Below, piece after piece: positions 1 through 57,356 of a DNA stretch of 57,356 bases. The DNA comes from an uncultured Bacilli bacterium (GTDB taxonomy: Bacteria; Bacillota_I; Bacilli_A; RF39; UBA660), in contig CALVVT010000090.1 in the NCBI GenBank assembly GCA_944363935.1, positions 1 to 57,356 on the forward strand. Reading direction: 5' to 3'. Within the stretch, counting starts at the first letter, position 1. Each line of letters starts with the position of its first letter. A model generated the notes under the pieces. That model did no database searches, was not told the DNA's origin, and worked only from the letters and a program-made list of their open reading frames with translations. The position numbers and the translations under genes were made by a program.

Positions 1-911
1 GTTTTCGGAACCGCAATATAATCCTTAAACCGATTAAGTTTAGGTTTAAATTTCGAAAGAATAATTCTTAAAGCTTGATAACAGTCTTGCTCGGTCTGAC
101 AAAAAACTCTTAAAGCTAGTAAATCAAATATTTCACTAAACCTTTTACCATTATCAAGTTTTTTATAAATACTATAAATACTTTTAGCTCTTCCTTTAAT
201 TTCATGTTTAATTCCATGATCGTTTAAAAGTTTAGAAACACTTTCAATCATTTTAGCTACACTAGCGTCTCTTTCTGTTTTGGTAGCATTTAATTTTTCA
301 ACAATACTATAGTATTCGTCTGGTTTTAAATATCTTAACGAATACTCCTCTAATTTAGTTTTTATCGTATTAATACCAAGGCGGTGAGCAATAGGCGTTA
401 AAATATCTAAAGTTTCTCTAGCTGTTTCCTTTTGTTTCTTTTCTGGTAAAACAAATAATGTTTGCATATTATGCAGCCGAAGTGCGAGCTTTATAATAAT
501 TACCCGAACATCTTCAGTTAAACCAACTAAAATTTTTCTTTGATTAACAATGGCCGCTTCACTATCGTCATTAAACGATAATTTATTAATTTTACTAACC
601 CCTTTTACTAAAAACATTACTTCCTTACCAAATAATTCGTCTAATTTTTCCGCATCATCGTCGTCTGTAATATCACAAAGTAAAGCGGCACTAAGTGTCG
701 CCGCATCTGCATTAATACTTGTTAAAATATAAGCTGACCCAAGGGGATGTGTTATCGCATCCTCCCCTGTCAACCGTTTTTGACCAGCTAGTTTCTTACT
801 CGCATAATCATAAGCTTTTTTTACTAATTCTATATCTTTTTCATTAGTAATATAAGTTTTAAATTTATTTTCCAAATCTTCATAACTTTCACATTTATGA
901 TATTTACTCAT
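1..911 (-). CDS. rel: RelA/SpoT-family (p)ppGpp synthetase/hydrolase, N-terminal part (3' end lies beyond window start)
   Basis: Open minus-strand frame from the window edge to ATG at 909-911. N-terminus MSKYHKCESYEDLENKF... has an HD-hydrolase region (THPLGSAYIL..AALLCDITDDD) followed by a synthetase-like region (RAKSIYSIYKKL). Not in the ORF track because it is truncated. Confidence 0.85.
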   Translation of the reverse strand, partial: MSKYHKCESYEDLENKFKTYITNEKDIELVKKAYDYASKKLAGQKRLTGEDAITHPLGSAYILTSINADAATLSAALLCDITDDDDAEKLDELFGKEVMFLVKGVSKINKLSFNDDSEAAIVNQRKILVGLTEDVRVIIIKLALRLHNMQTLFVLPEKKQKETARETLDILTPIAHRLGINTIKTKLEEYSLRYLKPDEYYSIVEKLNATKTERDASVAKMIESVSKLLNDHGIKHEIKGRAKSIYSIYKKLDNGKRFSEIFDLLALRVFCQTEQDCYQALRIILSKFKPKLNRFKDYIAVPK

Positions 912-928
912 ACTCTTCTTCCTTTCGT

Positions 929-3187
929 TTAAGAGTTTATTCCTTTAATCGTAAGTTCGTCTACTTCGTCTTTTATTTCATATTTTGGTTTTTTCTTTTC
1001 TTTATCAGGATTTCTTCGTTTAACAATTTCTAACCATATTTGACTAGCTACAAAGATTGAAGATAAAGTTCCAGTAACAATACCAAAAAGTAACGCTAGA
1101 TTAAAGTTAATAATATCATGAGCACCTAGGAAAATAAGAGCAACTATTGGAATTAATGTTGTAACATTAGTAATAATACTTCGGTTAAATACTTCTCTTA
1201 AACTTTCATTGACAATTTCTTTATAATCAGGATTTTTCTTTTTATTTTTATTAATGTTTTCTCTAATTCTATCAAAAGTAATTATAATGTCATTAACTGA
1301 ATAACCAATTATTGAAAGAATTGCCGCAATAAAGATTGAAGAAACTTCTAATTCAAATATACAGAATAAAGCCATCGTTACTATAACATTTAATAGTAAA
1401 GCCAGAATTGAACTAACTGCATAACTAAATTTAAATCTCAATGAAATATAAATAACAATAGCAAGAGAAGCTAAAATTAAGGAAACTATGGCATTTTTAA
1501 TAAGATTGTTTTTAACAACATCACTAATAACACCTATATCAGCCGTAGCTTCATAGTTATCACTAAAATAAGTTTTGATATCATTTTCTTCACTTTTATT
1601 TAAAGTATCACTTATTTTAATCGTATAAGCTCCCGCATTACCTACTTCAAAATCATAAACATCAAAGCCCATATCTTTAATATCTTTAGTAACTGCTTTT
1701 TCCTTTAACGATTCGTCAGTTTGAACAGTAATAGCTGTTCCACCTTTAAAATCAACACCTAAATTAAGGCCACGTACACCTAAACTTATAAAACCGCAAA
1801 TAGCAATAATAACAGCAATACTTAAGAATATTTTTCTTCGGCTAACAAAATCAACATTTTTATAGAAATATTTTGTTCTTTTTTCTTTTTTATTAACATT
1901 CGGAATGTCTTTCGGATTAACACCAATAAATAATTTAACTTTATCTTCAAATACTCCTGTTTCAACTATTTTTCTCGTAATCCATCTTGTAAAACCAACC
2001 ATGATTAATAAAGTTGAGAAAATAGTAATAATTAACATTGTTGCGAAACCTTTAACACTACTTTGACCAAAAATAAACAAGATAATTGCTACAATTAAAG
2101 TCGTTAAATTACCATCCATAATTGAAGATAGTGAATTTTTATTTCCAAGTTTTGTCGCAAGGGTTAAACTTTTACCTTCATATAATTCTTCTTTTATTCT
2201 AGAAAAACTAATAACGTTCGCATCAACAGCCATTCCAATACCAATAATAGCGGCCGCAATACCTGGAAGGGTTAAAGTACCACCAATAAGCCAGAAAATA
2301 AAGAATGTAAGCGCGGCATAAATAACAACGCCAAATGAAGCAATTAAACCAGCTACTCTATATAAGCCTATTAATAGTAAACAGATTAATGATACCCCAA
2401 CAATTCCAGCAGTAACAGTTTTATCTAATGAATTAGCGCCAAACGAAGCTTCAACACTTTCTGAAGAAACTTCCACTAATTTAGCTGGCATACTTCCAGA
2501 ATTAATTAAATCAACTAAATTTTGAACTTCTTCTTCTTCAAAATTACCCTCTATAATTACATCACTACTAAAGCCTTGTGAAACTGTTGCAACAGATAAA
2601 CAGCGAGAATCGTTTAATGAACCACAGTTAGCTTCTTCAGTTTTAAATGAATCTGTAGCTTTATTAAAATCAAGCCAAATAACTATTCGGTTATCTTCCA
2701 TTTCACTAACTTGTTTTGTCGCTTTATAAAAAGCATCACGATCTTTAACACTTAAAGCCACAACTGGCTTACCAGATTCGTCTTCACTTACTCTAGCTCC
2801 ACCACTTTGAAGAACATCACTAGTCATAAGTAAATTATCATTAGTATCTCTAAACGTTAAACTAGCAGTTTGACTTAAAACTTCTCTAGCCTCATCAGCA
2901 TTATCAATACCCGCAAGGCCTACCCTAATTTGTTTTCCTTCGATAGAAATATTAGGTTCTAAAACCCCTAAAACATCAATTCTTTTAGTAAGGGTATTGT
3001 AAGTTGCATTAACCATATCGTCGTCAACTTCTTCGTCTTCGTCAAGTGGTTCAATATTATATAAAACTTCAAACCCACCTTGAAGATCCATTCCCAGTTT
3101 CATTTCTTTTAATACAGGAAATAAGATAATTACGGCAACTGCAAAAACAGCTAACAATAATAAAATTTTACTCCATAATTTTTTCAT
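929..3187 (-). CDS. secDF: protein translocase subunit SecDF (fused)
   Basis: 752 aa with two 6-TM blocks separated by periplasmic-type domains, the typical SecD/SecF fusion layout. RBS AGGAG lies upstream of the ATG. Confidence 0.9.
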   Translation of the reverse strand: MKKLWSKILLLLAVFAVAVIILFPVLKEMKLGMDLQGGFEVLYNIEPLDEDEEVDDDMVNATYNTLTKRIDVLGVLEPNISIEGKQIRVGLAGIDNADEAREVLSQTASLTFRDTNDNLLMTSDVLQSGGARVSEDESGKPVVALSVKDRDAFYKATKQVSEMEDNRIVIWLDFNKATDSFKTEEANCGSLNDSRCLSVATVSQGFSSDVIIEGNFEEEEVQNLVDLINSGSMPAKLVEVSSESVEASFGANSLDKTVTAGIVGVSLICLLLIGLYRVAGLIASFGVVIYAALTFFIFWLIGGTLTLPGIAAAIIGIGMAVDANVISFSRIKEELYEGKSLTLATKLGNKNSLSSIMDGNLTTLIVAIILFIFGQSSVKGFATMLIITIFSTLLIMVGFTRWITRKIVETGVFEDKVKLFIGVNPKDIPNVNKKEKRTKYFYKNVDFVSRRKIFLSIAVIIAICGFISLGVRGLNLGVDFKGGTAITVQTDESLKEKAVTKDIKDMGFDVYDFEVGNAGAYTIKISDTLNKSEENDIKTYFSDNYEATADIGVISDVVKNNLIKNAIVSLILASLAIVIYISLRFKFSYAVSSILALLLNVIVTMALFCIFELEVSSIFIAAILSIIGYSVNDIIITFDRIRENINKNKKKNPDYKEIVNESLREVFNRSIITNVTTLIPIVALIFLGAHDIINFNLALLFGIVTGTLSSIFVASQIWLEIVKRRNPDKEKKKPKYEIKDEVDELTIKGINS

Positions 3188-3198
3188 ATTAACAACTC

Positions 3199-3471
3199 CT
3201 AACTTTCAAAATAAATTTTTCGATTTTTCCCCTTTAATTTATCTTTAAAATAATTGTCAATCAAAATGTTTTCTGTTAGTAAAATATCACTAACCATTTC
3301 ATTTAACGATAGATTAACGCTACCTTTCCATTTTACTTCTTTTAAATAATTCCAAACATCTTCAATTTCCAAATAACGGTAACCTTCCTTTTGTAATTCG
3401 AAAACTTTAGACCTTAAGGCCGGTTTTAGTCTATCAAACAGTTCTTCAGCACTATTAAATTCGATATCCAT
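3199..3471 (-). CDS. ComN/YrzD-like post-transcriptional regulator
   Basis: The pattern ALRSKVFELQKEGY..VWNYL....WKG...L.EMVSDIL resembles the Bacillus ComN family, and the gene sits next to secDF as in B. subtilis. Start moved to the second ATG (3471), which has a GGAGG 7 nt upstream. Confidence 0.6.
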   Translation of the reverse strand: MDIEFNSAEELFDRLKPALRSKVFELQKEGYRYLEIEDVWNYLKEVKWKGSVNLSLNEMVSDILLTENILIDNYFKDKLKGKNRKIYFES

Positions 3472-3545
3472 ATCTTCGCCTCCATTTTGCATACATATTA
3501 ATTATATATTATTTTTAAGGTTTTTTAAAGTAAAAATGAAAAAAA

Positions 3546-3561
3546 AGGTAAATATTTACCT
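3546..3561 (-). terminator. intrinsic terminator overlapping the stop codon of the 3556..4128 gene
   Basis: Palindrome AGGTAAATATTTACCT, followed on the minus strand by a T8 run. Confidence 0.6.
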
Positions 3562-4128
3562 CCTTAATAATTTTAAAGTATCATTTTTATTACCGTTTTT
3601 TCCAAGTTCTTCTTCTATTTGGGCTTTAAAATCTAAAAATTTAGGTTTAAAAATAGCTAATTTAGCTTCAGAGTAATATAGTTTTTTAGTTTGATGGTAA
3701 TCACTAATATCTAGTGGTTCTAAATCTTCTAAATGAGCAAAAACTGAAGAAATCTTATTTTCCGCTAAACTAACTTCATTTTCGGCATGATAAATATTAA
3801 CTTTGCCAGCTAATACATCATAAGTATCTACATATTGATATGGTAAAACAAAAACTTTAGAACTAGTAAAACTTTCATAAAACTCTTCGTCATATTCTAA
3901 AATTATTTTCGCATGTGGATTTTCTTTTGTTAAAGAATAACCATATATTTTTTTTAAATCATACCATTTAAGATAATCAGCAAAAGATTTTAATTTTTTT
4001 GCATAACCACCAATAAGATGTGGGGAAACTGCATAAAATCCTGGACGCAAAACTGGTAATTCCATATCCTCACTATATTGTCTAAAATCACCACCAACAA
4101 CTTTACGATTAAAACGATTATTTAACAT
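3556..4128 (-). CDS. hypothetical protein (190 aa)
   Basis: Long ORF with RBS AAGGGGG upstream. No motif recognised. Confidence 0.5.
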   Translation of the reverse strand: MLNNRFNRKVVGGDFRQYSEDMELPVLRPGFYAVSPHLIGGYAKKLKSFADYLKWYDLKKIYGYSLTKENPHAKIILEYDEEFYESFTSSKVFVLPYQYVDTYDVLAGKVNIYHAENEVSLAENKISSVFAHLEDLEPLDISDYHQTKKLYYSEAKLAIFKPKFLDFKAQIEEELGKNGNKNDTLKLLRR

Positions 4129-4231
4129 TATAATCCCCCTTTCTAGGGACCCATATTATATCAATTTTTAATTTAAAATACAAGTAACTAGATTGTTTTA
4201 GAAAAGAAAAAATCCATAAAATGGATATAAA

Positions 4232-4495
4232 TTACTTTTTATACTTTAATATATCATTAACATTACATTTTAAAACATAACAAAATCTCGCAATAACATC
4301 TAAATCTACTCTAGTTACTTTATTATTATAATAACGATTAACTAAATCATAGTTCATAGCTACCATTTTACTTAATTTACTTCTACTTATCCCCTTTTTA
4401 TCAATGATGCTTTTTAAATTAATATCTATTTTACCATAATCTATTAATGTATAAACCAATTCTTCCACAATAATCACCTGCTCTACATTAATCAT
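4232..4495 (-). CDS. XRE/Cro-C1 family helix-turn-helix transcriptional regulator
   Basis: KGISRSKLSKMV....LVNRYYNNKVTRVDLDVIARFCYVLKCNVNDIL is a typical short HTH_XRE protein. The true start may be an internal GTG near 4468. Divergent from the secreted-protein gene at 4791. Confidence 0.75.
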   Translation of the reverse strand: MINVEQVIIVEELVYTLIDYGKIDINLKSIIDKKGISRSKLSKMVAMNYDLVNRYYNNKVTRVDLDVIARFCYVLKCNVNDILKYKK

Positions 4496-4681
4496 ATATT
4501 ATTATTTATAATTTTATCAGTCCATAATTATATGTAATGATTAATAATTAATGATTTAAAACTACCTATAAGAACATAATAGTCTGTAAACAAAGTTATT
4601 GTTATAATTAATTATAAGATAGGAAGTGATAAACAAAATAGTAAAGAAAATGTACATTCTTATAATTATTAAAAATAATTA

Positions 4682-4710
4682 TTGACTGTGCCGAATATAT
4701 TGGATAAAAT
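4682..4710 (+). promoter_or_regulatory. sigma-A-like promoter for the 4791 gene
   Basis: TTGACT, 17-nt spacer, TAAAAT, about 80 nt upstream of the ATG. Confidence 0.45.
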
Positions 4711-4790
4711 TATTTTAGAATAATAAATGTAAAAAAGTTAATAATAGTACTAAATACATTTATTATTTTAGATGGGAAGGAAGATAAAAT

Positions 4791-6179
4791 ATGATTCAAA
4801 AATGGCGAGAATTAAGTTCTCGAAAACAAAAAAATATTGTTCTAGGAAGTCTAGGAGCAATAATATTACTTATGGCAATTGGATATGCCGCCTTTAGTAC
4901 CCAGTTAAATATTAACGGAACAAGTAATATTAGTAGTAACTGGGATATTAGAATAACAAATATCGAAAGTAGTTTACATGGAGGAGCTACTAATGCAGTA
5001 GAACCAACCTATGATAATGATAATGGATTAACAGCAACATTCTCAACAAATTTAGTAAGTCCTGGGGATTATGCTGAATATACAGTAACAGTCAGAAATA
5101 ATGGAGATATAGATGCTACTTTAACAAATATAGAGATAACAGATTCAAATAATCCGGCAATAGTGTTTGAAACAAATGGTCTTGAAGAAGGAGATAATTT
5201 ATTAAAACAAACTGAAGACGAATTAATAGTAAAAGTAAGTTATAATAGTAGTATAACAAGTCAGCCATCAAATACAACAAGTGATATAACAGTAACACTT
5301 AATTACGAACAAGCTACTGGTGGTTCTGTTACTCCAGAGCCTGAAACAGCAGCAGACCAATTAATCGTCAAAGTAACAACAAGTGGAGATGGTTTATATG
5401 CCGATGCCTATGAAGAAGGAAGATACGTATATAAAGGAGCTAATCCAAATAACTATATAACTTTCAGTGGCGAGACATGGAGAATTATTTCTGTAGAGAC
5501 TGATAACACCATAAAGATAATGCGAAGTGAAAGTATTGGTAGTAGAGCATTTGATAGCCAAGATTTAAGAGATTCTGGAAGTAATGGAGCTGGAGGAACT
5601 TACTGTGCAAATGGCGATTATGGATGTAATGCTTGGGCTATAAACGATAATTTTAATAATGGAGTAATAAGTGGTACCGTATTAAAAGATGCCGAATTAA
5701 ATACCTATTTAAACGGCGAATATTTAGAAGGATTATCTGATGCTGATAAAATAGTAGCCCATAATTTTGGCGTAGGCGCAGTAAAAGGAAGTAGCGATAA
5801 TGTTGATTTAGCAACTCAAATAACGTCAGAAAACGGAACAGTTTGGAACGGTAAAGTAGGATTAATCACAGTAAGCGAATATTTAAGGGCTAATACTAAT
5901 ATTGCCCAGTGTGAAACATTAAGTTTGTATAATTCTAATTATTCTACTTGTAAAAATACCAATTGGATGTATGCAAGTGATATAGCTTATTGGTGGACCA
6001 TGTCGCCGCTTTCTAGCAGCTCCTCGTACATTGTGTGGTGTGTGGCCAGTAGCGGCAGCATCAACACCAGCAACGCTTACTACTCGTACGGCGTCCGCCC
6101 ATCCCTTTATCTAACCTCTAACATCACTTTACAGGGTGAAGGAACAAGTAGTAATCCATATGTAATTGAAAATGCTTAA
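4791..6179 (+). CDS. secreted two-domain protein: signal-anchor + TasA/camelysin-like beta-sandwich + C-terminal DUF6273-like domain
   Basis: N-terminus LLMAIGYAAFSTQ resembles the SipW-type signal of TasA (GGGTWAAFND). NLVSPGDYAEYTVTVRNNGDIDA resembles the TasA NLKPGD...NNGSLA motif. The C-terminus (WWTMSP...YGVRPSLYL) resembles DUF6273. Good RBS. Confidence 0.6.
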   Translation: MIQKWRELSSRKQKNIVLGSLGAIILLMAIGYAAFSTQLNINGTSNISSNWDIRITNIESSLHGGATNAVEPTYDNDNGLTATFSTNLVSPGDYAEYTVTVRNNGDIDATLTNIEITDSNNPAIVFETNGLEEGDNLLKQTEDELIVKVSYNSSITSQPSNTTSDITVTLNYEQATGGSVTPEPETAADQLIVKVTTSGDGLYADAYEEGRYVYKGANPNNYITFSGETWRIISVETDNTIKIMRSESIGSRAFDSQDLRDSGSNGAGGTYCANGDYGCNAWAINDNFNNGVISGTVLKDAELNTYLNGEYLEGLSDADKIVAHNFGVGAVKGSSDNVDLATQITSENGTVWNGKVGLITVSEYLRANTNIAQCETLSLYNSNYSTCKNTNWMYASDIAYWWTMSPLSSSSSYIVWCVASSGSINTSNAYYSYGVRPSLYLTSNITLQGEGTSSNPYVIENA

Positions 6180-6248
6180 ATATTAATTAAAATATAAATA
6201 ACAGGGTAAAACTTGTTATTTTTTTTATTTATTTAAATAAAATATAGT

Positions 6249-7544
6249 ATGAAAAAGACAAGCTTTATAAAATCAGTTATATTACTTATATTTGGTGGCT
6301 TTATATCTAAACTTGCTAGTATGATTAAAAAAATAGTCATGGCTAGATTTTTAGGAAGCGAAGGAATGGGTATTTTTGCCCTTTCTTCCCCGGCTTTTAT
6401 TTTGTTTATGGCCCTAGCCCAGTTAGGTCTACCAGTTGCTATTAGTAAATTAGTAGCTGAAGAAAATAAAAATAATAAAAACCTTGTTTTAGGAATTATT
6501 CCTATTTCTTTACTGTTTAATCTTACATTAATGGCTTTAATTATTCTTCTAGCGCCATTTTTATCAACATTTTTATTAAATGAAAAAAGGTGTTATTACA
6601 GTCTTATAGCTATTGCTTTAGTTTTACCTTTTATCAGCATTTCAAGTATTTTAAGAGGTTATTTTTTTGGTAAGCAACAAATGTTTCCTCACGTTTTATC
6701 TTGCGTAATTGAAGACGTAATAAGACTTACTATTTTAATAATTGGCCTTCCTTTAATTTTACCAAAAGGACTTGAATATGCCGTTGCTTATACTTTTTTA
6801 GTCAATATGTTTAGTGAACTTACCTCAATTTTTATCTTATTTTTCTTTTTACCTAAAAACTTTAAAATTACTAAAAAAGATTTTAAACCAAATAAACAAA
6901 ATATTAAAGATGTATTTTCTATTGGTGTTCCAACAACTATGAGTAGACTTATTGGTTCTTTTGGAGCCTTTCTCGAACCAATTATTTTAACCTTTGTCCT
7001 TTTAAATTGTGGTTATAATAATAAATTTATCGTTAATGAATATGGTGTATTAAACGGCTTTATTATGCCGTTAATATTACTGCCTTCGTTTTTCACTATG
7101 GCTATTAGTCAAGCTTTAATTCCCGGTATTAGTAATGCCTATAGTAAAGGCCATAAAAAGTTTGTCAAAAAAAGACTAAAACTCGCCATTTTCTTATCAT
7201 TATTAGTTGGTTTTCCAGCCACTTTAATTTTTATTTTTGAGCCCGAGTTACCACTATCTTTTATTTATGGAACAACAGATGGAATCGAATATATAAAAGT
7301 CCTAGCGCCTTTATTTATCTTTCATTACATTCAAAACCCTTTAAATGCAGCCTTACAAGCTATGGGAAAAGCTAAAGATGCTATGAATGGAACTTTACAA
7401 GGAACAATCATTAGAATACTCGCTATTTTTAGCCTTTCTTATCTTCATATTGGCCTTTGGGGATTAGTGTTTGCTAGTAGTCTTAATGTTATTTATGTAA
7501 CTATCCATCAGTACTTAAAAATTAACAAATATTTAAAAAATTGA
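6249..7544 (+). CDS. MOP-superfamily flippase (SpoVB/MurJ-like polysaccharide biosynthesis protein)
   Basis: 431 aa, polytopic. N-terminus GGFISKLASMIKKIVMARFLGSEGMGIFAL is typical of the SpoVB/putative lipid II flippase family. Confidence 0.7.
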   Translation: MKKTSFIKSVILLIFGGFISKLASMIKKIVMARFLGSEGMGIFALSSPAFILFMALAQLGLPVAISKLVAEENKNNKNLVLGIIPISLLFNLTLMALIILLAPFLSTFLLNEKRCYYSLIAIALVLPFISISSILRGYFFGKQQMFPHVLSCVIEDVIRLTILIIGLPLILPKGLEYAVAYTFLVNMFSELTSIFILFFFLPKNFKITKKDFKPNKQNIKDVFSIGVPTTMSRLIGSFGAFLEPIILTFVLLNCGYNNKFIVNEYGVLNGFIMPLILLPSFFTMAISQALIPGISNAYSKGHKKFVKKRLKLAIFLSLLVGFPATLIFIFEPELPLSFIYGTTDGIEYIKVLAPLFIFHYIQNPLNAALQAMGKAKDAMNGTLQGTIIRILAIFSLSYLHIGLWGLVFASSLNVIYVTIHQYLKINKYLKN

Positions 7545-7595
7545 CAAAATTAAAATTATAAGTATAATAATAGCGTAATTGAAAGGGAGGATACA

Positions 7596-7862
7596 ATGAA
7601 AAAAATTAATGAATCTGATATTTTAGCTGATGTTTTAGCAAGTGAATATGATAAACAAGAATTACTTGATTTAAATGCATATATAATGAATAATCCATTA
7701 CCAAGTAACTCATATTGTGGTCAACATAGAAAAATGGTTCACGATGCTATCAGTAAAGCTATTGACGAAAAAATGAATGAAGAAGCTAAAACGCATGGTG
7801 AATTTGCAACACAAAGAACTAGCTATACAATGAGTTTTAAAAGCGCAACTAGAAGTCGTTAA
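7596..7862 (+). CDS. hypothetical small protein (88 aa)
   Basis: Strong RBS GGGAGG and a terminator downstream. No motif recognised. Confidence 0.5.
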   Translation: MKKINESDILADVLASEYDKQELLDLNAYIMNNPLPSNSYCGQHRKMVHDAISKAIDEKMNEEAKTHGEFATQRTSYTMSFKSATRSR

Positions 7863-7890
7863 AAAAGTTAGAAATCAAAATCTAACTTTT
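7863..7890. terminator. bidirectional terminator between convergent genes
   Basis: AAAAGTTAGA-aatcaaaa-TCTAACTTTT hairpin flanked by A and T runs. Confidence 0.65.
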
Positions 7891-8429
7891 TATTTTTGAA
7901 CAAAATTAACATATATAGTTGCTTTTTTTTCAATATTATGTGGATCCTGTTTAAAATCAGGATTAAATAAAGCAGTAACTTTTAATATTTTACTTTCCCC
8001 AGCTAATAAAGTTTCTCCAATCGTTAAATTACTAGTTTGGAATATAATCGCGTCATCCTCCTTATTAGTTGGAACAATATAAATACTATCAACTTTAGCA
8101 TCTATTTTTCCAGCATTAGTAACAGTAAAATCATAAGTTATACTATCACCAATACTAGTTAAATGCACGGCAAATGAAGCTGAAATAGCATCATAACTAA
8201 CAGGTTCAATACTTTTAGCAAAACCTCTTACCTCACTTTGAATAGCTTTAGTAAACTTAATATCCCAGTCTAAAGAACTTGTCTTAACAGGAAATAAATT
8301 TTTAGCAAGTGGCTGGGCAAATGTAACAATAAGTGCAGAAAAACATAATACTAATAAAACTAATAAGAATACTGTTTTATTTTTTATTTTACCAGTTTTA
8401 ATAAAACCTTCTTTATTTTCTTTTTGCAT
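7890..8429 (-). CDS. secreted/membrane-anchored TasA-like single-domain paralog of the 4791 protein
   Basis: After an N-terminal TM helix, SSLDWDIKFT...LTSIGDSITYDFTVTNAGKIDAKVDSIYI...IIFQTSNL aligns by eye with SSNWDIRITN...LVSPGDYAEYTVTVRNNGDIDATLTNIEI...IVFETNGL of 4791..6179. Confidence 0.6.
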   Translation of the reverse strand: MQKENKEGFIKTGKIKNKTVFLLVLLVLCFSALIVTFAQPLAKNLFPVKTSSLDWDIKFTKAIQSEVRGFAKSIEPVSYDAISASFAVHLTSIGDSITYDFTVTNAGKIDAKVDSIYIVPTNKEDDAIIFQTSNLTIGETLLAGESKILKVTALFNPDFKQDPHNIEKKATIYVNFVQK

Positions 8430-8534
8430 AACAATCTTCCTTTACTATCTTCAAAAATAGTATAACATATTATTTTAGGAAGCGCAAGTGTACTAAATTA
8501 AGAAAAAAATAATATATTTAAATAGGAGGCCTAT

Positions 8535-10024
<1,490 letters not shown>

Positions 10025-10037
10025 TTATATATGAAAT

Positions 10038-10655
10038 TTAGTTTTTTTTCAATGCTTCAAAAAAAGCTTTAAATAACTTATAAGTATTTATATCGTCTAA
10101 ACTTTCTGGATGCCACTGCACTCCTATAAAGAATTTTTTCTGGTTACTACTAACAGCTTCAAGAACATTACTATAAGCTTCTTTCGTTAAATCTGTTTGC
10201 GTAATTACACTATTATGTCTAGAATTAACTAAAATTTTAGGCTTTTTAATTATTTGATATAATTTTCCTTTTTTATTTAAATAAACAAAATGAACGTATT
10301 TTTTAGCGCTATTATGATTTTTTACATCTTTCATTTTCCCATTAAATAAGTGCCCCATCATTTGCATTCCAAGACAAATACCTAGGCATGGTATATCTTT
10401 ATCATAAATATATTTAACTACTTTTAAATCAAAAGAATCAAAATCATCCCCACCTTCTAGTATAATCCCATCAAAATTACTTATTATTTGTTTTAGTTTT
10501 AAATAATCTAATTTATTATTAACTACTGGCGGTGTAAAGCCTAAAGGAATAATACCATTTTTTAATAAATAATCATTTAATTTTTGATATAATATAAAAC
10601 CATTATTCCCTTTTTCAGTTACTATTTTACTCATTAAAATTCCCACTTTTTTCAT
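10038..10655 (-). CDS. class I glutamine amidotransferase / gamma-glutamyl hydrolase (peptidase C26) family
   Basis: Nucleophile motif GICLGMQ and QWHPE near the C-terminus. Confidence 0.8.
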   Translation of the reverse strand: MKKVGILMSKIVTEKGNNGFILYQKLNDYLLKNGIIPLGFTPPVVNNKLDYLKLKQIISNFDGIILEGGDDFDSFDLKVVKYIYDKDIPCLGICLGMQMMGHLFNGKMKDVKNHNSAKKYVHFVYLNKKGKLYQIIKKPKILVNSRHNSVITQTDLTKEAYSNVLEAVSSNQKKFFIGVQWHPESLDDINTYKLFKAFFEALKKN

Positions 10656-10689
10656 ATTTTATTATATGAGGCTAAAGAAAAAAGCCTTC

Positions 10690-11424
10690 TTATAAAGGCC
10701 TAGAATGTTTTTTTACTTTTTGATAATTTTGACAACTAATAATAATAAAATCTTCTATAGCATCTTCTTCTAATCTTTGATAACCTTCTTCGATAAAAGG
10801 ATATTTATCAATAGGTTTCTTGGTTAAATCTCTAATTTTTTCACATTTACTTGGATAACCATTACTACATTCCCAGCAAGCTTGCGAACAACTTTTAGCT
10901 AAAACTTTAGCTAAAAAATTATTTACAGTATTACTAGCTAAATCATAGAAACCATTATCAACTACTTGTTTAGGAAAACCTTCTTCTAAATATTCAAAAA
11001 ACGGGTCATAAGTATGTTTTGCCAGTGATTGTTCTGTTAACTCTAACAATAAATGTTTATCAATAGTTCTAAATCTTTCATATAAATAATTTCTAACAAA
11101 ATCATTAACAAAGAAGTTAATAACATCTGAAAAAATTTTATCAAGTTCACTTTTTATTTTACTAAAAGCCCGGTAACGATGACCCTTATTTTTTAAATTA
11201 ACAATGTCAATGGTATTTTCTAAAATAGTTTGTTTATCGCTTTCTTTTTCAGTGGCTTTTAAACTATCAAATATCATCTTTTTTTCGTCAAGATTTAAAG
11301 AATCAAATAAAAATTTAAATTGTTCTTTTAATTTCGCTACACTATCAATTATTTCGTCATGATTAGTTTCCTTTTTAATAAAAGCTTCAGTTTGCCCATT
11401 TCTTTTTAATAAATAAGTATCCAT
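10690..11424 (-). CDS. hypothetical protein with C-terminal Cys cluster
   Basis: 244 aa with RBS GGAAGGAA. C-terminus CSQACWECSNGYPSKCEKI....C. No family recognised. Confidence 0.5.
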   Translation of the reverse strand: MDTYLLKRNGQTEAFIKKETNHDEIIDSVAKLKEQFKFLFDSLNLDEKKMIFDSLKATEKESDKQTILENTIDIVNLKNKGHRYRAFSKIKSELDKIFSDVINFFVNDFVRNYLYERFRTIDKHLLLELTEQSLAKHTYDPFFEYLEEGFPKQVVDNGFYDLASNTVNNFLAKVLAKSCSQACWECSNGYPSKCEKIRDLTKKPIDKYPFIEEGYQRLEEDAIEDFIIISCQNYQKVKKHSRPL

Positions 11425-11494
11425 CTAATTTTCCTTCCTTTCACATCATTCATACTTCGTTAAGCATCTTTTCAAAGAAAAAGAGCTAAATGCT

Positions 11495-12010
11495 CTATAA
11501 ATGTTTCTGTTTTTCATTTGTATTTGTTTTAACGTTTTCAACTTCAAGAATCATACCAGAAGCTATTTCTCCAGTTGGTTTTTCAAATGTATAAGTTTCG
11601 CCAACTTTTTTACCAACTATAGCTTGACCAATTGGTGAAACTGTTGAAACTATTCGGTAATCGTCTACCATACGTGTACTAAATCTTCTTTCTTCAACTA
11701 CAAAGAATTTTGCTGTTACTTTCTTTTCAGCATTATAACATACAACATAGCTACCAATTCCAACTATGTCAGGTTCTAAAACAGCTTGACCATAATTGGC
11801 TTGTAAAGCTTTAAAATGAGCAAGTTTTTCTTCTAATGCATTAACATCTTCAACACATCCACCATCTGGTGAAGAAATATCATTTCCAACATGGACTTTT
11901 TGTGATTTTCTGTAATTTCTTAATTCTTCTTTAGCAGCTGTTAATTTTCCTTGAATAACATCTACCTCTGCCTCTAACATTTCTAATTCTGGTTCAGTTA
12001 AAATAGACAT
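11495..12010 (-). CDS. GreA/GreB-family transcription elongation factor homolog
   Basis: N-terminal coiled coil plus a C-terminal FKBP-like Gre domain (SPIGQAIVGKKVGETYTF). Start set at the ATG at 12010, behind AAGGGGAG. Confidence 0.7.
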   Translation of the reverse strand: MSILTEPELEMLEAEVDVIQGKLTAAKEELRNYRKSQKVHVGNDISSPDGGCVEDVNALEEKLAHFKALQANYGQAVLEPDIVGIGSYVVCYNAEKKVTAKFFVVEERRFSTRMVDDYRIVSTVSPIGQAIVGKKVGETYTFEKPTGEIASGMILEVENVKTNTNEKQKHL

Positions 12011-12067
12011 ACTCTTCTCCCCTTTCAAATAGAATGCTTCATATCCTAACACACTTTTAACATTTTG

Positions 12068-13522
12068 TCAAATTTTATATACCGAAACACCTTTTTTAAT
12101 AGTTTCGATTACTTTAATATTTATTATATCTTTTTTAGCTATTTTTAAAGGATTTTTATCTAAAATAATTAAATCAGCATCCTTACCTTCCTTTATACTA
12201 CCTTTTTTATTTTCTGCAAAATACTGATAAGCAGCATTTATCGTTACTGCTTTTAAAGCCTCATAAACTTCTATTTTTTGATTTTCACCTAAAAGAACAT
12301 TATTTTTAGTTAATCTATTTACCGCACACCAAACACCTTCTAAAATATGAGGTTTTAATACCGGGCTATCTTGATGGATAGTATAAATTAAATTTAAATC
12401 ACTCGCCCACTTTAAAGGACTAATATTACTAGCTCTACTAAACCCTAGATTTTTAATATGAACATCGCCAAAATGATAAACGTGACTGACAAAGAAAGAA
12501 GGAATTATTTTTAAATCTTTCGCTTTTTCTAACTCTTTTTTATCAATTATTTGAGCATGAATTAAAACAGGTCGGTAAAATTCCCGATATTTTTTGCTTA
12601 AAGTTTGATAAACATTAACTAACTGTAAAGAAGCTGCATCCCCATTACTATGAATAAGTAATTGTTTTTTTTCTTTTAAAACTTTGGTGATTATTTCTTC
12701 AAGTTCTTTATGACTATAATTACTAATTCCATAGTTATTAGTTCCAGTATAAGGCTCTAGTAAAAAAGCTGTTTTAGCCGATGGAGAACCATCTAAAAAT
12801 ATCTTATAACCACCAACTTTAAAATTATTATATTTACTATTTTTTTCCGTTATTTTAAGACTATCAGTATAACCAGTAACCTCTAAAATTAAATTATTTT
12901 TAAGCGCTAAAGCTTTTAATACATCAAAATTTTCTTTAGTTAATAAGCCTTCCTGGGCGGTAGTAATTCCATAAGATAAATATAATTTTTCAGCTTTTTT
13001 ATAACCTTTTATTAAATCATTTAAAGTAAACGGCTTTATATTATTAACTATTTCCATAAATTCTTGTTCTTCAAAATACCCATTGCCTTCTTTTTTTAAT
13101 AAATTCATAGCCTTACTATTTAAATAACCAGTATGTCCAGAAACATGAGTAACTAAAACGGGATTATCGGGGAAATTATCTTTAACGGGATTTTCATTAA
13201 GATTATAATTATAACCAAGTATCCATTTACCCTTTTTAGTTTTAAAGTTTTCTAAAACTTTTATAACCTCTTCTTTAGTTTTAGCTTCTTTTAAATCAGC
13301 GATTAAAAACGTTTTAGCTACTGCCATTATATGACTATGAGCATCAATAAAAGCCGGCATTAAACAGTTGTTTTTTAAATTAACAACTTTTGTATCTTTA
13401 TCTTTTAATTTCATTACTTCTTTTTTAGTTCCAACTTTTTTAATAATTTCATTTTCTACTAAAATAGCTTCCGCTTTTAACGGTTCCATTGTTATAATAT
13501 CACCATAATAAATTGTTTTCAT
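12068..13522 (-). CDS. amidohydrolase-family metallohydrolase (YtcJ-like)
   Basis: FIDAHSH metal motif near the N-terminus; HSNGD and ADLIILD near the C-terminus. Confidence 0.8.
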   Translation of the reverse strand: MKTIYYGDIITMEPLKAEAILVENEIIKKVGTKKEVMKLKDKDTKVVNLKNNCLMPAFIDAHSHIMAVAKTFLIADLKEAKTKEEVIKVLENFKTKKGKWILGYNYNLNENPVKDNFPDNPVLVTHVSGHTGYLNSKAMNLLKKEGNGYFEEQEFMEIVNNIKPFTLNDLIKGYKKAEKLYLSYGITTAQEGLLTKENFDVLKALALKNNLILEVTGYTDSLKITEKNSKYNNFKVGGYKIFLDGSPSAKTAFLLEPYTGTNNYGISNYSHKELEEIITKVLKEKKQLLIHSNGDAASLQLVNVYQTLSKKYREFYRPVLIHAQIIDKKELEKAKDLKIIPSFFVSHVYHFGDVHIKNLGFSRASNISPLKWASDLNLIYTIHQDSPVLKPHILEGVWCAVNRLTKNNVLLGENQKIEVYEALKAVTINAAYQYFAENKKGSIKEGKDADLIILDKNPLKIAKKDIINIKVIETIKKGVSVYKI

Positions 13523-13589
13523 TATATCACCATTTATATTATGGATTATTTTTAGAAAAAAACACTAAAAAAAGGCCTATAGACCCTTT

Positions 13590-13709
13590 TTAATAACAAA
13601 AGCAAGAACCTAATAAAATTGCTAGTAAGATATATAAAACTAAAATAATTAAGTAATTGCAATTATTAGTCTTCCCACAATTGTTTTCACATGAATTATT
13701 ACAAGCCAT
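13590..13709 (-). CDS. tiny Cys-rich membrane peptide (39 aa), YjcZ-like
   Basis: Not in the ORF track. MACNNSCENNCGKTNNCNYLIILVLYILLAILLGSCFCY, with RBS AAAGGAG 7 nt upstream. Lies 17 nt downstream of the preceding tiny gene. Confidence 0.55.
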   Translation of the reverse strand: MACNNSCENNCGKTNNCNYLIILVLYILLAILLGSCFCY

Positions 13710-13726
13710 AATTACTCCTTTCTAGC

Positions 13727-13810
13727 TTAAATATAAGCTCCAAGTATGATTATTAAAAGAATAAATAATACTAAAACAATAGCAGCTCCGCTTGCGCCAG
13801 TATTACACAT
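13727..13810 (-). CDS. YjcZ-family-like tiny sporulation membrane peptide (27 aa)
   Basis: Not in the ORF track. MCNTGASGAAIVLVLFILLIIILGAYI matches the FALIVVLFILLIIVG core of the Bacillus YjcZ family. RBS AAGGAGG. Confidence 0.6.
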   Translation of the reverse strand: MCNTGASGAAIVLVLFILLIIILGAYI

Positions 13811-13970
13811 ATTAAATCATCCTCCTTTTTGTCTTTTCACATTATTCTATGGTAATTTGCAAAAGTTGTGCGTGCTTCTGTGAAAAAAACTTGAAAAATA
13901 TTGTTTTTTCTTAATTTTTTTGGTATCATTAATGTTGTATGAAAAATACAATTATGAAAGGAAGATAAAA

Positions 13971-14954
13971 GTGAACAAAAAAATCTTATTAGCCGGTGTT
14001 TTAGTAAGTGCATTAGTTCTTACCGGCTGCGGAACACCAACCTTAAAAAACGGTGAAGAAGTTGTAGCTTCAGTAGATGGTAAAAAATTTACAGCTAACG
14101 AATTATACGAAGAATTAAAAGCTCAAGGCGGTTCTACTGTTCTTGTCAATATGTTTGATACATACATTGTTAACAAAGAAATCGAAACTGACGACGATGC
14201 GAAAACATATGCCGATTCACAGTATGAATCATATAAATCTTCATATGAAAGCAATGGTCAAAATTTTGAAGATACATTAGAAACTGCTGGTTATGAAGAT
14301 GCTGATGCTTTCAAAGAAGCTTTAATTGTCGAATACAAAAAACAAAAAATTACCGAAGACTATGTTAAATCTAGTTTAACTGATGCAGAAATTCAATCAT
14401 ATTATGACGACAATATCTATGGAGATATTGAAGGTGCTCATATTTTAATCAGTCCAGATACTACTGACGATATGTCTGACGAAGAAATTACTAAAGCTGA
14501 AGAAAAAGCTAAAAAAGAAGCTGAAGATATTATTAAAAAGTTAAATGATGGTGAAGACTTTGCTAAACTAGCTAAAGAATATTCTGACGACGAAGGAACC
14601 GCTGAAGATGGTGGTAAACTTACTATTACTTATGGTGAAGTTGTCGACGAATTTTGGAATGCTGCTAGTAAATTAAAAGATGGTAAATATACTAAAGAAC
14701 CAGTTAAATCAGATTATGGTTATCATATTATTTACCGTGAAAGCGCTAAAGAAAAACCAAAATTAAACGAAGTTGAAGACGAAGTTATCGATAAACTAGT
14801 AGATCAAAAATTAGAAGAAGATACAACTTTACAAACTGAAGCTTTAGTTGAACTTCGGGAAAAATATAACTTAAAAATAAACGATAATGATATTAAAAAA
14901 AGTTACAACAAGTCTGTTAAAGAAGCGTTAGCTGATACTAATTCTACTAATTAA
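13971..14954 (+). CDS. prsA: foldase lipoprotein PrsA (parvulin-type peptidyl-prolyl isomerase)
   Basis: GTG start behind GAAAGGAAG. Lipobox LVLTGCG and parvulin core SDYGYHII. Confidence 0.85.
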   Translation: MNKKILLAGVLVSALVLTGCGTPTLKNGEEVVASVDGKKFTANELYEELKAQGGSTVLVNMFDTYIVNKEIETDDDAKTYADSQYESYKSSYESNGQNFEDTLETAGYEDADAFKEALIVEYKKQKITEDYVKSSLTDAEIQSYYDDNIYGDIEGAHILISPDTTDDMSDEEITKAEEKAKKEAEDIIKKLNDGEDFAKLAKEYSDDEGTAEDGGKLTITYGEVVDEFWNAASKLKDGKYTKEPVKSDYGYHIIYRESAKEKPKLNEVEDEVIDKLVDQKLEEDTTLQTEALVELREKYNLKINDNDIKKSYNKSVKEALADTNSTN

Positions 14955-14978
14955 GTACTGAAAAACAGTACTTTTTTT
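14954..14978 (+). terminator. intrinsic terminator of prsA
   Basis: AGTACTG-aaaaa-CAGTACT followed by T7. Confidence 0.8.
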
Positions 14979-15002
14979 GACACTTAAAAACGTAGCTAAT
15001 AG

Positions 15003-16457
15003 CTACGCAATTAAAGTAAATAAAGTTAATATTAAGATATTGACAATCATAATGGCTAAAACAACTTTTAAAGCCCATCTAAACCAAGTTGTATAATTAA
15101 CTTTAGCAAGAGCAAGGCCACCCATAATTGCTCCACATGTTGGAGTAATTAAATTAACAAGCCCATTAGCAGCTACAAAAGTCATAATAGTTCCTTCAAC
15201 ACTGTAATTTAAAGTATCAGCAAGCGGTCCCATAATTGGGGTTGATAAAGTTGCAAGTCCTGAAGAAGATGGTACTAATACTGATAAAACTACATGAAGG
15301 AGATAGTTAAGTGGTGTAAATAATAATTCTGGTACATTTTCAAGCCAATTAGCGGCATTATAAATAATATAATTATCTAAATAAGTGGTTTGCATAAGAA
15401 CACTAGCGCCTCTGGCAACCGCAATAATTAAAACTACACTCATCATATCTTTTGTACCTTCAATAAAAGTACTAACAAAATCACTTTCACTAATCCGATT
15501 AATAATTGCAATAATAATTGACATAATTAAGAACCATAATGAAGCTTCAGCAAAATACCAACTACCAAGTGGTGTTCCTGTAAGCCAGCCGGTAAATTTA
15601 TCAAAAATATTAATATTAAAATCGCCCCAAGGAATAAAACCAACGATCATAACTGCAAAAGTTAAACCAAAAGCAATTAAAGTACCTTTTTGTTTACCAG
15701 TTAATTCAACTTTATCTTCTTTAGCTTTAACGCCATAAGTATCTTTCATAGCTTTTTGTTCTTGAAGTGTTAAGAAAGTTGAGCCTTTATTTGCTTTAAC
15801 TTTTTTCGCATATCTCATAACAAAGAAAATTGAAATAGCTAAACTTGTAAGCCATAAGACAGCTCCAAGACCAATAATTATTCCTTGATTTACTTCAACA
15901 TTTGACGGTAAAGAACTAACGGCAGCGCCAACAGCAAATGGATTAATTGTTGAACCTAAAACTCCACTTCCAGCTCCTAGTAAAACGACAGCTGAAGCAA
16001 CAATTGTATCCATTTTAGCGGCCACCATCGTTGCAGCAAGTAAAGCATAGAAACCAACAGTTTCTTCAAGCATTCCATAGGTTGTTCCTCCAAGTGAGAA
16101 AATAAACATTAAAATTGGAATTAAAATAAGTTCGTTACCTTTTAATTTTTTAACCAAAACCCGAATTCCTGTTTCCAATGCTCCTGTTTTAGAGACAATA
16201 GCTAAAAAGCCTCCTAAAACAATAACAAATATACAAACGTCAATTGCATCAGCAAAACCTAAAATCGGTGACATTAAGATATCAGAAATTTTAGCTTTTA
16301 CTACTCCACTACCATTGACAATAGCTTCACCAACAAAATTAGCTGGTGGTAAAATATAAGTTAAAATGCCTAAAACCGCTATTAATATAATAATTATTGA
16401 AAAAGCGGAAAGCATTTTATGCTTTTTTTCTTTTACTTCTTCTTTCACCCTTTTCAC
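15003..16457 (-). CDS. arcD: YfcC/DcuC-like transporter, putative arginine/ornithine antiporter of the ADI operon
   Basis: 484 aa, polytopic. Last gene of the arcABC cluster, overlapping the arcC stop by 4 nt. Confidence 0.7.
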   Translation of the reverse strand: MKRVKEEVKEKKHKMLSAFSIIIILIAVLGILTYILPPANFVGEAIVNGSGVVKAKISDILMSPILGFADAIDVCIFVIVLGGFLAIVSKTGALETGIRVLVKKLKGNELILIPILMFIFSLGGTTYGMLEETVGFYALLAATMVAAKMDTIVASAVVLLGAGSGVLGSTINPFAVGAAVSSLPSNVEVNQGIIIGLGAVLWLTSLAISIFFVMRYAKKVKANKGSTFLTLQEQKAMKDTYGVKAKEDKVELTGKQKGTLIAFGLTFAVMIVGFIPWGDFNINIFDKFTGWLTGTPLGSWYFAEASLWFLIMSIIIAIINRISESDFVSTFIEGTKDMMSVVLIIAVARGASVLMQTTYLDNYIIYNAANWLENVPELLFTPLNYLLHVVLSVLVPSSSGLATLSTPIMGPLADTLNYSVEGTIMTFVAANGLVNLITPTCGAIMGGLALAKVNYTTWFRWALKVVLAIMIVNILILTLFTLIA

Positions 16458-17380
16458 TCCTTTATAATTGTTCCAGCTTTACCTTCTAAAGCTTCTTTGG
16501 CCTTTTCTAAAGAAGTAATTATTGCCTTATGTTCACTATTTTGAACAAAATCCAAACAAGCTTCAATTTTTGGAAGCATACTGCCAGCAGCAAATTCGCC
16601 AGCTTCTATATATTTTTTAGCTTCCATAACAGTTAAAGAAGTTAAAGCTTTTTCATTTGGTTTATTATAATTTATACAAACATTTTCAACAGCTGTTAAA
16701 ATTAACAAAATATCAGCTTTTAAGTCTTTAGCTAAACAAGCACTAGTGCGATCTTTATCTATAACTGCAGCTACCCCTTTATATCCTTCACTAGTTTCAA
16801 TAACTGGAATACCGCCACCACCACAAGCAATAACAATACTTCCATTTTCATTTAAAGTATTAATTGCTTCTAATTCGATAATTTTAAGTGGTTTTGGCGA
16901 AGCGACAACTCTTCGGTAACCTCTTCCAGCATCTTCCTTCATTTGAAAACCTTTTTCTTTTTCTAATTTAAGAGCTTCTTCTTTGCTGTAAAATGAACCA
17001 ATTGGTTTAGTTGGGTTTTCAAAAGCTTTATCATTAGCATCAACTAAAGTTTGCGTTATAACAGAAACGCAGCTTCTTTTAATGTTTCTTTGCTTAAGTT
17101 CATTAATAATTGATTGCTGAAGGTGATATCCAATATAACCTTCACTCATAGCACCACATTCGGCAAATGGCATTTCTGGAGATTTTACTGTTTTATAAGC
17201 TGTATCCATCGCCAAATTTATCATTCCAACCTGCGGTCCATTACCATGAGATACAATAACGTTATGGCCTTCAGCAGCTAAACTAACAATACTTTTAGCG
17301 GTATTTTTTACTAGTTCTAGTTGCTCTTCAGGAGTATTTCCTAAAGCATTTCCCCCAAGGGCAATAACTATTTTACTCAT
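16454..17380 (-). CDS. arcC: carbamate kinase
   Basis: N-terminus [14 protein letters not shown] and the GNGPQVG motif. Confidence 0.92.
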
Positions 17381-18363
17381 TTTAAAGTTTCTAACATTAC
17401 GGCTTTAATAGTATGTAAACGGTTTTCTGCTTCTTCAAATACTCTAGATTTATCTGATTCAAAAACCTCGTCAGTTACTTCCATTTCTTTAAGTCCGTAT
17501 TTTTCATATATTTCTTTACCAATAGTCGTTCCAGTATTATGGAAAGATGGTAAACAATGTAAGAAAATTGCATCTGAACTAGCATTATCCATAACTTCTT
17601 TATTAACTTGATAAGCTTTTAATAAATCGATTCGTGGTTTCCAAAGGTCCATAGCTTCACCCATTGATACCCAAACATCGGTATATAAAACATTAGCATT
17701 TTTTGTTCCTTCCATTACATCTTCAGTTAAAGTAATCGAAGAGCCGTTTTCACTAGCTATTTTTTTACATGTTTCTACTAAAGATTCTTCAGGGAATAAT
17801 TCTTTAGGAGCGCAGCATGTAAAATTAAGTCCTAATTTAGCAGAAGCTACCATTAAGGAATTACCAACATTATTACGAGCGTCACCTAAATAAACAAAAT
17901 TAAGTCCTTTTAAATGTCCAAACTCTTCTTTAATTGTTAACATGTCGGCTAACATTTGGGTTGGATGAAACTCATTAGTAAGACCATTCCAAACTGGAAC
18001 TTTAGAATATTTAGCTAGTTCTTCGACAACATCTTGACCAAAGCCTCGGTATTCGATTCCATCATACATACTAGCTAAAACTCTAGCTGTATCCGCTATA
18101 GTTTCTTTTTTACCCATTTGCGAACCAGTAGGTCCTAAATAAGTTACGTTCATTCCTAAATCATAGGCTCCAACTTCAAAAGCACATCTAGTTCTTGTCG
18201 AATCTTTTTCGAAAATTAAAGCGACATTTTTTCCTTTTAAATATTCGTGAGCCTCACCTTTTCTTTTTTTAGCTTTTAAATCAGCCGCAACATCAATTAA
18301 ATATTCAATTTCTTCAGTACTAAAATCTAATAGTTTTAAAAAGTCTCTTCCCCTTAAATCCAT
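17377..18363 (-). CDS. arcB: catabolic ornithine carbamoyltransferase
   Basis: STRTR, HPTQ and HCLP motifs. Start set at MDLRGRDFL (TAATG overlap with the arcA stop). Confidence 0.92.
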
Positions 18364-19601
18364 TAAATATCCTCTCTTTCTAGTGGCATACTCATACATC
18401 TAGGGCCTCCTCTTCCGCGAGAAAGTTCCGCACCATGTAGTTCTAAAACTTTTAATCCATAACTACGAAGTACTTCGTTAGTTACATTATTACGATCATA
18501 AACGATTACTACCCCAGGAGCAATACAAAGAGTATTAGAACCATCATTCCATTGTTCTCTTTCGGCAGCTACTTTATCACCACCAGCACAAGGAATTAAA
18601 GTTACTTTTTTCCCAACATATTTAGTTAAAATATTTTCTAAACTATCGTTTATTTCTTTAACGTTTAAATCTTCATAAGAGTCAGGATCATTTCCTTCAG
18701 TTATTTCAAACACTTGTAATGTTTCCATAATTCCTGGATGGTATGTAAATTTATCGTAATCGATTTGAGTAAATACAGTATCTAAATGCATAAAAGCTCT
18801 ACTATTTGGAATGTTAAAAGCAAGAACAGTATCAATTTGACAATCTGGATCTTTAAAGAAATTTTTGGCCATTTCGTCAATTGCTTCGGCTTCAGTTCTT
18901 TGAGAAATACCAACAGCAACTGTATGATTATTGATATTAAGAACGTCACCGCCTTCAGTATGATAAGCTAAAGAACGATCATAATATCTTTTAACATTTT
19001 TATACTCTGGATGGTAAGTAAATATATATTCGGCATATATTGTTTCTCTATTTCTCGTTACCGAATACATTTTATTTAAATTAATACCCTCACCTACACT
19101 AGCAAAGTTATCTCTAGTAAAATATAAATTAGGCATTGGATCTGCGATAAAATTATCTGGTGTTTCAATTAGATCAACTAATGATTTTTCAACCTCTAGC
19201 TTTTGAGCCGGTAAATCACTAATTTGAATACCTTCCATTGTTTTTAATACTAATTCTTTATTATCTTTTATTTGATTTAAATAGTCAAAAACAATATTGC
19301 GGTATTTTTTAGTTCTAATACCAGCTTCTTCCATAAACTGATAAATAAATTTTTCACGAACTGAAGTATCAGTATCAAGTGCTTCAGCTACTAAATCTTC
19401 CAAATAAACAACTTCCACTCCATTTTCTCTTAAGATACTAGCAAAGTTATCATGTTCTTTAATAGCATCTTTTAAATATGGAATATCGTCAAATAAAAGT
19501 CGTTCTAGACTATCTGGCGTTAAATTTAAAAGTTCTTTACCTGGACGATGTAATAAAACTTTTTTTAATTTTCCAATTTCACTTGTAACGTGAATTGCCA
19601 T
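18363..19601 (-). CDS. arcA: arginine deiminase
   Basis: Start set at [21 protein letters not shown], behind AGGAGGG. C-terminal catalytic motif [10 protein letters not shown]. The longer track ORF reads through the promoter region. Confidence 0.93.
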
Positions 19602-19719
19602 ATTATCCCTCCTTCTAATAGTTTGACTACTATCAAGATAATTATAACAATTATAAATATTATTTACTATGTTTTTTATAAAAATATATCTTTTTTGACA
19701 GTTTTTGACAAAAAAACAA

Positions 19720-19733
19720 AAATTGCGCAATTT
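19720..19733. promoter_or_regulatory. candidate operator palindrome upstream of arcA
   Basis: Perfect 14-bp palindrome AAATTGCGCAATTT about 120 nt upstream of the arcA ATG. Next to a direct repeat TTTTTGACA x2 (19692-19710). Confidence 0.3.
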
Positions 19734-19826
19734 ATTTAACATTTTAAAGCGCAAAAAAATATAAAATAGGATTTAAAGATTTTTTAACCTACCAGGATTA
19801 TATTAAAAATATTATTTGTTCAAGGC

Positions 19827-19868
19827 CTATTCCCAAAAAAGTGGAAATGGACACATTTTTGGGAATAG
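19827..19868 (-). terminator. hairpin downstream of the XRE gene
   Basis: 13-bp perfect inverted repeat CTATTCCCAAAAA / TTTTTGGGAATAG with a 16-nt loop. No clean U tract. Confidence 0.4.
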
Positions 19869-19897
19869 AAATAATGAAATATCTTAAATTTAAAAAA

Positions 19898-20143
19898 TTA
19901 TTCTTCAAAAAAATTGTCCATTGTAACATCAAGAACTACTGATATTTTATATAAACTCATTAAAGATATTCCTTCTCTACCTAATTGTGACTCAAAACGT
20001 CTTAAATAATTATAAGACATATCAACATCTACCGCAAGTTGTTCTTGCGTTATACCAGCAATCTTACGATACTTTCTCACATTTTTAGCTATTATTTCAA
20101 CTATTTTATCATTAAATTTAAAATCTCTTTTAAATGTTGCCAT
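19898..20143 (-). CDS. XRE-family helix-turn-helix transcriptional regulator
   Basis: ITQEQLAVDVDMSYNYLRRFE is an HTH_XRE core. RBS AGGTGA. Confidence 0.8.
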   Translation of the reverse strand: MATFKRDFKFNDKIVEIIAKNVRKYRKIAGITQEQLAVDVDMSYNYLRRFESQLGREGISLMSLYKISVVLDVTMDNFFEE

Positions 20144-20253
20144 ACTATCACCTAATATTAATTTTAGTAATTTCTTTAATTTTATTCCGTGCAGTTGTAC
20201 TTAACAGAATAAAAACTATAATTTAGTTAAAATTAATAATAGAAGGTGGTATT

Positions 20254-20517
20254 ATGAGAAAACATAGAAGAAGAAATAAAAAACAAAGAAATATTATTAT
20301 AATTAGTGCTTGTTCTTTACTACCAATTATGACAGTAGGTTATGCCGCTATGAGTATTAATTTAGAAATAAATGCTAAAGGAAATGTTCTTAAAAAAGCT
20401 AGTTTAGGTGAAGATTTAGTTGAAAACGTTGGTACTGTAACTAATGGAGATGGCCTTTATAAAGATGCTTATGAATTATCAGAGTTCTCTGATAATACAC
20501 GCTTGAACTTTAAATAG
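20254..20517 (+). pseudogene. truncated paralog of the 4791 secreted protein (signal-anchor + linker only)
   Basis: Shares GYAAMSINLEINAKGNV (vs GYAAFSTQLNINGTSNI) and GDGLYKDAYE (vs GDGLYADAYE). It lacks the beta-sandwich and stops 13 codons into the C-terminal domain. Confidence 0.55.
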
Positions 20518-20573
20518 GTATCCCCTATTTTTTTATTTCTTTAAATTATGATATACTAATAACTGGTGATTTT

Positions 20574-21506
20574 ATGAATACATTTATTTACTCAAACACT
20601 AATAAAAGATATCATACATTAGATTATTTTTATAAAAATAAGTTTGGCTGTAAAGTAAGTAAAATAAGTTTAAATGCCGGTTTTAGCTGTCCTAATTTAG
20701 ATGGTACTGTTGGATACGGCGGCTGCATATATTGTTCTAAAACTGGAAGTGGTGAATATGGTGGTAATCCACTTGAAGATTTAACTACCCAGTTTAATAA
20801 ACAAAAACAGATTATGGATAAAAAATGGCCAAATAGTAAATACATTGCTTATTTTCAAGCCCGGACTAATACTTATGCACCTTTAAAAGTTTTAAAAGAA
20901 AAATATGAAGAAGTTTTAAAAATAGATAACGTTGTTGGTATTGCTATTGCTACTCGTAGTGATTCTATTAGTGACGATGTTTTAAATTATTTAGAAGAAC
21001 TTAATAAAAAAACATTTGTAACTGTAGAACTAGGCTTGCAAACAATTCATAAAAAAACATCTACTTTAATTAATAGATGTCATACATTAGAAAACTTTGA
21101 AAAAATGGTTAAAAAATTACAAGAAAAACATATTTTTACAACAATTCACATTATTAATGGCCTGCCTTATGAAACTGAAGAAATGATGCTTCAAACAGTT
21201 AAATATTTGAATAAAATCAATATTGATGGAATTAAAATCCACATGCTTTCAGTTTTAAAAAATACGACTTTAGAAAAACTATATGAAAAAGATAAATTTC
21301 CGCTTCTTTCTTTAGAAGAATATGTAAAAATTGTCTGTCAACAACTTCGCTATTTAAATCCTAAAATAGTAGTTGAAAGAATTACTGGTGACCCAGATAT
21401 TAATGATTTAATTGCTCCTTCATGGCTACCTAAAAAAAGAATTGTGATAAACAGTATCGATAAATATATGGCTAAAAACAATATTTATCAAGGTGATAAA
21501 TTATAA
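20574..21506 (+). CDS. TIGR01212-family radical SAM protein
   Basis: N-terminal Cys motif CPNLDGTVGYGGCIYC and the typical ~310 aa length. Confidence 0.85.
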   Translation: MNTFIYSNTNKRYHTLDYFYKNKFGCKVSKISLNAGFSCPNLDGTVGYGGCIYCSKTGSGEYGGNPLEDLTTQFNKQKQIMDKKWPNSKYIAYFQARTNTYAPLKVLKEKYEEVLKIDNVVGIAIATRSDSISDDVLNYLEELNKKTFVTVELGLQTIHKKTSTLINRCHTLENFEKMVKKLQEKHIFTTIHIINGLPYETEEMMLQTVKYLNKINIDGIKIHMLSVLKNTTLEKLYEKDKFPLLSLEEYVKIVCQQLRYLNPKIVVERITGDPDINDLIAPSWLPKKRIVINSIDKYMAKNNIYQGDKL

Positions 21507-22247
21507 ATTTTCACTTATAAAATTATTTATTTCTTCTAAAGAAAAACCTTTACTATATAATTTTTGTTTCAATTTTAACTTTAAAGTATTCCCTTCATAT
21601 TTTACCTTTAATTTATTATATATTTTTATCATTTCACTACTTAAGTCATTAAAAGTAATATTTTCTAATGCTCTATTTATATCACTATAATTATATCCTA
21701 AATTAACTAAATAAACTTTTAATTTATTCTTTAAAACATTACCAGTATATTTACTGGTTTTTATTTTTTTATTAATTAATTTATTTAAATGTTCATTTAT
21801 AGTATTTTTATCAATTTCTTCAATAACATTATCAATAATCGTATTATCAACTTTTAATTTTTCTAAATTATGTCTTATTTTTTCTGGACCATCTAAACTT
21901 AAATTAATTTTATCATTAGTATAAGCTTTAGCAAACCTTTCATCGTTAATTAAACCAATACTTTCTAATTTAGAAATAATTTTATCACTATTAGGACAAT
22001 TTTGTTTATTTAAATAATTTTCAATTTCAAACTTACTTCGTAGTTTTCTATTAATTAAATCTAATACTTTATAATAACTATCATAAAATTTATTTTCATT
22101 TAAAATAGTATTAAATAAATCAGAAGAAATATCTTTTTTATATAATAAATTATATTTTAAAATAATCTCTTCATAAGTATCAATAGAACCTACTTTAAGT
22201 AAAATACGATATTTGTGACCTTTTTTTAATATTTTTTCTATTTGCAT
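21501..22247 (-). CDS. recX: RecX-family regulatory protein
   Basis: Repeated helical RecX-type modules (SKFEIENYL...ISKLESIGLINDERFAKAYTNDK). RBS AGGAGG. Confidence 0.65.
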   Translation of the reverse strand: MQIEKILKKGHKYRILLKVGSIDTYEEIILKYNLLYKKDISSDLFNTILNENKFYDSYYKVLDLINRKLRSKFEIENYLNKQNCPNSDKIISKLESIGLINDERFAKAYTNDKINLSLDGPEKIRHNLEKLKVDNTIIDNVIEEIDKNTINEHLNKLINKKIKTSKYTGNVLKNKLKVYLVNLGYNYSDINRALENITFNDLSSEMIKIYNKLKVKYEGNTLKLKLKQKLYSKGFSLEEINNFISENL

Positions 22248-22274
22248 TTTTTCCTCCTAAACAAAAACTAATGG

Positions 22275-22469
22275 TTAATTAACATGTAATGTACCATTAG
22301 CAATTTCTTCTAAAGCTTTACCAATATTTTTAGTTGATTTATAGTCTTTATCTTTCATTTGATAATTATGAGATTCTTCCATTTCTTTTACTCTTTGACT
22401 AACTATATTTACTAATAAGTATTTTGAACCAACTTTATTTAATAAACTATCAATTGATGGATATAACAT
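22275..22469 (-). CDS. rpoZ: DNA-directed RNA polymerase subunit omega
   Basis: MLYPSIDSLLNKVGSKYLLVNIVSQRVKEM is a typical omega N-terminus. Confidence 0.85.
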   Translation of the reverse strand: MLYPSIDSLLNKVGSKYLLVNIVSQRVKEMEESHNYQMKDKDYKSTKNIGKALEEIANGTLHVN

Positions 22470-22515
22470 TCTCTTCCTCCTTCACAATAAATATAATATA
22501 CTTTTTTTAACTAAA

Positions 22516-22914
22516 TTACAAGACATTATCTAAATCTTTTTCACCAAAACTAAATGGACATAAATCTTTTACTTGAACTGATACCGATTTAGTTCCATTA
22601 TAACTTAAACTAATAATATAAGTATCGGGATTACATAAATCATTTAAAGCTTGCCGGCAAATAAAACAAGGAAAACAAGGATTAGATCTTTTATTCATAA
22701 TATAAATAGATTCAATATCCTCTTTCTTATATCCAGCAGCTATCGCACTATATAATGCATTACGTTCCGCACAAATACCACTAGCTGGAGAGCTTGTTTC
22801 AACATTAACACCTTCAAAAGTAGCTCCATCTGAACATTTGACAATTGCTGCCACCTCATAACGGGAAAGCGGAGCATAACTGTTTTTTAATAACTCTTTT
22901 AATGTTTCTTTCAT
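22516..22914 (-). CDS. cdd: cytidine deaminase
   Basis: CAERNA and PCFPCFICRQ zinc motifs. Confidence 0.9.
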   Translation of the reverse strand: MKETLKELLKNSYAPLSRYEVAAIVKCSDGATFEGVNVETSSPASGICAERNALYSAIAAGYKKEDIESIYIMNKRSNPCFPCFICRQALNDLCNPDTYIISLSYNGTKSVSVQVKDLCPFSFGEKDLDNVL

Positions 22915-22923
22915 ATATTTCTC

Positions 22924-24189
22924 CTATTTAATAATTTCATAAATTAACTGGGATTTATTTACTTTTAAATCAGTAATTTCAAAACATTCAGATACGTCTT
23001 TTTCCGGAATCAAAGTTTTATTACTATATATTTTAGCAATAACTTCTCCTTCGGTTACTTCATCCCCTACTTTTTTAGTTAAAACAATACCAACTGTATG
23101 ATCTATTTCGTCACCTTTAGCAAGTCTCCCAGCGCCAAGTCTTCTAGCAAGTTCGCCTATTTTTAAAGCACTAATACTTTTAACATAACCTGATTTAGGG
23201 GCTTTTACAGGAATAATATTTTGGGCAGTAACAATATTATCAATATTACCACCTTGATAATTAACAATTTCTTTAAATTTTTCTAAAGCATTGCCATTTT
23301 TTAAAGCTGTTTCAACATTTTCAATTAATATTTCCATTGGAATATTTTGATCTAAAGAAATCATTAAAGCCGCTAAATTAATAACAAGTTCTTCTAAATC
23401 TTTTGGACCTTGTCCGTTTAAAGTATTAATCGCTTCCTCTACTTCTAAAGCATTACCAACAGCATATCCTAATGGTTCATTCATATTAGTTAAAACCGTA
23501 ATAACTTTTTTACCAAAAGCTTTACCAATTTTAATCATTAAATTAGCAAGCGCTCTAGCATCTTCAATATTAGTCATTAAAGCACCTTCGCCAACTTTTA
23601 AATCAATGACAATGTTATTAGCACCACTAGCTAGTTTTTTACTCATAATACTAGAAGCTATTAAAGGAATTGAGGCTACAGTTCCCGTTACATCTCTTAA
23701 AGCATATATTTTTTTATCAGCAGGACATAAATTACCAGTTTGACCAGCAATTGCGGCTCCAATTTCTAAAACTTCTTGTTTTAATTCGTCAACAGTCATT
23801 TCTGTTTTAAAACCAGGAATTGATTCTAATTTATCGATTGTTCCGCCAGTATGACCTAAACCACGGCCACTCATTTTCGCCACTTTAGTTCCTAAAGAAG
23901 CAACTAAAGGAATTAAAACTAATGTCGTTTTATCGCCAACGCCACCTGTTGAGTGTTTATCGACAACGTTAAAATCAAAACTTATTTTATCACCACTACC
24001 CAGCATTACCTCCGTTAAAGCTACGGTTTCTTTTTCAGTCATTCCGTTTAATAAAATTGCCATTAACAAAGAACTCATTTGATAATCAGGAATACTACCA
24101 TCTAAATAACCGTTTACTAAAAATTCAATTTCCGCTTGTGTTAATTCTATTTTTTTTACTTTTTTATCAATAATGTCTAGTATATTCAT
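22924..24189 (-). CDS. pdp: pyrimidine-nucleoside (thymidine) phosphorylase
   Basis: HSTGGVGDK and SGRGLGHTGGT motifs. Confidence 0.92.
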   Translation of the reverse strand: MNILDIIDKKVKKIELTQAEIEFLVNGYLDGSIPDYQMSSLLMAILLNGMTEKETVALTEVMLGSGDKISFDFNVVDKHSTGGVGDKTTLVLIPLVASLGTKVAKMSGRGLGHTGGTIDKLESIPGFKTEMTVDELKQEVLEIGAAIAGQTGNLCPADKKIYALRDVTGTVASIPLIASSIMSKKLASGANNIVIDLKVGEGALMTNIEDARALANLMIKIGKAFGKKVITVLTNMNEPLGYAVGNALEVEEAINTLNGQGPKDLEELVINLAALMISLDQNIPMEILIENVETALKNGNALEKFKEIVNYQGGNIDNIVTAQNIIPVKAPKSGYVKSISALKIGELARRLGAGRLAKGDEIDHTVGIVLTKKVGDEVTEGEVIAKIYSNKTLIPEKDVSECFEITDLKVNKSQLIYEIIK

Positions 24190-24294
24190 CTTTTTGACCT
24201 CCCAATATAATTATATACCTTTTTTTTAAATTATAAAAGTCAGAAACGTATATTTATATAATTTAATGACAAAATAATTTTAGGTGAAGAGAAA

Positions 24295-24765
24295 ATGCTG
24301 ATATATACAGGAATTTTTATTTTTAAAATTATTGAGGATGCTTTAGGAACTCTACGAATTATCGTAGTCAGTAACGGCAAGAAAAAATTAGGAGCCTTTT
24401 TACAATTTTTAAATGCTCTAGTTTGGGTTCTTGTTACTGGTACTGTTATTACTAACGTAAATAAAGATCCATTAAAAATTATATTCTTTGCTTTAGGTTC
24501 TTTAGTTGGTTCTTATACTGGAAGTATTTTAGAAGAAAAAATTGCTTTAGGGACTAATATTATTATGACAAAAACTAGTGTTATTAATGCTGAAAGAATA
24601 AAGTTAAATTTAAAAAAATATAAAATTACAGAAGTTAAAGATAATAACAGTACTTTAATTATGATAACTTGTCCACGAAAAAAAAGTGAAGAAGTTATTA
24701 ATTTAATTAAATCATTTGATAAAGACTGTAATATTATTACCGAAAAAGTTAAAAGTTTTTCTTAA
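24295..24765 (+). CDS. UPF0316/DUF2179 family membrane protein
   Basis: The N-terminal pattern KIIEDALGTLRII is typical of UPF0316. Confidence 0.65.
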   Translation: MLIYTGIFIFKIIEDALGTLRIIVVSNGKKKLGAFLQFLNALVWVLVTGTVITNVNKDPLKIIFFALGSLVGSYTGSILEEKIALGTNIIMTKTSVINAERIKLNLKKYKITEVKDNNSTLIMITCPRKKSEEVINLIKSFDKDCNIITEKVKSFS

Positions 24766-25357
24766 TTTCTTTAGCTTTATCAGTAATTATATTAACATTT
24801 CCTTTAGGAATATCTTCTTTTTTATTAACAGTCCATACAAAGGTTTCTTTATTAGTTTTTTGATAATCTTTAACATGAATACTATTAAAATCAAAGTTAT
24901 TTTTTATATGTTTAATATTGATTAAATAGCCAATTATAAGACCTAGTTTATAATTAGTATTTTTCTCTTTTAAATATTTCAATAAATTATAATTAAAGGT
25001 ACAAAGATAATAATTTAAAGAATATTTTTTTAATATTTTAATTAATTTATTAACTAATATTTTATAATTATTTCCTTCTTCTTTGATTTCAATTAAAATT
25101 ATTTTATTACTATTTATATTTTTTAAAACTTCATTTAAACTATTTAAACCATTTTTCATAAGGGTTTTTAATTTAGTTTTTTTAACAAAATAGCCATTAT
25201 AAAACAAATCATGACAAACAATAAATTTTTTATCTTTAGTAAATCTAATATCAAATTCTACCCCATCAGTGTATTTACTATTCAAACTATTTATAATAGC
25301 TTCTAAACTATTTTCTTTATGAATTCCATCATTTCCTCTATGCGCAATTACTTTCAT
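24749..25357 (-). CDS. glycerophosphodiester phosphodiesterase family protein
   Basis: IAHRG...ENSLEA...GVEFDIR...CHD motifs. Confidence 0.8.
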   Translation of the reverse strand: MKVIAHRGNDGIHKENSLEAIINSLNSKYTDGVEFDIRFTKDKKFIVCHDLFYNGYFVKKTKLKTLMKNGLNSLNEVLKNINSNKIILIEIKEEGNNYKILVNKLIKILKKYSLNYYLCTFNYNLLKYLKEKNTNYKLGLIIGYLINIKHIKNNFDFNSIHVKDYQKTNKETFVWTVNKKEDIPKGNVNIITDKAKEIKKNF

Positions 25358-25435
25358 ATTTAAATATATGAAATTTATATTTTTTTATTTATATTTTTAA
25401 AAGTGAGTGTTAGTTACCTTTTTATATAAAATCTA

Positions 25436-25464
25436 TTGAAAAATAGAAAAAAATATGTTATTAT
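25436..25464 (+). promoter_or_regulatory. promoter of small RNA copy 1
   Basis: TTGAAA, 17-nt spacer, TG-extended TATTAT. Equivalent boxes lie at 25799-25827, 26157-26185 and 26517-26545 (TATCAT in copies 3 and 4). Confidence 0.65.
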
Positions 25465-25470
25465 GTATAT

Positions 25471-25586
25471 GGAAGAGAAATCTTCATATAATAAAAAAAG
25501 GAACACTCGATATTGTCTTGCCCGAGTGTTGCCATTATAAATTTTTGGTTCCACCTAATCACAGTTGTGTTAGGTGGTTATTTTTT
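25471..25586 (+). ncRNA. candidate antitoxin small RNA, copy 1
   Basis: Starts ~7 nt after the -10 box. Has a GAAGA-GAAA-TCTTC hairpin, an AACACTCG/CGAGTGTT hairpin, and a terminator CCACCTAA..TTAGGTGG followed by TTATTTTTT. Fully antisense to the 3' UTR of the peptide gene. Confidence 0.6.
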
Positions 25587-25587
25587 C

Positions 25588-25671
25588 TTATTTTAATAAA
25601 GAAAAAACAATTAATAATAGAATAAAAATAATTATAATCAACGATGTGATTAAAAAATCTTTTTTACTCAT
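25588..25671 (-). CDS. 27-aa hydrophobic peptide, candidate type I toxin copy 1
   Basis: Not in the ORF track. MSKKDFLITSLIIIIFILLLIVFSLLK, with SD GGGAGG 8 nt upstream of the ATG. The stop codon abuts the sRNA terminator. Confidence 0.6.
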   Translation of the reverse strand: MSKKDFLITSLIIIIFILLLIVFSLLK

Positions 25672-25737
25672 ATTATCAGCCTCCCTTCATTTATCGAAGT
25701 TTGGCAAACCACCCAACTATCAAGTGTTCCTGAAACA

Positions 25738-25766
25738 ATTATAACAAATATTAGTCATAAAAACAA
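25738..25766 (-). promoter_or_regulatory. promoter of peptide gene copy 1
   Basis: On the minus strand: TTGTTT, 17-nt spacer, TG-extended TATAAT, giving a ~60-nt leader. Equivalent boxes lie at 26095-26123 and 26456-26484. Confidence 0.55.
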
Positions 25767-25833
25767 TGATTATTAATTACCTTTTTCTAAAAAATCTATT
25801 GAAAAATAATAAAAAATATGTTATTATGTATAT

Positions 25834-25942
25834 GGAAGAGAAATCTTCATATAATAAAAAGGAGCACTCGATATTATCCTGTTGGGTGTTGCCATATAAG
25901 ATGGTTCCACCTAATCACAGTTGTGTTAGGTGGTTATTTTTT
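25834..25942 (+). ncRNA. candidate antitoxin small RNA, copy 2
   Basis: Same promoter, hairpins and terminator as copy 1. The internal stem is kept through G-U pairs (AGCACTCG / TGGGTGTT). Confidence 0.6.
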
Positions 25943-25943
25943 C

Positions 25944-26027
25944 TTATTTTAATAAAGAAAAAACAATTAATAATAGAATAAAAATAATTATAATCAACGA
26001 TGTGATCAAAAAATCTTTTTTACTCAT
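25944..26027 (-). CDS. 27-aa hydrophobic peptide, candidate type I toxin copy 2
   Basis: Same peptide as copy 1. The only nucleotide difference is a synonymous TTA->TTG. Confidence 0.6.
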   Translation of the reverse strand: MSKKDFLITSLIIIIFILLLIVFSLLK

Positions 26028-26191
26028 ATTATCAGCCTCCCTTCTTTATAGAGAAGTTTGGCAAGCCACCCAACTATCAAGTGTTCCTGAAACAATTATA
26101 ACAAATATTAGTTATAAAAACAATGATTGTTAGTTACCTTTTTCTGAAAAAATCTATTGAAAAATAGCAGAAAATATGTTATCATGTATAT

Positions 26192-26303
26192 GGAAGAGAA
26201 ATCTTCATATAATAAAAAAAGGAACACTCGATATTGTCTTGTTGGGTGTTGCCATATATTTTTGTGACACCACCTAATCACAGTTGTGTTAGGTGGTCAT
26301 TTT
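26192..26303 (+). ncRNA. candidate antitoxin small RNA, copy 3
   Basis: Promoter TTGAAA-17-TATCAT, conserved hairpins, and terminator at 26270-26296. Confidence 0.55.
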
Positions 26304-26304
26304 A

Positions 26305-26388
26305 TTATATTAAAATTCTAAATATTATTAATAATAATAAAATGATAATGAAGAGTAAAATACAAATTAAAAAATCTTTTTTACTCAT
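26305..26388 (-). CDS. 27-aa hydrophobic peptide, candidate type I toxin copy 3 (diverged TM segment)
   Basis: MSKKDFLICILLFIIILLLLIIFRILI. The SD, the first 8 codons and the length are conserved; the remainder differs but stays hydrophobic. Confidence 0.55.
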   Translation of the reverse strand: MSKKDFLICILLFIIILLLLIIFRILI

Positions 26389-26551
26389 ATTATCAGCCTC
26401 CCTTCTTTATAGAGAAGTTTGGCAAACCACCCAACTATCAAGTGTTCCTAAAACAATTATAACAAATATTAGCCATAAAAACAATGATTGTTAGTTACCT
26501 TTTTCCAAAAAATCTATTGAAAAATAATAGAAAATATGTTATCATGCATAT

Positions 26552-26662
26552 GGAAGAGAAATCTTCATATAATAAAAAGATGCGCTCGATATTGTCTTGC
26601 CCGAGTGTTGCCATAAAAAATATGGGTTCCACCTAGTCACAGTTGTGTTAGGTGGTTATTTT
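26552..26662 (+). ncRNA. orphan fourth small RNA copy (no partner peptide gene)
   Basis: Promoter at 26517-26545, both hairpins, and terminator at 26629-26655 are present. Downstream, only the last ~4 codons of the peptide gene remain before the repeat ends. Confidence 0.5.
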
Positions 26663-26671
26663 ATTATATTT

Positions 26672-26710
26672 AAAAACCCATATTAAGAAACTCTCAATAT
26701 GGGTTATTTT
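26672..26710. terminator. bidirectional terminator at the array boundary / end of the Smr gene
   Basis: ACCCATATT-11 nt-AATATGGGT, flanked by AAAAA on the left and TATTTT on the right. Confidence 0.7.
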
Positions 26711-26976
26711 ATGTCTAAATAAGCTAATGTACAACCTCTATTACTGTAATCACTTTTATATTCTAAAACATATTTATTTTTCTTTAAAGTATTCCAAGTT
26801 ACCTCTCTAATAATACCTGTACCAACGCCATGAACAATAACAATAATTTTATTACTCATTTTAATATTATCATTAATAAAATCATTAATAGCAACTCTAG
26901 CTGTATCTCTATCAAAACCGTGTAAATCTAATTTAGGATAACGCTCTATAAACATAAAATCAGCATATCTCATCAT
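26704..26976 (-). CDS. Smr-domain protein
   Basis: LDLHG....A and VHGVGTG motifs. Confidence 0.8.
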   Translation of the reverse strand: MMRYADFMFIERYPKLDLHGFDRDTARVAINDFINDNIKMSNKIIVIVHGVGTGIIREVTWNTLKKNKYVLEYKSDYSNRGCTLAYLDIK

Positions 26977-27859
26977 ATACGGCAGTCATCTCCTCTAATG
27001 AAGGAATTGATTTATAACCTCCTATTTTAGTTACCGATAAAGCTCCAGCTATTGAAGCATATTTAATAACTTTTTCAAACTCAAATCCTTCAGCAATACC
27101 ATAAGTAAAAGCTCCATGAAAGATATCTCCAGCCCCAGTAGAATCAATTGTTTTAACTTTTATCGATGGCATTAGTTTTATTTGACCATTTAAACTATAA
27201 AGACAGCCCTTTTCTTCTAAAGTAATAACAATAATACCCTTAAATATTTCAGTCATTTTTTTATAAATTTTAAGTAAGCTTAATTTATTATTAAAATCAA
27301 ATTTATAACCGGTTACATTTTCAGCAAATTCTTTTGAACAAACGACATAAGTGCATTTTTTAGCCAGTTCAATAACTTCTTTTTTACTTCTACCCGCATC
27401 AATAATACTAATCATATGAGGATAAGTTTCAAGTAAATGCTTACTAGCTTCATATTCATGACCGTCAATTAATAAAATATCAGGAGTCTTTTCTAAAACA
27501 AACGGCTTTAGTTTATCAGTTTTAGAAACATAAGAAAAAATAGTTCGGGTGCCATTACTTCGGTTAGCTAAAATAAAAGCATGACTAGTTTCTGTTTTCG
27601 GCGCTAAAGTTAAATAACTTGTATCGACATGATTTAAAACAAACTCTTTTTTTATTTTATTTCCATAATTATCATTACCGATTAATCCCGCAATACTTAC
27701 TTTTTGTCCCCATTTTCCTAAAAGAAAAGCCGCAATACTAGCAGGTCCCCCTGCACATTCTGTTTTTTCAAATAATCTTGTTTTAGTGTTTTCTTTAGGA
27801 TAACTAGTAACTGGAAAAGTTATGTCATAAGTAATATGACCAAGACAAAGTATTTGCAT
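26960..27859 (-). CDS. PfkB-family carbohydrate kinase
   Basis: DSTGAGDIFHGAF anion-hole motif and an N-terminal GG pair region. Confidence 0.8.
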   Translation of the reverse strand: MQILCLGHITYDITFPVTSYPKENTKTRLFEKTECAGGPASIAAFLLGKWGQKVSIAGLIGNDNYGNKIKKEFVLNHVDTSYLTLAPKTETSHAFILANRSNGTRTIFSYVSKTDKLKPFVLEKTPDILLIDGHEYEASKHLLETYPHMISIIDAGRSKKEVIELAKKCTYVVCSKEFAENVTGYKFDFNNKLSLLKIYKKMTEIFKGIIVITLEEKGCLYSLNGQIKLMPSIKVKTIDSTGAGDIFHGAFTYGIAEGFEFEKVIKYASIAGALSVTKIGGYKSIPSLEEMTAVYDEIC

Positions 27860-30465
27860 TATTTACCTTCTATTACAGCTTGAGCTGCCGCTAAAATAGC
27901 TGCTGGTACGCGGTAAGGAGAACAAGAAACATAATCAAGACCTATTTTATGACAAAACTTAACACTTTTAGCATCGCCACCATGTTCACCACATATTCCA
28001 AGTTCAATATCAGGGCGAACACTTTTAGCTAAACGGCTAGCAACAATCATAAGTTTGCCGACACCATTTTGATCAATAGTTTTAAATGGATCTTCTGTTA
28101 AAATACCTTTTTCATAATAATCGTTTAAAAAACTAGCGTCGTCTCTTGAAATTCCCAAAGTCATTTGCGTTAAGTCGTTAGTACCAAAACTAAAAAATTC
28201 TGCTTTAGTAGCGATTTCATTTGCAACAATTACACTTCTAGGTACTTCAATCATAGTCCCAACTTTATATGAAATATTATCTTTAACCATTATTTCCTTA
28301 ATAGTTTTATCAATAATATCTTTTAAATAAGTAAATTCATTTAAACTTATAGTTAGTGGTACCATCATTTCTGGTTTAACAGTTATTCCTTTTTTCGCAC
28401 ATTTTAAAGCGGCATTAATAATAGCCTTTGTTTGCATAACAATAATACTAGGATAAGTAACAGCCAAACGGCAACCTCTATGACCCATCATTGGATTTAT
28501 TTCTTTTAATTTATCAATCTTTGTTTGTAAATCAGAAACACTAATTTTTAAATATTTAGATAATTCTTCCATTTCAATATCTGTTTTAGGTAAAAACTCA
28601 TGAAGTGGCGGATCTAAATAACGAATAACAACACTTTTACCATCCATAACGGTAAATAAATCTTCAAAATCTTTTTGTTGAATTGGTAGTAACTCTTTTA
28701 AAGCAATATCCCGTTCTTCATTAGAACCAGCTAAAATCATTTTTCTAATAGCTAATATTTTATCTTTTTCAAAAAACATATGCTCACTTCGGCAAAGGCC
28801 TAATCCTTCAGCCCCAAGTTCTAATGCTTTAAGAGCATCTTTTTTCGTATCAGCATTAGCTTTTACCGCTAGTTTTTTTATTTCTTTGGCCCATGATAAA
28901 AATTCTTTAAAATTATCTGTTAAACTAGCTTCGGCAATTTCTAAAACACCTTCATAAACAGTTCCTGTCATTCCATCTAACGAAATTTCCGTTCCCTCGG
29001 GATACATTTTATCCCCTACTTGCATATATTTTTCTTCTTCACTAACAATTAAATTTTCACAGCCACTAATACAGCACCGACCAATTCCTCTAGCAACAAC
29101 AGCTGCATGACTAGTCATTCCTCCATTAACAGTTAAAATACCAACAGCTTTTTGCATGCCTTCAATATCTTCAGCTGAAGTTTCCTTGCGAACTAATATT
29201 GCAGGAATATTTTCTTCACTAGCTTTTTTCACACTTTGAACATCAAAATATATTTTACCACTGGCTGCTCCGGGTGATGCAGGAAGCCCTTTCGTAATAA
29301 CTGATGCTTTATTTAAACTTTCTTTTTTAAAAGACGAATGAAGTAATGAAGAAATATCGTCTGGACTAACTTTCATTAAAGCTTCTTCTTTAGTTATTAA
29401 TCCTTCTTTTACTTCACTGACAGCAATATTTAAAGCCGCAAGTGAAGTTCGCTTTCCATTTCTTGTTTGTAACATATAAAGTTTGCCTTTTTCAACTGTA
29501 AATTCCATATCCTGCATATCTTTATAATGTTTTTCAAGTAATTTTGAAATATCTTTTAATTCTTGATAAATTTTGGGATAATCTCTTTCCATTGCTTCAA
29601 TTGATTTAGGGGTTCTAACTCCCGCAACAATATCTTCTCCTTGCGCTTTTTCTAAAAACTCCCCATATAATTTATCTTCTCCATTAGCAGGATTCCTAGA
29701 AAAAGCTACTCCAGTTAAAGAATCATTAGTTAAATTGCCATAAACCATTTCTTGAATATTAACGGCTGTTCCTAAAGTTTCACTAATATTATTCATATTT
29801 CTATACACTTTAGCTCTATCGTTATTCCAAGAACGAAATACTGCTGTTACGGCTTCGATAATCTGTACTGTAATATCCTCTGGAAAATCACTTTTAACTA
29901 ATTTTTTATATAACTTTTTAAAATCAATTGTAAGTTCATACATATCTTCAGCTGTTAGTTCTAGATCACTAGTAATTCCTTTAGCTCTTTTTCTATTTAA
30001 TAAAATAGTTTCAAATTCGTCTTTATTAACCCCTTTAACTACATCAGCATACATCATAATAAATCGGCGGTAAGAATCATAAATAAACCGCATATTATCT
30101 TCATTACTAGCAATAGCTTTAGCCACTTTATCATTTAATCCAAGATTTAAAATTGTATCCATCATTCCTGGCATACTAACAGGAGCCCCACTTCGAACTG
30201 ACAATAACAAAGGATTTTCCTCGTCACCTATTTTTTTACCAGTTATTTCTTCCAATTTTTCTAAATTTACTAATATTTCATTCTTAATATCTTCACTCAT
30301 AACCTCATTATCTTTATAATATTTATTACAGGCTTCAGTTGTAACAGTAAAGCCATTAGGTACAGGAAGTCCCATATTAATCATTTCAGCTAAATTAGCG
30401 CCTTTTCCCCCTAATAGACTTCGCATATCTTTATTACCTTCGTTAAATAAATAAACGTATTTCAT
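27859..30465 (-). CDS. ppdK: pyruvate, phosphate dikinase
   Basis: Phosphohistidine motif GGMTSHAAVVARG and C-terminal CGEHGGD; 868 aa. Confidence 0.95.
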   Translation of the reverse strand: MKYVYLFNEGNKDMRSLLGGKGANLAEMINMGLPVPNGFTVTTEACNKYYKDNEVMSEDIKNEILVNLEKLEEITGKKIGDEENPLLLSVRSGAPVSMPGMMDTILNLGLNDKVAKAIASNEDNMRFIYDSYRRFIMMYADVVKGVNKDEFETILLNRKRAKGITSDLELTAEDMYELTIDFKKLYKKLVKSDFPEDITVQIIEAVTAVFRSWNNDRAKVYRNMNNISETLGTAVNIQEMVYGNLTNDSLTGVAFSRNPANGEDKLYGEFLEKAQGEDIVAGVRTPKSIEAMERDYPKIYQELKDISKLLEKHYKDMQDMEFTVEKGKLYMLQTRNGKRTSLAALNIAVSEVKEGLITKEEALMKVSPDDISSLLHSSFKKESLNKASVITKGLPASPGAASGKIYFDVQSVKKASEENIPAILVRKETSAEDIEGMQKAVGILTVNGGMTSHAAVVARGIGRCCISGCENLIVSEEEKYMQVGDKMYPEGTEISLDGMTGTVYEGVLEIAEASLTDNFKEFLSWAKEIKKLAVKANADTKKDALKALELGAEGLGLCRSEHMFFEKDKILAIRKMILAGSNEERDIALKELLPIQQKDFEDLFTVMDGKSVVIRYLDPPLHEFLPKTDIEMEELSKYLKISVSDLQTKIDKLKEINPMMGHRGCRLAVTYPSIIVMQTKAIINAALKCAKKGITVKPEMMVPLTISLNEFTYLKDIIDKTIKEIMVKDNISYKVGTMIEVPRSVIVANEIATKAEFFSFGTNDLTQMTLGISRDDASFLNDYYEKGILTEDPFKTIDQNGVGKLMIVASRLAKSVRPDIELGICGEHGGDAKSVKFCHKIGLDYVSCSPYRVPAAILAAAQAVIEGK

Positions 30466-30543
30466 ATTGGCCTCCTTTTTTATTCTTATTAATTATAACA
30501 TTTATCAAATAAAAAGTAAAATAATCACTGCTAAAAAAGCTAA

Positions 30544-31398
30544 TTATTTTTTAGCTCTTGGATGGGAATTTAAATATACTTTACGTAGTCTATCATTAGA
30601 AACATGCGTATAAATTCCCGTAGTTGATAAATTTTCATGACCTAAAAGATCGCCAACACTTTTTAAATCGGCTCCATCGTTTAACAAATGAGTAGCATAA
30701 GTATGTCTTAAAGTATGTGGCGTTACTTTAACATTTAAATGAGCCTTTAAAGCCATATCACTAACTATACTTCTTACCATTCTTTCATTTATTTTATCAC
30801 CATGTTTATTGGTAAATAAATAAATACTATCATGTTTATCTAAATACTTATTTAATAGTTTTTCACAATTACTTCCGTAAAAAACAATTCGCTCTTTTCG
30901 GCCTTTACCAAAAACTAAAATAGTTCTTTCGCTTTTATTAATATCACTTACTTTAATATTAACAAGTTCGCCAACTCGAACACCTGTAGAGTATAGCATT
31001 TCTAATATTAAAGCAGCCATTAAGCCATCTTTAGTATTAATATCAGGCGTTTGTAATAATTTTTCAGTATCTTCGTAATTTAAATAATTAGGAAGTTTTT
31101 TTTCTTTTTTAGGATTACTAATTAAAGTCATAGGATTAGTTTTAATAATATTTTCAGTTTCTAAAAAATTATAAAAACTTTTTAAAGTACTTATATGTCT
31201 AGAAATAGTCGCTGCTTTATATTTTTTATCATACATCCTCCGAATATAATTTCTAATATCTTTAACAGTAATATCTTTTATATTTTTATCTTTAAAAAAA
31301 GCTACAAAAGATTCTAAATCTTCTTTATAGCTTTCATAAGTATAATTAGAAAAACCTCTTAATTTTATATATTCTAAAAACTTATTTATTTCTATCAT
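30544..31398 (-). CDS. tyrosine recombinase XerC/XerD family
   Basis: Catalytic signature R...HTLRHTYATHLL...GH...T.IYTH. Core-binding N-terminal domain. Confidence 0.85.
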   Translation of the reverse strand: MIEINKFLEYIKLRGFSNYTYESYKEDLESFVAFFKDKNIKDITVKDIRNYIRRMYDKKYKAATISRHISTLKSFYNFLETENIIKTNPMTLISNPKKEKKLPNYLNYEDTEKLLQTPDINTKDGLMAALILEMLYSTGVRVGELVNIKVSDINKSERTILVFGKGRKERIVFYGSNCEKLLNKYLDKHDSIYLFTNKHGDKINERMVRSIVSDMALKAHLNVKVTPHTLRHTYATHLLNDGADLKSVGDLLGHENLSTTGIYTHVSNDRLRKVYLNSHPRAKK

Positions 31399-32156
31399 TA
31401 GAAAAGCCTCATTTGTCTAGGATTTTCATTTTTCTTCGGATTATCAATCATTCTTAAATCAGCAAGTAATTCCTCTCTTTTGTTATAAAGACTATTAAGC
31501 TTTTGAACATAAGCTCTTATTAATACTTGATTGTCTGGAATATTTCCTTCAAGTCTTTCTATTTCAGCTTCGATATTCTCTAAAATGGCAGCATCACTTT
31601 TAATAATTTTATCTTCTTCAAATTCAATTTTACTTGGGTGAACATTAGTATTTCCAGCTAATAAAAGTACTGCTTTTCTAAATCTTCGGTAATCCCTTAA
31701 AGTGTTTATTAAATAACGGTAATCTCCTGTTTTTAAAGCTTCTAAAACTGTATAATCACCATATTTATCAAAAGTTTGTTTAACTTTAATATCACTATAA
31801 TAATTATCTCTAACTCTGTTAGAAAATAAATTTAAAATAAACATTTCCGCCTTGTCGAGTCCCATTTCTCTTTTACCCTCGAATTTTGGAGCCATAGTTT
31901 TTATATCAAGACTATCACCAAAGACTGGTTCTAAAGATTTTTGACCATTTTTATGATATAAAATAAAAGCATCTTCGATATCTCTTTTTAATTCATAGCT
32001 TCGGCCTTCTAAAAAACACTGTTTATTTAAGCTTTGCGTTGTATAAGTATCAATAGTTGGTAAAGTATGAAAATATTCGTCATTTATTTTTAATCGGTAA
32101 TAATTTTCTTCACTATCTTTAAGAATTAACGAATAAAGTTTACGTACTTGGGTCAT
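31398..32156 (-). CDS. hypothetical protein (252 aa), translationally coupled to the Xer-like gene
   Basis: Its stop TAA overlaps the recombinase ATG (TAATG at 31396-31400). RBS AGGAGGGG. C-terminal coiled-coil-like segment; no family recognised. Confidence 0.5.
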   Translation of the reverse strand: MTQVRKLYSLILKDSEENYYRLKINDEYFHTLPTIDTYTTQSLNKQCFLEGRSYELKRDIEDAFILYHKNGQKSLEPVFGDSLDIKTMAPKFEGKREMGLDKAEMFILNLFSNRVRDNYYSDIKVKQTFDKYGDYTVLEALKTGDYRYLINTLRDYRRFRKAVLLLAGNTNVHPSKIEFEEDKIIKSDAAILENIEAEIERLEGNIPDNQVLIRAYVQKLNSLYNKREELLADLRMIDNPKKNENPRQMRLF

Positions 32157-32205
32157 AATATCCCCTCCTAGTTATATTATACCTTATTTTAGAAAAAATA
32201 CAAAA

Positions 32206-32994
32206 TTAAAGTAATTTATGTATTTTTCTTATTTTTTTAGCTACTTTATTAATATATTTTTCTTTGCCTTTTAATTCATTTTTTTGCGTTAAAACAATTA
32301 AAATATAAGGTATTTTATCATATACAATTCCAACTTCATGGAAGGCAATCCCAAAACTACCATATTTTCTAACAAATAAATTATTATCAATATTTTTATC
32401 TTTAATAATTTTATAAGAAGGATTTAACATATAATTTTTTAATTCTTCACTTAAAACTGTATTATTATTAAAATAATTATATAAATGATTTAAATATATA
32501 AGCATATCACTGACATTTATTATACCAAATAAATCTTTACCTTCTAATGTATGCTTGGCTCCAATGTTTAAACCATAATCTATTAATTTCTCTTTAGTTA
32601 CAAAATTAACTAATTTTATATAAGCTGTATTATCACTTTCTTTTAATGTATAATAAACAAGCTCTCTTACTGTATAACTAGTTTTATCTGGTGTGTTTTT
32701 TAAAACTCCGCTCCCATTTTTAAAATCTTCAGAAACTAAAAATAATTTTGTATCTAATAAAGATTTATCCTTTTCTGCCATCTCATAAATATATAAGCAT
32801 ACTAAAAATTTAATTGTACTTGCACTATAAAAACAAATATCTAAATTAAAAGAAAACATATCACCAGTTTTTAAATTCTTATATCCATAAGCTACTTTTT
32901 CATTTTGTTTTAACAAAAATTTATTTAAATAATATATCTTCTTTTTTATTATTTTGTTTTTAATATTATTCATGTTTGATATATCAAACTTCAT
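32206..32994 (-). CDS. class A beta-lactamase-fold serine hydrolase
   Basis: STIK (SxxK) and SDN motifs at the appropriate spacing. Confidence 0.6.
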   Translation of the reverse strand: MKFDISNMNNIKNKIIKKKIYYLNKFLLKQNEKVAYGYKNLKTGDMFSFNLDICFYSASTIKFLVCLYIYEMAEKDKSLLDTKLFLVSEDFKNGSGVLKNTPDKTSYTVRELVYYTLKESDNTAYIKLVNFVTKEKLIDYGLNIGAKHTLEGKDLFGIINVSDMLIYLNHLYNYFNNNTVLSEELKNYMLNPSYKIIKDKNIDNNLFVRKYGSFGIAFHEVGIVYDKIPYILIVLTQKNELKGKEKYINKVAKKIRKIHKLL

Positions 32995-33023
32995 TAATCA
33001 CCACCGCCTTAAGAAAAAAGTAA

Positions 33024-35054
33024 CTACTTTTTATAATCGCAGCTACTACATTTAATTTTATCATTTTTACAAGTTAACATACTACCACATTCTGGACATT
33101 TTTCGCCAGTTGGTTTATCCCAGTAAGCAGTTTTACACTTTGGATAATTGTTACAACCATAAAATACTTTACCTTTTCTACTTCTTTTTTCAACAATTTT
33201 ACCTTCTTCACAGTTTGGACAATCACAAATAATGTTTTCTTCTTTTGGTTCTTGTTTAATGTATTTACACTTTGGAAAATTACTACAAGCCGTAAACTCT
33301 CCATATCTTCCTTTACGAATAACTAAAGGATGCCCACATTCTGGACACATTTCGCCTGTTTCTTTGACTTCTTTTTTCGGAAGTTTTTCTAAAGCATCTT
33401 CAACTGCTGGTTCAAAATCCTTATAAAAATCTTCTAAAACTTCATACCAAACTTCCTTACCATCAGCTACTAAATCAAGTTCATTTTCCATATTAGCGGT
33501 ATATTCAACATTAATTAAATTAGAAAAACATTCTTGAAGCCGATCTGTTACTTCAATTCCAACTTCAGTTGGCACAAACTTTTTCTTATCTAAAACAACA
33601 TAACCACGTTTTTTAATATTACTAACGATAGTTGCATATGTACTAGGGCGACCTATTCCTGAAACTTTTAAAGCTTTAATTAAAGATGCTTCGGTATATC
33701 TTGCTGGCGGTTCGGTAAAATGTTGTTCTTTAACAATATCGTTTGAAACAATAATTTTAGATTTATAAGTATCAAAAGGTGGCAAAATACTATCTTTAGT
33801 ACTTTCATAATCTTTATAAACTTTTAAATAACCATCAAAAACAATAATCTGTCCAGTCGCTTTAAACTGATAATCATTATTGTTTAAAATAACGGTTGTC
33901 CCTTCTATTTTAGCTGGAGCCATTAGACTCGCTAAAGCCCGGTAATAAATAAGTCTATAAAGTTTAAACTCGTCATTAGATAAATATGGTTTAACACTTT
34001 CTGGAGTTCTTTTAATACTAGTTGGTCTTATTGCTTCATGAGCATCTTGAACATTATCTTTATTTTTACTTACTTTAACCGTTCCTGTATATTCTTTACC
34101 ATATTTGCCTTCGATAAAATTATAAGTTTCTTTAACAAAATCATTTGAAAGTCTAATCGAATCTGTACGCATATAAGTAATTAATCCAACTGTTTCATTT
34201 TCTAAATCAATACCTTCATATAATTTTTGAGCCGTCATCATCGTTTTAGAAGCCGACATATTAAGTTTATTTGAAGCATCTTGCTGAAGTGAACTAGTAA
34301 TATAAGGGGCTTTAGAAGCTTTGTTTTTTAATTTTTTATCGATTGATTCTAATTCAAAAGCTTTAGATAATTTCTCTAAAATTTCATTAGCTTCACATTC
34401 GTTTTTTATCTTTATATCTTTATGTTTATACTGAAATAAATCAGCTTTAAAATCATTAAAATCAGCAGTTATTGTCCAATATTCTTCTTTATTAAAAGCA
34501 TTTATTTCTCGCTCTCTGTCGACAATTAACTTTAAAGCTACACTTTGAACTCGTCCCGCACTACTACCAGCAGTTTTAGATTTAATTAATTTACTTAATC
34601 TAAAACCAATAATTCTATCTAATATTCTTCTAGTTTCTTGACTATTAACTAAATTTTTATCAATTTTTCTTTCATGTTTAAACGCTTCCTTTATAACGCT
34701 AGGCGTTATTTCGTTAAACGTTACCCGGCTATACTTATCGTCAGAAAGGCCTAAAGCATCATATAAATGCCAACTAATAGCTTCTCCTTCTCTATCGGGG
34801 TCGGTAGCTAATATTACTTTATCAGCTTTCTCCGCTTCTTTTTTTAATTCAGTAATTACACTTTTTTTACCTTTAATTGTTTTATAATCTGGTTTAAAAT
34901 GATTATCAACATCAACACCTAAACCAAACTTACCTTTTGTTGATAAATCTCTAATATGCCCTTTAGAAGACGAAACAATATATTCATTACCTAAATAATT
35001 GCCAATTGATTTCATTTTTGTTGGTGATTCGACAATAACTAATTTTTTAGCCAT
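33024..35054 (-). CDS. topA: DNA topoisomerase I
   Basis: Toprim DPDREGEAISWH, active-site region RYTEASLI, and C-terminal CxxC zinc-ribbon repeats. Confidence 0.95.
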   Translation of the reverse strand: MAKKLVIVESPTKMKSIGNYLGNEYIVSSSKGHIRDLSTKGKFGLGVDVDNHFKPDYKTIKGKKSVITELKKEAEKADKVILATDPDREGEAISWHLYDALGLSDDKYSRVTFNEITPSVIKEAFKHERKIDKNLVNSQETRRILDRIIGFRLSKLIKSKTAGSSAGRVQSVALKLIVDREREINAFNKEEYWTITADFNDFKADLFQYKHKDIKIKNECEANEILEKLSKAFELESIDKKLKNKASKAPYITSSLQQDASNKLNMSASKTMMTAQKLYEGIDLENETVGLITYMRTDSIRLSNDFVKETYNFIEGKYGKEYTGTVKVSKNKDNVQDAHEAIRPTSIKRTPESVKPYLSNDEFKLYRLIYYRALASLMAPAKIEGTTVILNNNDYQFKATGQIIVFDGYLKVYKDYESTKDSILPPFDTYKSKIIVSNDIVKEQHFTEPPARYTEASLIKALKVSGIGRPSTYATIVSNIKKRGYVVLDKKKFVPTEVGIEVTDRLQECFSNLINVEYTANMENELDLVADGKEVWYEVLEDFYKDFEPAVEDALEKLPKKEVKETGEMCPECGHPLVIRKGRYGEFTACSNFPKCKYIKQEPKEENIICDCPNCEEGKIVEKRSRKGKVFYGCNNYPKCKTAYWDKPTGEKCPECGSMLTCKNDKIKCSSCDYKK

Positions 35055-35123
35055 ACATATTCTCCTCTCTTTTCACATTAATATATTTTATACACCTTTC
35101 TATTATTCTTGTCAATTATTTCT

Positions 35124-35990
35124 TTATAATTTTTTAAATAACAACATAGTAGCATTATCTTTACCAGGAGTCGTAAAATTATTTATCATATGCATTCGGC
35201 CTTCAAACCTTGTAAGAGCTTCTTTAGAAATGGCTTCTGGGTTAGAATCAACTGCTTCATGAATTATTTTAAGTAAAACTTCGTCTGGTAAATTTTTATC
35301 ATATATAAATTTTATTTTACTATCAGATACTATATCCGTAATTCCATCAGTAAATAGTAGTAAGGCTTCATAATCGTTATTATCTAAAACTGTTACATCG
35401 GGTCTAAAATCTTCTTCACTAGTTCCGATACTTCGGCTAATATAACTATTACCTTTCATAAACCTGATATCGTCTTTTAAAATACTATCAGGATCATTAT
35501 ATTTAAACCACATTAAATGGTCAAAAGTAACTTGTTTTAACTCACCATGACTAACAATATAACCACGAGAATCTCCAGAATTAGCGATTAAAGTTTCCTT
35601 TTCTCCGACAATCGCACAAACTAATGTTGTAGCGCCATTACCATGATATTTATCAAGTAATTCTTTATTAATTTCCCGCATCTTTCCCCAAAAAACTGAT
35701 TTTAAAGTAGGCATTGTATTAATATAGGAAATTGGTAAAGTTTGAAACCATTTTTTTAATTCTTCCGTTAAATAAAGAGCTGCAGTTGCTCCATATTCAG
35801 TATCACTAGTTCCATCAGCAACTATTAATAATCTTAAATTTTCATTTTCTAAATGATTTATAATTGCTACACTATCGTCATTTTTTTTATGATAAGCTTC
35901 ATTTCCGACATGTGATATATATCCTAAAAAATTATCGTTAATCATATGAGTAATCATTATTTGATTCGAATTTTTATTTAATTTATACAT
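35124..35990 (-). CDS. PP2C-family protein phosphatase
   Basis: ADGTSD, NSGDSRGY and FTDGITD metal-binding motifs. Confidence 0.7.
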   Translation of the reverse strand: MYKLNKNSNQIMITHMINDNFLGYISHVGNEAYHKKNDDSVAIINHLENENLRLLIVADGTSDTEYGATAALYLTEELKKWFQTLPISYINTMPTLKSVFWGKMREINKELLDKYHGNGATTLVCAIVGEKETLIANSGDSRGYIVSHGELKQVTFDHLMWFKYNDPDSILKDDIRFMKGNSYISRSIGTSEEDFRPDVTVLDNNDYEALLLFTDGITDIVSDSKIKFIYDKNLPDEVLLKIIHEAVDSNPEAISKEALTRFEGRMHMINNFTTPGKDNATMLLFKKL

Positions 35991-36097
35991 ATTATTCTCC
36001 CTTCGCTAATATAATACAATATTTAGAAATAAAAGTAAAATTATTTACAAACTATTTAAAAACGTGCTAAAATACTAGTTGTTTGAGGAGAAATATT

Positions 36098-37102
36098 ATG
36101 ACAGAATTAAATAAAATTATTTTAAGTAAATTATTAGATGGGGAAAGCGTTAATGAAATTGCCAAAAGTTTAAATAAAACACCAATCCAAGTTCATAAAC
36201 AAATAAAATGTATTCTAAACTCTGGTTATACTTTTACTAGTGAAATAAAAGATGATGGCAATGTTATATACAGGCCAGAATATTCCTTAAGAATTCCCGA
36301 AACAAATACTGCTTATCTAAAGTTAGAAAACGGTCATTTTAAAGCAATACTTATTTCTGATTTACATTTAGGTAATGTTAATCAAAATATAAGATATTTA
36401 AATGAAATATACGAATACTGCATTAAAGAAGGCATTCATATTATTATTAATGCTGGTGATGTTATTGATGGAACGTTTAGTAAAAGCAAGCAAAAAATAA
36501 GTACTCCTGAAGAACAAATAGCCTATGCAATTAAAAATTATCCATTCGATAAAAACATTATAAGTTTAATTTGCTATGGTAATCACGATTATAGTGCTTT
36601 AGAAAATTTTGGTATAAACGTTAATCAAATGATTAATAATGCTAGACCAGATCTTATTGGTCTTGGCTTTGGAATAAGTATTGTCAACCTGGAAAGTGAC
36701 CAATTTTTTATTAAACATCCGGTTAATAATATTGGTTTAAAAACAATTGACAAAAAACTTATTATTTGTGGTCATAAACATAAAGCGGCCCTATTTAATC
36801 AAAAAGATACTTTTATAGTCAATGTGCCCCCTTTAAGCGACTTATGCTTTGATAATAAACAAAAATATCCTGGAGCTTATAAGATGGAACTTATTTTAAA
36901 TAAAGGTGTTATTAAAGCTGGTTATTTTGAACAACTAATATTTAATAAAGGTCTTAAAACAGTTTGTGAAAGTGAATTTACTTTTGATTTTAACCGCGAA
37001 TTATTAACTGAAAGTGATATTTTTAATAAACCTAAAGTAAAATCTTTACAAAATAGACAAATGACGCAAATAGATAAATTTAATGAACGGTATCACCGTT
37101 AA
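36098..37102 (+). CDS. metallophosphoesterase with N-terminal HTH-like domain
   Basis: DLHLGN, GDVIDG, GNHD and GHKH motifs. The N-terminal ~50 aa (LLDGESVNEIAKSLNKT) look like a LuxR/sigma-70 region 4 HTH. ATG at 36098 behind GAGGAG. Confidence 0.7.
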   Translation: MTELNKIILSKLLDGESVNEIAKSLNKTPIQVHKQIKCILNSGYTFTSEIKDDGNVIYRPEYSLRIPETNTAYLKLENGHFKAILISDLHLGNVNQNIRYLNEIYEYCIKEGIHIIINAGDVIDGTFSKSKQKISTPEEQIAYAIKNYPFDKNIISLICYGNHDYSALENFGINVNQMINNARPDLIGLGFGISIVNLESDQFFIKHPVNNIGLKTIDKKLIICGHKHKAALFNQKDTFIVNVPPLSDLCFDNKQKYPGAYKMELILNKGVIKAGYFEQLIFNKGLKTVCESEFTFDFNRELLTESDIFNKPKVKSLQNRQMTQIDKFNERYHR

Positions 37103-37114
37103 TTTTTAGGAAAA

Positions 37115-37148
37115 AAATACGTTAGAGATTAACTTTTCTAACGTATTT
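37115..37148. terminator. bidirectional terminator
   Basis: 12-bp stem AAATACGTTAGA / TCTAACGTATTT with flanking A/T runs. Confidence 0.75.
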
Positions 37149-37166
37149 TAATATTATTTAATAATC

Positions 37167-37732
37167 TTAATCAATTTTATTAAAATTGTTTTTCGGATAA
37201 ATAAGTTGAACCTCTGTCCCTTCTTTATATTTTGAATTTACCTTTATTTCTAAACCTAATTTACTACAAATCTTTTTAGCCAGATATAGACCAATACCTG
37301 TAGATTTCGCTTTAGTTCTATCACTTCCAGTAAAGCCTTTTTCAAAAATTCGGACTAAATCACTTTCGGTAATTCCCCGTCCATTATCTTTTATAGATAA
37401 AACTACATTACTTTTATTTTCAATAGCATCTATCACAATCTTCTTATCTTTTTTATCCATATATTTAATTGAATTTTGAATAATCTGTGAAATAATAAAT
37501 ACAAGCCACTTTTCATCAGTATAAACATCCTTCTCTAAATTATTAACTTGGACAAATATTTTTTCGTCTAATAAATATACTCTATATTTTAATAAAACTT
37601 TATGAACAATATCTGATAAATTTAACTTTTTAATAAAATAATCTTTTTCAGGATTTTCACTTCTCGCATAATACTTTTTCTTTTCTTCTTTTTTATCAAT
37701 TTTACCTAACTCTTTTTTTAACTTTTTATCTG
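37167..37732 (-). pseudogene. 5'-truncated BceS-like sensor histidine kinase remnant
   Basis: The frame is open from the TGA at 37733-37735. It reads ...YYARSENPEKDYF..DVYTDEKWLVFIISQIIQNSIKY..DNGRGI..FEKGFTG..STGIGLYL (N, G1, F and G2 boxes). TM segments and the H-box are missing, and no response regulator is adjacent. Confidence 0.7.
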
Positions 37733-37797
37733 TTAATCATTAGTTAAAATGATTAACACACTTTTTGAATATACTCTATTCATACTTAATAAAACTA

Positions 37798-38247
37798 CTA
37801 CTTATTATCTTTCCACTCATGATAAAGTATGTCTTTTAAAACTATCATACTATCTAATGAATTAAATCCATATTCTTTCTCTAAACTATTAAGTAACCTT
37901 CTTATCTCCTTCGCATACCTCATTATATCAACCTTATCTTGATATTTAATAAGTATAGGATATTTCTTCCCCCAAGCATTTGTCCAATTAACTTTAGCTT
38001 CCTTTTCTTCATTTGTCTTTTTTATTACTTCTTCAATTTCTTTGACATCAACATCAAATTCAGTTAACTCGTCTAAAGATAAATTATATAATTTAGCCAG
38101 TTTTTTAGCTTGATAAATATCAGGTACTGTTTCACTAGTTTCCCATTTTGAAACAGTCTGCCTACTTACGCCCAACCTTTCAGCCACCGTCTCCTGTGAT
38201 AGTCCGGCTTTTTTTCTTGCTTGAAATAAATTATTTCCTAAATTCAT
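37798..38247 (-). CDS. XRE-family transcriptional regulator with C-terminal extension
   Basis: LSQETVAERLGVSRQTVSKWE is a canonical HTH_XRE. Confidence 0.85.
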   Translation of the reverse strand: MNLGNNLFQARKKAGLSQETVAERLGVSRQTVSKWETSETVPDIYQAKKLAKLYNLSLDELTEFDVDVKEIEEVIKKTNEEKEAKVNWTNAWGKKYPILIKYQDKVDIMRYAKEIRRLLNSLEKEYGFNSLDSMIVLKDILYHEWKDNK

Positions 38248-38326
38248 TTTTTACACCTCCAAATTAAGTGTATCATTTAACTATCCTTTTTTCTAGCAAG
38301 CAAATTTTACAATTTTGCCCTTTTTA

Positions 38327-38950
38327 TTAACACACATACTTCCAAAAATTATTAATTAACAAAGCCAGTTCTTTGGGGTTTTCTTCATTTACAATATGAC
38401 CAGTATTTTTAATAATTTCCAATTTTGAACCCTTTATATTTTTAGATAAATAATATGCCGATTTAATATTGGCCTTATCTTTTTCACCACATATTATTAA
38501 AGTCTGACACTTAATTTTAGAAACTTTATCACTAAAATCTAATTTTTTCATTGAATTACCTAAAATAAAAGTATCCTTTTTATTAAAAGCCATATCTTCA
38601 AAAAGCGATTTAGGCAAAAACTTAAAAATTACATTTTGAATACTAAACATAAATTTAGGTACTTGGTGGGGAGTACCGATTAAAATAAGTGAATTTACTT
38701 TATTAGGAAAATCTAAAGCATAATTCAAAGCTAAAATACCACCAAGCGAAAGACCACATAAATCAATTTTGCCTTCTATATCATTGCAGTATTTACTAAA
38801 CGAAGCATACAAATTATCGTAACTTGCTTCTTTCCCACCCAGAATTAAAGATAATTCTGGGCATAATACATTATCATAATTAATATATTCTATTGTTTTA
38901 TTCCAGCTTATTGCTTTATGACCTGAACCATGAATTAAAACTTTTTTCAT
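38327..38950 (-). CDS. alpha/beta hydrolase
   Basis: Nucleophile elbow GLSLGG and a C-terminal H in GHIVNEE. Confidence 0.75.
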   Translation of the reverse strand: MKKVLIHGSGHKAISWNKTIEYINYDNVLCPELSLILGGKEASYDNLYASFSKYCNDIEGKIDLCGLSLGGILALNYALDFPNKVNSLILIGTPHQVPKFMFSIQNVIFKFLPKSLFEDMAFNKKDTFILGNSMKKLDFSDKVSKIKCQTLIICGEKDKANIKSAYYLSKNIKGSKLEIIKNTGHIVNEENPKELALLINNFWKYVC

Positions 38951-38965
38951 ACTTCCACCTTCTAA

Positions 38966-39187
38966 TTATAATTTAGTTTGCTTATTCTTAAATAAAAACC
39001 TTATACCATACTCAAGCGCTAATAAAAATAGATAAAAACCTAGCCATACCGAAAAACTTAAAAATGCCACATCAAGCGTATTTTCTGCTCCTGTTCCATC
39101 AACTTTTCTAATAAACAAAAATACACTAACACCTAAAAATAATATAAACTGAATAATCTGAAATATTTTCCAGCCATCAATTTTCAT
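38966..39187 (-). CDS. small two-TM membrane protein
   Basis: ATG at 39187 behind AAGGTGGGG. Two hydrophobic helices. Confidence 0.45.
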   Translation of the reverse strand: MKIDGWKIFQIIQFILFLGVSVFLFIRKVDGTGAENTLDVAFLSFSVWLGFYLFLLALEYGIRFLFKNKQTKL

Positions 39188-39372
39188 ACATAACCCCACC
39201 TTCTAATTACTATCTATATTTTTTAACATCACTTAAATTATAAAACATTTTTAGAAATATATAATATTTTATTTAAAAAGATCAACTAATTAAGTTAATC
39301 TATTATATTCTAGCAATATCATTTCAGCAGTATAAATTTTATCCATATTTTAGTATCCTACTCTCACATTAA

Positions 39373-39810
39373 CTAATTTAATTTTTCTTTGATAATAGAA
39401 CTTACTTTTCCCATGTCATAGCGCCCCTTTAATTTAGGAGAAACTTCCTTCATGATTTTGCCCATATCTCTAGGACTTTCTGGTTTAACAATGTCAAAAG
39501 CTTCATTAATTATTTGTAAAACTTCTTCTTCTGATAATTGTTCTGGCAAATACGCTTTTAAAATATCAATTTCAGCGGCTGTTTTCTCAATTAAATCATT
39601 ACGATTACCTTTTTCAAATTCTTTAATACTATCACGTCTTGATTTAATTTCTTTAGTAACAACATTAATAACTTCTTCGTCAGTTAACTCATGTTTTTTA
39701 TTAAGTTCTTCCATTTGCATCGAACCTTTAAGCATTCTGATAACTGATAATTTTTCCTTATCTTGAGCCTTCATAGCTTCTTTTAAATCATTTAATATTC
39801 TTTCTCTCAT
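39373..39810 (-). CDS. GatB/YqeY domain protein
   Basis: RERILNDLKEAMKAQDK...VIRMLK is a typical YqeY N-terminus. Sits next to rpsU as in many Firmicutes. Confidence 0.85.
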   Translation of the reverse strand: MRERILNDLKEAMKAQDKEKLSVIRMLKGSMQMEELNKKHELTDEEVINVVTKEIKSRRDSIKEFEKGNRNDLIEKTAAEIDILKAYLPEQLSEEEVLQIINEAFDIVKPESPRDMGKIMKEVSPKLKGRYDMGKVSSIIKEKLN

Positions 39811-39851
39811 ATTAATCATTTCCTTTCAAAAAGGCAGCAAAATTGTGCTGC

Positions 39852-40055
39852 TTAACGTTCATATCTTCTTGACATTCTTTCACGACGACGAGTGTTTTTA
39901 ATGCCTTCTTTCCGGGCATTTCTTCTTTTTACTCCTGGTTTTAAATAGCCTTGGTTACGTTCTTTTAACTGTGCGCGGGAGCCATCTTTATCGTTTTTTA
40001 GACTTTTAAGTGCCATATCAATGTTACCATTTTTTACTACAACTTTAGTACCCAT
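39852..40055 (-). CDS. rpsU: 30S ribosomal protein S21
   Basis: Small basic protein with ...YLKPGVKRRNARKEGIKNTRRR. ATG at 40055 lies 7 nt after GGGAGG. A TTGAAA-17-TATAAT promoter lies upstream. Confidence 0.85.
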   Translation of the reverse strand: MGTKVVVKNGNIDMALKSLKNDKDGSRAQLKERNQGYLKPGVKRRNARKEGIKNTRRRERMSRRYER

Positions 40056-40142
40056 AAACATACCTCCCTTCTTGTAATGTCATTATAACATTTTTTCCTT
40101 GATTTTTCAAATATTTTGCGAAAAAAGTCAAAAAAAAGCATA

Positions 40143-40880
40143 TTAATCTAAAGTTTTCATATATGCTTCATATTTATTTAAAACTTCACTAGCCTTACCA
40201 TCGGCTTCAACTTTTCCTTCATTAAGCCAAATAACTCGGTCACAAAGTTTTTTTAAAGTTCCTATACTATGCGATACTATTAAAACCGTTCGGTTTTCGT
40301 CAGAAATAAGCTCTTTCATTTTATTATAACTCTTTTGTCTAAAACGAATATCTCCTACGGATAAAACTTCGTCAATTAACATAATATCCGTTTCTAGTAT
40401 AGCCGTAATCGAAAAAGCAAGTTTTGAATACATCCCCGAAGAATAAGAATTAACCGGTTTATAAATAAAATCACCAAGTTCGGAAAATTCAATTGTTTCA
40501 TTAAGTCTATCTTTTATTTCTTTTTCCGAATAACCTAGTAAAAGACCTGATAAGAAAATATTTTCATAACCTGAAAGTTTTTTTTGAAAACCAACGCCAA
40601 TTGAAAGTAAAGAAACACTATTTTTATGAAGATTAATTCGGCCTTTATCTGGCGAAAATATACCGGCAATAGCCCGAAGTAAAGTTGATTTCCCACTCCC
40701 ATTTTTACCACAAATACCAACTATTTGACCTTTCGGAATTTCAAAGGAAACATCTTTAACCGCATGAAAAGTTTTTACCCCGCGAAGATGGTTTAAACCT
40801 GAACGAGCGAAAGAAAAACGTTTAATATCTTTGTAATAAATATCTAAATTTTTAACTGTAATTGCTATTTTCTTATCCAT
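40143..40880 (-). CDS. ABC transporter ATP-binding protein, TagH/Wzt-like polymer exporter
   Basis: Walker A GKNGSGKST and signature YSSGM; paired with an ABC-2 permease. Confidence 0.85.
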   Translation of the reverse strand: MDKKIAITVKNLDIYYKDIKRFSFARSGLNHLRGVKTFHAVKDVSFEIPKGQIVGICGKNGSGKSTLLRAIAGIFSPDKGRINLHKNSVSLLSIGVGFQKKLSGYENIFLSGLLLGYSEKEIKDRLNETIEFSELGDFIYKPVNSYSSGMYSKLAFSITAILETDIMLIDEVLSVGDIRFRQKSYNKMKELISDENRTVLIVSHSIGTLKKLCDRVIWLNEGKVEADGKASEVLNKYEAYMKTLD

Positions 40881-41668
40881 TAACGCATCACCTTTACATA
40901 TGTATTTTCATACTTATAAATTGTTTTAATTCCAATTAAACATAAAATAATACCAATTAATAACCAAATGCCAGTTAAAATAAAGTCAGGCATCATCTTA
41001 TAAAGTAAGACGTCCCTACATTCCGTTATAATTAAAGCAATAGGATTTAAATCAATCAGTAAACTATTAAATGGTTCAGGTACTCTATCTTCTATTGCAA
41101 AAAAGACACCAGATGCATAAAACAAAAGCCGAAGACCAATCGTTGTAATATTAGCTAAATCTTGAACAAAAACCCCAAAATGCATAAAAATAGATGCAAA
41201 ACCAAAAGTAATTATAAATAAAATCATAAAAAGAGGAATAAACCATAAAACATTTAAACTAATTGGTACTTGATAAATAATCATACAGATAATAACTAAT
41301 AAAAATGATAAAGAAAATTTTACCGTGTTGACACACATTCTAACAATTAATAAAACAAATTTAGGAATATATACTTTAGTAACTGTATCTCTATTACTTA
41401 CAACTAATTTAACACTTGAAGTAAGAGTTTTACTAAAGAAATTCCAAATAGTAAGACCAATAAAAACAAATACTGGAAAATACTCAACACTAGAATCAAA
41501 AACAACAATTGCAATAAAAGTATAAATAAGCATAAAACAAATTGGTTCTAAAAAGAGCCATAGCCAGCTTAAATAAGAATTAGTAACTTCCGCTTTTAAC
41601 TGGGATTTCGTACTATATAAAATATATTTAAAATATTTTTTAATATCTTTATAAAACTTTTTCAGCAT
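40880..41668 (-). CDS. ABC-2 type permease, TagG/Wzm-like
   Basis: 6-TM ABC-2 pattern. Start set at MLKKFYKD, behind AAGGGTGAG. Confidence 0.8.
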   Translation of the reverse strand: MLKKFYKDIKKYFKYILYSTKSQLKAEVTNSYLSWLWLFLEPICFMLIYTFIAIVVFDSSVEYFPVFVFIGLTIWNFFSKTLTSSVKLVVSNRDTVTKVYIPKFVLLIVRMCVNTVKFSLSFLLVIICMIIYQVPISLNVLWFIPLFMILFIITFGFASIFMHFGVFVQDLANITTIGLRLLFYASGVFFAIEDRVPEPFNSLLIDLNPIALIITECRDVLLYKMMPDFILTGIWLLIGIILCLIGIKTIYKYENTYVKVMR

Positions 41669-41966
41669 TTTTCTCACCCTTTTCATAATCTGAAGGCGTA
41701 TCATAATCAGTTGTTTTATCGTCAACTAAAATAAATTTTTCTTTTATAACCTTTTCTGTAAATGGTAATCTTTGAAACGATTGATACACCTGCCAACCAG
41801 CACAATTCTTTATTTTACCAGCTAAATATAATTCTCTTACTCTTTTTATATGAGTATTAAAAATATCTGCATTACTTACTTTAATAGCCACAATAGAAGT
41901 GTTACCAAAGAAAAGAATATCGTCATTATTTGTTAGTGTTAATATAAAAATGTAGGAAAAAAACAA
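41649..41966 (-). pseudogene. probable 3' remnant of a disrupted gene (unknown family)
   Basis: The ORF begins with a TTG inside the repeat element, so the first ~9 codons are repeat sequence. There is no RBS, and the rest is hydrophilic with no start context. Confidence 0.35.
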
Positions 41967-42025
41967 TATAAAAATGTAGGTTTTCCTACACGCTTATATT
42001 ATCAAAAACCTACATTTTTATATTG
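41941..42025. repeat. symmetric four-box repeat (two direct + two inverted copies of a 16-nt motif) including a 21-bp perfect hairpin
   Basis: AATATAAAAATGTAGG at 41941 and 41965. Inverted copies CCTACACGCTTATATT at 41985 and CCTACATTTTTATATT at 42009. 41964-41984 is perfectly complementary to 42005-42025. The A7 run at 41957-41963 gives a U7 tail on the minus strand. Confidence 0.85.
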
Positions 42026-42064
42026 ACAATAACAAAAACACATAAGTTTTATAAACTCATGCGT

Positions 42065-42259
42065 TTATCCTGTATCAAGCGCTTTTTTCAATAAATTTAT
42101 ATTTTGTTTTTCAACATACATATCATAAATATCAAAAAATATTCCAAATCTGTTAACAACATGAGGTAAAAAGCCAGAAACTACCTCCACTTCTCTTTTT
42201 TCGTCAATATTTTTAGGCACGTTTATACCTACTATCTTAAAAATTTCTTTAACAGTCAT
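42065..42259 (-). CDS. hypothetical small soluble protein (64 aa)
   Basis: RBS GGGAG. Own promoter-like TTGCGC-18-TATAAT downstream of the bacteriocin terminator. No TM segment. Confidence 0.45.
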   Translation of the reverse strand: MTVKEIFKIVGINVPKNIDEKREVEVVSGFLPHVVNRFGIFFDIYDMYVEKQNINLLKKALDTG

Positions 42260-42337
42260 AAAGCATACTCCCTACTACCAAATCCTCTTTACTCTTAATT
42301 AACCTCATTATATCATACTATTATAAAAGGGCGCAAG

Positions 42338-42362
42338 AAAAAAAAGTAGGGATATCCTACTT
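42338..42362 (-). terminator. intrinsic terminator of the bacteriocin operon
   Basis: AAGTAGG-gatat-CCTACTT followed by T8 on the minus strand, immediately after the second peptide's stop codon. Confidence 0.75.
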
Positions 42363-42363
42363 T

Positions 42364-42525
42364 CTATAAAGTACAGGTAGTTTTAGTGATTGCTCTTTTA
42401 ATGGCTGAACCAACGGCTTGTCCAAGTTCAAATAAAACACTTATGCCCCTAGCAAGAGCATTTATAAGTGAAGCTGTAATTGCGCCTCCACTTACCATTT
42501 TAAGTTCACTATCAGTTAATTTCAT
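42364..42525 (-). CDS. double-glycine-leader bacteriocin precursor, peptide 2 (53 aa)
   Basis: Not in the ORF track. Leader MKLTDSELKMVSGG plus AITASLINALARGISVLFELGQAVGSAIKRAITKTTCTL (GxxxG motif). Its ATG overlaps the TGA of peptide 1. Confidence 0.75.
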   Translation of the reverse strand: MKLTDSELKMVSGGAITASLINALARGISVLFELGQAVGSAIKRAITKTTCTL

Positions 42526-42662
42526 TCGTGACAAGAAAGTGGACGAAGAAAGCCATCGATTACCCCAATAATGAAAGTTGCAATACCACCAATAATTGCG
42601 CCTATACCTAAACTACTAGCTTCACCACCTGTAACTTTAATTAATTCCTTTTCAGTTAACAT
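42522..42662 (-). CDS. double-glycine-leader bacteriocin precursor, peptide 1 (46 aa)
   Basis: Leader MLTEKELIKVTGG plus EASSLGIGAIIGGIATFIIGVIDGFLRPLSCHE (GxxxG motifs). RBS AGGAGG 8 nt upstream. The track ORF carries a spurious N-terminal extension. Confidence 0.75.
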   Translation of the reverse strand: MLTEKELIKVTGGEASSLGIGAIIGGIATFIIGVIDGFLRPLSCHE

Positions 42663-44709
42663 TTTTATTCCTCCTAACATCTTCTTTAACTTGTCCATCT
42701 TCCATGCAAATAAAGCGGTCAAATAAATCTAAATTATCAAGACGGTGAGAAACAACGATAATTGTTTTATCTTTATACTCTTTTAAAAGATTTTTAATTA
42801 TTTTTCGCTCCATACTAATGTCTATTTGACTAAAACCTTCGTCAATTAAAAGTATTTCAAAATTATGAAGAGCTCTAGCTAAAGCTATTCTAGAACGCTG
42901 TCCTCCTGATAAATTAAAACCATTTTCTTCAGTTAAGGCATAAACACCTAAACTATCTTTATTTACAATACTATTAGCTAAAGATAAATCAAGTTGTTTT
43001 TGATAATTATTACCACGTAAGGTTAAGTTATCTAATAAAGTGCCTGTAAAAATAACTTCATTTTGCCCAATATAAACAATACTATTATCAATATTTCCTT
43101 TATCATAATCATTTATCTGAACATTATCAATATAAACCATTCCTTTTACTTGATAGAATTTTTTTAGAATTTTAAGAAGTGTACTTTTACCACTCCCACT
43201 TTCTCCATAAAGCATTATTTTTTCACCTTTATTTATTTTCAAGTTTATATTCTTTAATGTTAGATTAATATCGTCATAACTAAAACTTAAGTTTTTTATG
43301 ATAATATTTCCATTTATTTTTTTATTCAATAATTTATTTTTTCTTTGATAATACGTTAAATCTAATATTCTAACTAAAGCCTCTTTTGCCTCTTTTAAGT
43401 CTAAATCTAAATCGATAATTCTTCTAAAAGAATTAGAAAGAGCAATAAAAAGTATTATATAAGTTAAAAACTGACCAATTGTTAAAAATCCTTTGTTTAT
43501 TAAATTAATTCCAGCAAATATTAACAAAAAATAACCAACAACATTTATTAATTCTTTAACTAAATAAAGTTTATTATAATAAATTTCTAATTTATAATTA
43601 CTATTTATTTTCTTTTGATATTTATTATAAAAAATATTTTTAATTTTATTTTCAACACCAAGCCCCTTAATAGTTTCAAACCCTCTAATAGCTTCTGCTA
43701 TAAAAGAATTTACTTCAGCTTTTTCCATATTTTCTAAAAAAACTAAATCACTTATATTTTTACGTATTAATATAAAAAATACAACATATAATAATAAAGA
43801 GATAATAACGACAATAAACAAAAAAGGTTTTAGAAAAAATAAAATAAATGATAGTAATATTAATAAAGGCATATCAATTAAAAATGTAACTAAACTTTTA
43901 CTAATCATATTTTTAATAAAGTTTAAATCATTTATTCGGCTAATAACTTCACCAGCAGTTTTTCCGTGATAATAATTATATGGAAGGCTTATTATGTCAT
44001 TAAATACTTTTACTGTTAATTCTCTATCGATTTTATTATTTAATTTTATTAGAATATAACCTCGTCCTAGTTCAATTAAAATCTTGCCAATCATTAAAAA
44101 TAGAAACAATAAACATAATTTTATTAAATTTTGATTATTTATATTATCAAGTACTAGCTGCATAATAAAAGCTACTAAAATTGAAAAAATAGTAATGATT
44201 AGAGATGTAATAAAAATTAGAAACAAGCTTCTTTTATTAGAGATAACCATTTTTTTTAAAATTTTAACATTACTAATTTGTCTAACTTTAATTAGGGGCT
44301 TTAATGGCCGCATTTTGATAATAACCCCATTATAAATTTCTGCAAATTTTTGATAGCTCATTTTTTCTATTTTTTTGGCAGGATCAGCTATTAATAAATA
44401 ATCATTATGAACTTCATATACAACAATAAAATGTTTATATGATTTATCAATTATTACATTAACAATAAATGGTGTAGAGTGTTTTATAATTTCAGCAAGT
44501 TCTACTTTATAACCATTAGCTTCAAAATTTAATTGTTTTAAGACTTTAACTAAATGATAAGCGGTAGTTCCATTTTTTGAGGTTTTAAGCATATCATTTA
44601 ATTGGTTTATTCCAATATAGCCACCATAATATTTTATAATCATCGATAAAGAGGCAGCACCACAATCTTTAAGTCCTGGCTGCAAAGTAAATGGATATTT
44701 TTTTTTCAT
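42652..44709 (-). CDS. peptidase C39 domain-containing bacteriocin ABC transporter
   Basis: N-terminal C39 Cys motif LKDCGAASL, a 6-TM domain, Walker A GESGSGKST and signature LSGGQRSR. Confidence 0.9.
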   Translation of the reverse strand: MKKKYPFTLQPGLKDCGAASLSMIIKYYGGYIGINQLNDMLKTSKNGTTAYHLVKVLKQLNFEANGYKVELAEIIKHSTPFIVNVIIDKSYKHFIVVYEVHNDYLLIADPAKKIEKMSYQKFAEIYNGVIIKMRPLKPLIKVRQISNVKILKKMVISNKRSLFLIFITSLIITIFSILVAFIMQLVLDNINNQNLIKLCLLFLFLMIGKILIELGRGYILIKLNNKIDRELTVKVFNDIISLPYNYYHGKTAGEVISRINDLNFIKNMISKSLVTFLIDMPLLILLSFILFFLKPFLFIVVIISLLLYVVFFILIRKNISDLVFLENMEKAEVNSFIAEAIRGFETIKGLGVENKIKNIFYNKYQKKINSNYKLEIYYNKLYLVKELINVVGYFLLIFAGINLINKGFLTIGQFLTYIILFIALSNSFRRIIDLDLDLKEAKEALVRILDLTYYQRKNKLLNKKINGNIIIKNLSFSYDDINLTLKNINLKINKGEKIMLYGESGSGKSTLLKILKKFYQVKGMVYIDNVQINDYDKGNIDNSIVYIGQNEVIFTGTLLDNLTLRGNNYQKQLDLSLANSIVNKDSLGVYALTEENGFNLSGGQRSRIALARALHNFEILLIDEGFSQIDISMERKIIKNLLKEYKDKTIIVVSHRLDNLDLFDRFICMEDGQVKEDVRRNKNVN

Positions 44710-44825
44710 AATTTGCCCTCCTATTATATATCATAGGAGATTTTTTTAAAAAATCCTTCTTTTTTTTGAAAATTTTTTAAAAAAATTAAAAAAAGTCCAT
44801 TTTGGACCTAAAATATAGTTATTTT

Positions 44826-45350
44826 CTAATCATTTTGAAATATTTTAATGTTTTTACTACCATAACTTTTATTCTTAATTAATTTATAATCACAAACAAT
44901 ATCCTCTTTTTCATATTCACAAACTAATATTCCTTTTTTAGCTAATAAATTATTCTTTTCGATAATTTCTATAGCTTTATTAATTAAATTAGCTTCATAT
45001 GGAGGATCTAAAAAAATTATATTAAATTTCTTTTGACATTTTTTTAAATAGCTAGCATAATCTTCTTTAATTATTTGGATATTTTCATTAATGTTTTGAA
45101 CGTTCTTCTTTAATGATTTTACGACAATAGGATTATTATCTACTAAAACTACTTCCCCCGCCCCATTACTAATCGCTTCTAATCCTAAAGAACCAGAACC
45201 AGCAAATAAATCTAAACAAACACTCCCCTCTAAATAAGGATTAAGCATTGCAAATAAAGATTCTTTTACTCTTCCCATAGTTGGCCTAGTACCATCTATT
45301 TTAAAACCATCTAATTTTTTACCTTTATATTTTCCACTTATTACTTGCAT
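44826..45350 (-). CDS. rsmD: 16S rRNA (guanine966-N2)-methyltransferase RsmD
   Basis: RPT..RVKESLF, GSGSLGLEA and DPPY motifs. Confidence 0.85.
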   Translation of the reverse strand: MQVISGKYKGKKLDGFKIDGTRPTMGRVKESLFAMLNPYLEGSVCLDLFAGSGSLGLEAISNGAGEVVLVDNNPIVVKSLKKNVQNINENIQIIKEDYASYLKKCQKKFNIIFLDPPYEANLINKAIEIIEKNNLLAKKGILVCEYEKEDIVCDYKLIKNKSYGSKNIKIFQND

Positions 45351-45451
45351 ATTATCACAACCTCTTAAAAAAATATTCCAGTAGACTGGAATAACTTTTT
45401 CTATGTTTATATGTATATAAAACCAAACTATATTATCTGGTTAAATACAGA

Positions 45452-45527
45452 TGGTGCTGGAAACAGGACTTGAACCTGCGACCTACCGATTACGAGACGG
45501 TTGCTCTACCAGCTGAGCTAATCCAGC
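45452..45527 (-). tRNA. tRNA-Thr (anticodon CGU)
   Basis: The reverse complement GCTGGATTAGCTCAGCTGGTAGAGCAACCGTCTCGTAATCGGTAGGTCGCAGGTTCAAGTCCTGTTTCCAGCACCA folds as a cloverleaf. Anticodon loop CT-CGT-AA; encoded CCA. Confidence 0.9.
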
Positions 45528-45537
45528 AACTGCCTTA

Positions 45538-45566
45538 ATTATACATTAATTTTATCCTTTTGTAAA
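45538..45566 (-). promoter_or_regulatory. promoter of tRNA-Thr
   Basis: On the minus strand: TTTACA, 17-nt spacer, TATAAT, ending ~10 nt before the tRNA 5' end. Confidence 0.5.
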
Positions 45567-45570
45567 CCAC

Positions 45571-45590
45571 AAAAAAAGCAGAAAATCTGC
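45571..45590 (-). terminator. intrinsic terminator upstream of the tRNA promoter
   Basis: GCAGA-ttt-TCTGC followed by T7 on the minus strand. Confidence 0.6.
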
Positions 45591-45666
45591 CTAATTTGTT
45601 ATAACATATTATCAGTAATTACTAATAATATACTTTATCAGTATAAAATAGTTATCAGTAAAAAAA

Positions 45667-45727
45667 TAAAAAAACCTTTGTCTTTCAAGGCTTTCAGCCT
45701 GTTGACAAATTAGTCAACAGGCTGAAA
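45667..45727 (-). terminator. tandem hairpins downstream of the 45748 gene
   Basis: 15-bp perfect stem TTTCAGCCTGTTGAC / GTCAACAGGCTGAAA, then a short CCTT/AAGG hairpin with a long U tract on the minus strand. Confidence 0.55.
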
Positions 45728-45747
45728 CAAGGAAAATAATCCCTGTT

Positions 45748-47247
45748 TTAATTTATCAAAATCATGGCAATAGTTGTAATACCAGCTCCACTATTAGGCA
45801 TAATTGTCGAAGTAATAAAATCCATTGCAAATAAAGTTACTAAAATAGTGCAAATAACAATTTTAACTAAATACGGAATTTTCGTATATAAATTATCAAG
45901 TAATGGGGCGATAACATATATAACAGTCATACCCGCAAGGCCAAATAAAATTAAAACTTCTAAACATATACGGCCATCGATATTCATAAAAAAGCCACTA
46001 TAATCCCACCACCGCATATCATAAACTAGTTCCAAATAAACACTTACTACGTATTCAATAAAACCACCAATAATTAATGATAAAAGAAAGACAAATAAAG
46101 GTTTTTCTTTTATTTTAGAAAGTAATACTAGAATAATTGTTCCGCCGGCTCCATAAATAGGAAGCCATGGTCCAAATAAAGTTCCTTTATTGACAAACTC
46201 ACCCGTTCTAAATAAATTTAAAGCAACTTCCCAGACCCACCCCATCATAGAAATGGTAAAAAAAATTAAAACTAAACTTAAAACGGAATATTCTCTATTA
46301 TAATCAATTTTAAGCCATCTTCTAATATTTCTTTTAGCTACGCCTTCAGGATAAACATCACATACTTCTAATAATCTTTTATCGGTAAATAATTTATTAA
46401 ATTCTTCATTTCTTACTAAAGCTTTTTCTCTTAAATCTAAATATAAATTACCATAAGTCATTTGATAATATGGTTCAGTTATTAATAAATTAGAAATATT
46501 TAAAGTAAATAAACCTAAAATTTTCCACCCAATAAATGATAAATCCATTTTAAAACAGTTTAATTTATTACCTCTCATCATTTCTTTAGATAAACGAAAT
46601 GCTTCTTTCTTTGAAATCCCTGGATTTTCAGCTAAAATATAAGGTATCATTAAATAAGAATAATACTTAATAACTCCGCCAATAATAGTTAAACACCAAA
46701 GTAAAGTATAAACTTGTCTTAAAAACATTATTAAAGCAACATGTAAAGCTTTTCTAACCCGAAAAACAAAAAATATTTTGTCAAAGGGCGTATCTTTATG
46801 ATTAACTTTTTCGATAAAAAATCTATTTCTTCCTACTTCAAACGTACTACTAATAAAAAGCCAGAAAATAAAGCCTAATAAAATACCACTAAAAATTATT
46901 AAAGCACTAGCTATTTGATTATGAAAAATTATTTGATTTAAACCATTTAAAATCCCGACAAAGAACGAATTAGCCGAAGCAATGTTATTAACAAATATTG
47001 CCAAAATACCTTTTGAAGCGTTAGAGGCATCAACATAAGAGTCAAAACCACTAAATATACTATCTATAATATGAAAATTATTAACGTAATTAGAAGTCTC
47101 GGTATTATGATTAATATTATAAGAAACTAAATCATACCTTTCATTAACTAAAATAAAAGCAATAAATGCGACAATAACAGCTCTAAAATAATTATGTTTT
47201 AAATTTTTCCTAGCCTTTTGTTTTAAACCTTTTCTATCAAACATCAT
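45748..47247 (-). CDS. polytopic membrane protein (DUF975-like N-terminal half, second multi-TM domain in the C-terminal half)
   Basis: N-terminus FDRKGLKQKARKNLKHNYFRAVIVAFI is typical of DUF975; about 10-12 TM helices. Confidence 0.6.
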   Translation of the reverse strand: MMFDRKGLKQKARKNLKHNYFRAVIVAFIAFILVNERYDLVSYNINHNTETSNYVNNFHIIDSIFSGFDSYVDASNASKGILAIFVNNIASANSFFVGILNGLNQIIFHNQIASALIIFSGILLGFIFWLFISSTFEVGRNRFFIEKVNHKDTPFDKIFFVFRVRKALHVALIMFLRQVYTLLWCLTIIGGVIKYYSYLMIPYILAENPGISKKEAFRLSKEMMRGNKLNCFKMDLSFIGWKILGLFTLNISNLLITEPYYQMTYGNLYLDLREKALVRNEEFNKLFTDKRLLEVCDVYPEGVAKRNIRRWLKIDYNREYSVLSLVLIFFTISMMGWVWEVALNLFRTGEFVNKGTLFGPWLPIYGAGGTIILVLLSKIKEKPLFVFLLSLIIGGFIEYVVSVYLELVYDMRWWDYSGFFMNIDGRICLEVLILFGLAGMTVIYVIAPLLDNLYTKIPYLVKIVICTILVTLFAMDFITSTIMPNSGAGITTIAMILIN

Positions 47248-47290
47248 AATTCTAGCTCCTTATTCTATTTAAATTATAACATTTTTCTGC

Positions 47291-47319
47291 TTGACAAGTA
47301 AATATAAATTAGATATAAT
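47291..47319 (+). promoter_or_regulatory. consensus sigma-A promoter of the argS leader
   Basis: TTGACA, 17-nt spacer, TATAAT. Confidence 0.7.
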
Positions 47320-47325
47320 CTTAAA

Positions 47326-47527
47326 TAGTTTATTAAACAAAGACGAGGAATAGTAGTAAAATCCCTTATTTATAGTGAGTCAGTGGTTAGTGGAAACTGA
47401 AAATAATATTTTACGAACGCACCTTCCGAGTTTAATCGTATTTCTGCGTTAAAGATTAAAGTGCATAGAAATTCTATGAAGTAAGGTGGTACCGCGAATT
47501 TTCGTCCTTATTTTATAGAATTTTTTT
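47326..47527 (+). promoter_or_regulatory. T-box riboswitch leader, probable Arg specifier (CGC)
   Basis: Conserved T-box AAGGTGGTACCGCG at 47483-47496. GAA-CGC-A specifier-like context at 47415-47421. An 18-bp terminator helix (47469-47486 with 47506-47523) is followed by TTTTATT, directly upstream of argS. Confidence 0.85.
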
Positions 47528-47544
47528 ATTTGAAGGAGGAGAAT

Positions 47545-49212
47545 ATGGAAAATTTATTTAATGAAGTATTTCAAAAACTAGGTTATGAAGTAAAGGTTAA
47601 AATCAGTAAATCTAATAATGCTGATTTTCAGTGTGACGATTTATTTAAACTAGCGAAAACATATCATAAAGCCCCAATGGAAATTGGATTAGAATTTGAA
47701 GAAGAAATTAAAAAATTAAATAATTTTAACGATTATTTTAAAGAAATTTTTATTTCCAAACCAGGTTTTATCAATATTAATGTTAGTGATACTTATATCA
47801 ATAATGAACTTAAAAGTTTAATGACAAAACCAATATTAGGGTCTACTAAAGAAGATAAAACAATTGTTATCGATTACGGTGGACCTAATGTGGCTAAACC
47901 ACTTCATGTTGGGCATTTAAGAGCTGCAGTTATTGGTCAAGCCATTTACAATATTTTAAAATATAAAGGCAATAATGTTATTGGTGATGTTCATTTAGGT
48001 GATATTGGTTTGCAAATAGGTCAAGTTATTTATGGAATTATCAAAGACTTTCCAAATACTGATTTTAAGGATATTAACATTGATTTAAATTATTTAAACG
48101 AAGCTTATCCAAGAATGAGTAAACTGTGCAAGGAAAACGAAGAAATTAAAAATAAATGTGCAAGTATTACTAAAGAACTTCAAGATGGTGATCCTAATTA
48201 TCATATTTTATGGGAAAAAATTAGAAAAGTTTCAATAGACGATATTAAAAGAATTTATGATTATCTAAATGTTCATTTTGACTATTGGTATGGGGAAAGT
48301 GATGCTCATAAAGAATTTCCAGAAATGATGGATTTTCTAGACAAGCAAGGAGTTATTAAAGACGACGAAGGAGCCAAAATAATTGAAGTTAAAGAAGATA
48401 ATGATAAGTTTGAAATGCCACCTTGTTTAATTAGAAAAAGTGATGGCGCTTACCTTTATGCTACTAGTGATTTAGGAACTATTTGGCAAAGAGCTCGGGA
48501 CTTTAAACCAGATAATATTATTTACGTTGTTGACGGTAGACAAAGTATGTATTTTAAACAAATATTTAGAGCCGTTAAAAAAAGTCATATGTATGATGGC
48601 GTTTTAGAACACTATGGTTTTGGAACAGTTAATGGGCCAGATAACAAACCATTTAAAACCAGAGCTGGTGGTAGTTTAAAACTTGAAGATTTAATTAAAG
48701 AAGTTAAAGAAGAATTTACAAATATGCGGGAAGAAAACAAGCATATGGATAATGAAGACATTGATAAAATTGTCGTTTCTATTTTAAAATTTGCCGACCT
48801 ACAAAATGATTTAGAACGTAATTATATTTTCGACATTAAAAAGTTTAGCGAAGTTAATGGTAAAACTGGTCCTTATATTTTATATACTTATTTAAGAATT
48901 AATAAAATTATAAACGAAAATAATGGTGTTTTATCAAATAAAATTTACAGCGAAAGTGATAGAGCCTTAAGGCTTAAACTACTAGAAGTTAGTAATGTTA
49001 TCAATACTGCAGCTAAAGAAAGAAAACCACATCATATTGTAAGTTACTTATATGATTTAGCAGTTATGGCTAATAATTTCTATCAAAATAATAGACTTGC
49101 TGATTTAGAAGGCCAAAATAAAGACGATTTTGAAATTATTTTAAACTTTAATAATAAAGTTATTAAAACTTTACTTGATTTACTTGGTATCGAAATACCT
49201 AAAAAAATGTAA
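47545..49212 (+). CDS. argS: arginine--tRNA ligase
   Basis: HIGH-type motif PLHVGHLR and a DALR anticodon-binding C-terminus. ATG at 47545 behind GAAGGAGGAG. Confidence 0.93.
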   Translation: MENLFNEVFQKLGYEVKVKISKSNNADFQCDDLFKLAKTYHKAPMEIGLEFEEEIKKLNNFNDYFKEIFISKPGFININVSDTYINNELKSLMTKPILGSTKEDKTIVIDYGGPNVAKPLHVGHLRAAVIGQAIYNILKYKGNNVIGDVHLGDIGLQIGQVIYGIIKDFPNTDFKDINIDLNYLNEAYPRMSKLCKENEEIKNKCASITKELQDGDPNYHILWEKIRKVSIDDIKRIYDYLNVHFDYWYGESDAHKEFPEMMDFLDKQGVIKDDEGAKIIEVKEDNDKFEMPPCLIRKSDGAYLYATSDLGTIWQRARDFKPDNIIYVVDGRQSMYFKQIFRAVKKSHMYDGVLEHYGFGTVNGPDNKPFKTRAGGSLKLEDLIKEVKEEFTNMREENKHMDNEDIDKIVVSILKFADLQNDLERNYIFDIKKFSEVNGKTGPYILYTYLRINKIINENNGVLSNKIYSESDRALRLKLLEVSNVINTAAKERKPHHIVSYLYDLAVMANNFYQNNRLADLEGQNKDDFEIILNFNNKVIKTLLDLLGIEIPKKM

Positions 49213-49242
49213 AAAAGCTATATGATTATTTCATATAGTCTT

Positions 49243-49599
49243 TTATTTGCCTTTTTGGCCACTAAATAATTTAATTTTATAAGTAAGTTTATCATACCCT
49301 TTTTGCATTATATCGATTTTATCTTTGATTTTTTGTCTTTCTTTTTTTAAAAGCTCTATTCGTTCGTCAAGGGTTTCTTCTCCTATTTCCAATAAATCTA
49401 AATATTTTTTTAAAGCCACCACTGGCATACCAGCATCTCGCATACATTTAACAAACTCTATTCTTTTAATATCTTCTTCACCATAATCTCTAATTCCACT
49501 TTTATTTTTCTTAACTGGACCAAGTAACCCTTCTTTTTCATAATAGCGAAGTGTATCAGTTGTTAAATTAAACTTTTGGGCAACTTCTTTTATCTGCAT
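49243..49599 (-). CDS. MerR-family transcriptional regulator
   Basis: IKEVAQKFNLTTDTLRYYEKEGLL plus a C-terminal coiled coil. Confidence 0.85.
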   Translation of the reverse strand: MQIKEVAQKFNLTTDTLRYYEKEGLLGPVKKNKSGIRDYGEEDIKRIEFVKCMRDAGMPVVALKKYLDLLEIGEETLDERIELLKKERQKIKDKIDIMQKGYDKLTYKIKLFSGQKGK

Positions 49600-49647
49600 A
49601 TTTTCACCTCTTTTTAATTGTACACCTTGAAGTACACTTTAAGTCAA

Positions 49648-50123
49648 TTATAAATTTATTATTTCATAATTAATGTCTAAATTTTTTAAAAATTTAAACA
49701 TATCTTTTACCGAAATAAAAATTGTTTTGGTATTAACATTTGGGTGAAAACTAATTCTATTTTCATTTATTATTTCTTTATCAATATATACTTTAATATC
49801 TTGATTATATAAAAGTCCAAAAATAGAAACAATCCCAGGCTCGAGATTTAATTTAGTTTTTAAACTTTCGGTTGAAGCAAACTTTAGTCTTTTTTCACCA
49901 GCTATAAGAGCTAAAGCGGTCATATCAATGTTTTTTTATCGTCTAATATAACTAAATAAAATCTTCTTTTCTTTTGATCACTTAAAAATAAAGTTTTACT
50001 TCTAATTCCATCTATACCTTCAATATACTTATCAGCTTCTTCTGTAGTTAAAGCTGCTGGGTGACTTACTACCTCATAATCAATGTTTAATTTATCTAAA
50101 TAACTTAATACTTCTTTATCCAT
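49648..50123 (-). pseudogene. YbaK/ProX-like aminoacyl-tRNA editing domain gene, frameshifted in an A7 run
   Basis: Track ORFs 49920..50159 and 49648..49923 are the two halves of one protein. Adding one A to the A7 run (49931-49937) gives a continuous ...LDDKKNIDMTALALIAGEKRLKFAS.... Confidence 0.7.
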
Positions 50124-50142
50124 AAACTCTCCTTTATTTATA

Positions 50143-50634
50143 TTAATATTTGGGGTCAAAATATAATTTTAAATAATCATAAGAAGATCTTACAGCCTTA
50201 TTATTTTTTAATAGCTCTTCAAACTCTTCTTTTTTCGTCCATTTTACAGCTTGAACCTCATTTTCTGCCATAACAATATCATTAATATCTATATTTTTAT
50301 TAAGTAACCAAACATCCGCATAATCTCTAGGTCTTTTATATGACGCAATAAACTCTAATTCTTCTTTGGCAACACTAATACCAAGTTCTTCCTTTAATTC
50401 TCTAATCGCTCCATCAATACTTGACTCACCTGCTTTAACAGCTCCTCCTGTATTAGACCAAGCATTAGGAAACTTATGCGCTGTACTTAACCTTTGTTGT
50501 AATAATAATTCTCCTTTATCATTAATAATCCAAATATGAACAGACAAACGATAACAGCCTGCTGGCACTTTATGTTTATCAGTAACTTCACCAGTAAATT
50601 CTTTTTGCTTATTTAAAACATCAACTAATTCCAT
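50143..50634 (-). CDS. NUDIX hydrolase
   Basis: Nudix box GGAVKAGESSIDGAIRELKEELGI. Confidence 0.85.
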   Translation of the reverse strand: MELVDVLNKQKEFTGEVTDKHKVPAGCYRLSVHIWIINDKGELLLQQRLSTAHKFPNAWSNTGGAVKAGESSIDGAIRELKEELGISVAKEELEFIASYKRPRDYADVWLLNKNIDINDIVMAENEVQAVKWTKKEEFEELLKNNKAVRSSYDYLKLYFDPKY

Positions 50635-50659
50635 GACAAACCTCCATTATATACAAAAA

Positions 50660-50736
50660 TGGCGTCCATGAAAGGGCTCGAACCTTCGACCTATCGCTTA
50701 GGAGGCGATTGCTCTATCCAGCTGAGCTACATGGAC
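50660..50736 (-). tRNA. tRNA-Arg (anticodon CCU)
   Basis: The reverse complement GTCCATGTAGCTCAGCTGGATAGAGCAATCGCCTCCTAAGCGATAGGTCGAAGGTTCGAGCCCTTTCATGGACGCCA folds as a cloverleaf. Anticodon stem ATCGC/GCGAT, loop CT-CCT-AA. Confidence 0.9.
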
Positions 50737-50776
50737 ACACATCAATTATATCATAAAAAAAATAAGACATAAAGTC

Positions 50777-51175
50777 TTATCCAAAAAATCTTTTAATTTC
50801 AATTTCCGCATTTTCTACGCTGTCAGAACCATGAACTAAATTTTCTGACTTATTATTAGCATAATCTCCTCTAATAGTTCCCGCTGCGGCTTCTAGGCCA
50901 TCAGTTGGACCCATAATACTCCGCATTCCAGCCACAACATTATCGCCCTGGGCAATCATGCCAACTACTGGTCCTGAAGTCATATACTCTACTATTTCTC
51001 CAAAAAAAGGTTTATCAGCTAAATGAGCGTAATGTTCTTTTAAAATTTCTTCGTCTAAATTCATCATTTTCATATCGGTTATTCTATAACCTTTGTTTTC
51101 AATTCTTGTAATAATTTGTCCAACTAAACCACGTTTATAAGCATCTGGTTTAGTCATAATATAAGTTCTTTCCAT
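50777..51175 (-). CDS. ndk: nucleoside-diphosphate kinase
   Basis: ERTYIMTKPD and NLVHGSDS (catalytic His) motifs. Confidence 0.93.
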   Translation of the reverse strand: MERTYIMTKPDAYKRGLVGQIITRIENKGYRITDMKMMNLDEEILKEHYAHLADKPFFGEIVEYMTSGPVVGMIAQGDNVVAGMRSIMGPTDGLEAAAGTIRGDYANNKSENLVHGSDSVENAEIEIKRFFG

Positions 51176-51186
51176 AATATCCTCTC

Positions 51187-51699
51187 CTATTTAATAAATC
51201 CTATTAATAATAATGCAAATAAATTATACGCATATCTATAAGCAAACCTTAAACGAAATCCACATTTAGCGGAAAATTCATTTAAAGCTACCCCTTTATC
51301 GACAAAACTAACAATCCAACTTTCTAAATATTTAGGAACTGTTAAATTTATTGGAAACATATGCGCACGAATCATATCTTCTTCTTTTTTTGTTAAATTG
51401 AAATTTAATTTAGCTGTTTCTACCGCTTGCGCTGGATGCGTAAAAACAGAAGTTAATCTTTCTTTTTTGCTTCTTTTTTCAGGACTTAAGAAAAAGTCGT
51501 GTAAGAGCCCTCCTCTAGCGACTTCTTCATAGTCAAGATGTAAAGCTTTAGCTATCTTATAAGAATAATAAGATACTTTAACCGAATGTTCATAACGGCT
51601 AATACCGTGATGTTCGATTTTTTTAATTTTCAAAAATTCTTCATTATCTAAAATATGTTCAACAATTTCTCTATATTGTAAGTCTTTTTGACCTGCCAT
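51187..51699 (-). CDS. HD-domain phosphohydrolase
   Basis: H...EHS and LLHDFF motifs; hydrophobic C-terminal tail. Confidence 0.7.
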   Translation of the reverse strand: MAGQKDLQYREIVEHILDNEEFLKIKKIEHHGISRYEHSVKVSYYSYKIAKALHLDYEEVARGGLLHDFFLSPEKRSKKERLTSVFTHPAQAVETAKLNFNLTKKEEDMIRAHMFPINLTVPKYLESWIVSFVDKGVALNEFSAKCGFRLRFAYRYAYNLFALLLIGFIK

Positions 51700-51755
51700 T
51701 TCTCTTTCACCTCAAGTACTTTGCCATTATAGCACATTTTTTAAAATTTTTCAAA

Positions 51756-52802
51756 TTATTCTGCAGAATTTTCATTTCCTTCAATTGTCAAGGTTTCACC
51801 CTCTGGCTGAATCTGAATAAATGTATTACCATCATTTACTTTTATTTCCTTACCACTGGCATATTTATAAACTGTTTGACTACCTCTACTATCCTTTTCC
51901 CAAGTTATTGGTACGGCATAACCATCTGTTATATAATAACCGTCCCCTGAACCAATATTTTCAAGTTCTTGGCGACCATAACTATCATAACTATGATTAG
52001 GTACACTAATTACAATGATATTCTTAACTGTATACTGTTTTCCTGTTTCCGCATCAACATGTGGCTCACCAGACATACTTCTTTTATAAACTTTATTTTC
52101 TTTATCATATTCGTAAGAAGTATCAGTATAATAAGAATATTTTATATAAACATTATCAGCTTTTTCGGCGTCTTCTCTTTTCTTAAGACTAATTTCGTCC
52201 ACACTATAGTTTAAGAGTAAATCCTTATTTGTGTCACGGTCATAGCCTTCTTCTTTAGCTTTTTCATTAATTAGCTCCATACTAGTAAATACCGTATGTT
52301 CTGTAGCCTTATTTAATTTTGTATCGCGCCAAAAAGTACTATCGTCAGTAAGTCCATTAATATTGTCAATTCCTAATGAACTTATATCGTTTTTCGCATC
52401 ATCACTCCAACCATAATGAACGTAAATAGCATCGTTTTCTAATGCATAATCCAAATAATATGGACGAGCACTCCTAACTGACCCAATTTTTTCAGTGTCT
52501 TGATCCTTAAATAAAGCCATTATTCTTGTAATTCCACCTTCAGCAATAATTTCATAACTTAAATAAGCATCCTGAAGACCTGCATGTGGCCATGCAGCAT
52601 GATTATTATTAATCATAACCGCAATAGGCCTTGTTTTTGAATCTTCGTCAACTATTTTTAATTTCTTTTCTGGTTTAATTATTTCTTCTACTTTATCCTG
52701 ATTTAAGTAAAAATAAACGCCAATTCCTATTAATAAAACTATAAGTAAAAATATAAATACTTTAACACCTTTTTTCTTTTTTCTATGTCTTGCTTTAGCC
52801 AT
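51756..52802 (-). CDS. DUF3048 (YerB-like) membrane-anchored protein
   Basis: Signal anchor, then RPIAVMINNNHAAWPHAGLQDAYLSYEIIAEGGITRIMALF, typical of DUF3048. Confidence 0.7.
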   Translation of the reverse strand: MAKARHRKKKKGVKVFIFLLIVLLIGIGVYFYLNQDKVEEIIKPEKKLKIVDEDSKTRPIAVMINNNHAAWPHAGLQDAYLSYEIIAEGGITRIMALFKDQDTEKIGSVRSARPYYLDYALENDAIYVHYGWSDDAKNDISSLGIDNINGLTDDSTFWRDTKLNKATEHTVFTSMELINEKAKEEGYDRDTNKDLLLNYSVDEISLKKREDAEKADNVYIKYSYYTDTSYEYDKENKVYKRSMSGEPHVDAETGKQYTVKNIIVISVPNHSYDSYGRQELENIGSGDGYYITDGYAVPITWEKDSRGSQTVYKYASGKEIKVNDGNTFIQIQPEGETLTIEGNENSAE

Positions 52803-52851
52803 ATCCACCATCCTTTACTATTTTTTACCTTCATAAAAGTATATGTTCACT

Positions 52852-53820
52852 TTACTTTTTAATGACAAAGGAATATCCATTATAATTATTTTTTAAACCA
52901 CCTGTATATAAAAAGCTATTTTCACCACCTGGTAATAGTGCAGCATTATAAGCATTAAACTTAATTAAAAGATTTAATAAGTCACTCATATAAGCGCCTT
53001 TAGAACCAGTTAAGAAATCAAAGCCATTGATATGAAACAGTAAAATAGTTCCATCTTGTCTTTGCGCGATAACGTTTTTCGCATCAGCTGGATATCCACC
53101 ATTTCCATATATTTGAGCTTTTTCACCATTAACTATTAAAAAGGGGCCATAATCAGTACTAAATTTAAACTTTTTAGCGTCTTCTTTACCATATTTACCT
53201 AATACTAAACGATTTTCTTTATCGATTCCAATAATTCCGCCACCAACATTAGCTCTAGAATTATCGTTTAAAACTTTACCATCATTTGTAATTAAGCCAC
53301 TATTTCCAATACTTAAAACGGCATTATAATTATCAATATTGTTTTCATTTACTTTTTCTAAATTTAAAATACTAGGATTATATATTATAACCATTTTTCC
53401 TTTTAACTTATTTTCATTTATTTTAATAATTTGATAATCTTTATCAGAATTATGATTAATAATAATATCTTCATATTTATTAGAAACTTTACTTTTTTCA
53501 AAGGTGATTTTTGTTACATCAGTATTTAATAAAGGTTCTTTAAGATAATTATTTTCTAAAACATTATTAATTGTATAATCGTTATATAAAAGTGTAGCTA
53601 GCGAGGTATTATTTGTAATTAAATATTCTCTAAATGAAGATGCTTTACCATATAAAACAAAAGCAAAGAAAAGTCCTAGAACTATAACTATTAACGAAAA
53701 AACAATAAATATCTTTTGCCAAGTAGTAAAAAGTGGTTTTTTCTTTTCGTCTAAAGTTAATACCTCAACTTTCTTATCTTGAAAGCCTTCTATTTCTAAT
53801 ACTTCTATTTCTTCATTCAT
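52852..53820 (-). CDS. phosphodiester glycosidase (DUF2233)-like membrane-anchored protein
   Basis: TM anchor plus a C-terminal pattern ...NVIAQRQDGTILLFHING...AALLPGG. The family call is tentative. Confidence 0.55.
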   Translation of the reverse strand: MNEEIEVLEIEGFQDKKVEVLTLDEKKKPLFTTWQKIFIVFSLIVIVLGLFFAFVLYGKASSFREYLITNNTSLATLLYNDYTINNVLENNYLKEPLLNTDVTKITFEKSKVSNKYEDIIINHNSDKDYQIIKINENKLKGKMVIIYNPSILNLEKVNENNIDNYNAVLSIGNSGLITNDGKVLNDNSRANVGGGIIGIDKENRLVLGKYGKEDAKKFKFSTDYGPFLIVNGEKAQIYGNGGYPADAKNVIAQRQDGTILLFHINGFDFLTGSKGAYMSDLLNLLIKFNAYNAALLPGGENSFLYTGGLKNNYNGYSFVIKK

Positions 53821-54266
53821 GACGCATCCCCTTTTCCAAAGTATTTTCCATCATTATCGTAATCAATATAATCTTCATACTTCGTCAAACTTAAATTCTT
53901 GTTTTCAAGGGTATCGTTAATATAATAATTAGTAATTGCTTCATAATTTGTTTTAAATACTTCACAAGTAGAATTAGCTAAAGTATCTTTGTATTCTTTA
54001 ATACAAAGTTTTTCTAGTGGTTTGCTTACTTTATATAATTTTTTCATTGTTTTTTCGTAATCACGAGAATTATTTAAATCAAAATGATAATTAATTGCTT
54101 TATCAAACTCTACTTTAAATTTATCATAATTATCCACTATTTCCTGTTTAGTACTAATACTTATACTTTCTTTTTCCGAAAATAAAGTAAAGAAACGGTA
54201 TAGTAAAAATATTATGATAATTAAACATATAAAAGATATAATTATTATAAGTTTTTCCCTTTTCAT
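53817..54266 (-). CDS. hypothetical membrane-anchored protein
   Basis: N-terminal TM helix. ATGA overlap with the downstream gene. Confidence 0.45.
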   Translation of the reverse strand: MKREKLIIIISFICLIIIIFLLYRFFTLFSEKESISISTKQEIVDNYDKFKVEFDKAINYHFDLNNSRDYEKTMKKLYKVSKPLEKLCIKEYKDTLANSTCEVFKTNYEAITNYYINDTLENKNLSLTKYEDYIDYDNDGKYFGKGDAS

Positions 54267-54324
54267 TCTGCCTACCTCTTACTATTAAATATACCAAAAT
54301 ATTTTTTATTTGTAAAGAAAAAAA

Positions 54325-55332
54325 TTAGCTATTTAGATAAGCTAATGCTTCTTTAAAAGTCTTAACAGGAACTAATTTTATATCATAGTTTTTAGCTTCC
54401 TTTATTTTTTTGGCTTTCTTATAGTTATCACCAGCGGGAACAATAAACACATCAGCGCCTTTTTTATGAGCCCCAATTAACTTATATTTTATTCCACTTA
54501 TTTCTCCAACATTACCAAACTCGTCAATTGTTCCAGTACCAACTATTTTCTTGCCATCAGTTAAATCAATATTATTTAAATAACTATATAAAGTAAGAGT
54601 TAACATTAAACCGCCTGAAGAGCCAGATTCCGAATTTTTAAATTTAACTTCGACATCATGGTTTGATTTAACATCAAAGGTTTCAGTAACTAAAACCCCT
54701 ATTTTAGGTTCACCATTAACATCAATTAAAGTAGCGTTTCTTTCTTTTTCTTCTTCGTTATTGATAACTTTTATTTTTATTTTTTGACCAATTTTTTTAT
54801 TTGCTAGTAAATTAAACATTTGGGCTTTATCTTTAACTTTTACTCCATCTATTTCTTTAATTATATCGCCAGTTTTTAAATTAGTTTTAGCTTCAGGATA
54901 AACAAATGTAATATAATCTTTTATGTTTTCTTTTTGATATTTAATATTAGAATTTTCATAAGCTACAAGCAATGCCGTACTATTAGCTTCTTCTAATAAA
55001 AGTTCGTTTCTAAAACGTTGTTCTTCAATACTCTCAAGTCCTTGAGTGACTTCTTCTTTACTTTCTATATCCCAATCATTATTTATTAAAGCAATTAATA
55101 GAAGTGGAATAATACCATCCATTTCTGTTACATAAGCCATATTTAAAGAGCCTTCTAGCTTCATATTTTCGGGCATTTCTATTCTATCAGCAGTATTAAT
55201 AAGGCCTCCAGGCGCGGAAATATAATAAGGCAATTTAAAGGTCATTAAAAAAATTAAAACGATAAAAAGGATTAAGGTTTTATAATTTTCTTTTATAAAT
55301 GTTTTTATTTTTTCATATACTTTATTAATCAT
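54325..55332 (-). CDS. YlbL/SepM-type S16 (Lon-like) serine protease with PDZ domain
   Basis: TM anchor, PDZ segment (GDIIKEIDGVKV), and a Lon-C-like domain (SGSSGGLMLTL...GTGTI...G.VG.I.GI.YKL.GA). Confidence 0.8.
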   Translation of the reverse strand: MINKVYEKIKTFIKENYKTLILFIVLIFLMTFKLPYYISAPGGLINTADRIEMPENMKLEGSLNMAYVTEMDGIIPLLLIALINNDWDIESKEEVTQGLESIEEQRFRNELLLEEANSTALLVAYENSNIKYQKENIKDYITFVYPEAKTNLKTGDIIKEIDGVKVKDKAQMFNLLANKKIGQKIKIKVINNEEEKERNATLIDVNGEPKIGVLVTETFDVKSNHDVEVKFKNSESGSSGGLMLTLTLYSYLNNIDLTDGKKIVGTGTIDEFGNVGEISGIKYKLIGAHKKGADVFIVPAGDNYKKAKKIKEAKNYDIKLVPVKTFKEALAYLNS

Positions 55333-55378
55333 AAGCATTCCTTTCTACAATTAAAGATATACTATTTAGGTGAAATTT

Positions 55379-56350
55379 ATGAAAATAATTAGTGTTTTTA
55401 TTATGATGGTTTTAACTTTTATTTGTTTTGAAATTTTAACGGCTTCAAAAAGTATTATTGATTCTGTTTCTTTTGCTTTATATATTTTTAAAAACAATAT
55501 TTTTCCTTCATTATTTCCTTTTTTTGTTTTATCACAAGTTATGATTAAATATGGTTTTGTCGAATTAACTAGTAATTTAATGAAACCATTTATGAAATTA
55601 TTTAAAATAAACAGTAACTGTGCTTTTATATTAGTTATGAGCATTATATCAGGAAATCCCGCTAATGCCAAATATACTAAAGAACTTTTAGAAAGTAAAC
55701 ATATTAATAGTTATGAGGCTACTAAAATACTATGTTTTACTTGTTTTAGTAGTCCTTTATTTATTTTAGGAACAGTTGCTTTAATGTTTTTAAACAATAA
55801 AGAAGTAGGATTACTTATTTTATTATGTCATTATTTAGGAAACTTTATTATTGGTTTATTTATTCGAAATTACCATCCTAGTCCTTTAGAAAAAAATAAA
55901 GTTAATTTAAAATACGCTATAGAAATGATGCATCAAAAAAGAATTAGTAACAAAGAGAATTTTGGCACAATTATTACTAATTCTTTAATTAGCAGTATTA
56001 ATACTCTTTTACTTATTTTAGGAGTTATAACAATGTGTTTAGTTATTACAACTATTATCGATAATAATATTAATTTAAACAGTGTTTTTCAAAGTATTTT
56101 AAATGGTTATATTGAAATGACGCAGGGAATTAAATATATAAGTATGGAAACTATTCCTTTAAAATTAAAATGTATTTTAACGGTTATGATATTATCTTTT
56201 GGGGGGCTTTCTGTTCATATGCAGATATATAGTATAATTAGTGATACTGAAATTAAATATTTTCCCTTTTTAGTTTGCCGAATTATTCATAGCCTTATTT
56301 CTGGCTTTTTAATGTTTATTTTCTTTGATTTTTGGATTAATTTATTTTAA
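55379..56350 (+). CDS. YlbJ-like sporulation integral membrane protein (nucleoside-recognition domain family)
   Basis: N-terminal pattern IFPSLFPFFVLSQVMIKYG. Divergent from ylbL as in Bacillus. Confidence 0.7.
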   Translation: MKIISVFIMMVLTFICFEILTASKSIIDSVSFALYIFKNNIFPSLFPFFVLSQVMIKYGFVELTSNLMKPFMKLFKINSNCAFILVMSIISGNPANAKYTKELLESKHINSYEATKILCFTCFSSPLFILGTVALMFLNNKEVGLLILLCHYLGNFIIGLFIRNYHPSPLEKNKVNLKYAIEMMHQKRISNKENFGTIITNSLISSINTLLLILGVITMCLVITTIIDNNINLNSVFQSILNGYIEMTQGIKYISMETIPLKLKCILTVMILSFGGLSVHMQIYSIISDTEIKYFPFLVCRIIHSLISGFLMFIFFDFWINLF

Positions 56351-56784
56351 CAATTTAAAACTAAATTAAAAGGAATTCCATCTCTAAAATCACTACTAAC
56401 AACTTTATAATTAAATGAAATAAAACCATTTCCACTATTACACTGATTATTAATAAAACTTCCACCCTCTTCTAATGCACTGATACTAGTATCATTAGGC
56501 ACCTTAAATGTTTGATTATTAACTCTTACTATCTGACTACTTTGGTCAATAGTAATAGGGCAAGTTTCACCAGGACAATCAGCAAAGTTAATTCCATTTT
56601 CAGCCGCATCATTTATCGCTCTAGCAATTAAAGCATTTTCATTTTTAACGCTTGTTTCTAAAGAAGAAGAAACATAAATATTTTTAAGTTCCATTACTAC
56701 TTCAAATAAGAACATTGTAACTACCATCATTAAAGTAAATGAGGCTAGTAATTCAACTACAGTAAAACCTTGATTATTTTTCAT
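56347..56784 (-). CDS. prepilin-type N-terminal cleavage/methylation domain protein (minor pilin/pseudopilin)
   Basis: MKNNQG|FTVVELLASFTLMMVV is the class III signal, with Gly at -1 and Glu at +5. Confidence 0.75.
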   Translation of the reverse strand: MKNNQGFTVVELLASFTLMMVVTMFLFEVVMELKNIYVSSSLETSVKNENALIARAINDAAENGINFADCPGETCPITIDQSSQIVRVNNQTFKVPNDTSISALEEGGSFINNQCNSGNGFISFNYKVVSSDFRDGIPFNLVLNC

Positions 56785-57356
56785 TAATTATCGCTCCCTT
56801 CTACCGGGCATTCATTTTTTACAAGAATATCTTTAGCAAGATTTAAGTCTTCATCTTTTATTGTCCAAGTTAGATTATCACCGGAGCCATTAACTTTAAC
56901 TGTAGTTAAAGAAGAGTTTGTAAACATATCACTTGCCCATTTAACTTTTTTAGTGTCAAAATTACATAAGTTAAGTTGTTCTGTTAACCCCACTCCATTA
57001 AACATACTACGCATATCAATAACTTTTTCAGTATTAAAGCTACTAACATCTAATGATTCTAATTTTTCACAACCAGCAAACATACTATTCATATTCGTAA
57101 CACTTGAAGTATTAAAATTCTCTATTTTTAAAGTTTTTAAATTCGTGCATCCAGCAAACATTTCACTCATATCTGTTACTTTATCAGTTTTATCTAAACT
57201 AGATAAATCTAAATTCTCTAAATTAGTACAATTTTTAAACATTTTACTAGTATTAGTAATTTTACTTAAATTTAACCCTGTTATTTCTTTTAAACTACTG
57301 CAGCCCATAAACATTCCTTCGGCATTAACAACAAGGCCCATGTTTAAATTACTTAA
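56784..57356 (-). CDS. BspA-type (DUF285) leucine-rich-repeat surface protein, C-terminal part (5' end beyond the window)
   Basis: Repeated units MF.GC..L..LDLS.F.T..VT.M..MF. The frame stays open to the window end, and the stop overlaps the pilin ATG (ATGA). Confidence 0.8.
   Translation of the reverse strand, partial: LSNLNMGLVVNAEGMFMGCSSLKEITGLNLSKITNTSKMFKNCTNLENLDLSSLDKTDKVTDMSEMFAGCTNLKTLKIENFNTSSVTNMNSMFAGCEKLESLDVSSFNTEKVIDMRSMFNGVGLTEQLNLCNFDTKKVKWASDMFTNSSLTTVKVNGSGDNLTWTIKDEDLNLAKDILVKNECPVEGSDN

Follow-up and report, generated by a model that had tools for sequence, protein, structure and literature searches.

Candidate type I toxin-antitoxin-like modules of an undescribed family, arranged in tandem in the genome of an uncultured Bacilli bacterium

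What is encoded by the repeated DNA that lies between a GDPD gene and an Smr gene (Pfam labels) on contig CALVVT010000090.1 of an uncultured Bacilli bacterium? In the window, by which we mean the whole 57,356-nucleotide stretch that was analysed, TRF detects one large array only, at positions 25404-26676, with a period of 361 bp, 3.5 copies, 87% matches and a score of 1857. This agrees with the original prediction, which described 3.5 head-to-tail copies of a ~360-bp unit between these two genes. Identity per column is 82% once the units are aligned, and the array (a feature without strand) resolves into head-to-tail units of ~361 bp, three full modules and one RNA-only module. [quoted passage not shown] Type I systems are hard to find, both partners being short and fast-evolving. 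Catalogues hold about 24 families, almost all of them from cultured Proteobacteria and Firmicutes (PMC8594479, PMC12390103).

The plus strand was expected to carry the promoter TTGAAA-17-TG-TATTAT/TATCAT, which is indeed found at 25436, 25799, 26157 and 26517, with 10 of 12 consensus positions matched each time. In unit 1 (25436..25464) it reads TTGAAA-17-TGnTATTAT, and its position is fixed in 28/28 modules of other species, 26 of which also have the TG extension; the promoters of units 2, 3 and 4 occupy 25799..25827, 26157..26185 (with a TATCAT -10) and 26517-26545. Each would drive an antisense small RNA on the same strand, of ~118 nt in unit 1 (25469..25586; fold z = -3.6), at 25832..25942 in unit 2, at 26190..26305 in unit 3 and at ~26550-26664 in unit 4, the ends of the transcripts of both strands being placed from promoter and terminator motifs only. 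Unit 4 (26517..26664, promoter included) is an orphan small-RNA gene with no peptide ORF as partner. With a covariance model, the four RNA copies score 122, 132, 127 and 102 bits, respectively (E = 1e-14 to 1e-19, beyond chance), and the model also finds this RNA in about 30 other species, next to the same peptide ORF.

Two hairpins had been attributed to the small RNA, where we count three. The additional one is a 5' tetraloop hairpin (25472-25485 in unit 1), the stem sequence of which varies between modules and which is present in 24/28 of them. It is followed by a middle hairpin, HP-B (25500-25533, 25861-25893, 26221-26253 and 26582-26612 in units 1 to 4), and by a terminator hairpin, HP-C (25551-25577, 25907-25933, 26270-26296 and 26629-26655), with a U tract after it. 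Both HP-B and HP-C covary in the small-RNA alignment. Many pairs of HP-B are G-U, which on the opposite strand become C-A mismatches, and its pairing is about 99% in the small-RNA sense versus 86% in the mRNA sense; in the orphan RNA of unit 4, G-U pairs preserve HP-B.

On the minus strand, each of the three full units has the announced promoter TTGTTT-17-TGnTATAAT (25738..25766, 26095-26123 and 26456-26484); it is absent from the list of the promoter scanner because its -35 matches only 3/6 positions. Its -10 ends, in unit 1, 6 nt before the putative A start (25731) of the AGGAACAC leader and 7 nt before GGAAC. In 28/28 modules a -10 precedes the leader by 6-8 nt, and both promoters are position-fixed in the 28 modules of other species. 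The corresponding peptide mRNAs would span 25493..25731 (~239 nt; fold z = -7.55), 25856..26088 and 26214..26449. That of unit 1 consists of a 5' leader (25707-25731), the peptide ORF and a 3' UTR that carries HP-C and HP-B and finishes with a U7 terminator tail (25493-25499), and its MFE structure pairs the 5' end with the 3' end. The 27-codon minus-strand ORFs preceded by GGGAGG, 8 nt before the ATG, are found in 3/3 full units: the ORFs lie at 25588..25671, 25944..26027 and 26305..26388, and the Shine-Dalgarno (SD) sequences at 25680..25685, 26036-26041 and 26397-26402. Units 1 and 2 encode the identical peptide, MSKKDFLITSLIIIIFILLLIVFSLLK, and unit 3 a divergent paralogue, MSKKDFLICILLFIIILLLLIIFRILI. 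In unit 1 the SD adjoins a small CUUC/GAAG hairpin, which covaries (alignment columns 36-39 with 58-61). As described from the outset, the peptide has an MSKKD head and a single transmembrane-like segment made of the hydrophobic residues after it. This hydrophobic tail reaches the C-terminus, and the polar C-terminal tail that most Gram-positive type I toxins have is missing.

The two transcripts therefore meet tail to tail, the small RNA being perfectly complementary to ~94 nt of the mRNA 3' UTR (25493-25586) and stopping at the stop codon, in line with the antisense relation that had been proposed. The plus-strand terminator had been located at the stop of the ORF; this stands for the small RNA, whose U tract reaches the stop codon (25588-25590) or falls just short of it, and does not extend to the mRNA, which has a terminator of its own on the minus strand. 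There are two interleaved terminators, none common to both transcripts: HP-C serves the small RNA, and the mRNA uses HP-B, which on the minus strand is followed by U5-7. A terminator scanner called none in the array region, and the U tract after HP-C is interrupted. The convergent genes, the antisense RNA over the mRNA 3' UTR and the SD-preceded 27-aa ORF reproduce the layout of 3'-overlapping type I systems.

To what extent is the module specific to this locus? One genome scan, which required MSKKD[FL] and GGGAGG and whose range is to be read within that pattern, yielded the whole module at 35 loci, which belong to about 30 species-level MAGs with the label Bacilli or Tenericutes. Local tandem amplification recurs in other species, with three units at L040 and two each at L039, L042, L026 and L031. 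Orphan small-RNA genes occur in several species, copy number varies between strains, and frameshifted ORFs or mutated SDs are found beside intact RNA genes (L015, L019, L050, L003 and L001). The insertion sites lie between housekeeping genes and are unrelated from species to species; a tie of the module to GDPD or Smr was considered and rejected, the flanking proteins of the window having no synteny at any locus. Across the loci, ORF length, stop position, both promoters and all hairpins are conserved.

Whether the short ORF is a real gene was asked beforehand in a simple way: it should be conserved wherever the repeat is. This holds across the loci examined, the 35 of the scan included, and the attempt at refutation fails. 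Among the 38 family ORFs listed, three of them in the window and all beginning with MSKKD by design of the scan, 25 encode a peptide of 27 aa. The position of the stop is constant, whether the codon is TAA or TGA. The pN/pS ratio is 0.43 in the ORF frame versus 0.65 and 1.56 in the two other frames, and between L022 and L037 there are 10 nucleotide differences and 0 amino-acid differences. Judging from these substitutions, the peptide ORF is under purifying selection. The search pattern dictates in part the conservation of the MSKKDFLI N-terminus, and RNA-level constraint could account for part of the ORF conservation, because the MSKKDFLI region coincides with an RNA hairpin.

The original prediction saw no likeness to known type I families, and Rfam, Pfam and NCBIfam are all empty in this respect. 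Against Rfam, a scan of the entire window with gathering thresholds gave no match, and a cmscan of 25300-26800 relaxed to E<=10 returned chance-level matches to unrelated families only; matches to the trpB-motif come from the Smr terminator. Six peptide variants compared to Pfam and NCBIfam at E<=10 hit no type I toxin model and came nowhere near the cut-offs, the weak similarities in NCBIfam being to small membrane proteins (Prli42, E = 0.026; MgrB and YtzI, E = 0.15 or worse). Ten peptide variants, including forms of 33-38 aa that use upstream in-frame starts, were looked up exactly and are absent from a collection of 15 billion proteins; because none of the ten is there, the family appears invisible to gene callers, as it also is to Rfam. 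A blastn search with one unit found no match in plasmid and phage collections, a full-text literature search for the peptide strings retrieved no papers, and the single candidate of a pattern scan of viral contigs lacks both the small RNA and the ORF, and is not a member of the family.

Besides the third hairpin and the separate mRNA terminator, the anatomy originally drawn lacked a conserved pairing between the two ends of the mRNA. In 28/28 modules, the 13-25 nt at the start of the mRNA are paired with the nucleotides at its very end, and the pairing shows compensatory changes: 12-14 of 14 leader positions are paired in 27 modules, and 10 of 14 in L033. This panhandle is part of the MFE structure of 28/28 mRNAs and of the RNAalifold consensus. 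Of its alignment cells, 97.7% are paired, a share that drops to 35-47% once the partner columns are displaced; double changes occur in eight pairs, and 0/500 shuffles reach the observed values. An inverted-repeat search recovers the leader/3'-end pair independently, as repeat I3 in unit 1 (25499-25512 / 25718-25731) and as repeat I4 in unit 3. Three divergent subfamilies form the same panhandle with unrelated sequences (dG -24 to -50 kcal/mol), and 9/10 divergent modules tested beat shuffled leaders (means -19 to -24, sd ~4). The leader, GGAACAYUURAU-AGUUGGGUG-GCC, pairs with both arms of HP-B; pairing of its second half with HP-C was rejected, since the consensus fold gives the 5' arm of HP-B as partner. 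The leader and the small RNA are therefore competitors for one 3' site.

How might such a module work? The extended -10 promoter would produce the ~239-nt peptide mRNA from the minus strand, ending at HP-B and its U5-7. By folding onto the arms of HP-B, a pairing read from the sequence itself, the leader would bury both ends of the mRNA in the panhandle; the AUG and codons 2-7 would lie within an A6/U6 hairpin, and the SD next to the small covarying hairpin. This closed form is probably long-lived and poorly translated. The ~118-nt small RNA, made from its near-consensus promoter and folded into the 5' tetraloop hairpin, HP-B and the terminator HP-C, would start pairing at the spacer and the HP-B loop, expected to be single-stranded in the closed mRNA (these proposed nucleation sites have predicted unpaired probabilities of 0.69 and 0.79), and would then zip up and displace the leader. 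On small-RNA binding, the predicted unpaired probability of the mRNA 5' end goes from 0.14 to 0.76. The long duplex could be a substrate for RNase III, the freed 5' end could be open to a 5' exonuclease, and the mRNA would be destroyed before the peptide accumulates. We infer this decay route only from the 3'-overlap systems of B. subtilis, the likely action of which is duplex-triggered decay by RNase III. If the small RNA falls, stable mRNA would be translated, the peptide would enter the membrane and growth would arrest, and tandem copies, together with the orphan RNA gene, may adjust the dosage of both partners.

Two other modes of action were considered for the small RNA. Re-sequestration of the SD, as performed by SR4, was rejected: predicted SD/AUG accessibility shows no consistent change on small-RNA binding (SD 0.31 vs 0.43), so that a direct block of translation is unsupported. 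Pairing of the small-RNA 5' hairpin with the initiation region, as in SprA1as and Fst, was also set aside, the complementarity seen in some species being, as judged by eye, without covariation. It is conceivable, although we would not bet on it, that the leader is a cis-acting mimic of the antitoxin RNA, and that the antitoxin mainly picks the panhandle lock, exposing the ends and the duplex to nucleases without masking the ribosome binding site. If this is true, lock-picking would be an antitoxin mode undescribed for the hok/sok, AapA/IsoA, Bacillus or Enterococcus systems, and the orphan small-RNA genes would be lock-pickers acting in trans across paralogous modules. The family offers a well-covarying natural case of an mRNA 5' leader and an antisense regulator rivalling for one 3' element, directly testable in a heterologous host.

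Among known systems, TxpA/RatA, BsrG/SR4, BsrE/SR5 and YonT/SR6 are convergent, with an antisense RNA over the 3' part of the toxin mRNA and an overlap that enters the ORF (PMC8594479). The present modules resemble these B. subtilis systems in their Gram-positive-type host, convergent genes, 3' antisense overlap, small hydrophobic peptide and SD within structured RNA. They differ from them in that the overlap ends at the stop codon, that neither peptide nor RNA has a sequence relationship with theirs (Rfam, Pfam, NCBIfam) and that polarity is reversed, a charged head preceding a hydrophobic C-terminus where the B. subtilis toxins have a transmembrane segment and then a charged tail. We know of no description of a conserved mRNA 5'-3' closure for the B. 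subtilis 3'-overlap toxin mRNAs. The par Fst/RNAI-RNAII system of Enterococcus, a family with chromosomal copies common in Firmicutes, likewise has convergent RNAs, an overlap of the terminator region that leaves out the ORF and an antisense RNA of ~100 nt. However, no Fst toxin match was obtained with Pfam or NCBIfam, Fst has the reverse polarity (hydrophobic N-terminus, charged C-terminal tail), and the Rfam antitoxin RNA model is unmatched (cmscan E<=10, 25300-26800). Moreover, two interleaved terminators are found here instead of one shared bidirectional terminator, and there are no 5' direct repeats pairing with the initiation region, the complementarity residing in the 3' overlap. Leader and HP-B, which form the repeated element here, stand in inverted orientation in the DNA, not in direct orientation as in par, which makes the leader similar to the small RNA and not to its complement.

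Long-distance pairing of 5' and 3' ends serves as a descriptor of type I toxin mRNAs (PMC8594479). In the Gram-negative hok/sok and AapA/IsoA systems, as here, the full-length mRNA is highly structured, closes its 5' end on its 3' end and is probably stable and little translated. There, 3' processing first opens the lock and the antisense RNA then acts on the 5' region, whereas the small RNA of the present modules is antisense to the 3' UTR only, which includes the element that forms the lock; Pfam and NCBIfam gave no Hok/Gef or AapA homology either. SprA1/SprA1as of S. aureus shares with our modules a 3' overlap outside the ORF and a small membrane peptide. Its functional pairing takes place outside the overlap, at the initiation region (PMC8594479), but no conserved complementarity to that region was seen, by eye and unquantified, in the non-overlapping 5' hairpin of the small RNA.

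Do these data call for a toxin? An ORF that is conserved and under purifying selection could also specify a small membrane protein that does no harm, such as an accessory or regulatory subunit of a membrane complex, the cis-antisense RNA only tuning its expression with no toxin-antitoxin relation. The toxicity of the peptide is only putative, its sole indirect hint being the decayed ORFs or SDs next to intact RNA genes, and the weak NCBIfam similarities all point to small membrane proteins, although these matches are far below the family cut-offs. Accessory small proteins usually share operons with their partners, yet here the neighbouring genes change from each species to the next. It would be strange for a housekeeping subunit to come with tandem amplification, orphan antisense genes, decay of the ORF or SD next to intact RNA genes and a strongly locked mRNA, all of which are typical of toxin loci. 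We therefore regard a harmless protein as a rather unlikely explanation. Short length, strong hydrophobicity and multiple paralogous copies in arrays could suggest an exported or surface-active peptide (bacteriocin-like, modulin-like or signalling), with antisense RNA controlling its production. However, the flanks examined contain no transporter, immunity, modification or sensor genes, the peptide has no leader or cleavage motif, and its hydrophobicity is too high for an amphipathic peptide, so that this scenario seems very improbable to us.

It may finally be argued that the unit is a non-coding repeat, either a multicopy array of small-RNA genes or an intergenic, hairpin-rich mobile repeat of the MITE/REP type, in which a 27-codon ORF would have arisen by accident. 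Hairpins abound in the region, copies occur in tandem and at many unrelated intergenic sites, and some copies have no ORF. Against this, about 30 species share the length of the ORF and the position of its stop, a strong SD precedes it at constant spacing, the ORF frame has the lowest pN/pS, and in one pair of species there are 10 synonymous and 0 non-synonymous differences; promoters are conserved on both strands, and neither terminal inverted repeats nor target-site duplications were seen. An accidental ORF is hardly credible under these circumstances. The candidate toxin-antitoxin module, our preferred reading, comes with a covariance model, ready for use, and a peptide signature with which gut Bacilli genomes can be annotated. 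It is widespread in uncultured, small-genome gut Bacilli of humans, rabbits, goats and ruminants, and offers an explanation for the breaks of MAG contigs at the locus.

A tandem array fills the 1.3 kb separating the GDPD gene (24749-25357, minus strand) from the Smr gene (26704-26976, minus strand), both labeled by Pfam family. TRF places it at 25404-26676 (period 361, 3.5 copies, 87% matches, score 1857), in line with the original prediction of 3.5 head-to-tail copies of about 360 bp, and no other large array occurs in the 57-kb window. Per-column identity of the aligned units is 82%, and the peptide-coding part of unit 3 has diverged far beyond the RNA elements on either side of it. Every full unit comprises two convergent transcription units. 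On the plus strand, the promoter TTGAAA-17-TGnTAT(T/C)AT, matching 10 of 12 consensus positions and carrying the TG extension, precedes a small RNA of about 118 nt, with predicted ends at 25469 and about 25586 in unit 1. The original prediction of such an RNA stands, but its count of two hairpins does not: the molecule folds with three (MFE -31.7 kcal/mol, z = -3.6), an additional 5' tetraloop hairpin (HP-A), a middle hairpin (HP-B, 25500-25533 in unit 1, small-RNA sense) and a terminator hairpin (HP-C, 25551-25577, plus strand) followed by a U tract. On the minus strand, the promoter TTGTTT-17-TGnTATAAT, a leader of 59 nt beginning with AGGAACAC, a GGGAGG placed 8 nt upstream of the ATG and a 27-codon ORF were all found as described, on an mRNA of about 239 nt with predicted ends, in unit 1, at 25731 down to 25493. 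Its 3' UTR is the opposite strand of HP-C and HP-B and ends in U5-7. HP-C with its U tract is thus the predicted terminator of the small RNA, and HP-B with its U tract that of the mRNA. The convergent, antisense layout is retained, with an overlap of about 94 nt that reaches the ORF without entering it, but a single terminator is replaced by two.

The last unit (26517-26664, plus strand) has promoter and small RNA without ORF. In its HP-B (26582-26612), the 5' arm has changed from GGAACAC to GATGCGC while the 3' arm is unchanged, and the hairpin still pairs via G-U, in the small-RNA sense only. That pairing was kept despite the changed arm suggests that this orphan copy is maintained as an RNA. 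In other samples of the same species, recognized by an identical Smr protein, most contigs (L002, L004-L010) stop inside or just before the array. Short-read assemblies break at this repeat, and the family is therefore probably underestimated in MAGs, both in copy number and in prevalence. Each of the two contigs that span the array has two full modules and the orphan RNA, versus three and the orphan in the window. In one of them (L003) an ORF is frameshifted and its SD mutated, and in the other (L001) one SD is altered to GGGGGG. At L001:3220-4774, no gene is called at the place matching the GDPD gene; that strain may have a pseudogene there, or the gene may have been overlooked.

A single scan of 185,579 species genomes with the pattern SD-N6-10-ATGAGTAARAARGAYTT gave 44 loci, a number to be read with the requirement for an MSKKD[FL] start and a GGGAGG SD, by which the range of the family is underestimated and its N-terminal conservation overestimated. 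Nine loci encode long unrelated proteins and are not members. The other 35, in about 30 assemblies, encode an MSKKD[FL] peptide of 22 to 38 aa (22 to 29 aa for intact forms) whose tail is hydrophobic; together with the window, 25 of 38 family ORFs have a length of exactly 27 aa, with VLI at the end of most. The assemblies are labeled as uncultured Bacilli, Tenericutes, Acholeplasmatales, Erysipelotrichaceae, Clostridium sp. CAG:524 and Firmicutes bacterium CAG:582. The module is conserved as a whole around the ORF, and the ORF is kept where the repeat is kept: both promoters lie at fixed positions in all 28 core modules, 26 of 28 small-RNA promoters carry the TG extension, and the position of the stop codon is constant, TAA and TGA alike. 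A covariance model built on 28 small RNAs scores the four window copies at 102 to 132 bits and reveals further tandem copies, with three units of about 355 bp in L040 and two each in L039, L042, L026 and L031, as well as orphan small-RNA genes in the last three. None of the other-species loci has the genes that flank the array in the window; they adjoin unrelated housekeeping genes (BipA, FtsK, TrmK, pyruvate kinase, RecD2, EF-P, Lon, PcrA and others). Two module contigs (L017, L046) come from a bin labeled Muribaculaceae (Bacteroidota), yet have 28% GC as in the Bacilli loci; mis-binning is probable, rather than cross-phylum spread.

Our chief new result is that the 5' end of the peptide mRNA pairs with its own 3' end, forming a panhandle. 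In 28 of 28 modules, the first 13 leader positions pair with the last 13 nt ahead of the U tract, with compensatory changes at five positions, and the panhandle is present in all 28 MFE structures. The RNAalifold consensus lengthens it, joining the second half of the leader, GUUGGGUG, to the 5' arm of HP-B, CACUCAAC, and GCC to GGC. In this alignment, standard pairs occupy 97.7% of panhandle cells, versus 35 to 47% when partner columns are slid, and double changes occur at eight pairs; none of 500 shuffles reached the observed values. For the mRNA of the window, folding gives -73.5 kcal/mol (z = -7.55), and a repeat finder independently calls its two ends an inverted repeat (I3, I4). Three divergent subfamilies (L012/L036/L047, L016/L030/L035 and L017/L046), whose leader and 3'-UTR sequences are unrelated, retain the complementarity (-24 to -50 kcal/mol); 9 of 10 divergent modules tested beat their own shuffled leaders (means -19 to -24, sd about 4), and a G-C to A-U exchange separates L047 from L012. 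The leader thus repeats the small RNA's HP-B without its loop, and the two would compete for one 3'-UTR site.

Compensatory changes support HP-B and HP-C in the small-RNA sense. In the mRNA sense, many G-U pairs of HP-B become C-A mismatches, and the local hairpin is only 86% paired. HP-A has a 4- to 6-bp stem of variable sequence and a 4-nt loop in 24 of 28 sequences. In the mRNA consensus, a covarying CUUC/GAAG hairpin abuts the SD, and codons 2-7 form an A6/U6 hairpin, so that conservation of MSKKDFLI lies partly at the RNA level. Over codons 7-27, which the search pattern left free, pN/pS is 0.43 in the ORF frame; the two remaining frames give 0.65 and 1.56. L022 and L037 encode an identical peptide despite 10 nucleotide differences, and at three loci (L015, L019, L050) frameshifted ORFs stand beside intact RNA genes. 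We regard the two genes and the ORF as genuine with high confidence.

Does the module belong to a known family? Rfam gave nothing at gathering thresholds and only chance-level matches at E<=10. Six peptide variants had no match near cut-off in Pfam or NCBIfam and hit no type I toxin model; blastn with one unit found nothing among 72,556 plasmids or 50,697 phage records; and the peptide strings are absent from the full-text literature searched. None of 10 variants, longer forms from upstream in-frame starts included, occurs in a collection of 15 billion proteins: the peptide is never called by gene callers. T1TAdb holds 24 families, of which the Gram-positive ones are characterized as 3'-overlapping (PMC8594479), and, according to a 2025 paper, type I systems have so far been reported only from Proteobacteria, Firmicutes and Tenericutes (PMC12390103). 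The module fails the sequence-membership tests of every known type I family compared. Its sequence shows two conserved convergent genes, perfect complementarity over about 94 nt, a conserved panhandle and a conserved coding ORF. It probably works like the Gram-positive 3'-overlap systems, and we class it as a new family within a known kind, type I toxin-antitoxin with 3' overlap, sharing a 5'-3' lock with hok/AapA and apparently distinguished by competition between leader and antitoxin. Toxicity of the peptide is suggested by class-typical features and by decay of ORF or SD in some copies; on this sequence-level evidence, we consider it fairly likely that the module functions as a toxin-antitoxin pair. 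New type I families appear regularly; this one has good support, has escaped annotation, is spread widely among uncultured gut Bacilli and presents an RNA mechanism that lends itself to clean tests.

In that mechanism, the panhandle would yield a stable, poorly translated mRNA (predicted mean unpaired probability of the AUG, 0.15). The small RNA would nucleate on the spacer and HP-B loop, which are predicted to stay open in the closed mRNA (0.69 and 0.79), then displace the leader, the predicted unpaired probability of the 5' end rising from 0.14 to 0.76 upon binding. By analogy with the Bacillus type I systems, in which duplex decay depends on RNase III, the duplex would then trigger decay. 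Alternatively, the small RNA might block translation by re-sequestering the SD; predicted SD accessibility is 0.31 free versus 0.43 bound, the change having no uniform direction, and this scenario is not supported.

Some further features deserve mention. A weak small-RNA match (40 bits) at L050:640-766 (plus strand) adjoins a minus-strand, SD-preceded peptide, MELVLAFAWITLITIVYIDNMMRRR, whose hydrophobic head and charged tail reverse the polarity seen in MSKKDFLI peptides; this genome may carry a second type of toxin, built on a related antisense scaffold. Another (28.6 bits), at L023:524-647 (minus strand), adjoins a 34-aa hydrophobic ORF, MKTSLNFKRDVFILQIIIVFLSLYINICCYHYYL, with a genuine module about 600 bp away, and may be a degenerate or divergent paralogue. 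In the window, a 17-nt inverted repeat (AAAAACCCATATTAAGA / TCTCAATATGGGTTATT, 26672-26708) separates the orphan small RNA from the Smr stop and looks like a bidirectional terminator; it accounts for the sub-threshold Rfam 'trpB motif' matches (E = 0.62 and 3), which we attribute to chance. The last codons and stop of units 1 and 2 lie inside a 12-bp U-rich/A-rich inverted repeat (TTATTTTTTCTT / AAGAAAAAACAA; 25578-25610 and 25934-25966) restricted to the window's species. A T-box leader (47331-47512, plus strand, 122.7 bits) and two tRNA genes (45455-45527 and 50663-50736, minus strand) are ordinary and unrelated to the array.

Follow-up and report, generated by a model that had tools for sequence, protein, structure and literature searches.

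A tandem array of 3.5 direct-repeat units, each 356-363 bp (~360 bp) long, lies at ~25400-26700 in the window (the whole 57,356-nucleotide stretch analyzed, contig CALVVT010000090.1 of an uncultured Bacilli bacterium), and the genes that flank it are housekeeping genes. Repeat families D1 to D4 make up the array; a four-unit alignment has a mean column identity of 82%, and the signature motifs of the repeat occur 4 times, against 0.00 expected from shuffles. The repeat unit is far larger than the ORF it contains, and its plus strand carries a conserved, convergent RNA gene. Each unit specifies a predicted toxin-type mRNA (extended -10 promoter, 28-nt leader, hairpin-closed SD, and ORF) and a convergent sRNA of ~125 nt; the array holds four sRNA copies and three ORFs. 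Transcript ends of both RNAs were predicted from consensus motifs. The features are as follows.

24749-25357, minus strand: GDPD gene, flank of the array
25400-26700, no strand assigned: tandem array, 3.5 units of 356-363 bp, between the GDPD and Smr-domain genes
25436-25464, plus strand: promoter of sRNA 1 (TTGAAA, 17 nt, TG-n-TATTAT), 10/12 matches, TG-extended
25799-25827, 26157-26185, and 26517-26545, plus strand: equivalent sRNA promoters (all four copies 10/12, TG-extended)
25469-25594, plus strand: antisense sRNA 1, ~125 nt, covariance-model match of 88.4 bits; GAAA-loop 5' hairpin (25471-25485), A-rich linker, hairpin 2 (25500-25533), terminator hairpin (25551-25577) and U-tract
25488-25731, minus strand: predicted toxin mRNA 1, ~245 nt; extended -10 TGTTATAAT at 25738-25746; 5' end at A 25731; leader (25703-25731), SD hairpin, ORF, and 3' UTR to a terminator (sRNA hairpin 2 read in complement, 25500-25533) with U-tract, with a deduced 3' end
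25588-25671, minus strand: peptide gene copy 1, 27 aa, MSKKDFLITSLIIIIFILLLIVFSLLK; SD AAGGGAGG at 25680-25687
25832-25950, plus strand: antisense sRNA 2, partner of ORF 2, identified by motifs and a covariance-model match of 89.2 bits
25850-26088, minus strand: predicted toxin mRNA 2; leader at 26060-26088, -10 at 26095-26103
25944-26027, minus strand: peptide gene copy 2, peptide identical to copy 1, codon 7 TTG; SD at 26036-26043
26190-26312, plus strand: antisense sRNA 3, partner of ORF 3, identified by motifs and a covariance-model match of 93.0 bits
26208-26449, minus strand: predicted toxin mRNA 3; leader at 26421-26449, -10 at 26456-26464
26305-26388, minus strand: peptide gene copy 3, 27 aa, MSKKDFLICILLFIIILLLLIIFRILI; SD at 26397-26404
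26550-26672, plus strand: orphan antisense sRNA 4, covariance-model match of 68 bits, with promoter, three hairpins, and terminator
26704-26976, minus strand: Smr-domain gene, flank of the array

The three ATG-started, 27-codon ORFs on the minus strand encode exactly the peptides quoted in the preliminary description of this DNA, which had also stated their relationships correctly. Copies 1 and 2 differ by a single base, at position 21 (codon 7, TTA versus TTG, both Leu). Copy 3 keeps MSKKDFLI, the length of 27 codons, and a hydrophobic tail of different sequence; its first 8 codons contain one synonymous difference (ATC versus ATT), and the remaining 60 nt contain 25 differences. The SD (plus-strand CCTCCCTT) is found 8 nt upstream in all three copies. 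The peptide N-terminus reads M-S/T-K-K-D-F-L-I and is followed by 16 to 19 hydrophobic residues; GRAVY for the window peptides is 2.0-2.5 over 27 aa and 3.3-3.5 over residues 6-26, values that, with the 27 codons of copy 3, bear out the earlier view that length and hydrophobicity are kept while sequence varies. Like type I toxins, these peptides are small (<60-70 aa) and hydrophobic, with a single predicted transmembrane helix. Two further candidates were rejected as genes: a plus-strand ORF of 56 aa (25574-25744), which lacks an SD, and a short plus-strand ORF at the sRNA 5' end, which likewise lacks an SD and lacks conservation, with only 6 codons in most relatives. The preliminary description contained neither an antisense RNA partner nor a toxin-antitoxin architecture.

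A genome scan with a degenerate pattern gave at least 118 matches, and the family is present in at least 103 species-level genomes (assemblies) of uncultured gut Bacilli/"Tenericutes"; among the 118 matches listed, only 4 are something other than short hydrophobic ORFs from MAGs of gut Bacilli/Tenericutes. The family peptides are 22-30 aa long, there are several loci per genome, and many species have tandem arrays. A covariance model located 132 non-overlapping copies of the sRNA, of which ~85% face a hydrophobic ORF of 24 or 27 codons with SD and ATG; partner ORFs found from the sRNA side include N-termini outside the search pattern. Recurrence of the ORF beyond chance is thus evident both in the 356-363-bp direct repeat and in homologous ORFs from more than 100 other genomes. 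The preliminary description had proposed that frameshifts or stops arising at the rate of flanking DNA would count against coding; the proportion of units with an intact SD and ORF is instead the ~85% given above, the caveats being ~15 sRNA copies without a partner ORF and a decayed copy 3 in a conspecific contig (L001). In that contig the array is one unit shorter, and its copy 3 is a pseudogene that has lost 20 nt, carries a mutated SD, and has an insertion in the spacer, while the sRNA of that copy is kept. The orphan sRNA at the array end is also present there; in the window, sRNA 4 has no convergent partner ORF, and the array stops at that point.

Coding potential was examined with an sRNA-anchored test, in which the neighboring RNA, and not the ORF, served to find the loci. 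Of 102 distinct ORF sequences, 99% keep the reading frame open over 22 codons or more, compared with 0% and 24% for the shifted frames. Codon position 2 is T in 83%, column entropy at codon positions 1, 2, and 3 is 1.08, 0.46, and 1.20, and pN/pS in the 27-codon group is 0.32, the lowest of the six frames. ORF lengths cluster at 27 codons (57) and 24 codons (22), and synonymous codon changes leave the N-terminal motif intact. In silico, these patterns demonstrate selection at the protein level, and we infer that the 27-codon ORFs are translated; the comparative test supports the original proposal that they are real translated genes and not chance ORFs in AT-rich DNA. The same data bear on a reading in which the unit is a non-coding repeat, either a structured RNA or a mobile-element remnant with inverted repeats, and the 27-codon frame is a T-rich by-product. 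A ~28-bp imperfect inverted repeat does flank the unit (leader versus terminator region), genomic sites are variable, and between paralogues the non-coding parts are more conserved than the ORF body. We nevertheless regard this reading as extremely improbable, given the frame-specific openness, the three-base periodicity, and the pN/pS value, together with the invariant SD at the right spacing and an N-terminal protein motif maintained despite synonymous changes; moreover, neither target-site duplications nor transposase genes were noticed on a plain reading of the sequence.

The sRNA is, on in silico evidence, a conserved structured RNA with its own predicted promoter and terminator, as the antisense RNAs of type I systems have. 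Across the family its promoter is TG-extended in 102 of 120 cases and matches the -35 at four or more of six positions in 100 of 120, and its terminator is conserved. In the sRNA stems 93.1% of cells are paired, versus 81.1% in shuffled controls and 22-44% after sliding of the partners, with an alignment that was fitted to the structure and controls that remove relatedness only partly; under the same partial control, 22 of 23 stem pairs show compensatory changes. RNAalifold missed the 5' hairpin on the MAFFT alignment because of a one-column misalignment, and realignment with the covariance model recovered it. The hairpins contain 345 G-U against 58 A-C combinations and are more stable on the sRNA strand. 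The G-U excess, which recurs in the mRNA helix described below, shows that selection acts on the RNA helices and not on inverted repeats in the DNA, and it again speaks against the non-coding repeat. Folding of sRNA 1 gives an MFE of -32.1 kcal/mol (z = -3.6). The predicted overlap with the mRNA is extensive: complementarity of the sRNA to the 3' UTR is perfect over ~100 nt and reaches the last codons, and the U-tract of sRNA 1 overlaps the final codons of ORF 1.

The toxin-type mRNA is predicted to be highly structured, with restricted ribosome access, as is characteristic of type I toxin messages. Its promoter matches the -10 at five or more of six positions in 71 of 80 family members, and the antitoxin promoter looks the stronger of the two. 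mRNA 2 folds with an MFE of -81.2 kcal/mol (z = -9.9) into a closed 5'-3' helix, and across 82 loci the median probability that the SD is unpaired is 0.05-0.08. The last RCC of the leader covaries with the base after GGAGG, 70 of 71 combinations being compatible with pairing. Over its first ~28 nt the mRNA is complementary to both arms of its own terminator hairpin; since the sRNA covers that hairpin as well, the leader mimics sRNA hairpin 2 in sequence. In the leader-terminator helix 96.2% of cells are paired and, again with relatedness controlled only partly, 12 of 20 pairs are compensatory, whereas the local terminator hairpin reaches only 77.4%; the helix contains 190 G-U against 15 A-C combinations, and the duplex energy is -31.1 kcal/mol for cognate, -22.1 for non-cognate, and -12.4 for shuffled pairs. 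On the mRNA strand, by sequence reading, AACCAAAAAT, and no U-tract, comes after the complement of the sRNA terminator, and the next hairpin is followed by U7. A switch at the SD, in which sRNA binding frees the leader to tighten the SD hairpin, found no backing: when the partition functions of 82 mRNAs were computed with a blocked and with a free 3' UTR, no systematic change resulted (47 of 82 loci, P = 0.51), the SD being predicted as closed in both states.

The closest parallel is bsrG/SR4 from the SPbeta prophage of Bacillus subtilis. In bsrG, nt 1-33 pair in helix P1 with the 3' region covered by SR4, and the SR4 5' stem-loop lies outside the complementary region (PMC3834814). The arrangement here is alike in its convergent antitoxin RNA complementary to the toxin mRNA 3' end, in an antitoxin 5' stem-loop outside the complementarity, in the sequestration of the SD within a helix, and in an antitoxin promoter that looks stronger than the toxin promoter. 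In both, the toxin mRNA 5' end (nt 1-33 in bsrG, ~nt 1-28 here) pairs with the antitoxin-covered 3' region, so antitoxin binding must displace the leader. The two systems differ in that searches of Rfam, Pfam, and NCBIfam gave no sequence similarity between them in peptide or RNA, the peptide is 27 aa here and 38 aa there, the 3' partner of the leader is here the terminator hairpin itself (both arms), ensemble folding does not reproduce the SR4-like tightening of the SD helix, and the module here is chromosomal and in tandem arrays, not on a phage.

An antisense RNA on the 3' side is the Gram-positive organization (PMC8594479). As in txpA/RatA, bsrE/SR5, and yonT/SR6, it overlaps part of the mRNA and the end of the ORF (PMC8594479), and its expected action would be duplex-dependent mRNA decay; the peptide and RNA families are others, with no Rfam or Pfam match. 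Fst/RNA II (par of pAD1; Fst/Ldr superfamily) likewise has convergent promoters, terminator stem-loops that complement each other, an SD sequestered by a 5' stem-loop, and a helix within the toxin RNA that conceals its extreme 5' end (PMC7472228). Unlike Fst, the peptides lack the Pro/Gly motif PXXXG(C) and a charged C-terminal tail (as defined in PMC7472228), and the overlap, on sequence reading, is ~100 nt and not just a single shared bidirectional terminator. An Fst-like second complementarity (DRa/DRb) between the sRNA 5' 38 nt and the initiation region was not found; the energy was -7.60 kcal/mol, versus -7.29 for shuffles, and better in only 39 of 84 cases. The antisense RNAs of hok/Sok and aapA1/IsoA1 are directed at the 5' region or the translation initiation region, and these systems are activated by 3' trimming, whereas the antisense RNA here is directed at the helix-forming 3' segment. 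The 5'-3' fold-back that locks the toxin mRNA is common to these systems and ours: in both of them a long-distance 5'-3' helix closes the full-length toxin mRNA, on which the abstracts agree (PMC6733600, PMC5416894). The ldr/rdl, ibs/sib, and zorO/orzO systems of E. coli consist of near-identical units repeated in one intergenic region, with toxin ORFs that annotation missed (PMC2887945); several near-identical, unannotated units also share one region here. Those systems differ in being proteobacterial, with antisense RNAs 5' of or across the ORF (PMC8594479), and their sequences are unrelated.

We consider it likely that each repeat unit is a type I toxin-antitoxin-like module of a new family, built like bsrG/SR4. 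The minus strand would yield the ~245-nt structured mRNA for a 27-residue, single-helix membrane peptide, and the plus strand the convergent ~125-nt sRNA. By analogy with bsrG/SR4 and txpA/RatA, the 5'-3' helix and the SD hairpin would keep the free mRNA stable and poorly translated. Pairing of the sRNA at the mRNA 3' end would displace the leader and form a long duplex; cleavage of the duplex (by RNase III in model systems) would destabilize the toxin mRNA and switch off peptide synthesis. On loss of the sRNA, the peptide would be made and could damage the membrane. In favor of the toxin-antitoxin reading is the autonomy of the module, which has no conserved neighbors, occurs at several loci per genome, and can lose its toxin to decay while the sRNA is kept; tandem duplication, orphan antitoxins, and decaying toxin copies are the behavior expected of such modules. 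Against it, the charges of the peptide are N-terminal and it lacks a polar or aromatic C-terminal tail, a feature typical of type I toxins according to Fozo et al. (PMC2887945); there is no similarity to known toxin or antitoxin families in Rfam, Pfam, or NCBIfam; and folding predicts a closed SD whatever the state of the mRNA.

A rival reading is that the peptide does no harm and serves as a small membrane protein, for instance as part or regulator of a membrane complex, with its expression adjusted by a cis-antisense RNA; the module would then be under antisense control without being a toxin-antitoxin system. The coding and antisense evidence would fit such a protein equally well, the lack of the charged or aromatic C-terminus in which many type I toxins end agrees with it, and the very strong conservation of MSKKDFLI at the protein level could reflect a specific partner. 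Searches of Pfam and NCBIfam returned only chance-level or generic transmembrane matches, among them a weak, sub-threshold match to SecE, which would also suit it. The genes flanking the window array, in contrast, occur near only 2 of the 118 listed loci, synteny is absent, and 213 of 233 clusters of neighbor proteins are singletons, generic ABC ATPases being the only family to recur. The module occurs in multiple copies, both in tandem and dispersed, its copy number and pseudogenization differ between strains, and its transmembrane sequence varies freely if hydrophobic; double silencing, by a closed SD and ~100 nt of antisense overlap, is typical of toxic products. On this evidence a benign protein seems rather unlikely.

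We think it very unlikely, though less so than a non-coding repeat, that the peptides are precursors of exported signaling or antimicrobial peptides, such as SHP/Rgg- or PrgQ-type pheromones or leaderless bacteriocins. The basic N-terminus, hydrophobic stretch, and size resemble SHP-type pheromone precursors, and antisense control has a precedent in prgQ/Anti-Q, a pheromone-precursor locus under such control. But nothing that recurs beside the modules encodes an Rgg/RNPP-type regulator, a processing or export function, or immunity, the most conserved part is the N-terminus and not the C-terminal part that would be released, and no Pfam or NCBIfam family matches.

The putative toxin-antitoxin family has not been described before. 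Rfam searches (gathering threshold; E ≤ 10) gave nothing beyond chance-level matches for the RNA, and none of eight representative family peptides was present, by exact look-up, in a collection of 15 billion proteins. Unlike prophage- or plasmid-borne type I systems, this module is chromosomal: blastn against plasmid and phage collections gave no match, and a pattern scan of 2.9 million viral contigs gave 0 matches.

A more speculative extension, which we put forward tentatively and think improbable as it stands, is that a whole reduced-genome, uncultured gut lineage could have this family as its chief antisense-controlled membrane-peptide system. A distinctive three-way competition would operate in it, the antitoxin sRNA and two parts of the mRNA, its leader and its terminator hairpin, vying for the same ~30-nt segment, with the leader as an evolved antitoxin mimic. 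If true, peptide release could be switched at a threshold set by this competition, for example upon phage infection or transcription shut-off, and heterogeneous arrays with orphan antitoxins would give cross-protection between paralogues. Type I toxin-antitoxin families are regarded as narrow in distribution and difficult to find; this candidate family brings a covariance model, clear covariation support, and a testable RNA mechanism, in which an antitoxin-mimicking leader pairs with the terminator of its own mRNA. Genes of fewer than 30 codons can be recovered from sequence alone, and the locus explains assembly breaks at this point in genomes of these bacteria. The finding adds an unannotated gene family, peptide and sRNA, to at least 103 species, whose hosts are humans, rabbits, ruminants, mice, and chickens.

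Three ORFs of 27 codons lie on the minus strand at 25588-25671, 25944-26027 and 26305-26388, exactly as a preliminary description had read them. Numbered by rising coordinate, a single synonymous substitution (TTA/TTG in codon 7) separates copies 1 and 2, while copy 3 encodes the same eight N-terminal residues with one silent difference; its tail is altered, with 25 of the remaining 60 nucleotides different and both the 27 codons and the hydrophobicity kept. The Shine-Dalgarno sequence (SD) was also correctly described as invariant, AAGGGAGG standing 8 nt 5' of the ATG in all three copies. The ORFs are enclosed by a direct repeat of 356 to 363 bp, which is present in 3.5 copies and flanked by a GDPD and an Smr gene; the repeat's signature motifs occur four times in the window and never in shuffled sequences. 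Each unit combines a predicted toxin mRNA with a convergent antisense small RNA (sRNA), arranged as follows.

Elements of one repeat unit
Minus strand: toxin promoter, extended -10, TGTTATAAT, read from sequence
Minus strand: 28-nt leader of the predicted mRNA, AGGAACACTTGATAGTTGGGTGGTTTGCC, 3' of the extended -10 promoter
Minus strand: small SD-closing hairpin, between leader and ORF
Minus strand: first hairpin 3' of the ORF, without a U-tract
Minus strand: second hairpin 3' of the ORF, followed by U7
Plus strand: sRNA promoter, TTGAAA-17-TGnTATTAT, in all four copies
Plus strand: sRNA of about 125 nt; in order, 5' hairpin with GAAA loop, A-rich linker, second hairpin, canonical terminator

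The two predicted transcripts overlap by about 100 nt, the entire mRNA 3' UTR, and the U-tract of the sRNA terminator extends over the ORF's final codons. The paralogues copy 1 (25588-25671) and copy 3 (26305-26388) share 93 to 100% identity over promoter, leader, SD and the first 8 codons, but just 65% over codons 9 to 27. This apparent cassette pattern points either to recombination in the conserved flanks or to selection on the transmembrane segment that is relaxed or diversifying. Nearby, the GDPD gene (minus strand) and a DUF5698 gene (plus strand, 24295-24765) are convergent, with 3' ends overlapping by 17 nt (24749-24765). A T-box leader (47331-47512, 122.7 bits) and two tRNA genes (45455-45527 and 50663-50736), unrelated to the array, lie elsewhere in the window.

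A one-genome-per-species collection was scanned with a degenerate pattern, GGAGG followed after 6 to 10 nt by back-translated M-S/T/C-K-K-D/E-F-L-I, which returned at least 118 loci; among the matches listed, 114 of 118 are short hydrophobic ORFs, mostly of 27 or 24 codons. The listed loci are spread over 103 or more assemblies, several of them with two or three loci, from guts of human, rabbit, ruminant, mouse and chicken, and their MAG labels include uncultured Bacilli, Tenericutes, Mycoplasma sp. CAG:611, Firmicutes CAG:822, Ca. Coprosoma and similar names. Bona fide modules also occur on AT-rich contigs of MAGs labelled "uncultured Muribaculaceae" (Bacteroidota; loci L015, L016, L044, L048, L067, L085, L091-L093 and L102), which are likely mislabelled or contaminated bins. 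The same pattern gave 0 matches in 2.9 million viral contigs, the module was not found in plasmid and phage collections, no conserved neighbour gene was found among the family loci, and none of eight representative peptides was present in a collection of 15 billion proteins.

The region downstream of the ORFs is conserved as RNA. RNAalifold, applied to an alignment of 80 such regions, predicted two helices, in which 15 of 19 pairs carry compensatory changes, and a covariance model of the sRNA found 132 non-overlapping copies within the loci, in tandem sets of 2 to 4 in many species. Across the 121 copies of a clean alignment, pairing is seen in 93.1% of stem cells, versus 81.1% in shuffles and 22 to 44% with slid partners, and 22 of 23 stem pairs show double changes. 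G-U pairs outnumber A-C mismatches (345 versus 58), and each hairpin folds more stably as sRNA than as the complementary strand (hairpin 2, -8.5 versus -4.6 kcal/mol); selection therefore acts on the plus-strand transcript. Of 120 sRNA copies, 102 have a TG-extended promoter and 100 a good -35; at the toxin promoter the -10 is good and the -35 weak.

About 15 sRNA copies have no partner ORF, among them copy 4 of the window (26550-26672). Such copies are common in arrays, as in the conspecific strain (L001, 2305-2418) and at loci of other relatives (L071, 4994-5099; L038, 5346-5448; L118, 816-922; L008, 3261-3336; L029, 537-652). In the window and several other species the orphan occupies the same array end, adjoining the last toxin on its promoter side, and could be either a leftover or an extra antitoxin that works in trans.

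Coding tests were anchored on the sRNA matches, and hence are independent of the peptide pattern. About 85% of units face a hydrophobic ORF with SD and ATG, including N-termini outside the reach of the pattern (MNKKDFL, MKKKDLL, MKKREYI, MKNKTFI, MAGKDFI and MTKRELS). With the ORF picked by hydrophobicity and SD score, and the sequences mutually related, the ORF frame is open for at least 22 codons in 99% of cases, versus 0% and 24% for the shifted frames; codon position 2 is T in 83%, and column entropies at positions 1, 2 and 3 are 1.08, 0.46 and 1.20. Codon-aware comparison across relatives, proposed in the preliminary description, gave a pN/pS of 0.32 for the 27-codon group, the lowest of six frames, and 0.40 for the 24-codon group, where one shifted frame has a similar ratio, though that frame is never open. 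Frame openness, position-2 T, pN/pS and the sRNA-anchored loci together support the original coding interpretation.

In the minimum-free-energy fold of each full-length predicted mRNA, the first ∼28 nt pair with both arms of the 3' terminator hairpin (z-score of -9.9 for unit 2). Over 82 loci, the mean duplex energy of the leader is -31.1 kcal/mol with its own 3' UTR, -22.1 with non-cognate 3' UTRs and -19.2 with the sRNA, and -12.4 for shuffled leaders with their own 3' UTR; 80 of the 82 loci favour the cognate pairing. By column, 96.2% of cells in the leader-terminator helix are paired, with double changes in 12 of 20 pairs, versus only 77.4% in the local terminator hairpin on the mRNA strand. 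The excess of G-U over A-C in this helix (190 versus 15) favours selection at the RNA level, acting on the mRNA strand, over a DNA inverted repeat. In effect the leader copies sRNA hairpin 2 minus the loop, and therefore leader, terminator hairpin and sRNA compete for one segment. Covariation of the leader's last RCC with the base after GGAGG (GCC-C 35, ACC-T 23, GCC-T 12, ACC-C 1) supports the SD-closing hairpin.

The array varies among close relatives. L001, with flanking proteins 99 to 100% identical, has one repeat unit fewer, and its counterpart of copy 3 has decayed (20-nt deletion, G-to-A change in the SD, spacer insertion) beside an intact sRNA. In three independent assemblies of the same species (L002, L003 and L004) the contigs end at the array edge, 58 to 84 nt upstream of the GDPD gene, so the repeat is an assembly breakpoint; unit copy number is probably under-counted in short-read MAGs. 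Some sub-families share the peptide N-terminus and have another downstream RNA, without the 5' hairpin, with other hairpin 2 sequences and a weak or no score with the sRNA model: 29-residue peptides (L009, L090, L101, L116), 22-residue peptides (L012, L015, L044, L092, L122) and further loci (L041, L042, L062, L082, L086, L098, L104). Heterogeneous arrays (L071, 3851-4115; L100, 3132-3396; L096, 6541-6806; L038, 5818-6082) carry, beside MSKKDFLI-type units, another peptide of 29 to 30 residues, with N-terminus MK(N/T/K)K, C-terminus IKK or CIKK, and an sRNA partner of the same kind.

The organization matches the Gram-positive 3'-overlap type (PMC8594479), and tandem repetition is shared with ldr/rdl, ibs/sib and zor/orz (PMC2887945). 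No sequence membership in the BsrG, TxpA, Fst, Hok, Ldr or Ibs families was found; unlike Fst, the module has no DRa/DRb complementarity and its peptides have neither the PXXXG motif nor the C-terminal charged tail. In bsrG/SR4, toxin mRNA nucleotides 1 to 33 pair in helix P1 with the SR4-covered 3' region, and the SR4 5' stem-loop lies outside the duplex (PMC3834814). By analogy with bsrG/SR4, where this sequence of events takes place, the sRNA would pair with the mRNA 3' UTR and displace the leader, and the resulting duplex would lead to duplex-dependent decay of the mRNA. A further step, in which sRNA binding tightens the SD hairpin, is unsupported because ensemble folding gave no systematic effect.

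The in silico evidence shows that the ORF is conserved and coding, that the antisense RNA is conserved and structured, that the SD is closed and that the 5'-3' helix covaries. We conclude that peptide and cis-antisense sRNA are a new family of type I toxin-antitoxin-like modules, with putative toxicity and transcript ends, that would work like bsrG/SR4. The family, as yet unannotated, is found widely in uncultured gut Bacilli; it is new, but the kind of system is already known.
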